Notes under the pieces: generated by a model | The model's database searches: none | What the model was told of the DNA's origin: nothing | Seen by the model: only the letters and a program-made list of their open reading frames with translations | Assembly (NCBI RefSeq): GCF_011386835.1 | Contig: NC_088812.1 | Location: forward strand, 3,968,001 to 4,032,000 | Reading direction: 5' to 3' | Length of the DNA: 64,000 nucleotides | Source: Chrysemys picta bellii | Taxonomy: Eukaryota | Shown here: piece after piece, positions 1 to 64,000 of the stretch | How positions within the stretch are numbered: the first letter of the stretch is position 1 | Layout of the letters: each line of letters begins with the position of its first letter | Translations under genes and position numbers: made by a program

Positions 1-51
1 AGAGAGATTGGCAGCTCTGGGGGGCAGGGACTGTCTTTGAGTTCTGTGTTT

Positions 52-718
52 GTACAGCGCCTAGCACAGCGGAGCACTGAGCCAGGGCTGGTGCTCCTCG
101 GAGCTACTGTAATACACCTAGTAAATAATGTACAGTGCCTGGCACAACGGGGTGCTGGGCCATGACTGGGGCTCCTAGGAGCTACCGTAATACACCTAGT
201 AAATAATGTACAGCACCTGGCACAACGGAGTGCTGGGCCATGACTGGGGCTCCTAGGAGCTACCGTAATACACCTAATAAATAATGTACAGTGCCTGGCA
301 CAATGGGGTGCTGGGCCATGACTGAGGCTCCTAGGAGCTACTGTAATACACCTAGTAAATAATGTACAGCACCTGGCACAACGAAGTGCTGGGCCATGAC
401 TGGGGCTCCTAGGAGCTACCGTAATACACCTAGTAAATAATGTACAGCGCCTGGCACAACGGAGTGCTGGGCCATGACTGAGGCTCCTAGGAGCTACCGT
501 AATACACCTAGTAAATAATGTACAGCGCCTGGCACAACGGAGTGCTGGGCCATGACTGAGGCTCCTAGGAGCTACCGTAATACACCTAGTAAATAATGTA
601 CAGCGCCTGGCACAACGGAGTGCTGGGCCATGACTGGGGCTCCTAGGAGCTACCGTAATACACCTAATAAATAATGTACAGCGCCTGGCACCATGGCGTC
701 CTGGGCCGTGACTGGGGT
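52..718 (+). repeat. 78-bp minisatellite, about 8.5 copies
   Basis: gtacag at 52, 130, 208, 286 ... 676. Confidence 0.95.
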
Positions 719-3443
719 AATAATACAGATTATGGTGGCAGTTCCTTGTGGCATAGAAAGATAACAGTGGGCAGGTATTTCCTTGAATGTTGTTAATTAT
801 GTGCATTAAATTTCACCTCCAGAACCCAGCTGCGATCAGGGCTTCACGGTGCAGGGGGCTGCACATTCATATAGGCCTTGTCTTCACTCGGAAGAAAGGT
901 GTGTTCTTGGAGAGGCAGTGTGGCGTAGTGGATGGCGTACTAGAGTGGGACTTCTGAGGTGTGGGTTCTGGCCCTGTGGGGGACCCTGGGTCAGGTCTGC
1001 TCCGTGCCTCAGTTTCCCCATCTGTAAAATGAGGATAATGCTCCGGCTTTCCTTTGTAAAGCACCTTGAGCTCTTCTGACGAGGAGAGCTAAGGATTATT
1101 ATTGGCTAACACAGGGCAAAGCCAGGGTTTGTAGTTTTCACACGAGTTATCAGGGCAAGGGAAACCCTGGGAAACCCCCATAGTCTCACTCACGTGAAAA
1201 TTACAAACTGCCATGGATCTGACCTCCTGTTAGCTGACACTACCCTTATTCCAAGTGAAAATGCACCCACAGGGAGACAGTCAGTGTCCCCTCCCCCAAG
1301 AACTGACAATCGCATGAGACCAAGGAAGGATTATGGGGAAACTGAGGCATGGTGCAATGACATGACTCACCCCTGCAGAAGAGCTGGGAATGGAAACCAG
1401 CCCTCTTGAGGGCTAGCCTTATCCCCCAAACCAGGCTTCCGCTTCCTCTTCCTCCCCGAGCTCTCTCTTCCTGCAAGTCAGCAAGTGGAAATCAAGACGT
1501 GAGCCAGCCCCTCGTGAGCAGCCAGCTCTCTGCAGATCACAGCACACGGGGACCTCAAGAGGAGTGAATGAGGAGTAGTGAGGGTCAGGATAACGGGCTG
1601 CTGCTGGGAAGGAGGGACAGAGCCTTTCATGGCTTGTCTGATCCAGCCCTGGCTAGCAGCCAGCACGGTCTGACGGGCTGTTTGCCTGGCCACAGACCAC
1701 AAGGAAAATGTGGCATATAGCACAACTGGCTTCCGTTCACGGCACTTGCACCAGGAGGGTTCCAGAGGAAAGGCCTAATGCTGGACTCACTGACGTTGGT
1801 GTAAATCTGGAGTAACCTCACTGAAGTAAATGGGTTTACTCTGGGTTTGTGCTCAGATCAGAATCGGGGCCGGAGAGTGATTGGCCCCTTAGCCTGGACT
1901 TTCTGAGTCCTAGCAGAGAAACATTGACGGGGCAAACCGGGGGCATGATCAGACTCCACTCTTATAGTGTCCCGCATCCTCCATGGATCTCAAAGCATTT
2001 TGCAAAGGAAGGTCGTCAGCACTGGTGTAAGATGGGGAAACTGAGGCACAGACAGGGAAAGTCACTTGCACAAAGAAAATCAGTAGCATAGAACCTAGGT
2101 GCCCTGACTCATATTCTCCCCTACTTTAGCCACTAGACCCATGCTCCCCCCCACCCAGGATTAAAACCCAGGTGTCCTGGCTCCCCCCAGTGCCTCCCCG
2201 TTACTCTAACCTACTAGACCACACTCCACTCCTAGAGCCGGGAATAGAACCCATGTGTCCTAGCTCCCGGCTTTAAGCACTAGACCCCACTCTCCTTCTA
2301 GAGCTAGGAATAGAACCCAGGAGTCCTGGCTTCTAATCCCCCCCCCCACTTTAACTAGATCGCCCTCCCCTCCCAGGGCTGAGAACCAAATCCAGCCCTA
2401 AAGACCCCAGTTGCTCACCCATTAGGCCATGCTGCGGCCTCTCAACCAAACATCCCGGTAGTCCAAGGGAAGCCATCGTCTTTAACATGTTTTGCACCAG
2501 CTGCTCTCTGTCTAATGTGCTCAGATGACCCCCTTCTCCCCCCCCCAAGTATCTGACAGTCTCAGAGAAGTGCTATTACATGACACACACACAAACAGGG
2601 AAACCGAGGCACGGAGCATCCGTGCCCAAGCAAGGAACTGACTCTTGGTCTCCTGCATCCCTCCGTTGTGCCTATGCTGCCGTCCAGTGATAAAAAATAC
2701 CAGACTGAAGGGCTGGGAAATTGATCTAGCCTCAGCAGAACGATTACCCCCTCCGGCTCTATGGGTCGAGTTCCCCATAAGAAGAGCCCTAATCCGGGGG
2801 CTGCGAGGGGCGGCTGATCTGGGTTTTTACCATTGGAGGCGAGAGCAGGATCCGGCCCCCTGCACTCCAGGAAGCGCCCAAGCCCAGCCCCAAGGGGAGA
2901 TCCGATCTAGGCCCAGCCCTGACCTCAGGTGGGTTCAAGAGGCTTATAACTCTAGCTTATTTAAATTCCATTCTGGCCAGGACAACAGCAGCTTTCTCGC
3001 CCAGGAATGTCGCGGGGGGGGGAGCGGCCAGGGGCTTCTTGGCAAAGCGGCTGCCTCCGAGCGCCAAGTCGGTTTGCAGGGGCCCTTTGCCCGCTGCCTG
3101 GCACGGCTGGCTCCCCTCTGGCCTGGTTGCTGGGGTTAATGGAACCTCCCCCAGCAGGGGGCGAGCTTCCATTAGGAATCCCAGCCCGGACTGCGAGCCT
3201 GCGGGAACCTGAGTCAGACACTGGGGGGGCAGCAGGGGTCTAGGGGGAGGCAGGTTAGGGGGGGGAAGCAAGAGGTAGAGAAAGTCAAGGCTCCTGGGTT
3301 CTACTCCCAGATCTGGGAGTGGGGCCTAGTGGTTAGAGCAGGGGGGCTGGGAATTAGGACTCCTGGGTTCTATCTCCAGTTCTAGGACAGAGTGTGGGCT
3401 AGTGGTTAGAGCTGCAGGGACAGTGAATTAGAACTTGTAGGTT

Positions 3444-3664
3444 GTAAAAAGCAACAGAGGGTCCTGTGGCACCTTTGAGACTAACAGAAGTACTGGGAGC
3501 ATAAGCTTTCGTGGGTAAGAACCTCATCTGGTAAGGTTGCATCTGAAGAAGTGAGGTTCTTACCCACGAAAGCTTATGCTCCCAGTACTTCTGTTAGTCT
3601 CAAAGGTGCCACAGGACCCTCTGTTGCTTTTTACAGATTCAGACTAACACGGCTACCCCTCTGA
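3444..3664. mobile_element. Penelope-like hairpin element with 12-bp direct flanks
   Basis: 84-bp inverted arms (3443-3526 and 3552-3635); AACTTGTAGGTT repeated at 3432 and 3665; end agactaacacggctacccctctgaaac. Confidence 0.75.
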
Positions 3665-4489
3665 AACTTGTAGGTTCTATCCCAGAATCAGGCAGGCAGG
3701 CGGGCGGGTGGGCTAGCTCTCAGGACACCTGGGTTTTATTCTCATCTCTGCTGCTGAATTACCTTGGGCAAGTCACTTCCTTGTTCTGTGCCTCAGTTTC
3801 CCTCTCTATAAAATGGGGATACCAGTGCCCTCCACTCAGAGGTGGGGGTCGAGGCTCCACTCTTTAAGGCTGGCAATGCGCTTTGAGCTGGAAGGAGCTG
3901 TGTAAGGACATGGTAATTATTAGTGGTGTTTCACGGAGCTCACACGGGAAGTTCCCCCCCTGTGGCCTGTGATACCGGGAGCCTGAGGTCTAGATCCCAG
4001 AGGTCCCGCCTGGGCTTAGAATCGATGAACAGAGTAGCAGGCAATTCCTGGAGTGGAGAGGCTGTGTTACAAGAGGGAACCGGAGACATGCTCGGATAAA
4101 GGGACGGACACACACACAGAGGCGCTAGCCAGCTCTCCAGGCTACGGCCTCAACCACAAAACCAGCCTTTCTGGCTAACTGCTGCCAGCGTGACCGGCTT
4201 TACTCAGGTGAGTAACCTGCATTGAAGCCAATGGGCTACGTACGTGAGCAAAGCTGCCCATGGGATCGAGTGGAATCAGGCACGAGGCTAGGTGTCAGCT
4301 TAATTCGACTCCCTGCTCCGCCATTGACCTTGGGCAACTCGCTTCCCCCCCCCCCACACCGTGCCTCAGTTTCCCCTCCCACCTTTTGTATATTTAGCAT
4401 CTGAGCTCTTTGGGGTAGGGATTTTCTCTCGCTCTATGTCTGTGCAGCGCCTGGCACAATGGGGGCCCTGATCTCAGTTGGGGTCAAGG

Positions 4490-4805
4490 CACCTGATGGC
4501 TGCAGGTGCATGTGGAAAAGAGAGGCTCCATCCTCTTCCGGTGGGGCAGGTGTGGCAGATCTCCCCTTACCTTGGGCAGGGACTTTGGGGGCAAGATCCC
4601 CTAGGCTACAGATAGGCCCAGGAGATCCCCAGCTCTCTGGGGCATCCTGGGCCGGTTCCCCTGGGTCAGGAGGGTCAGAGGGAGCCCCTTGAGTCTTGTT
4701 GATGCCGCTGGGGCTCTGGGCCCGGCGCTCAGGTGAGCTCCGCCCAGGTGAGAAGGGGGCGGGACCTGCCTGCCTGCCTCAGGTGCGGGAGGAGGGAGGC
4801 ACCTG
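4490..4805 (+). promoter_or_regulatory. Candidate CRB3 promoter: E2-box cluster plus GC box
   Basis: CAGGTG/CACCTG at 4490, 4503, 4547, 4730, 4745, 4780, 4800; GGGGCGGG at about 4757; donor G|GTGAGT at 4891/4892. Confidence 0.55.
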
Positions 4806-4809
4806 CCTT

Positions 4810-4891
4810 CCCCGGGGTCACATGAGCGAGAGGGAAGGCGGAGCTGGCCAGATCGCAGCCCTGGGAGGGAGCGGACAGACGGACAGGGCCG
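4810..4891 (+). other. CRB3: Candidate non-coding first exon of CRB3 (5' boundary approximate)
   Basis: Follows the E-box/GC-box cluster and ends at consensus donor GTGAGT. An alternative donor GTAAGT lies at 8996. Confidence 0.4.
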
Positions 4892-7800
4892 GTGAGTGCG
4901 GGGAAGGGGTTTGGGGTTCTATGGGGCAGCCCCCACCCAGGGAGCAGGCAGGGCTAAAGAACCCCGCCCCTTTAAGAGAGCCTGGACTTCCCCCCGTTCC
5001 ACTTAATGCCAGGGGACCCTCCGGGGAGGGGGATCTGCCCCCCCCAGGGAAGAGGGCATCTGCCCCTTCCCCTACTTGGAATTTGGCTGCTGCTGGTGGA
5101 GGCCGGTCTATGCCTCCCCCCGCCACCTGTGCCTTGGGTCTGGCTTCTCTGGTGCCACAGATCCGGGGGGGGGAGATGCCCCCTCCTGGGGTTACCTACA
5201 CCCACCCCCAGCCTAGGCCCGCCGTGGCCTGGGAGCGGTGACTCAGGCCAGTTCCTGCCCCAGCCCAGGGCAAAGGCGGCGAGAGGCCTGGCCGTCCCTG
5301 AGAACCCAGGCGATCGGGTGCCTGGAGTTGATTCATGTTGGAGACCGGGCTTCCTGGTCTCTCCGGGTGCTTCCTCCTTCGGGGGAGCCCCCACCCCACC
5401 CCCCCGTTTCGGGACTAGCCCCGGCTGGAGGGGCTGGGGAGGGGGTCGCTCTGGGCGGGGGTGGCACACGCAGGGTTAATGAGCTCTGGGTGACTTTCAC
5501 TGGGTTTGTGTTTAATCAGCTGGGTTAAAAATTGACCAGCGAGGCCCGGCTGAGCTGAAACCCACAGAGGGAGTCGATATAGGGGGGCACCCAGGGGCAC
5601 CCCCGTTTCTTTAAAACCATCTCCGTGCCCTGAAATGGACCCGGCAGGGCTTGCATGGGTGGGAGATGGAGTGGGCTAGGGTGGGGGGCCATCACTAGCC
5701 CTGAGTGGTCATCACTAGCCCTGATGTTGCTTCAGGGTCTTGGGGGGGGGGGGCTGGAGATTTGCCCTTTGTGGGGGCTGGTGGCTCCCGCTGCTGAGGG
5801 CCAGAAACAAGGTCCGTGATCTGTGACCTGGGCTTGTGCTTAGGAGGGCAGGAGTCCGGCTGGGGACTGAATGATTTCCCCCTCCCCCATCCCAGGGCCC
5901 CCCCTTCCCAAGGGGGTTCTGTGTGCCCCCCCCATTGCCCCGCTTCATACCCAGGTCCCCAACAGCCCCTTCCTCCCGCTCTGCACGCGCCCGGGAGCCT
6001 CAGTAGAAAGGTGGGCCCTGCCCCAGATGTGTGTCCACACCAGAGAAATGTGGTGTGGAAGCCCCCTCGTGGCCCGCTGGGACCTGCACCCCATGTTCAC
6101 CTGCCCAGCAGCCCCCAGCTCTTCATCCCCCTGGCCAGGAGGAGGGAGATGGAGAGTGGCCCTGTGGGTGTTACCTTATTATCTGGGTTCCTCTAGTGCC
6201 CCCAAAGGCGAGCACGGCCCTGTTGCGTTGAGTGTGGTGGAGACACTGTCTCTTGCCATGTAAGCTCTGTGAGGGCAGGGAATCAAACTAGACGAGGGGG
6301 GGAAAAAGAGTTTTCACAGGGCAGCAGGGGAAACTGAGGCATGGGAGAGTGACTGGCTCGAGGAGGCTCAAGGGCAGAACTGGGCGTGGATCCCGGGTCT
6401 GATTCACAGGCCTGTGTCTTAGCCACTAAACCGTGCTCCCTAAGCAAGGGTGTGCGGCTTCTAAGCCGCCCCCCTTGATAAATAGCTCCTGGAAAGAGGC
6501 AGCCCTCGCCCCAAAGAGCTTGCCGTCTAAATAGGTGGGAGGGGAAACTGAGGCACAGTGAGTTGCCCATGACCACACTGGGAAGGGAACTCGACTCTCC
6601 TGGTTCCCAACCCAGAGCCCTAGCCACTAGGCCACGCTGCCTGCCGGGTTCTTTGTAGACCTCGCTAAGCGCTCGGGACTGGTTCAGATGACATGGCTGT
6701 ATGCAGAGGCCTGTGGCTTATCTGAAATACCGGAGAGCAGCGTTTCTGATGGCAACTGGAAGAAATTTGGGTTTGGTTTGTTAGGCCATTTTATTAACAC
6801 GAGTCGCTCTCTAGCCGCGCCTGCTATTAGAGTGATTGGATGATGGGGCTGGGGGTGGGGAAATGGGCCGGGGTTTTCCTGGGATGGGAACCACAAGGAG
6901 TATGGAGCAGTGGGTAGAGCAGGGAGGGCTGGGATGAAGCCAGGACTCCTGGGTTCTATTCTCAGCTCTGCCAGTGACTCGTCATGTGGACTCCTGGTTT
7001 CTGTACCTGGCTGTGCACTGGCCCAGCACTCTGCCGCCCTCTCGCTTGGGCAAATCCCTTCCCTGCTTGGTGCCTCAGTTTCCCCATCTACAATACTTGC
7101 CTTCCTCCCGGGTCGCTGTGAGGCTGGATTCGGCCAAGGGCTGCGCGGTGCTTCGGTACCCTGGCCGCTTGCACGGAAGATGCAGCAGCTCCTCAAATGT
7201 GACTAGGATGAGGATCCGCTGAGAGCAGCAGGGATGTGGGGGGAAAGGGTCTGTTCTGTGGAGAAGGCTCCCTGAGCAGGGGCCATGGCAGGTTTGCTAC
7301 CCCTCACCCCACCCCTTTGAGCTTTGTCCTGCCTAATTTGGGGAGTCTTGGGTGACAGGAACGGCCTAGGGCCTGAAATCCTCCTCCTGCTGAAGACATT
7401 TGCATCTCCAAAGGGCTGAATCACTAGAAACTTCATTCCACACACCAAGGAGGTTCCTTCTACTATCCCCTCCTCCCCTCTGTCAGGGACTCTGTGCACC
7501 CCATTTCAGGGTTCCCCATTCCTTTCATCCCCCTATCCACCCCCTGCCAGGGGCTCTGTGTGCCCCATTCCTCACCATTATCTCTTGGACTTTCTTTTCA
7601 TGCCTTCAGCGGGATCTTTGATCTGGAGCCCTGGTCAAAGCTCAGGGATCTACCCACCAGATGTTGGGGGCTCCATGTGTCTGCTGTTCTCCCCCCCCAC
7701 ACCCCTGCAGTTTTTCTGATCATCCCCCAAATCAACAGGGTGCTGCCCCGAAACTTCCCTGGAAGTTTGGAAGCGACCGGACAGGGCATTGCGAAGTTAT

Positions 7801-8457
7801 TGCGTTTCGGACAACGTAGAAGGGCCACCAAGTAGGTCTTATGGACTCCTGAGCTTGGCCACTAATGGGTGGCTTTCTAGATACTTTGCACGGCCCCCAT
7901 CTCGCTACAATCCAGGGTCTTCACAAGCTTTCATAGATTTAGCCCCATGATTACAGAATTTGCCCAGTTGCTGCTGCCGATGGAGGAATCTCCCTGGTGG
8001 TAGCTGGTCCCAGGAAGCCGCTTAGTGAGGTGGGTGCACTCTCGTTGGGTGGGCCGGGTCGGTAGCCCTCTACTTTATCTCGGTGGGGTCCGACCGAGAA
8101 TGAGGTGGGATCCGCAGCGGGCGAGATGCTGGACAAAGACAGAATAAGAGACGGTCCCTGCCCCGAAATGCTTGTCTAAACAGACTCTCTCCACCCCTGC
8201 TGGGAGACAGGGCGGTCTCGTTTTCTCTTATTGTACAGATGGGGAAACTGAGGCACGGAGCGGGGCACTGATTTGCCCAGAGGGTCAGAACTGGGGATAG
8301 AGCCCAGGGCTCTGTCTGCTAGGCTGACATGGTGATGTCTCTTCCAGCTGCGTTGGGGCTGGATTCTATCCCGGAGGCAGCCCCACGAGGAGCAGCGTCA
8401 CGCTTGCGTACCGCGGTGCTGAGAGCTGCATCGGCTGAGGCCTAGGCTTGCTAGAGG

Positions 8458-8620
8458 AGGCAGTATGGCCTAGCGGACAGAGCCTTGGGTTGGGACACCT
8501 GGGTTCTAGGCCCAGCTCTGCCTGCTGGGTGACCTTGGGCAAGCCACTTCCCTGCCTCAGTTTCCCCATCTGTAGCATGGGGGGAATGATTGTGACCTCC
8601 CTTGTAAAGTGCTTTGGGAT
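8458..8620 (+). mobile_element. MIR/CORE-like SINE (further fragments near 1005, 2030, 3760, 7040, 8230, 15340, 23140, 42640, 53700)
   Basis: tRNA-like head plus core gtgaccttgggcaag...cctcagtttccccatctgta. Confidence 0.8.
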
Positions 8621-9334
8621 TGGCTGGATAAGAGCCTAGAATTATTTCTGCACATGCCCAGTTCCGTTCTCTCTGACTCCAACTCCTGGCGCTCCGGAGT
8701 TCCTAACGTAACCCTTTAGTGACTTCAGTACAACCCCGCCCCCTGCCAAAGGGGCAGTGGGCACCAGGAACTGGCTGAGAGAAATCCTGAGCAACCGAGT
8801 TCAGTCCGGGGAGGATCCCAGCCAGGCTTGGAGCCCCGGAGGTGCGCGGAAGAAACCAACCAACCTCCACAAGAGGTTGTAAACGCTGGGGGGGGGGGGG
8901 GGGCTCCTGAATCCCTTGCTCAAACGACCCCAAATTCGCACCACGGACCCTACCCCGCTCCCCTATGAGGCACAGCAAATTTCACGCCAATCCGAGTAAG
9001 TGGACGGATCGTAGAGCGCCCAGAAGAGCCGACCTGATGGAGGGGTAGGCTTGGTGGTCTGTGGGTCTAATGGATGCAGAGCTGGGGGCAGGGGGTTACG
9101 AGTGGTTCTGACCCCTTTCTCTCTGTCCCTCTCCCAGGTGGTGAAACCCTGGGGGCTGCCCGGTTCCCGGTCATCCCCATCTCCAAGGGCCCCCCACGCC
9201 CCCCAACGGCCTGAGGACGCCGGGAAGCAGGAGGTTGTGTGACAGTTGCACCAGCAGGATTGTGATCTCTCCAGGGAAAGGGGGAGTGACCCCCCCCCAT
9301 GTCTCCCCCTCCCTCCCAGACACCCGGGGGAGCG

Positions 9335-9407
9335 ATGGCGGGCTACAGTCACTCCTTGCTCCTGGCCGTGGCCCTGCAGTCCCTGTTACAGCCGGCCCTG
9401 GGCCAAA
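9335..9407 (+). CDS. CRB3: CRB3 coding exon 1 (signal peptide)
   Basis: ATG at 9335 in gcgATGG context; hydrophobic signal peptide; donor GTAGGT at 9408, phase 1. Upstream acceptors at 9137 and 9319. Confidence 0.88.
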
Positions 9408-12400
9408 GTAGGTGGTGGGTTGTTAAGTGCATCTGCTTCCACACCAGGGGGGAGGGGGGCTGGGAGCCAGAACTCTTGGGTGGGGAGTGGGGTCTAGTGG
9501 TTAAACAGCCTGGAGTTCTCTTAACTCCACCACTGATTGAGCGAGTGATTTTTCCCTTATGCTCACCCCTTCTCCTTCTGGTTGGTAGGGACAGAAATCT
9601 TATCTGCTGCTCCAATGGCCCAGGACCGGAAGGAGAATCCCCCTCCCTATAGGTAGTATAGGCCCTATGACACACATCCAAGCACTTCTGATTCCATGCA
9701 GCAGAGGGCAGCGGTGCCCCCCCTGCAATAAAGTGGATAGAATCGTTCACTGGAGCCCGGTGCTAGCAAGATCTACTGCGGGCAAGTCACCCTGGCAGGA
9801 GGCTACAGCTTAACTTGACTAAAGTTGCTGTTGGGCTGTTGTTAGCTGGGACAGCCGGAAGGAGGCTTTAGATTCTGGTCACCAGGGACGCAGCACCGGG
9901 GTCAACCCAGCAAGAGGTTGCTGCTGCCCCCTTCCCCCCAGGGCAAACCGCAGGTGTGTTTGTGGAAGGCCCCTTCCCTGTTACGGCTTGATCCCGTCCT
10001 GTCCCGGGCCCCGAGCCAGCCCTGGCGGAGAGCCGGGGGAGCGGGCGCGGTGGGGCAAGGTGGTTTCAGTTGTCCCGGCGCTGGGTTTCGGAGCCTGACA
10101 CGGGTGGATCCACACCCTGGAGGGGGTGGAGGGAGGGAGAGGCTGGAACAGGGGGGGTGAGTCACCTCTGCTGGGGGAATGTCCCTGGGACTGGCTGATC
10201 TGTTAGCACCCCACCCCCGTGTGTCTCTGTTTACAGGTGGAGTCACCTACAAGAGTTTTAAGACCCCCCCATGCATCAAACAAACAGTTTCAACCCCCCC
10301 CCCCCAAGCATGTAACTTACTGCTCTGGGCAAAGGGGGGGAGGGTCCAAATTCCTTATCAAGGACACTCCGCCTGCCTTGCAAACTGTATCCAGGCTGCA
10401 CAGTAAGGCCTAGTGGTTGGAGCGGGGGGCTGGGAGCCAGGGCTCCTGGGTTCCATTCCCAACCCTGGCAGGATCTAGGGCTTGGGAGGTGGGGGTGGGG
10501 TAGGAGTAGGGGCTGCTGGATTCTCAGCCCTGGGAGGGGAGTGGTTAGAGCAAGAAGTGGGAGCCAGGACTCCTGGGTTGTATCCCCAGCACTGAGAGGA
10601 GAGTGGGGTCTAGTGGTTAGAGCGGTGTGTATACTGGGGCTCCTGGGATCTATCCCCAGCTCTGGGAGGAGAGTGGGATTTAGAAGGGGGAGGGTGCTGA
10701 GAGCCAGGACTCCTGGGTTCTATCCCCAGCTCTGGGAGGGGAGTGGGATTTAGAAGGGGGGGTGCGGAGAGCCAGGACTCCTGGGTTCTATCCCCAGTTC
10801 TGCCATTGACTAGCAAAGCGGGGTGGGGGGTGTGACTTGGGACCAGCTGTACTGCCTTGTGCGGGGAGAGTCCTGTGCATACCACCCCCCCCCTCCCCCC
10901 TGCTGGATCCCAGAGCTCTGAGTCGCACCCCGGTCCTGGGAAGGGCTCCAGCCTGTTCAGGCCTGACCTGCTCTCTAGGTTGCAATGCACAACCGCCCTG
11001 GGGCTGGGAGCATGGGCTGAAGGCCAGGCTGGGGGCTGGGCAGGGCAGGATGGAGCGGAGAGGGGCACCCTGGGAGTTGTAGTTCCCTTCCTGCGTAATG
11101 GCAAGGCAGGGGAAGGGAGCGGCTGGCGTGTTGCTTACAGACTGGAAGCAGAGTCCCGGGCCCTGGGAGGCTGGATGGTGCATGGGGGAGCGGGGATGAG
11201 CCCAGGGGGGCAGTTGAGTTGTACCATCAATATTGGGTGGACCTGCTGGGAGCAGGGCTAGTGGTTAGAGCTGGGAATCGGGGCTTCTGGGTTCTGTCCC
11301 CAGTCCTGGCAGGGAAGTGGGGATGAGTGGTTAGAGCAGGGTGGGCTGGGAGTCAGGACAGCTGGGTTCTGTCCCGGCAGGGAAGTGGGGATGAGTGGTT
11401 AGAGCAGGGTGGGCTGGGAGTCAGGACACCTGGGTTCTGTCCCCTGTCCTGGCAGGGGTGTGTGGGGGGGTCTAGTGGTTAGAGCTGGGGGCGGGGGAAG
11501 TTGGGTTGCATGAGCATAGTAGGGGCTGGCTTGTGTGCACAGCTCCCCAGGTGGTAGCGTGGGCTGGTGGTTGATGGTTTTCTCTTGCTGAGCTGAGCTC
11601 CTGGGGGGCAGCGTCAGGCCAGGTTGCTGTCGGGGTAGCAGGCGAACTGTGGTTTCTGCTGGAGGTGAAGGGCCCCCAGAAGGCAGAATCAGGGCCCCCC
11701 CCCGGGGTGGTGCTAGGGGGGCGCTGTGCTGCAGGGAGTGGGCCAGGGGGCGTTGTCAGTGCTGACCCCAATGCCCCACTGTGGCACTAGGGGGCGCTGT
11801 GTTACAGGGCGCAGGGGCTGGGCTCGGTAGGGGGCGCTGTCCCGTTGAGGTCATTAAAGGTCACTCCATATGGCACTTTTCCAAGAATTGCGGTGGTGAT
11901 AATTTAGGGAGGATGTGAGAGCGCACTTGGATAACCCCAGGCTGCTGCCTCCCTAAATAACCTTCCCCCTGCCCTGGTGCACTTGAAACTGGGAATCTCC
12001 TTCACTTCCTGTCCTAAACTATTGTCTTGCTCTGCGGTGGCTAACCAGCTGCCACACCCCACCCCAGAGGTGGCTGCATGTTGGTTCTGGTGCCTGCGTA
12101 GCATCAGTGCCATGGTTGAGCTCTCTGATGGCGGGGGGGGGGGGGAACTCCAGCAGAGGCCTCCTAACAGCTAAGCCTCCTATCGCACCCCCTTGCTGTA
12201 CCCCTCCCCACACTAAGCTCCGCTCTCTTTATTCCTCTTTTAAATCAAGCCACGAACAGGAGCACCGTGACACCCACATCCGTATCGGGGCTCACGGTAA
12301 GTAGGCGTGGGGGGGCGGATCAGCTGTGTGTGTTTGGGGGGGGGGAGTTATCCCAGCATGCACTGGGGAGAGAGACTTGAGTGGAACTGGGCCGGAAGCT

Positions 12401-12873
12401 TGGAGATATTGTTCAGGGTGTGTGTGTGTGTGTGGGGGGGTCCAATTTGGGAAGGGGGGGGGTCTGGGGCAGGAGGCCTAGCTCCCCACCCCTGCCTACC
12501 ACCTCCTCTGGGAAGCCCCTGTCTTTACCTCCCACACTCTTGGTTGGCTCCTGGTGTAACACCCCCCCCCACACACACACAGCAGCTCTCTGCCCCCCAC
12601 GCCCATGGGGAGCTGAGCAGGGCATGATTCTGGTTCCGTCTCACTCTTTTCCCCCCTCCCCCCCGGCAGGAGTCGGAGCGGCTGGCGGCCATCATTGTCC
12701 CCTCCCTAGTCGGGGGTCTCCTGCTTATTGGACTTGTGATCTTTGGGGCGCTCAAGGTGCGGGAGAGGCGGCAGACGGAGGGCACCTACCGGCCCAGCAA
12801 CGAGGAGCAGGTGGGTGCTCGGGTGGTGACGAACGCTAACCTCCAACTGCCCCCCGAGGAGCGGCTGATCTGA
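9335..12873 (+). CDS. CRB3: Crumbs homolog 3 (ERLI isoform), 3 coding exons, 107 aa
   Basis: Exons 9335-9407, 12250-12296 and 12670-12873 join in frame with GT-AG. Protein: signal peptide MAGYSHSLLLAVALQSLLQPALGQ, short Ser/Thr ectodomain with NRS sequon, TM segment, RQTEGTYRPSNEEQ FERM-binding motif, C-terminal PPEERLI*. Adjacent to DENND1C as in human. Confidence 0.95.
10410..11500 (+). repeat. Degenerate tandem SINE-head-like repeats (family recurs across the window)
   Basis: ctagtggttagagc...ggactcctgggttctatcccc units; also at about 2090-2350, 3290-3420, 23220-23380, 34900, 36140, 39400-39740, 43180-43480, 45590-46110, 52500, 54380-54620, 55100. Confidence 0.85.
12250..12296 (+). CDS. 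CRB3: CRB3 coding exon 2 (TTNRSTVTPTSVSGLT)
   Basis: Pyrimidine tract plus AAG acceptor, GTAAGT donor, phase 1 to 0 fits both neighbours; N-glycosylation sequon. Confidence 0.85.
12670..12873 (+). CDS. CRB3: CRB3 coding exon 3 (TM and cytoplasmic tail)
   Basis: ESERLAAIIVPSLVGGLLLIGLVIFGALKVRERRQTEGTYRPSNEEQVGARVVTNANLQLPPEERLI*. Confidence 0.96.
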   Translation, partial: ESERLAAIIVPSLVGGLLLIGLVIFGALKVRERRQTEGTYRPSNEEQVGARVVTNANLQLPPEERLI

Positions 12874-14762
12874 CCCGGGCGGAGGGGGGGGGGTCACACA
12901 CACCCCCTCCCCGGACTGGCAGACTCTGTACCGGCTGGACCCTGTGGTTGCACATCTGGAAGGGGGGGGGCGGCTCCTTGCTCTCCGCTGGCTGGAAGGA
13001 GCCGAGGTCTTCGTCGCTGGATGCATTGGATTTCCACCTGCGCTCTCCTCCTGCGGGTTGGAGGGGTGCTGCCCGGTGAAACGGCTGGCCGTGCTGGTGC
13101 TGCGCGACATCGCCCCCTGGTGGCAGAAGCGGCGGGAACCTCTGCTGCTGCGCTGGGATATTGGCAGAACGCTCACACCTTGCGCGTGTTTCCACCTGGC
13201 TGAACGCTTTATCCCCTCCACCCCCGTCTGCGTCTCACACGTGTCCTGTAATCTCCCCTACCTCGGTCTGCGTCTGTCTGGCCTGGGGCCGGCTGCAGGG
13301 GGGTCAGCAAGCCGGCCCTCAGCTCGCATTGCAGGCTGCAGATGGGGAGTGACTCTGCATTGGCACCCGGGCTGGTGAAAGCGAGGCTGGTGCAGCAGCA
13401 AAGGAAGGGGAAGCTAGAAACTCCTGCCTGAGCCGCCGGAGAAGGGTTTGGCTTTTTAAAAAAAAAAAAAAAATCGCTGAAGGGAAACAGCCGTGTTTAA
13501 AAAACCGACCCCCCGGGTTAGTTAATACACATCAGCCCTCCTGTAGCCTGAGGTGCAGACGGAAGGTAGCGGTAGAGAGGTTTAAGTCCCTTCACTGTTG
13601 TGCCTCAGTTTCCCCATCTATCACTCCCCCTCTTCCTGGTGCTGTCCCGGCTACAAAACCAGCAGCCTTCTTGGGTGCATGTGGAAGGTGCCACATCGCT
13701 CTCTAGCGGCTGGTGAATGCAGAGGATAATAGCCTCCTGCGGCTGTCAGCGGATGGAGCCGCTCCTTGGGCTGGGCTGGGGTTACTGGACTCAAACCGGG
13801 GGCTGCTGATGGGGTCATTTCTCATGGTGGGGGGAGGGGTGAAATACACTAATAACTCAGAAAGCAACTGGGTGGCCTTTTTTGCTGTCCTGTCTATGGG
13901 GAATGTAACCAAACTGCACCCAACTTAACGAGCCAAATCTTCGTCCTCCGGCAGGGCCGTGGTTCATCCCCCCCTTAAACCAAAACTTGCTGGAATCTTC
14001 TCCCATGTGCGGCATCCCCCCCCGGAGCAGGTGCCGGTGGTCTTTTCCCCCAAGCCGCAGTGTCCCACAGCACAACCCTGCCCCATTGCTGCTCCCCCGG
14101 CCGGCACCAGGGCTAAGGTTATTTCCCTGCATGGGGCAGCCTGGGGTAAAGCAACCAGGGGGCCCCCCCATCGGCAAGGCTGGAGCAGCAGCAGCCATCC
14201 CCCTGCCTCAGGCTTCCAGACCCGTCTGCAGGAGAAGCAGCTTGTGGGCCGATTTCCTCGCCCCATTAGCCACTCGTACCAGCCGCGGTTCCTAGAGCCT
14301 AGGGCTTGGTTTGTGGATCTTTAACTCGAAGGACTTTTCTCCCACCCGTGCCTTGGCCATTTGAGTTACGGGGAACACACACAGGTTTTAAACAGGCCAG
14401 CCCATGGTGCCGTGGGGGGTTGCTCTGACCATCTCAGCCTCTGTTGACTCTAATTTTGATACAGTGGCAGTGAGTTCCCCAGCTCCCAAGGGAGGAAGAT
14501 GCGGGGGGAGCTGTTTGCCCAGTGGGCCATCCAGCATCAGGGGTTGCTAAGACCCCAGTTCCCCAGCCGGCTGCTTGGGTCATCTTTACAGCCCCTGCTT
14601 CCTCACTGTAGGCTGTGTCTTGGCTCTGCACCCGTGCCTGCCGCCGGCGCCTCCGGGGCATGCCAACCTTGCTCAGTGGCTGGCTGAAAGCTTCCCCTGC
14701 TGGGCCAGCCGTCACCTGGTGCTGCGTGTTCTCCGCCTCCGTCACCTCTTCTCTCCTTTCAG

Positions 14763-14798
14763 TCCTCCCGGGAAGACCCGAAATTAACGGAGCTGTGA
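14763..14798 (+). CDS. CRB3: Candidate alternative CRB3 terminal exon (SSREDPKLTEL*)
   Basis: Strong acceptor ctcttctctcctttcag at 14762; phase 0 match to internal donor CAG|GTGGGT at 12810/12811, where mammalian CRB3B diverges. Confidence 0.5.
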   Translation, partial: SSREDPKLTEL

Positions 14799-15538
14799 GA
14801 GCCGGGAGCAAACGTCCCCAGAGTTTGGCCCTTGCCCTTTGAAACGGCCGGAGTTGGGATCTCCCGGCCCCATGCCCGCCCACTGGTCAGTTTCGCACCC
14901 TCTCCCCCCGCCACGGGGGTCACTCTACCCAGTTTTGCATGGGCCAGAGGCTGCCCCTTTCAACCTCCCTGTTCACCCAGCAGCAGGGGGGCTGGTCGCT
15001 GCCCTGTGATAATACAAATAAGTGCAGCAGGGCTGGGGCCCTGACATGGGACTAGCTGTTCACAGCCTTCTAGCCCTCAAATCTCTTCTTCAGCTGTGAC
15101 GGCTGAAGCAGGGCTGGGAGCCATGTAGGATTTAGGCTGCCATGGGAATCGAGGAGCGTTAGGCACCTCCAGCCCTTTGAGGAGCCGGGCCTCTGACCCA
15201 GGGGGTTTAGGTGCCCCTGTTGCTAATCTTCCCCCTTTTCTGCACCCAAATATGCAGCAATGTAGTTGAAGCTGTCCCCCGACGCTCGCCTAGAAAGGGA
15301 GGCTGGTCCTGCCAGGAAGGCCCTGCCTCAGACCCGCTGGGTGACCTTGGACAAGTCACGTCACCTCTCGTGCCTCAGTTTCCCTAGCTGTAGGAAGCCG
15401 GTCCTACAGAGCCAGCGAGGAGCAGGAGGCAGGGTTACCTGCCCCTCTGGGTGCTGGCATGGCAGCTTTTTAAGTTGGGTTTATACAGTGTTGTGTTTTT
15501 CCCTCCTCTGTGCAAATGTAACTTTTATTTTTTTGTAA

Positions 15539-15544
15539 AATAAA
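15539..15544 (+). terminator. CRB3 polyadenylation signal AATAAA
   Basis: First AATAAA I found downstream of both candidate CRB3 stops; U-rich upstream context. Confidence 0.7.
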
Positions 15545-15796
15545 CTAATTTTGGGATCAATTAAAAAAAAAAAAGGGGGGGGAGCGGGGCCCAGGCCCTC
15601 TCGCCCTTGCTGATGATGCATTTTTGCAGGGGGCGGGATCCGGTCAGCCAAGGGAGGGGAAGCTGCAGATGTCCTCGAGTACGGAGCCCCAAGGCGGGGA
15701 AGTGGGAGGCAGCAGGAGGCTGGCTCTGGGGAGCGTTCAGCCCCACTGTGGGACGGCTGATTGAATAGCAACCCGCTGGTGGTTCCACCATAAGCA

Positions 15797-15802
15797 TTTA
15801 TT
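15797..15802 (-). terminator. DENND1C polyadenylation signal AATAAA
   Basis: TTTATT on + strand about 195 nt after the DENND1C stop. Confidence 0.75.
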
Positions 15803-15995
15803 CAGAGCCCCCCCCCCCGCGCGGGCTTTGTGGAGCAGGCCGGAGCCAGGCCAGCGTCTCCCCATTGTCCTGAGCCGAGCGGGGCAGTGCAGCTTTTGGG
15901 CGTCCTGGTGCAGTTCTGCCTGGGGGGCCCCTGGTCCAGCAATGTCAGTAGCTCAGCATGGGCCCCCGGGTGCAGCTCTCCACGCCGCCAGCCTT

Positions 15996-16862
15996 CTAGG
16001 ACTCAAACCTCTTCTTCAGCTCCGATACCTTGGGCAGGGCCGGGGGCTGGGAGGCTTGGTCCAGCTCCGGCCAGGATGAGCTGGGCAGGGTGGCCCCTGC
16101 CCCCAGCGGGGGGACCCCGCCCCTGATGTCAGTTTGCCTACAGGCCTTGGCCTGGAACAGAGCCACAGCTGACTGGACCCTAGGGGAGGAGGGGCTATCC
16201 AGTGGGAGGTGGGGCTCTGCCCCAGGGGCGTGGCTATCCTGTTGGGGGTGGGGCTCTACCTCAGGGGCGGGGCTATCCTGTTTGGGGAGGGGCTCTGCCT
16301 CAGGGGTGGGGCTATCCTGTTTGGGGTGGGGCTCTACCTCAGGGGCGGGGCTATCCTGTTTGGGGAGGGGCTCTGCCTCAGGGGCGGGGCTATCCTGTTT
16401 CGGGAGGGGCTCTGCTCTGCACACCCCCTGCCCAGACTCTGGCCCTGTAGTGGCTGCTTCAGGGTGGCCTCCTGTCCCCACTTCTTCAGGGGGCCCCAGA
16501 GAGCCAGTGGTTGGTGTCAGCTCTGCCCCAGCCCCTCCGCCCCCCAGCTCCTTCTCCCCGAGCTGGAAGGGCTTGTGCCAGGGCACCCTGAGCGTTGCTA
16601 CCCTCTCAGCTGGCTGGGGAGGGCCCTCCTCATCCTCATTGATCCCACGGTCCCACATCCCGCTGGCCGGGCGCGTGGCCTTGGCGGGCAGCAGCAAAGC
16701 ATGCTGGGAGTCCCCAGCCTCCTCCTCGGCCAGGGAGGCCTCCTCCGAAGAGGGGGGGGCGAACTCCAGGGACGAGTCGTCCTCCTCGGCCAGCAGCCAG
16801 CACTCGTGGTCCCGGGCCTGGCGCCCGCTCAGGTTCTCCTCACTGGGGTTCGTGTGCCTCAG
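15996..16862 (-). CDS. DENND1C: DENND1C exon 23 (terminal, contains 39-bp coding repeat)
   Basis: [11 protein letters not shown]...[11 protein letters not shown]; acceptor ccttgtcccttccag. Confidence 0.92.
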   Translation of the reverse strand: MRHTNPSEENLSGRQARDHECWLLAEEDDSSLEFAPPSSEEASLAEEEAGDSQHALLLPAKATRPASGMWDRGINEDEEGPPQPAERVATLRVPWHKPFQLGEKELGGGGAGAELTPTTGSLGPPEEVGTGGHPEAATTGPESGQGVCRAEPLPKQDSPAPEAEPLPKQDSPAPEVEPHPKQDSPTPEAEPLPKQDSPAPEVEPHPQQDSHAPGAEPHLPLDSPSSPRVQSAVALFQAKACRQTDIRGGVPPLGAGATLPSSSWPELDQASQPPALPKVSELKKRFES

Positions 16863-19800
16863 CTGGAAGGGACAAGGAGCCAGGGTTGGTGCAGCAAGGG
16901 GCAGGGAGAGAGACCGAGGCTGGAGAGGGAGGGGCTAGAGAAGAGGGGCGGAGTTAGGGGAGGGGCTAGGAGAGGAAAAGTTGGGGAGGCGGTGGACTCA
17001 AGCGGCAGGGTCAGAGAGGGATGGGGCAGAATCAGGAGGGAGGGGGGGCCAAGAGAAAGACTTGGGTGGAGAGAGGTGGGGTGGCATGCAGGTGCACAGG
17101 GACGTGTCCATGGGGGAGGGGCAGCCCAGGGAGATGCCTGGGGGGGAGGGGCAGCACAGGGCGGCGCCCGGGGCGACACAGGGAGGTGCACAGGGGAGGG
17201 GCAGCGCGCGGGGCGACACAGGGAGGTGCACGGGGGGGCGGGGAGCTCACCCTGGTGTAGCAGCTGCCCTCCTCCAGGTTGCAGAAGTCCAGGCTGCGGG
17301 TCCCGTAGAGCAGCCCCCGTCCACTGGGCGCCACCAGGCTCAGCGTCTCGAAGATCTCGCCCAGCAGGTCGATCTCGCCCGTCTCCAGGAAGCTCTTGTC
17401 CATCTCCCCCCCATCAGGGATGGCATCGGGGTCTGGGGGAGCCTTGTGGCCTTCTGCCGGGGCAGCCCTGAGAGACATGGGGGAAGGGGGGGGCTGGGCA
17501 TTCATGTTACAGCCAGGTGTGGAAACTGACATACAGAAAACATGGCAACAAGCTCGTGCACGAACGTGACCTCACATGTGGCAACACGCATGTCAACCAC
17601 CATGGGAACACAGCGTCACGTCACACTCTCAGCCTGTGCCAGTGCACATGCAAACGAATACGTGGAATAGGCATGTCAGCCGTCATGCGTGGCCCACGTG
17701 CCAACACCCAGGCCCACCCACACACGCGACACACATGCTCAGGTATTAAAGCTGGCCACCCACGCGGCTGTCTGCGTCAAAAGCCCCACGGAAAGTGGCA
17801 GGCGTGACGCTGACCGCACGTGCCAGCACGCGTGTAAACACGCATGCCCTGCAGCCCACACCCCAGGCCATCTCTCCAATCCCCCCAATATCTGCACTCC
17901 TCCCCAGCCAGAGCCCGCCCCGCCCCCCCGTTACCTCTGGGCCTCCAGCTCCATCCCGCTGCAGCGTTTATTGGGTCGCAGGGGTCGGGACTGCAAGGAA
18001 ACACGGGTCAAAGATCCCCCTGCTCACCCCTGGGCAGTGTGACACCAAGCCCCTCCAGCATGAGGGTGTCGCTGGGGCCAGGACCTCCCTGCCCCCCAGG
18101 CCTTTCCCTGCCCACCGCTCCCTGATCTGTGCCAGCCTCCCCCCACGCTGGGCTAGGGTCGTTATCCAGGGCCACGGGTGAAGGAGGTGGGGTGGAAAGG
18201 GGAGGAAAGGCCCACAGCTAGGCAGAGCTCACCTTGCGCCTTCCCCCAGATGCTACTCAGATGAGTAAGGGGTATCTGGGTGGGGCGGGGGGAGCGATTC
18301 ACTTCCCAAACTACCTGCTACGGGTTCCAGATGTTTCACATCTGCATGAGGATTACCCGCATGCTGCCGTTATTCCCACCAGATGTTCCACATCTGGGGA
18401 GCTGGACTATTTGTGCATGTTACCCATGCCGGAGGTTCCACATCCAGGTGAGGATTATCTGCATACCCCCATTCTTCCCTCCAGATGTGTCACATCTGCA
18501 TTAACTGCATACCCTCTTTATTCCCTTCCAGATGTTCCACATCTGCATTAATTGCATACTCCCATTATTCCCTCCAGATGTACCACATCTGCATTAACTG
18601 CGTACCCTGTTTATTCCCTTCCAGATGCTTCACACTTGCATGAGGATTACCCGCATGCTGTGATTCCCACCAGAAGTTGCACATCTGCACCGGGATCCAG
18701 ACCCCACCGTTATTTCCTTCCCGATGTTCCACATCTGTGGGAGGACCATCTGTGCGTCCCCACCCCCGTCCAGATGCCCCCCCCGGCCCCACCCCCTACA
18801 GAGGTTTCGCAGTCTCTGACCTTCCCGAAGTGCTGGGTGATGGGCAGCCGGCTTTGCAGGCACTCGGACTGGGTGCTCCGGGGCAGGATGGGGCCTGAGA
18901 GCTGGTCGCACTTCAGGGAGCCGCCTCGCTGCAGGGCTGAAGCCTGGCCCAAGTCCTGGAGGGGGGAAGGAGGGCCGGGCAGGAGGACGGTGAGCAGACT
19001 CCCATGCAAGGCTCATAGACTTATAGACTTTAAGGTCAGAAGGGACCATTATGATCTTCTAGGCTGACCTCCTGCACAACGCAGGCCACAGAATCTCACC
19101 CACCCACCCCTGTAACAAATCCCTGAGCTATTGAAGTCCTCAACTTGTGATTTAAAGACTTCAAGGTGCAGAGAATCCTCCAGCAAGTGATCAGTGCCCC
19201 ACGCTGCAGAGGAAGGTGAAAACCCCCCAGGGCCGCTGCCAATCTGCCCTGGAAGAAAATTCCTTCCCGACCCCAAATATGGCCATCAGCTAAACCCTGA
19301 GCATGTGGGCAAGACTTACCAAGCCAGACACCCAGGAAAGAATTCTCTGTAGTAACTCAGATCCCCCCCCATCTAACATCCCATCACAGGCCATTGGACA
19401 TATTTACCTGCTAATAATCAAAGATCAATTAATTGCCAAAATGAGGCTATCCCATCATCCCATCCCCTCCATAAACTTATCAAGCTTAGTCTTGAAGCCA
19501 GATATGTCTTTTGCCCCCACTGCTCCCCTTGGGAGGCTGTTCCAGAACTTCACTCCTCTGATGGTTAGAAACCTTCGTCTAATTTCAAGACTAAACTTCC
19601 TGATGGCCAGTTTATATCCACTTGTTCTTGTGTCCACATTGGTACTGAGCTTAAATAATTCCTCTCCCTCCCTGGTATTTATCCCTCTGATGTATTTATA
19701 GAGAGCAATCATATCTCCCCTCAGCCTTCTTTTGGTTACGCTAAACAAGCCGAACTCTTTGAGTCTCCTTTCATAAGACAGGTTTTCCATTCCTCGGATC

Positions 19801-22800
19801 ATCCTAGTAGCTCTTCTCTGTACCTGTTTGAATCCAGTTTGAATTCATCCTTCTTAAACATGGCAGACCAGAACTGCACACAGTATTCCAGATGAGGTCT
19901 CACCAGTGCCTGGTATAATGGTACTAACACCTCCTTATCTTTACTGGAAAGACCTCGCCTGATGCATCCCAAGACCGCATTAGCTTTTTTCACAGCCGAA
20001 GAGTGACGGAGAAGAGCCAGGGCCCGCTTCCTCCATCTGATCTAGAGAGCGCCGCCCTAGAGGAGCTCGGTCTCAGTGGCCAACAAGGGGGGGCTGGTCT
20101 GGGGGTGACATGGAGGCCCAGCCCACTGGCAACTGGGTGGCAGTAAATGCCCCCACATGGCGAGGTGCTCTTGGCCACGGCTGACATGGGAGATGGGGCG
20201 GGATTCGAACCTGTGGCTTTGGAGCTCCAAACCCCAGTGCTATTAATAGGGGCTTCATGACATTTAAATCGGCCAGCTAGCCCGGCAGGTGAGGGCAAAG
20301 GTCACTGGGGTGGGGGCACATCTGGAGCTCAATGCATCTCGGGGGGGGGGCATCACCCTATCCCTGTGGGACGAGGGCAGGAAGTAGACGGGCTACGCAA
20401 GGCCCCCATCCCAGCACCTCCCCGATCATCTCCGGAGCCTCAGCCCAAGGGAGTCCCGCTGCCAGGAGTTGCTGGCTCTAACCCCCTTGGACCAAGAGGT
20501 CTTCTTCTGCAGATCCTCAAGGGGGATCTCCAAGCAGAGCGTCATGGAGACTCCAGGTAGAATCTGCCCTGGCAGAAGACTAGAAAGTTTCTTTGGCCAG
20601 CTTAGGATCTCTTATTACTGCTGATCCGAACCCTTAGCCCCCCTGTTGTCTCCTAACCCTTTCTCATCTACTACCTCAGACCTGAACCCCATTCACAATC
20701 TACTACCCTTAACCCTCCTTATGACTGCCACTCCTAGCTCCTGCCCCATCCAATCCCCCAGGAAGCAGCTGATCAGAGTGGAGCTAGGGGGAGGGGGAAT
20801 TTCCTCAGCAAGGGGGAATCCCTGGCTCCGAGTTGGGGGTTGGGGGTGGGGAGGCTGGGCAGGATCCCCCAGCCCAAAGAGGATTGTTGCAGTAGGAATC
20901 TTACCCTGTACCTCAAGCGACTTCGCATCTCCTTCAGCCTGTCTCGGGCATGGCTCTTGGCCTAGAGGAGAGAAGAAAGAGGGGTGACCAGGCAGGAGGC
21001 CATTCCTGGCTCTTTATGGTGTTATACAACTGTCCACTCAGAGATCCTGGCACAGACACACGACTGCGTCCCCCTGGGAACTCCCCGCACAGACACACGA
21101 CTGCATCCCCCTGCGATACACCAGCCCCGGGAATCCCCCGCACCGAGCCACGACTGCATCCCCCTGCGATACCTCTGCCCCCGGGAACTCCCCCCCACAC
21201 GGATAAGATCCCCCTGCTATCAGAGCCCAGTGAACGGGGAAGACTGTGTAGCCAGTTGGTGACCTTACGTATTTGTACATGTTCTTGACGGCTGGGTTTG
21301 TCTTGCTCTTCACAGTGTGGATCAGGGCTCCTCCGCCTTTCTGGCAAGACAAAGCACAGAGACATTGCTTTGGAGCGACCTCTGTAGGCCCCTGGTGCCT
21401 CCTGCAGTCCTTAGCTTTGTCTTTCCCCCTGACACAAGTAACCTGACCTTCCTGCCACTAGAGGGAGCCTGTGGGTGACTACAGTTGCGGCAGGAGTCAC
21501 CAGGTGGCGCTGTCGCACACAATCTTTCTCTTAGCCGCGTTCAAGACACGCCACCTTGTTGCTAGTTTTGCAATGGTGTTTTCTCCGGTGGGAGCTGTTG
21601 CAAGCAGTGGGGGGTTGCTCTCTTCCATGGTCCTGCTAACTAGAATCAGCTGGAGGCCGGTGCTGTGACATGTGGTCTCAGCAGGCGAGCGAACGGTCCG
21701 TCATGGGAAGACCCACACTGCACATGGCAGTTAATTTGGGGGTCGTGCTAAGGCCCGGGGAGCAGGAGCTGGGACAGCAGCTGGACAGTTTGCTCCATCT
21801 TGATCTCTGACTGGCATCGATTCTTGAGGCAGTGTTGCACCCCGGGCAGGGAGTTTTGCAAGGGGCTGGGATTCCTGATTGAGGGGATCGGCCTGCGTGC
21901 AGCTGGTGACACCTCTGTTCCAAGACTGGTGGTATAGAGTGTAAATAAACTAGTTGCAAATATGCCCAGATGCCATATCACTGATTTCTCCTCCAATTGG
22001 AAGCTGGCATGTCAGGTGTTCGGCATCTGCTACCTCTCAAGAGAGAGGCAACCGTAGAACATAATATTGTCAGTGCATCTAAGCCACTGATGGCCCCTAA
22101 GGAGAAAGGAAGAACTTAGGGCTTGACCTTCTGTCACGGAGTTGGGGGAGACACCCCCGGCTTCCTGGATTCACAGCCAGGCAGTAAAACAGAAGGTTTA
22201 TTAGATGACAGGAACACAGTCCAAGACAGGTCTTGCAGGTACAGACAACAGGAGCCCCTCAGTCAGGTCCATCTTGGGGGGCCAGGGGAGGCCAGGAGGT
22301 CTGTCTGGCCTCCCCTCCATTTTCCCAGCCAAACTGAAACTCTCCAGCCCCTCCTCTCCGTTTGTCTCTTTCCCAGGCCAGGAGGTCACCTGATCTCTTT
22401 GTTCTTCAACACCTTTAGTTGGCACCTTTGCAGGGGAGGGACCCATTAGTTGCCAGGAGACAGGGTGTCGGCCATTCTCTGTACAGACACTCTCTGGCCC
22501 CCTAGGGCTCTGCAACAATCACACACCCCTAGACACTCGAGAAATGCATAGGGGAAACTGAGGCACCCACACAGCCCTCAGGGAAAGCATTAAGAACATT
22601 CCCACTTCGTCACATCTCTATCCCACTTCGTCACAGCTTCTCAATCCACTATGGACACTCCAATGACTTCTGTGGAGCCGCTCCTGAGTTAACACGAATG
22701 GGATCAGAATCACGCTACTAACTGGGAGGTGGTGTGTCAGGAAGCACGTGTAAGTTACACGGCCCGGGGAGTTAATTTACACAGCGCGCAGTAAATTCAA

Positions 22801-34800: not shown

Positions 34801-37800
34801 TTGGAAGGGACCTCAGGAGATCATCTAGTCCAACCCCCTGCTCAGAGCAGGACCAGTGCATCGGGCATTGGTGACAGGAACTTTCCCAGGACAACACCCA
34901 GAGCGGTGGGGGGCTGGGAGCCAGGACTCCTGGGTTCTCTCCCCAGCTCTGGGAGGGGAGTGGGGGTCTAGTGGTTCGAATACCACTGCTGGGCCCAACC
35001 ATGGTGCACTGGGCTCACTGGACCCGATCCTGCCAGGTGCTCAGCACCTTCCTCTCCCTTTCATCCTCCTCCCGAGGGGGAGAGGGGGGGAGGCTGGCCC
35101 CCAGCCCTCACTGCTTCCTGCATTAGACACGGCCCAGGGACGCCTATGACCTGACCCCTGGCTACATTCCCCCGAGAGCCATGAGCCACTGGCCACAGCC
35201 AGATTGGACAGGGGCAATTGGGCCTCGTGGGATGGCTTTCAGCTGGGACCATGCCTTATTTATTGGGTGGAGGAGACCCCAGGACAGATCTCACCCCCCG
35301 TGCACACACATACAAACCGACGTGCACCCGCGCAGCCGTGTACCTCTCTATGTCGAAGGGGAAGCAGAATTTGGGCAGCATCTGGATGGATTCCTGGAGA
35401 AGGCAAGGTGAAAATTACACATACCCCCCTGAGTGCAGAGATCACAGAGACCCAGCACACCAGGGTGGGGGTGAAGGTCAGATGGTCTTTATTTCCTGTC
35501 TGCTCTTTGCCCCCGCCTGGAGGGAAAATCCCCTAGGGCCAAAAAGCCGCATCAAACACCCCAGCCCTTGCAACAGACGAGAAGCCAGGACTGAGCTGCG
35601 AGAAATTTAAGGGGGATTCTTTTGACCCAGGCTACTGGACGCAGACAGCCCCTGCGGTTCTTGCTGGTTTAATCCGCAGACAGGCCCATGATCTGGGATG
35701 GCAGGGCTACATGGGCCCGTGGGTCTGAGCAAGGGGGCAGGGAGGGGGAGAGAGCAGGCTATGATCTCTGGGCAGGGGGGATCCTGGGTTAGATGGACAT
35801 TGGGCAGATTAAGCCCAGATCCATGGCTCCGGGCCCACACACCAGCCTGACCCCAACGCACGGTGGGGGTGAGCGGCTGATGCTCAACTGGCCTCCACTG
35901 GCACAGGGGAAACATGGCGCTTGGCAGAGGGGAGCAGAAGCGAGGCACAGACCTGGTCATCGAACTCCTCCGGGAACTGCCTCAGCACCTGGGGGTCTGT
36001 GGGGAAAGCAGAGATAGAACCACAATGACACCCCTTCCCCCCAGTCCCCCAAGCCCCTGCCAACGCTCCCTGAGCCCCACAACCTCCCTCACCAGTGGGG
36101 AGTAGGGAGAGGAAGTGACTTGTCCAAAGACAGTGGCAGAGCCAGGAATAGAACCAGGGAGTCCTGGCTCCCCCACTCTAACCACTAGACCCCACTCCCC
36201 TCCCAGAGCCAGGGAGTCCTGGCTCCCCCACTCTAACCACTAGATCCCACTCCCCTCCCAGAGCCAGGAATAGAACCCAGGAGTCTTGGCTCTCAGCTCC
36301 CCCAACCCCCCAACCATTTCATAAAGGCCGCCAATCAGCACCACTGGATGGTAATGACTTTAGGATACTACTAGAGTGGCCTGGATTTGAACTTGTAACC
36401 CAGAGGGGAAATGCCCCGTCTCCCTGCCAGTCTCCCTGCCCAGGGAACAGAGCAGAGCTGGCACCCCCTAGAGGAGAGCAGCTCCACATCTCATCCCGCC
36501 CCTGCACCCAACCAGTCCCACCAGCTAAGAGCGGGGAAAGGTCCCCTATGCCATTCCCCAACCTCCTGGAGCCAACCAGGCCTCCAGAATCAGCACCCTG
36601 GAGAAGAAAGGCCCTGTATCTAGTGCAACAGGGGGGTGGGAAACCAGGCTAGATGGGCCCATGGGTCTGACTGGGGTATCAGGGGGGCAGGATACCAGGC
36701 TAGGTGGGCCCATGGGTCTGACTGGAGTAACAGGGGGGCGGGATATCAGGCTAGGTGGGTCCATGGGTCTGACTGGGGTATCAGGGGGGTGGGAAACCAG
36801 GCTGGGTGGGCCCATGGGGTAGCAGCAGGGTCGGCGCAACCCATTAGGCGACCTATGCGGCCGCCTAGGGCGCTAACATTTGGGGGGCGGCGACCGCGGC
36901 GGCCGGATCTTCGGCTGCCCCGGTTGTCATCGGTATTTCGGGGGCGGGACCTTCCACCGCCTAGGGCGGCAAAAAAGCTGGCGGCGCTCCTGGGTAGCAG
37001 GGAGGTCAGGGATACCAGGCTGGGGGGGCCCATGGGTCTGACTGGGGTAACAGGGGGCCGGATACCAGGCTGGGTGGGCCCATGGGTCTGACTGGGGTAA
37101 CAGGGGGCCGGATACCAGGCTGGGTGGGCCCATGGGTCTGACTGGGGTAACAGGGGGCCAGATACCAGGCTGGGTGGGCCCATGGGTCTGACTGGGGTAA
37201 CAGGGGGCCGGATACCAGGCTGGGTGGGCCCATGGGTCTGACTGGGGTAACAGGGGGCCGGATACCAGGCTGGGGGGGGCCATGGGTCTGACTGGGCTAA
37301 TGGGGGGGCCGGGTACCAGGCTGGGTGGGCCCATGGGTCTGACTGGGGTAACAGGGGGGCCGGATACCAGGCTGGATGGGCCCATGGGTCTGACTGGGGT
37401 ACCAGGGAGGTCAGGGATACCAGGCTGGGGGGGCCCATGGGTCTGACTGGGGTAACAGGGGGGCGGGATACCAGGCTGGGGGGGGCCCATGGGTCTGACT
37501 GGGGTACCGGGGGGCCGGATACCAGGCTGGATGGGCCCATGGGTCTGACTGGGGTACCAGGGAGGTCAGGGATACCAGGCTGGGGGGGGCCATGGGTCTG
37601 ACTGGGCTAACGGGGGGCGGGATACCAGGCTGGGGGGGCCCATGGGTCTGACTGGGCTAACGGGGGGCCGGGTACCAGGCTGGGTGGGCCCATGGGTCTG
37701 ACTGGGCTAACGGGGGGCCGGATACCAGGCTGGGGGGGCCCATGGGTCTGACTGGGCTAACGGGGGGCCGGATACCAGGCTGGGTGGGCCCATGGGTCTG

Positions 37801-40800
37801 ACTGGGCTAACGGGGGGCCGGATACCAGGCTGGGGGGGCCCATGGGTCTGACTGGGCTAACGGGGGGCCGGATACCAGGCTGGGGGGGCCCACTGCTCGG
37901 AGCTGCTTGGGCCATGGGGGTAGGACACTGGAGGGGACTCAGGCTGGGAGCGGCCGCCCCAGCAGCTGGGGGTCTGTTTGGTTGTGAAGATCCAAGGAGG
38001 CGCACGATGCACACAGGTCCCTGGGGGAGCCGTGGGCTCGGGGGACTCGGGGGACGTCGGTCTCTACACCTGGATTCTTTAGTGGACCATCATCCCCCAC
38101 CCCCAGGGCAGCCTCCCACTGGTACACCTCCGCCCCCCCCGCCCCCGCCCCCGCAGCTAGCGCTCGGGACCGTGGGTTCCCACTACCCCCATGCAGGGCA
38201 GGATGCCCCCCCACCCCTCAGCTGCTCCGCACCAGACACGCTAGCTGCCTCCACCTCCCGCCTCGCCACTTCCTGCGGCTGCTGAGAGCGGCCCAGACAG
38301 AAGGGCCCTTCGGCTCTGCGTGGGGGTGGGGGGCGCACCTCTGAACCCCGGCCTTGCCCTGGCCATGAAGCCGGCTCCCTCCCCCCGCAGGAGGATGGGG
38401 AAGGGGTTTCTGATTTCCCAGGACCTCACAGGAACCCCCACTGTGAGCCGGGCTGTAATGCCTGACAGGCGGTTTATACAGCAATTCTTCACCCAGTGCC
38501 AAGATGCAACCACCTCTGGGGTACCGTGTGGCAGCTGTTTACCTAGGGAACCCTTGCCTGGTGCTGAGATGCAGTCACCTCTGGGGGGGAGGGTGCGGGG
38601 GCTTTTTATACAGGGATCCCTGCCCGGTGCTGAGATACAGCCACTTTGGGGGTGGGACGCAGGGGGCTGTTTATACAAGGATCTCTCACCCGGCGCTGAG
38701 ATGCAGCTGCCGCTGGGGTGGGACGCAGGGGGCTGTTTACACAGGGATCCTTCGCCCGGCTGAGGGGCAGCCATTTCTGGGGTAGGATGCAAGGGCTGTT
38801 GAACAGCCAGCGATAGCAGTTTAGGACAGGAAGTGAATAGCAGTTTCCAGGGCAAGAAAACTGCAGGAGTATTTAGGGAGGCAGAACAGAATAATCTACA
38901 GACAGGATGTGGGATACACACCTCAGCTCTTGCACCCACAACACACACACACACACACAGTGCTAGGGAAACTATCAACTCTATCACCACGCTGGGGCAG
39001 CGGGGCCCACAGGGACTGCAAGGGGAGGGTGCCCCCTACTGAGCCCCCCACCCAATTCCTGCAGCATCCTGCCCCCAAGCACCATGCTGGGGTATTGGGG
39101 TCATAGTGACTCCAAGGGACGTACGCCCCCCCCCACTGTTCCCCTGCCACCAGGCAGCACCCACCGGACTCTCATCCTACCATGGGCTTTGCTGGACTCT
39201 GCTTGGCTCGGAGGAAATCCCAACCCGAGGTCAGACATCTGGAGGCTCTTTGTGTCTCCCCTGAACTGCAGATGCCAAGCCCATCCCAAATGCTGTCCTT
39301 CGTGAAGACAACCCACCATAAACACCATGGGACGGCCCTTATTTCCAGGGGTCTTTAGGCTCACAGAGCAATGGAAGAGACACACAGCCACAACTGCTCT
39401 AACCACTAGACCCCACTCCTAGGAAAGAACCCAGGAGTCCTGACTCTCAGTCCCCTCCCCTGCTCCCACTTAGACAGCTACACTCCAGAACCCTCCCAGA
39501 GCTAGAAATCCCCTGGCGTCCTGACTCCCACAGCCACCCTCTGCTCTAACCATTAGACATCACGCCCCTCCTGGAGTTGGAAATAGAACCCAGGAGTCCT
39601 GGCTCTGAGCACCACCCCGTTCAATTCCCCTCCCAGAGCTGGGGATAGAGCCCAGGAATTTTGACTCCCAGCCCCCCTGCTCTAACCATGAGCCCCTGGG
39701 GATAGAACCCAGGAGTCCTGACTGCCAGACCAGAGATCCACTTTTAGCCCCAGGGAAGGTAGGCTGGATTTGAACCAACAACCTGAAGTTAAGACTCCGG
39801 TGTCCATTTGCCTCAGCCCTTCCCTTTGCATCCCCACCCCCATGAACACAGATAAACCGCACACAACCCGCCCGCCCCGGCGCTGGCCTCTGGGCTCAGG
39901 GACTTACCGTCATCTGCAGATGTGGGGCAGGCTGCCTCGAAGAACAAATCAAATGTCTTCTGGGGATTTTCCCTGGTGGGGGGAGAAGAAAGGAACCTAT
40001 AGCCACTGGCCAGGCTAATGACTGAGAACGGACACAGCTCAGTGCACAGGTGGCTGTCACAGGACTGTGCCCATTTGCTCAGCAAGTTTAGGCCTGTATG
40101 CCCTGAGGCGCTGGGGGGAAAACCCTTTCAGGAAGGGCCCAATTTAGGCTGCTCAGACTTCTTGTCTCCTGGGGGGGGACACACACGACTTTTAATGCAC
40201 AGGCCAGGCACAGCTGGGGGTTGGGCACCTCTTAGGAGGACCTGGCTAAGGACCCCGGCGACGGATCCAGACTCCACATGGAATGGGAACCCCTCATATG
40301 GAGATAAGGCACATTACTGAGAGCTGGGACCGCTGGCTTCTAGGCCCAGCTCTGGGAGGGGAGTTGGGTGTAGTGGTGGGGGTGAGGGTGGGAGGGGTTG
40401 GGATTCTGGACTCTTGTGTTCTAATTCACTCCTGCTCTGCCCCGACTGTCCCTTTCTCTGTGCCTCAGTTTCCCCCCCCCCCCCGTAAGAGGGGGCCGTT
40501 AACGCTGACCCGCCTCTCTGAGGTTAGGCTGAATTCATCCGTAAGCCAGGATGAATCTTTGGCTAGAAGATGCCAAAGGACAGCAACAGGATTAGCCGAC
40601 ACAGCTCCACCAGTGGGCTAAAAAACCACCCCTGAGGCGCCCCATAATCCTGCCTAGAGGATGGAGGAGAACTCCCCTCCCAACTGCGGACGCCCCCCAC
40701 CCCTGGCTCCCGCAGTCCTGCCCAGGAGAACCCTGGGCTGCTCACCTGCCTGGCTAGCTCAAACCTGGGCACGGTTGCCCAGCTGCTGAACAGCGCTGGA

Positions 40801-41218
40801 AAGAGATGGACCCCAAAGCTGGCACAGCCCAGCCTACAGCGGGGCCAGCACCCTGCCAGCCTAGGGATCCCTGACCCTGCCACCCCTTTGCAGCGGCCAG
40901 TTCTCCATGGCGTCCACCCGCCCGACCGAAGGGAGAAATCTTCCATCCCCTCAGTCTCACTCCCTTCGTGGGGGCCTGAGGCATTGAACCCAGCGAAGAC
41001 GGGGTGTCTTAAAGGGTCCCGTCTGCCCCCCTCGGTGTCCGCTCAGGATCAAAGGTCAATTTCACTTTCTCCACTGATCAGGTAACAATCCAGCAGGTGA
41101 GAGGCTGTGGGGGGGGCTCCTCTGAGGGGCTGAAAATCCCTTCCGCTAAAGCCCAGGCCCCGCGTGAGGTCAGCGCCCAGAGAAAATCAAAGGGGTCTTA
41201 CTTTATCCGCGAGCCCAT
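15996..41218 (-). CDS. DENND1C: DENN domain-containing protein 1C (connecdenn 3, Rab35 GEF); 22-23 coding exons, 874 aa (906 with cassette exon)
   Basis: All exons join in frame with GT-AG, from MGSRIK to [15 protein letters not shown] motifs include [73 protein letters not shown]1C-type tail ([16 protein letters not shown]). Lies between CRB3 and the tubulin gene. Confidence 0.95.
16190..16415 (-). repeat. 39-bp coding tandem repeat (13 aa), about 5.5 copies
   Basis: [13 protein letters not shown] units in the DENND1C last exon. Confidence 0.95.
17251..17467 (-). CDS. DENND1C: DENND1C exon 22
   Basis: AAPAEG...[21 protein letters not shown]...[15 protein letters not shown]. Confidence 0.9.
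17935..17990 (-). CDS. DENND1C: DENND1C exon 21
   Basis: [19 protein letters not shown]. Confidence 0.88.
18320..18745. repeat. 47-54-bp minisatellite with CAGATG-N5-CATCTG core, about 9 copies
   Basis: Cores at 18328, 18380, 18482, 18529, 18575, 18622. Confidence 0.9.
18821..18955 (-). CDS. DENND1C: DENND1C exon 20
   Basis: [45 protein letters not shown]. Confidence 0.92.
19014..19998 (-). mobile_element. CR1 LINE, 5'-truncated 3' fragment
   Basis: Minus ORFs encode CR1 RT C-terminus ([17 protein letters not shown]; [13 protein letters not shown]); CR1-type 3' UTR with terminal ctat-containing repeats. Confidence 0.92.
20905..20961 (-). CDS. DENND1C: DENND1C exon 19
   Basis: [19 protein letters not shown]; phase 0-0. 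Confidence 0.88.
21040..21200. repeat. Short degenerate tandem repeat (cacgactgcatccccctg)
   Basis: 3-4 visible copies. Confidence 0.7.
21269..21340 (-). CDS. DENND1C: DENND1C exon 18
   Basis: [24 protein letters not shown]. Confidence 0.94.
22132..22635. mobile_element. Solo LTR-like element
   Basis: TGTCAC...GTCACA termini with a duplicated end (cccacttcgtcaca twice); flanks ccttc/gcttc. Confidence 0.55.
23478..23518 (-). CDS. DENND1C: DENND1C exon 17
   Basis: [14 protein letters not shown]. Confidence 0.93.
23738..24152 (+). mobile_element. tRNA-box-containing repeat interrupted by the MITE
   Basis: A box at 23850 and B box GGTTCGATCCC at 24121 are 45 nt apart once the MITE and one TSD are removed. 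Confidence 0.6.
23867..24084. mobile_element. hAT-type MITE
   Basis: TIR caggggttctcaaac / gtttgagaccccctg; 8-bp TSD cggtagag/aggtagag. Confidence 0.85.
24222..24312 (-). CDS. DENND1C: DENND1C exon 16
   Basis: [30 protein letters not shown]. Confidence 0.95.
24385..25380. repeat. About 40-bp purine-rich minisatellite, about 25 copies
   Basis: accattag recurs every 38-41 nt; a block at 24401 recurs at 24721. Confidence 0.95.
25731..25832 (-). CDS. DENND1C: DENND1C exon 15
   Basis: [34 protein letters not shown]. Confidence 0.95.
26769..26894 (-). CDS. DENND1C: DENND1C exon 14
   Basis: [42 protein letters not shown]. Confidence 0.95.
27505..27606 (-). CDS. DENND1C: DENND1C exon 13
   Basis: [34 protein letters not shown]. 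Confidence 0.95.
28120..28165 (-). CDS. DENND1C: DENND1C exon 12
   Basis: [15 protein letters not shown]. Confidence 0.95.
28310..29110. repeat. 95-bp minisatellite, about 8.5 copies, CTCF-like motif
   Basis: cagcacagcg at 28396, 28491, 28586, 28681, 28776, 28871, 28957, 29052. Confidence 0.95.
29215..29315 (-). CDS. DENND1C: DENND1C exon 11
   Basis: [34 protein letters not shown]. Confidence 0.95.
29652..29762 (-). CDS. DENND1C: DENND1C exon 10
   Basis: [37 protein letters not shown]. Confidence 0.95.
29860..30720. repeat. CTGCAG-punctuated compound minisatellite (60-bp period from about 34+26-bp subunits)
   Basis: Lines at 30481 and 30541 are nearly identical. Confidence 0.92.
30869..30922 (-). 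CDS. DENND1C: DENND1C exon 9
   Basis: [18 protein letters not shown]. Confidence 0.93.
31255..31350 (-). CDS. DENND1C: DENND1C candidate cassette exon 8 (32 aa)
   Basis: Pyrimidine tract plus AAG acceptor, GTGAGT donor, 96 nt, phase 0-0, open frame [32 protein letters not shown]; position matches the insert exon recalled for human DENND1B/C. Confidence 0.65.
31530..32080 (-). mobile_element. Cluster of CR1 3' fragments with a tRNA-head/CR1-tail SINE (about 31680-31848)
   Basis: Minus strand gggagggatagcttagtggtt...gagttcaatcc (A/B boxes) linked to the CR1-type tail gaagggacctcaggaggtcatctagt. Confidence 0.75.
32985..33690. mobile_element. Fragmented non-autonomous DNA-transposon-like sequence (about 32985-33150 and 33490-33690)
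   Basis: Repeated ccgtgaaat motifs; ctattgtaggggggtcgc and its inverse. Confidence 0.45.
33746..33826 (-). CDS. DENND1C: DENND1C exon 7
   Basis: [27 protein letters not shown]; donor gtaagt. Confidence 0.9.
33964..34033 (-). CDS. DENND1C: DENND1C exon 6
   Basis: [23 protein letters not shown]. Confidence 0.94.
34557..34676 (-). CDS. DENND1C: DENND1C exon 5
   Basis: [40 protein letters not shown]. Confidence 0.94.
34770..34856 (-). mobile_element. CR1/SINE 3' terminus
   Basis: (catagagt)n followed by atcagggttggaagggacctcaggagatcatctagtccaacc. Confidence 0.8.
35344..35393 (-). CDS. DENND1C: DENND1C exon 4
   Basis: [17 protein letters not shown]. Confidence 0.93.
35953..35996 (-). CDS. DENND1C: DENND1C exon 3
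   Basis: [15 protein letters not shown]. Confidence 0.92.
36625..37890. repeat. 50-bp minisatellite, about 22 copies
   Basis: gataccaggctgggtgggcccatgggtctgactggggtaacagggggccg. Confidence 0.95.
36826..36992. mobile_element. CpG-rich hAT-type MITE inside a minisatellite
   Basis: CAGG...CCTG ends with a perfect 8-bp TSD GGTAGCAG (36818-36825 and 36993-37000). Confidence 0.8.
38500..38800. repeat. 66-bp tandem repeat (related copies at 34215-34340)
   Basis: gctgagatgcag...ctggggtggg...gctgtttatacagggatcc at 38563, 38629, 38695. Confidence 0.85.
39908..39972 (-). CDS. DENND1C: DENND1C exon 2
   Basis: [21 protein letters not shown]; cag/gtaagt. Confidence 0.92.
41202..41218 (-). CDS. DENND1C: DENND1C exon 1 (MGSRIK)
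   Basis: ATGGGCTCGCGGATAAA|gtaaga; DENND1-family N-terminus; phase 2. Confidence 0.88.
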
Positions 41219-41424
41219 GATTGTCACTGCTCATTCCCCGTCACGGTCTCATCCCAGGCGGGCTGCCTCCCACGGGGGTGGTGCCCGCGGCACCTCTGGA
41301 GGGTAGATTTCAAGGCCGGGTTGGGTATTAAAAAAAAAAACAAGAAAAAACCTCTCTCTCCTTTTTTTTTTTTTACGGTGCATCTACAAAAATATGAAAA
41401 AATCGCTCTCCTGTTGCTTCAGAG

Positions 41425-41460
41425 TTTCCTGTGTGGCTTTTCATTAGAGGAAGTCTAAGC
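41425..41460. promoter_or_regulatory. ETS/RUNX-like sites upstream of DENND1C start codon
   Basis: TTTCCTGTGTGGC and AGAGGAAGT about 210-235 bp upstream of the ATG; short motifs only. Confidence 0.3.
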
Positions 41461-41684
41461 GCCGTGACACCCAATGGGGGCCCGGCAGGCTGGGGCGGCT
41501 GGGGGGAGGGTGCATTGTGTCGCCTGATGGGGAGGCAGGGAGGTCCGGGTTTGCCCTCGTTGTAGGAGGGGTCTCTGATACGTCGCCCTGCTCTCCGAAG
41601 GCCCGGCCGCAGATCGCAGCAGATCCCACGTGCTGAGCAGGCCGGGGCATTGCAGGGGGCACTCGCCACCGCTCTAGTCAATGC

Positions 41685-42300
41685 TGGCACTAGGGGGCGC
41701 TGTGCTCCTGGGAGTGTGGTGGGGAACTCAGTGGAGGGCTGTCTCCTCTGGCAGTCAGCGCAGACCCCAATGCCCCAGTGTGGCACTAGGGGGCGCTGTG
41801 CTGCAGGGTGGGGGTGGGTCAGTAGGGGGTTCTTTCCCCCTTAGTGCCGACTCCGGTTCCCAGCACTAGGGGGCGCTGTGCTGCAGGGTGTGGGGGGTCT
41901 GTAGGGGGTTCTTTCCCCCTTAGTGCCGACTCCGGTGTCCCAGCACTAGGGGGCGCTGTGCTGCAGGGTGGTGGGGTTCAGTAGGGGGTTCTTTCCCCCT
42001 TAGTGCCGACTCCGGTTCCCAGCACTAGGGGGCGCTGTGCTGCAGGGTGGTGGGGTTCAGTAGGGGGTTCTTTCCCCCTTAGTGCCGACTCCGGTTCCCA
42101 GCACTAGGGGGCGCTGTGCTGCAGGGTGGTGGGGTTCAGTAGGGGGTTCTTTCCCCCTTAGTGCCAACTCCGGTTCCCAGCACTAGGGGGCGCTGTGCTG
42201 CAGGAAACAGTGTGTGGGGCTCCATAGGAGGCGATCTCCCCTCTCAATCAGTGCTGACGGCAATGCCAGGGGGGCACTAGGGGGCGCTGTGCTGCAGGGA
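41685..42300. repeat. 79-80-bp minisatellite, CTCF-like motif, 8 motif copies
   Basis: CACTAGGGGGCGC at 41688, 41784, 41864, 41944, 42023, 42102, 42181, 42275. Confidence 0.95.
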
Positions 42301-44130
42301 ATGGAGTGGGGGGCTCTGCAGGGGGCGCTCTCCCCTCCGAGCAATGATGACCCCAATGACCCCTCGCTCACTGTCAAATCCTCATGGAGAGAAGGGAGCA
42401 GGTAATTTTTACCTCCATGTAGCGAGGCAGGGTCAGCCCTACACTCCACCCTCCTCCGAGGCTGACTGCGCCCCGCTACATCCAGGTGAAAACGAGTGGG
42501 TCTCCACTGGGATCAGCCCCCAGGTGGGGTGGGAAGGGGCGCAGGGGGTCCTGTCGCTCGTCGTGCCGGTGAATAACACCACCTAGCTCTTTCCCTCCGT
42601 AGCTCTCAAAGGACGTCAGGTCAGTATCATCACACCTGTCTGACAGGTGGGGAAACTGAGGCACAAAGTGGTGGATGCCCAAGGTCGTCCAGCGGGCCAG
42701 GGGCAGAGACAGGAATCCAACCCAGGCCTCCTGAGTCCCCGTCGGATGCTCTAGCCACTAGGCCGTATGGCCTCGAAACACATTGAAAGCGGCACTGACT
42801 CCAGGATGGAACTGTGCCAGTCTCTCCGCCCAGAGGCGGGCGTACAGCCGGAGGAACCCCTCCCTTCCCCGTCTGCAGGTCAGCAGGCGGCTGGTATGAC
42901 ATGCAGGTCTGGACGGACATCTGGGGCGAGCTGACCATACAGTGTATGGGAGCCCGATCCTGCTCAGAGCATGTGGGAACAGAGGAGTTCCCCTCAACCA
43001 TAGCTTAGCCCCCCACAGCTCAGTCCCTAGGCCCCTGGTAGGGCCCCCACAAACAATCCTGCAGGCAACTCGGGGTTAATTTAAAGGGACACTACCTTTT
43101 ATACCTACTTCTGCTTGGGACACTAGCCCGGTCAGTTTCACTTTCTGTGCCTAGACAGCAAATTCATTTCCTGGATTATTTGTCGCCTAGTGGTTAGAGC
43201 GGGGGGCCTGGGAGTCAGGACTCCTGGGTTCTCTCCCCAGCTCTGGGTGGGGAGAGGGTGGTTAGAGCAGAGGAGCTGGGGGTGGTGTCTCATGGTTAGA
43301 GCAGGGAGACGGGGAATCAGGACTCCTGTGTTTTATTTCCAGCTCTGGAAGGAGAGGTGGGTCTAGTGGTTAGAGCATGGCGGGGGTGCTGGGAGTCAGG
43401 ACTCCAGGGTTCTCTCCCCAGCTCTGGGTGAGGAACAGGGTCTAGTGGTGAGGTAAGAGAATCAGGACTCCGGGGTTCGAGGCATTTACAGGGCAATATG
43501 CAGGCCCCAGTCCACCCAGGCCCTATTGACTTAAATGGGACCCCGGCCTGTGTGGAGTTCACTGGGGCCTGAGGCCTGGTGCACCCTGGGCTTGAGCCAA
43601 AGCTGTTGCTGGACCGTTACAGTCCCCTCATGCGGACACAGTTTACGATGCTCTATCGCAGTTTGCGCTGACGCAGCTTAGCCGGGAGCCCTTGTGCCGA
43701 GACTGGAACCCAGGAGTCCTGGGCGTCAAACCTGGTGAGCTGCAATGGGGAAGTCAGGCTGTCGTGGTGTAGAGGGGTCGGCACAAGTGGCTGCACTCCC
43801 AGTGCTGACAAGACAGCAGACGAGGGATCCTCAACCTTCACCATAGCATGCAGGATCCCTCTCTGAAGGACACCCTAGCCCCTTTTAGCTGGGATCTAGG
43901 GGGTGGGTTGCAAAATCTGGGAGAAGAACCCCCACATTAGATCATTTGACACATGCAGAAATGGGATTTTTCCAGTGTTGCGAACTCTGGCAAGAAATGC
44001 TGTTTTTTCTTAAAGCCCCAGCTCCAGGAGTCATGTGAATGTGGGGAAAAGTACATTTCTAGCCCTCTCACTCATTGAGAAAAGTTTTCAAATGCCACTT
44101 GAGTATGACCTAAATAAAACAAAAGGCATC

Positions 44131-44500
44131 GGGAATAGAACCCAGGGGTCCTGACTCCCTGCGCTGCCCCCGTACCCCTCCCAGCACCGGGAATAGAACC
44201 CAGGGGTCCTGACTCCCTGCGCTGCCCCCGTACCCCTCCCGGCACCGGGAATAGAACCCAGGGGTCCTGACTCCCTGCGCTGCCCCCGTACCCTTCCCGG
44301 CACCGGGAATAGAACCCAGGGGTCCTGACTCCCTGCGCTGCCCCCGTACCCCTCCCGGCACCGGGAATAGAACCCAGGGGTCCTGACTCCCTGCGCTGCC
44401 CCCGTACCCCTCCCGGCACCGGGAATAGAACCCAGGGGTCCTGACTCCCTGCGCTGCCCCCGTACCCCTCCCGGCACCAGGAATAGAACCCAGGAGTCCT
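44131..44500. repeat. 58-bp near-perfect tandem repeat, about 6.3 copies
   Basis: gggaatagaacccagggg at 44131, 44189, 44247 ... Confidence 0.95.
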
Positions 44501-45089
44501 GATCATCCACTAACCACTAAACCCAACTCCCCTCCCAAAGCCAGGACTAGAACTTGGAGTCCCAGCCCACCCTGCTCTAACCCACTACCCCCCACTCCTC
44601 TCTCCGAGCTGAGAACTGAACCCAGGAGTCCTGATTCTCACCCCCACCAAACCCCCAGCTATGGGCCGTCTCCCAGCTGCAGAGAACCAGTCATTCCACC
44701 ACCACCCTCTTCCTGGTTGTCCTGAAACGACCCCTGAGGATCAGCCCACCCGCGCCTGGGCCCCTTTGCACTGAATCGCATAGCAGTGGGGGAGGGGGGG
44801 ATCTGTGCTGCAGGTGGGTCACGTGCCCTCCCCCCCCCCAGGGTATGAGGGGGGTGCCTTTGCAATCAGCCAGATCCTGCGCGCATGGCTGATTGCATGG
44901 AGACCCTGCCATGGAGACAAATGCCACTTTGTTCTGCGGCTGGGCGAGGCCTGGCGCTGACCTCATTCGCTGCGGCTGGCGTGGGTGGGGGGGGGGAGAG
45001 CTGGCTCCCTGCAGCACTCCCCTCCCCCCTCAATATGACACTGACCTAGATTGATCTACCAGCGCCATTCACACCCCCGCCCCTTCCAT

Positions 45090-45550
45090 GCCCGAGCCAG
45101 CTGCCTGGAGAGAGATGCCTCCGGTGCCCACGCTGCACCTGTGTGTGATGTACCTCGCCTGGTGATCGGTGTGAGACATGCACCCGTGTCTGTGCGTGGC
45201 ACCCAGGCGCTGTGTGTGTGAGACGTGTTTTGGGCCAGAGCGGTGTGTCTGGGGCATACATGTCAGTATCATGTGGGGTACGGCTGTTGTGCCCGTGTGG
45301 GGGATCGGAGCATGTGCTTTCTCTGTGCGTGTGACGGGTGTGTTTGTGCATCGCATTTGTGTGTGATGGGCATTGTGTGTCCAGATGGTACCTGTATGTG
45401 GTGTGTGTTTAGTACCGGGGCCTGAGAGGGGGGTTGTGTCTGAGCGCTGTTTTGGTGATGGGTGTAGGGTGTGAGTGTGTGTCGGTGGTGTATATGTGTG
45501 ACTCTTTCTGTGTGTGTGTGTGTGTGAGCAGGTTGGTGGGGTATGTGTGT
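45090..45550. repeat. TG-rich low-complexity tract
   Basis: Dense imperfect (TG)n. Confidence 0.8.
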
Positions 45551-45862
45551 CCCCCTTTCTCGAATCACTAGACGCCACTTCCCTTCCAGAGCTGGGATTA
45601 GAACACAGCAGTTCAGGAATCCCAATCCCTCCCACCAACTGCCAGACCCCTTTCACACCCCTCAGCTGGGTTAGAACCCAGGAGACCTGACGCCCAGCCC
45701 CTTTGCTCTAACCACTAGACATCACTCCCCTCTCAGAGCTAGGAATGGAACTGAGGAGTCCCGATTCCCAGCCCCGTCCCACCCGCTCTAACCACTAGAC
45801 CCCACTCCCCTGCCAGAGTTGGGGACAGAACCCAGGAGTCCTGACTCCCAGCCCCCCTGCTC

Positions 45863-45980
45863 TAATCCCTATCAACCTGTGGGTCCGCAGACTATGTCTA
45901 AGATTTCCAAAGGGGTCTGCACCTCCATCCAACATTTTGTAGGGGTCTGTAAATGAAAAAAGATTGAAAACCATTGCTCT
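45863..45980. mobile_element. hAT (Charlie-like) fragment
   Basis: Terminus gattgaaaaccattg followed by ctctagg. Confidence 0.55.
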
Positions 45981-46989
45981 AGGCCTCATGCCCCTCCCAG
46001 AGCTGGGGATAGAACCCAGGAGTCCTGGCTCCCAGCCCCCCCTGCTCTAACCACTAGACCCCACTCCCCTCCCAGAGTTGGGAACAAAACCCAGGAGTCC
46101 TGACTCCCCGTCCACTAGTTTAATCACTACACAGCTAACTTTCCAGAGGCGGCCTTCAAAGAGAGTCAGCGGCTACAAAGCTGTGACGGGGCTGGGGACA
46201 CCTATTGGGGGGCCGTGGACACTAGTCAATGCCCGGCAACAGCACAAAGCATCTAAACTCGGTACGTGTGTGTGAGCTCCAAAGGGGAGTGCAGGTCATG
46301 GGAACATTGGCTGAACATCAGGACCTGGGAGAGTTTGTGGCTGGTTGCACAATCCCCGCCTGATTAGCGACGTGGCAGGCGGAAACAGAGTCATGCAACA
46401 CGCTCCAAGCTGGGCGTTTCGTTCTCACATGCGTCTAGGAACAAAGGCCTTCATCCTCAACACTAGTTAGGTGTCTAAGTCCCCTGGGTCTCACTGGGAG
46501 TTAGGCACCTAAATACATTTGAGGCTTTGAGCCAAAATCCCCTCTCCTGGCTCCAACAATTACTATTGTTATTTATTGGTATTGTGGGGGCGCCTGGGGG
46601 CCTCAGGCAAAGATCAAGGTGCCCATCGCATGAGGTGCTGGACCAGCGCAGAGCAAACGGGTGCTAGAAAGGAGGAGAATCTGGGTGAAGACCGTGTGGC
46701 CTGGCGTTTCTGGGCTAAGACCCAGCCTTGGCTGGTGAATTACAACAGCGTTGAAAGGTCCCGTTAGAGCTGGGGGAAACTCGGGAGTTTTCTGCTGGGT
46801 GAGAAATTCCAGCAGCTTTCCTCCCGAATGGGCTGTTTCCTGCCAAATTTCCTTTGGGAATGGACCATTTCTAGATCCGAAACGCAGGCCTGCATTCGTT
46901 CCTGAGTGAACCGGAGCAGAGCTCTTAGAAAAACCTCCAGTCTTCATTCAAAAATTGCCAGGAATGGAGATTTTGCCCCGGCCCTTTTA

Positions 46990-47160
46990 GGTTGTTCCCA
47001 TAGTTAATTCCCTGCCTGTTAAAATAGAGGCCTTATTTCCAGTTGGGATTTGTCTGAGATTGTCGCCCCTTAACCTTCTCGGTGTTAAACTGAATAGATC
47101 CTGCTCCCGTCTGTTTTCCAATCCTTTCGTCATTCTCATGGCTCTTCTCGTCAGAAAACT
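46990..47160 (-). mobile_element. Degenerate CR1 ORF2 fragment
   Basis: RRAMRMTKGLE...LFSL..RRLRGD resembles the CR1 C-terminal motif. Confidence 0.6.
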
Positions 47161-47204
47161 TTCAACCAGGGCGAGGCCCCAGCTGAGCAGACACACAGCG
47201 AGAG

Positions 47205-47400
47205 AGAGTCCCTGCCTCCGCTGAGATCAGGGCCCTGTTGTGCCGAGCGCTGCACAGACACAGCGAGAGACAGTCCCTGCCCCAGGTGAGATCAGGGCCT
47301 CGTTCTGCCAAGTGCTGCGCAGACACAGTGAGAGACAGTCCCTGCCCCAGGTGAGATCAGGGCCTCGTTGTGCCAGGTGCTGTACAGACACAGCGAGAGA
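47205..47400. repeat. About 59-bp tandem repeat, 3 copies
   Basis: cagacacagcgagagacagtccctgccccaggtgagatcagggcc. Confidence 0.8.
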
Positions 47401-48269
47401 GTCTGTTTGCGTTCATTAAACACACACACACACGGCCTAGGTGCTTATAGCCCGCTGCTCTGGGTGGCTTTTGATGACTTAGGACGCAGTGAGCCGTGCC
47501 CTAGAGCTCACCGCCTATTTAAAGGGATACCGCCCCGTTCCTTGTTGCTACACGATCCCTGCCCCAACAATGTACAGTCTAACTAGACTCAGGCTGCCAG
47601 GGGAGCCTGAACGACAGAGGAGGGACGTGCTGTGCCCCAGGTCACAAGGCAGGCCCAGAACCCAGGTGTCCTGACTGTTTGAGCAGGGCCCTATTCAGCC
47701 CTGGTTCTGGACAGCTGCTAGCTCACTCCTAGAAACTGTCACCTTTCTTCTCCTTCCGCTGCGATGCGCAGCTTGGCTGGAAGGCAACATGGTCCAGTGG
47801 GTAGGGGGTTGAACTGTGTTAAGGTCACCTGGGTTCCAGCCCCACTGACCTGAGGCGAGTTACTTCACCCTTCTGGGCATCAGTTTCCCCCGGCACCCTG
47901 AGTTTATTTAGACTGTAAACTCTTGTCCGTGCAGCGCCTGGCACAACGGGGCCCTGATCTCAGCTGGGGCCACCTTGTTCTTTTCCCCAATCTAGGCTGT
48001 GTCACTGACCCCATAGCCTATCCCCTAGGGGACAGAACCTGTCCCTCCCCTCCTAAGCCCCATGGTTCTCCCTGCCCCTCTCCGCCTGCTGCAGAGCCTG
48101 GAACAGGTGTGCCGCAGTCCTGGGGCTACCCTAACCCAGCCTTCTGCACCCCATACCAGTGGGGCTCTACCATGACCACAGGGGGTGGGGGGTCCCCTGG
48201 AGCCTGCAAGACAGGTCAGTTGCCTGCTCTACCAGACTCCGTGTGATCTTGAACCATCCTCCATCCACC

Positions 48270-48442
48270 AAGGGGGAGAGGGATAGCTCAGTGGTTTGAG
48301 CATTGGCCTGCTAAACCCAGGGTTGTGAGTTCAATCCTTGAGGGGACCATTTAGGGATCTGGGGCAAAAATCAGTACTTGGTCATAAGGCAGGGGGCTGG
48401 ACTTGACTCAATGATCTTTCAGGGTCCCTTCCAGCTCTAGGT
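48270..48442 (+). mobile_element. Turtle-type tRNA-derived SINE with CR1-like tail
   Basis: A box TAGCTCAGTGG, B box GAGTTCAATCC, tail ggtcccttccagctctag. Confidence 0.8.
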
Positions 48443-49147
48443 GTATCTCCATATACACCATAGTGATAGCTTCAGAGCACCCATGGGTGCTATTTGGCCC
48501 CCCATTATGATGGTATTGAAGCACCTAAGAGAACGTGGTCCCGTGGTTAGTGCCGCAGCATGAGTAAGTCTATTAGGGACAACAACCCAGACTCTGGGCA
48601 AGTGAAAGTGGATTTGAGTCCACAGCCTTGTTTCCATCCACCTCCCACCCTACAGAACGGGGGCACATGTTGTTGACTGAAGCCAAGAAGGCCAGACATG
48701 ACCATTATGCATAGAGGGAGGTGAAAATTGGCTTTCCCACCCCATAGGAATTTTGGGGATTAAAAAGATTCCCATTGCACGGCAGGAGGAAAAAATCAGG
48801 ACCTTTGATGTTTTCTGCAAAAAAACCTCCCCAAAGAACCCCCCACCCCGAAAAGTCCATAGCTTGGTCCTGTCTCACCCGCGTCTCTGGGGAGTGCACT
48901 ACCCACTAGGATCTCTTGAAGGTCTTGATATGGACAAATCAGCATATTCCAACCAAAAATGGAAGTCCAAACCTTCCCCACCACCTCTGGGTATTTATTA
49001 ATTGCATTCTATCAATCCATAAGTGCTGTGATCCTTGAATAGAATCTAGGCCCCCCACAGCCCCCAGGCATCCTGTAATGTGCCCATTTGTGGGTGATCT
49101 TTGCGAGAAAGAGGCCAGCACGCTTGCACTTTAATATTATTCAATAT

Positions 49148-49153
49148 TTTATT
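49148..49153 (-). terminator. Probable tubulin polyA signal (alternatives at 49306 and 48994)
   Basis: TTTATT on + in AT-rich context about 585 nt after the stop. Confidence 0.55.
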
Positions 49154-49736
49154 GTGGAAACATACAGACAAACTGTTTCGAAAGCAGAAAGATCTCAGGC
49201 GGGGGATTAGGATTGGGGGGGGGGGATTCCCACCCTGGAGATCAATTCCTCACCCTGCCCCTTCCCACAACCCCCCCCTCCCCATGAGTTCCATGATCCT
49301 CTAGTTTTATTTTAAGCCCAGCACAACAACAAACAAAAAAAGAACAGAGCAGGCGATGAGTTAGTGCATACTCATCTCTGGAAAGAAAGAGAGAAATCAC
49401 ATGACATGAAGACAGACTTCACTGCAGGAGAGCTGTGTTTCTGGAGGGTGAGATGCGGTGGATGAAAAGGGAAGAGACCGACAGTGTTTTTACCTAGACC
49501 TATTACCACTTGCTGCCATTCCCAAACAAGGCCGACAAACCCTCCCACCGCTACACCGACACCTTGAACTTCCCCAACCTACCAGTAGGGGGCAGGGTTT
49601 GCACCAAGCTCTTATCGGTTTCTAGCTGGGTGGAGAACGTTCAAGCCTATGCCAGCAGGGGCAACGTGGTCCATTGGTTCAGTAGGACTGGTGGGCACAA
49701 GGTGCGCGTGTCGGGGGACAGAGGGAACGGGAAGGT

Positions 49737-59046
<9,310 letters not shown>

Positions 59047-59091
59047 GGTCTCGCTCCGTCTGCGGCTCTCCCCTTAATCCTTCAGCGGACT

Positions 59092-59170
59092 CGCATGCGC
59101 CTTTAAATGGAGCCCGGGGGAGACGGGGAGGGGCGGGACAGCCGGAGCCGATGCGCAATTTGCGCATGGG
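59092..59170 (-). promoter_or_regulatory. Tubulin proximal promoter in CpG-rich region
   Basis: TTTAAA TATA-like at 59102-59107, NRF1-like CGCATGCGC at about 59092, GC box GGGGCGGG at about 59130, palindromic ATGCGCAATTTGCGCAT at about 59152. Confidence 0.65.
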
Positions 59171-59267
59171 CCGGAGCTGCCTGGCTGCTCCCCCCACGCG
59201 TGATACACCTCGCTGTGCGCGCCCGGAGCTGCACCCCGGCTCCAGTGCGCCCCGGAGCCCCTCTCCA

Positions 59268-59550
59268 TCCGGCGCGCCCCCCCACGGATGCACCCCGGCG
59301 ACTTCTCCCCCCAAAAGCGCCCCGCAGCCCCGCTCCATGCAGCGCGCCCCCCACGGATGCACCCCGGTTACTTCTCCCCCCAAAAGCGCCCTGCAGCCCC
59401 GCTCCATGCAGCGCGCCCCCCACGGATGCACCCCGGTTACTTCTCCCCCCAAAAGCGCCCTGCAGCCCCGCTCCATGCAGCGCGCCCCCCACGGATGCAC
59501 CCCGGTTACTTCTCCCCCCAAAAGCGCCCCGCAGCCCCGCTCCATGCAGC
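59268..59550. repeat. 69-bp CpG-rich tandem repeat, 4 copies, in tubulin promoter
   Basis: cacggatgcacc at 59283, 59352, 59421, 59490. Confidence 0.95.
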
Positions 59551-60400
59551 CTGCGTACCCCTGCTCCTGTGACTGTCCCTCATGCGCCCTGCACCCACGC
59601 GTGCATCGGGCCCCCCCCGTGCTCCTGCAACTCCTTTGCCCTGCATTCCTCTCCATGCATCCTGTGTCCCTAATAGCTTCTGAGTTCCCAGGCCCTGTCT
59701 TCGGCACCCCAAACTGCCCCAGCACTCAGCGTCTGCACTCTCACCTGCACCCCCATGCATGGTCTGCAGACTCTCCCAGCCTGCTGCACCTTGCCCCCCA
59801 AATTCTCCATACCCTCAACTTCAGCACCACCTGCACCCCACACCCAATAACCCCATGCACTCTGCATCCCTGGCCTGGGCTCACCCAAGACTCCAGCCAT
59901 CCTGGAAGAAAGCTGTGCTCTGCTTACCCCCCAGATGAATGTGGGGTTTATTAAGTTTTCCTTGGGATTTACTGAGGGGGGTGGGGGTCTGCGGTGTGAG
60001 GGGGAAGAGAGGTGGAAAAAAGTGGGGGAGCTCCTATAAGGCTGAGATAGAAAACAGGGTGCAGGGGGTGCCAAGCAGGAAAGATGGGGTACTCTAGAGT
60101 AACAGACCAGGGTGGAGCACAGGGAAAGTAGGCCAAAAGTACCAGGTTTCCCTGAGTACTGCGCTCTGGAGGGAAGTGATACGTCCCAGGGGAACAGCCC
60201 AAGTGCTGGGACTGGATGTATCCTGCCCGCTAGGGAGTGCTGATGACCTCGCTCCTTCACCGTTAGCGTTGCCAGGTAGATCAGACCAGGAAGGGGCCCA
60301 TCTAGGCCAGTACCTGGCCACCTGTTGCTCCAGAATAGGGGATAGGTTCATTTAGATCAGCCTCACCTGTGTGGGGGAGAGGAACTGGTGCCCCTTAGAG

Positions 60401-60945
60401 GAGAAACAACGAGGAGTCTTTGTGGCACCTTAGAGACTAACAAATTTATTTGGGCATAAACTTTTGTGGGCTAGAACCCACTTCATCGGATGCATGGAGT
60501 GGAAAATACAGTAGGAAGATGTATCTATAGCAGTACATGAAAAGATGGGAGTTGCCTTACCCAGTGGGGGGTTGAGACAAATTAATTAAAGTGGGCGATT
60601 ATCAACAGGAGGAAAAAATCACTTTTGAAGTGGTAATCAGGGTGGCTCATTTCAAACAGTTAACAAGAAGGTGTGAGTACCAGTAGGGGCAAATTAGCAT
60701 GGAGAAATTAGGTTTTTTTAAGTTCTTGTAGTGACCCATCCACTGCCAGTCTTTATTCAGGTCTGAATCTTTTCATATACTGTGGTATATATCTTCCTAC
60801 TGTATTTTCCACCCCATGCATCCGATGAAGTGGGTTCTAGCCCATGAAAGCTTATGCCCAAATAAATGTGTTAGTCTCTAAGGTGCCACAAGGACTCCTC
60901 GTTGTTTTTGCTGACACAGACTAACACGCTACCACTCTGAAACCT
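60401..60945. mobile_element. Penelope-like element with long inverted termini
   Basis: Arms at about 60401-60525 and 60790-60910 (cacttcatcggatgcat / atgcatccgatgaagtg); same family end as the 3444 element. Confidence 0.75.
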
Positions 60946-60954
60946 TATAGGAGA

Positions 60955-61210
60955 AAGGCCCCAGAGCCCATTCCCAGCCCCCCTGAGCCAGCCAGTCCCC
61001 CACCCAGAATCTAGATCAGAGCTGGTGCCCCCTGTAGGGGAAAGGCCCCAGATTCCATTCCCAATCCCCCTGAGTCAACCAATCCCCTGCCCAGAATCTA
61101 GATCAGAGCCAGTGTCCCCTACAGGGGAAAGACCCCCAGATCCCATCCCCCACCAGCCAATCCCCCCAACCCGGGGCTGGAGCTGAGCCAGTGCCCCCTA
61201 GAGGGGAAGG
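60955..61210. repeat. Degenerate about 80-bp tandem repeat
   Basis: gtgccccct..aggggaaaggcccca recurs 3-4 times. Confidence 0.7.
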
Positions 61211-61482
61211 CCTCTCATGCCTTTATGTGGATGGAAATTAAAGGCTAAACCACACAGCTCCAAATGATTACAGCTGTACTCCAGCGCCATCCTCGGCCTT
61301 GTTGCTACAAACGAGCCCTTGCTTTGCCTCTGGGTGTTAAATTGTGGGAGTTTCCCCTCTTGATTACCCTGCGCACCCCAAGTGGAAGCCTCAGAAAACA
61401 TAGTTGAGTGACAGTATAAAAACCAGACCAATATGGCAGCATTGGAATTGCTCTGTGCCTTCTCAGTTCTGAGGGTACTAGT

Positions 61483-62847
61483 TGTGACAGTCTGTACCCC
61501 TATGTTCACCCCTTTCATAGACAGGTGATGAATTTTGTACAAAGTATGCCTCATGAGGTATCACCTGAAAACTCATAATTTGCTGAACATTATTGTATTG
61601 ATGAAATATGTGTGGCAGCATTGGGTATAAAGATGTAGAGTTCCACTGTAGGAGACTACTGAGGCCATGTCTACACTAACAAGCTTCCGGTGGCACAGCT
61701 GTATCGTGTAGCCGTGTTATGCCCATGGGAGAGAGCTCTCCCATTGACATCATAAATACAACTCAACGAGTGGGAGAGCGTCTCCCGCCGACATAGCACT
61801 GTGCACATGAGCCCTTATGCCGGCAAAATTTATGTCACTCAGGGGGGTGGTTTTTTCACAACCCTGAGCGAAAAAAGTTTTGCCGACATAAGTGCTAGTG
61901 TAGACGTGGCCTAAGACAGGTTCCAAGCAAGGACAAAGCAGTTGCCTAGAGACAAAAACTGGCCCAGGCCTCAGCCTGGTGTCAATGAAATCCAGCGGAC
62001 CATCACCTAGTTAAGTGGCCGTTCTTTGGCAGGAAAGAGGGTGTGAGCACCAAAATCTACATCTGGACAAAGAAACAGCTGGGAGTTCCCCTCCACTCAG
62101 GCTTTCTGTGTCATCAACCCCAGCTGAAGGTGTTTCTTGAGAGGACGTTAAGAGGAGAAAGCAATCTGCCCAAATGATCTGTTTACCAGTGGTGTAGAAA
62201 AGGGGGTACTGGACTGGGGGAGATCCTGCCCGAAAGAGTCAGCCAGTTTGAGTACAGCTGTTGTAACGGACCGTGAGAGAGTTCTTTGCTTGGTTAAGTT
62301 TGGTATTAGCTGCATTGCACCTTTTATTTCTTTCAGAGTAGCAGCCGTGTTAGTCTGTATCCGCAAAAAGATATTTGTAATTTCTTTGTAACCGATCCTG
62401 ACTTCCATGCCTCATTGCTTGTAATCCCTTAAAATCTCTCTCTCTCTCTGTAGTCAATGCATTTGCTTTGCTGTGTTATCTAAACCAGTGCGTTTGGATT
62501 GAAGTGTTTGGGGAAAGGCCATTTGGGAGAACAGGATTTGGGCATGTCTTTTTCTATTGATAAATGATGGATTTTCTATGAGCTCGTGTTGTCCTGGAGG
62601 GTGCTGGGCAGTGCAAGACACACATTTCTGGGGGAAAGGCTGGGCCTGGGAGTTTGCTGGCGTTGCCTTGCTGTGTAACTCACAAGTGGTTGGCTCGAGC
62701 ACTCACACAGAATCGCGGGGAGTGATTTACATGCTGGCGGCTGGGTGTGAGCAGACCAGGAGTGGCAGCGAAGCCGTGTAAAAGACCCCCCAGACTGGAG
62801 AATTGAGAGAACCCAACAATCCAAATCATACCCTGGGTAATGGGACA
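61483..62847. mobile_element. Solo LTR-like element carrying nested insertions
   Basis: Starts TGTGACAG, AT-richer than flanks, ends near gggaca; contains a Harbinger MITE and a Penelope-like end (about 62335-62370). Confidence 0.5.
61663..61911. mobile_element. PIF/Harbinger-type MITE
   Basis: TIR ggccatgtctacacta / tagtgtagacgtggcc; 3-bp TWA flanks tga/taa. Confidence 0.8.
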
Positions 62848-63057
62848 CCGATTCACCAGAAATGGGGTCTTCTGATCCCTGTAGGATCCCCAGGCTACCC
62901 CCCTGCCCAGGCCAAGCCCCTGTCATGGAGGAGGCAGAACTTGCCCCATGAAGTAGCCTGTCCCTTCATTGCTCCTGGGGCCTGTTCCCTGCCCAGGAGA
63001 CTGTTCATGGCAGGCTCCTGTGGGCATCTCCAAGGTTAGCACCCCCTGCTGCCAGTC

Positions 63058-63800
63058 TAGTGCATGCTGGGAACTGGCCACCCCCAGTGCGTGGTGCCCC
63101 CTCTAGTCCTATTCACCCAAGTACATGCTGGGAACTGGCCACCCCACAGTGCATGGTGCCCCCTCTAGTCACATTCACCCCTGTGCATGCTGGGAATTGC
63201 CCACCCCATAGAGCCTGGTACCCTTACAGCCTGTTCACTCCAGTGCATTCTGGGACTCCAAGTGCATGCTGGGAATCTCTCATACCACAATGCACAGAGC
63301 CCACTGTATCCAGGGTGCTGAAACCAACGGGGCAGCCGGTGTTCTGGGGTGGGGTGGGGGCTACTGGACCGGCTGGCGAGGGCAGCTGTGAGGGGATGTG
63401 CAGTGCAGGTGTTGCAGGCCTTGGTTTCTCACAGCCCCTCCTGGCTGCTGTACATGGGGCCAGGGCCTCTAGGCTTATTTGGGCTGGATGGAGAAAGGCA
63501 GCTGGATTGGAATCTTAGCACTAAGGCCCCTCAGGACAGTCCCCTCACCTACCCCAAACCAGCCCTCCGCCCCCCACATCTGCCCCAACCACCCGGGACA
63601 GCTGCCTCCGACCTGCCCCAAACTATCCCACCTGATCCAAACAACCTGGGAGAGCCCCCCCCCCCAAACCTGCCCCAAACTATCCCTCCTGCCCCAACCA
63701 CCCAGGACAGCCCCCCTCCCCCACATCTGTCCCAACCACCTGGGGCAGCTGCCTCTGACCCACCCCAAACTATCCCACCTGCCCCAACCACCCGGTGATA
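63058..63800. repeat. Two short degenerate minisatellites (63058-63290; 63540-63800)
   Basis: gtgcatgctgggaa units; ccccaaccacc/ccccaaactatccc units. Confidence 0.7.
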
Positions 63801-64000
63801 CCAGTCAGCTCTGTGTTCTTGGGGAACCAGGGCGCAGTATCCAGCCTGACTCATGAAGGACACCCCCCTCCCCACCTCTGCTTGAACCAAAACCAATCGG
63901 AGAAAAGACTTGCAGAGAGCAATGAAGGGCATTGGGAGACACACCTAGACCCCTCCTGACAAGGGTGACAAGATGAAGACATCTCCATTAGCATACAGAA

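Follow-up and report, generated by a model that had tools for sequence, protein, structure and literature searches.

The CRB3 gene of Chrysemys picta bellii raises the question of whether a splice donor inside its last coding exon allows the gene to encode a second C-terminus and, if so, whether that C-terminus is peculiar to turtles. The gene lies on the plus strand of the window, the 64,000-nucleotide stretch of contig NC_088812.1 (positions 3,968,001 to 4,032,000, forward strand) that was analysed. The original prediction proposed that splicing from this donor may exchange the ERLI end of the protein for a class I PDZ motif, and that the product would be a lineage-specific B-type isoform, a fresh rewiring of the Crumbs module. 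In the literature, the B form, CRB3B, figures as an isoform of mammals that is recognised by ending in CLPI, and little is understood of what it does.

The first coding exon (9335..9407, +) carries the ATG and the signal peptide and ends in the donor A/GTAGGT, where the slash marks the exon boundary. Its peptide, MAGYSHSLLLAVALQSLLQPALGQ, has 87% identity with turtle CRB3 models. The short ectodomain exon (12249..12299, +) encodes NRSTVTPTSVSGLT, which includes an N-R-S glycosylation site and is 100% identical to a Chrysemys picta bellii database entry (P0008); its donor is ACG/GTAAGT. Over the N-terminal 70 residues, identity to turtle CRB3 models is at most 87%, and the exon peptides are nearest to emydid entries in the protein search. 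The last coding exon begins with a part common to the A and B forms (12670..12810, +) that encodes the transmembrane helix and the FERM-binding region and has EEQ at its end.

The internal donor, CAG/GTGGGT (12808..12816, +), directly follows EEQ, as had been predicted. Its context is GAG GAG CAG/GTGGGT, with the last exonic base being the G at 12810 and the GT at 12811-12812. The GTG of the donor is also the Val codon of the A form. Read straight through 12810, the A form has the C-terminus ...EEQVGARVVTNANLQLPPEERLI followed by a stop, and every locus examined, the window included, has kept this frame open. The A-specific coding end, VGARVVTNANLQLPPEERLI (12811..12873, +; stop at 12871-12873), would be spliced out in the B form. 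It opens the alternative intron of 1952 nt (12811..14762, +), which in the A form is kept as coding end and 3'UTR.

The polypyrimidine tract and acceptor of this intron, ...CTCTTCTCTCCTTTCAG, occupy 14742..14762 (+). The AG is found at 14761-14762 in cacctcttctctcctttcAG, and 17 of the 18 positions ahead of it are pyrimidines. By a crude polypyrimidine score, it ranks first among the 168 AG dinucleotides between the ERLI stop and 15650, in agreement with the strong acceptor that had been proposed. A conserved intronic block (14670..14697, +), 65-90 nt upstream of the acceptor, is nearly invariant in a four-turtle alignment and is possibly a splicing control element.

Because the donor leaves phase 0, the tail beyond the acceptor is in frame. 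The B-specific coding part (14763..14798, +) translates as SSREDPKLTEL and a stop, exactly as the original prediction gave it. The 3'UTR common to both forms (14799..15565, +) is 75-86% identical to that of other turtles when aligned. Its AATAAA signal (15539..15544, +) is the first after the ERLI stop, and the only other polyA signal up to 15650 is an ATTAAA at 15560; the shared use of the signal at 15539 that had been claimed is thus in keeping with the sequence.

The proposed switch is simple. If the intron (12811-14762) is kept, the A form with its canonical Crumbs tail would result; if CAG/GTGGGT is spliced to the 14762 acceptor, the last 20 residues would be exchanged for the 11 residues of the B tail. 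Both forms would end at the polyA site near 15560. No nonsense-mediated decay of the B transcript would be expected, since its stop lies in the terminal exon.

Gene models that use this junction already exist for two other turtles. The Emydura macquarii protein XP_067416534.1 (NCBI; P0005) ends in EEQSSRADPKLTEL, and a Caretta caretta "unnamed protein product" from GenBank (P0065) ends in EEQSSREDPKLTEL. In tblastn alignments, the last 12 residues of both models map to an exon homologous to 14763-14798, which closes each model, and the preceding exon stops at the EEQ donor. Compared with the predicted window protein, they are direct orthologues with the same junction and a tail that is the same (Caretta) or one residue apart (Emydura), although the Caretta model differs by an N-terminal extension read from upstream exons. 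Both are unreviewed predictions, not reads, and come from two different annotation sources and from other species. According to tblastn, the Lepidochelys kempii RefSeq isoform X1 also uses the EEQ donor, but with a far acceptor.

In the protein collection searched, the ERLI form alone is listed for Gopherus, Chelonoidis, Terrapene, and Mauremys, which is the case for most turtle annotations. It may be, therefore, that the B form is scarce or confined to certain tissues. The stretch is contained in 20 sequencing runs, and the RNA-like runs among them include 73-77% of the words sampled from 12600-15600, an interval in which the putative intron accounts for 65%. Provided that these runs are RNA, such coverage of a mostly intronic stretch means that unspliced A transcripts, with their long 3'UTR, are abundant. 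The Emydura and Caretta models lend indirect support to a spliced transcript, and the B form is probably expressed in Chrysemys picta bellii as well.

For conservation, the window was compared with the loci of Emydura, Gopherus, Lepidochelys, Caretta, and Mauremys. The donor GTGGGT, the acceptor tract, the frame, and the stop position are kept in all six turtles, as the original prediction would have it. The alternative intron is 1813-2026 nt long in the other turtles, compared with 1952 nt in the window. The tail reads SSREDPKLTEL in the window, Gopherus, and Caretta, SSRDDPKLTEL in Mauremys, SSRADPKLTEL in Emydura, and SSREDPKLTKL in Lepidochelys. Emydura is a pleurodire, and because the B exon is intact in it, the exon predates the divergence of today's two turtle suborders.

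Five turtles were aligned over the interval between the EEQ codons and the polyA site, where 37% of all columns are invariant. In the 60-nt block at 14752-14811, this share rises to 82% and there are no gaps; the ERLI coding block, with 92%, is the one block that exceeds it. Codon changes in the B tail of the six turtles comprise three synonymous changes and three replacements, with the replacements confined to tail positions 4 and 10. These substitutions are too few for peptide-level selection on the tail to be demonstrated, and because turtles evolve slowly, 33 conserved coding nucleotides are in themselves no proof of it.

One turtle lineage has lost the B form. In Pelodiscus and Carettochelys, EEQ is followed by Ala (GCA or GCG in place of GTG), which leaves no GT donor. 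Pelodiscus also lacks ~480 nt equivalent to window positions 14370-14850, a deletion that takes both acceptor and exon. In Carettochelys, whose locus was compared by way of its CRB3 isoform X1, an acceptor-like tract survives. The exon equivalent there carries a 2-nt deletion that shifts the frame and five replacements in its first six codons, and its stop is gone.

These genera (softshells and their sister) are nested within the clade that Emydura and the other cryptodires delimit. Given this nested position, the isoform was ancestral in turtles and was lost along with the donor. The joint loss of donor and exon ties the conservation of the exon to splicing from the EEQ donor and shows that its role as a splice site is part of what preserves the Val codon. 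This GTG is a clear case of a codon that is kept because it doubles as a splice donor, and the softshell lineage is in effect a natural knockout of the B isoform.

The mammalian counterpart, CRB3-CLPI (isoform b), is produced by alternate splicing within exon 4 and has a divergent 23-residue tail that ends in CLPI (Fan et al. 2007, PMC2064851). ESTs of this form were found in five mammals and "apparently not" in Drosophila or zebrafish, and its binding to PALS1 or PAR6 was undetected (PMC2064851). In canine and human cells, it binds importin beta-1, localizes to the cilium and spindle poles, and has a role in cilia and cell division (PMC2064851).

A protein search with residues 65-104 of Emydura XP_067416534.1 returned B-type proteins of platypus, aardvark, and axolotl. 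The platypus protein ends in ...EEQSSHAEARGPEDSKAKAARCLPC, with the B tail SSHAEARGPEDSKAKAARCLPC closing on CLPC, and the aardvark protein ends in ...EEQSSHAAEARPPQDSKETVRGCLPI. At the platypus locus, the donor CAG/GTGGGT is identical to that of the turtle and is followed by a 681-nt intron and then the B exon. The 19-mer across the window's acceptor (14746-14764) recurs in platypus with no mismatch, and its position there (L007:7967-7985) is precisely that of the B-exon acceptor; none of 200 shuffled controls matched, even with two mismatches allowed. A blastn comparison of the platypus 3' region with the 2.7 kb that follow the ERLI stop in the turtle gave the acceptor as its sole match. Past the acceptor and the first two codons, the two exons are not alignable by blastn.

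Because the donor and the 19-nt acceptor are identical in platypus, the B exons of turtles and mammals are orthologous. The same identity between a turtle and a monotreme dates the B splice back at least to the amniote ancestor; the two lineages diverged ~310-320 million years ago. The isoform is evidently ancient and not a turtle invention, and only its last residues differ, having drifted or been retuned. On comparative grounds the splice is real. The original prediction was right to place it at the same EEQ position as in mammalian CRB3B, whereas its view of a lineage-specific isoform and a fresh rewiring has to be abandoned.

Beyond the donor, the acceptor, and the phase, the turtle and mammalian forms have in common a splice inside the last coding exon right behind GTYRPS-x-EEQ, the loss of ERLI with retention of the transmembrane and FERM-binding parts, a polyA site shared with the A form, and, in platypus and aardvark, a tail that opens with SS. 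They differ in the remainder of the tail, which has 11 residues and ends in LTEL or LTKL in turtles but has 22-23 residues and ends in CLPI or CLPC in mammals. The intron is also longer in the turtle than in platypus (~1.9 kb versus 0.68 kb), and it is for the mammalian form alone that binding to importin beta-1 and a location at cilium or spindle poles are known. Past the initial SS, turtle and mammalian tails align only with gaps, and an SS..R..ED-x-K core is possibly common to both.

Similar junctions were sought in more distant species. Among the proteins returned by the searches there was no CRB3 from crocodilians or birds. The axolotl CRB3 model (P0067), known from the protein model alone, likewise departs after EEQ; SS opens its tail and a class I-like S-A-V closes it. 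Its tail differs in being 31 residues long, with no detectable similarity past the SS. In the frog Nanorana, there is a donor-like CAG/GTGGGA, and a recognisable B exon was not found within 6 kb. The snake Candoia has an Ala codon at the donor position, and the exon has no blast match there, an absence that squamate divergence makes uninformative. A six-residue match to the axolotl tail, SSGKEL, at Candoia L005:17847 has no acceptor ahead of it and was taken as chance.

The reading best supported by these comparisons, with a probability of roughly 0.8, is that CRB3 in the window has a conserved alternative intron that gives an A form (ERLI) and a B form (TEL) and is orthologous to the CRB3B splice. 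The B form would share with isoform a (CRB3-ERLI) the gene, the signal peptide, the ectodomain, the transmembrane helix that anchors it in the membrane, and the FERM-binding motif. It would end in LTEL without ERLI, the motif that binds PALS1 and PAR6 and that the A form keeps. A splice at EEQ retains the transmembrane and FERM-binding parts, in line with what had been proposed. By analogy with the mammalian B form, the turtle protein may act apart from the Crumbs-PALS1-PATJ complex.

The isoform had also been called apparently undescribed. In the papers found, the B form is discussed for mammals only and no non-mammalian B form is described, nor was a paper found on the Emydura and Caretta models. 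To that extent the statement stands; the protein itself, however, already exists in the form of automatic database models. The kind of isoform, CRB3B, was known, and what is new is its occurrence outside mammals, its different short tail, and its loss in one turtle lineage. In CRB3B, it is not the CLPI end that has been conserved. The essential feature of the B form is narrowed to a protein that has lost ERLI and has kept the FERM-binding part and a short serine-led tail.

What the tail contributes can be read in several ways. One is that the splice is real and serves solely to remove ERLI, either tuning the dose of the A form or making an ERLI-less decoy, with a tail of neutral sequence. This is a credible minority view. 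It accords with the variation of the tail among lineages (11 residues and TEL in turtles, 22-23 and CLPC or CLPI in mammals, 31 and SAV in axolotl), with the failure of the turtle and platypus exons to align beyond their first two codons, and with the fact that softshell turtles live without the B form. However, the turtle tail has acquired no indel, its stop has been fixed since the pleurodire-cryptodire split, and a frameshift arose in the lineage that has no donor. A specific partner is known for the mammalian tail, and the possible SS..R..ED-x-K core, if real, joins that tail to the one in turtles; both points also weigh against neutrality.

A second reading, which takes up the stronger claim of the original prediction, makes the tail a working class I PDZ ligand, a candidate link between the Crumbs3 membrane and FERM module and NHERF-, DLG-, or SCRIB-like scaffolds in place of PALS1 and PAR6. 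The locus does supply a defined peptide whose C-terminus resembles a class I PDZ ligand. The rule for such ligands is S/T-X-Phi, although this class rule is regarded as too coarse (PMC2891790). As the original prediction stated, the B end fits it: Thr occupies position -2 and the chain ends freely in a hydrophobic residue (TEL in five of the six turtles, TKL in Lepidochelys). Like ERLI, the tail is cytoplasmic and C-terminal, and the axolotl model has a class I-like end of its own. Thr -2 and Leu 0 are invariant in all six turtles, and replacements are limited to the fourth tail residue and to position -1, which the rule leaves free, a pattern that is weak because the substitutions are few.

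This PDZ function is nonetheless doubtful. About 4% of random ends would fit the rule, as estimated from residue frequencies, and the last four codons are no more conserved than neutral evolution in turtles would lead one to expect. Residue -3 is Leu and not acidic, and NHERF and DLG PDZ domains usually prefer an acidic residue at this position. In mammals, moreover, the orthologous tail has CLPI or CLPC as its end and acts by way of importin beta-1.

A broader version is more speculative still and is improbable at present. It would make the ERLI-less B isoform ancestral to tetrapods, with an original tail that was a class I PDZ ligand (T-E-L in turtles, S-A-V in axolotl) and a mammalian CLPI, importin-binding end that is derived. 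Splicing of one intron would then switch the Crumbs3 FERM module between PALS1/PAR6 and a second network of PDZ scaffolds in non-mammalian epithelia.

That there is no functional isoform at all, only a chance AG and a short 3'UTR frame held similar by slow turtle evolution, with the B-type models as splicing noise, is very hard to maintain: the A form does stand alone in most annotations, but the acceptor is the only alignable element at the monotreme B exon and is identical there, the exon is a conservation peak, and it decays exactly where the donor is lost.

Conservation of the B exon as part of a 3'UTR on the opposite strand was considered and rejected. The last coding exon of DENND1C ends near 15996 and a minus-strand AATAAA is present at 15524-15529, which places the B exon ~700 nt past the likely end of that gene. 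DENND1C, a DENN-domain gene, is the minus-strand neighbour of CRB3 in the window and at every orthologous locus fetched.

The B acceptor of CRB3 (14762), the site joined to the EEQ donor when the alternative intron that encodes the ERLI ending is removed, is preceded by a conserved block of ~28 nt, TGCTCAGTGGCTGGCTGAAAGCTTCCCC. The block is located at window 14670-14697, 65-90 nt upstream of the acceptor, and is near-invariant across four turtles, a pleurodire among them. It may be a branch site or a splicing control element.

CRB3 and the adjoining DENN-domain gene DENND1C are convergent in the window. The last DENND1C coding exon (15996-16697, minus strand) contains proline-rich repeats and ends near 15996. 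A TTTATT at 15524-15529, which is AATAAA on the minus strand, is positioned ~10 nt from the AATAAA of CRB3, and the 3' ends of the two genes thus probably abut or overlap (15524-15565).

Other CRB3 transcript variants are annotated in turtles. RefSeq isoform X1 of Lepidochelys uses the same EEQ donor and joins it to an acceptor ~8 kb downstream (14052 to ~22167 of locus L004). This distant acceptor falls within the stretch that DENND1C occupies on the other strand, and the resulting tail is made up of 42 unrelated residues. Isoform X1 is possibly read-through noise. Carettochelys isoform X2 (P0004) ends ...GALKVNVWG right behind the transmembrane helix and lacks the entire cytoplasmic tail. 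At the other end of the gene, the Caretta caretta (P0065) and Dermochelys (P0066) models treat an upstream 5' exon as coding (GETLGAASSLSSPSPRAPQRAEDPGKQE...), which generates their long N-terminal extensions. The homologous stretch in the window is 9139-9231.

In the snake Candoia, six residues, SSGKEL (17847-17864 of CRB3 locus L005), match the first residues of the B tail in axolotl. An acceptor is absent ahead of them, and the match is taken for chance.

The window also carries copies of a dispersed repeat with the motif cctcagtttcccc(a/t)(t/g)ctgt (8540-8570, 13600-13620, and 15380-15400), and tandem repeats in which ctgggttct and ggagtgggg abound (10400-11480). The GenBank record of the Platysternon CRB3 protein (P0002) carries the name "nucleolysin TIA-1 isoform p40", an evident mislabel.
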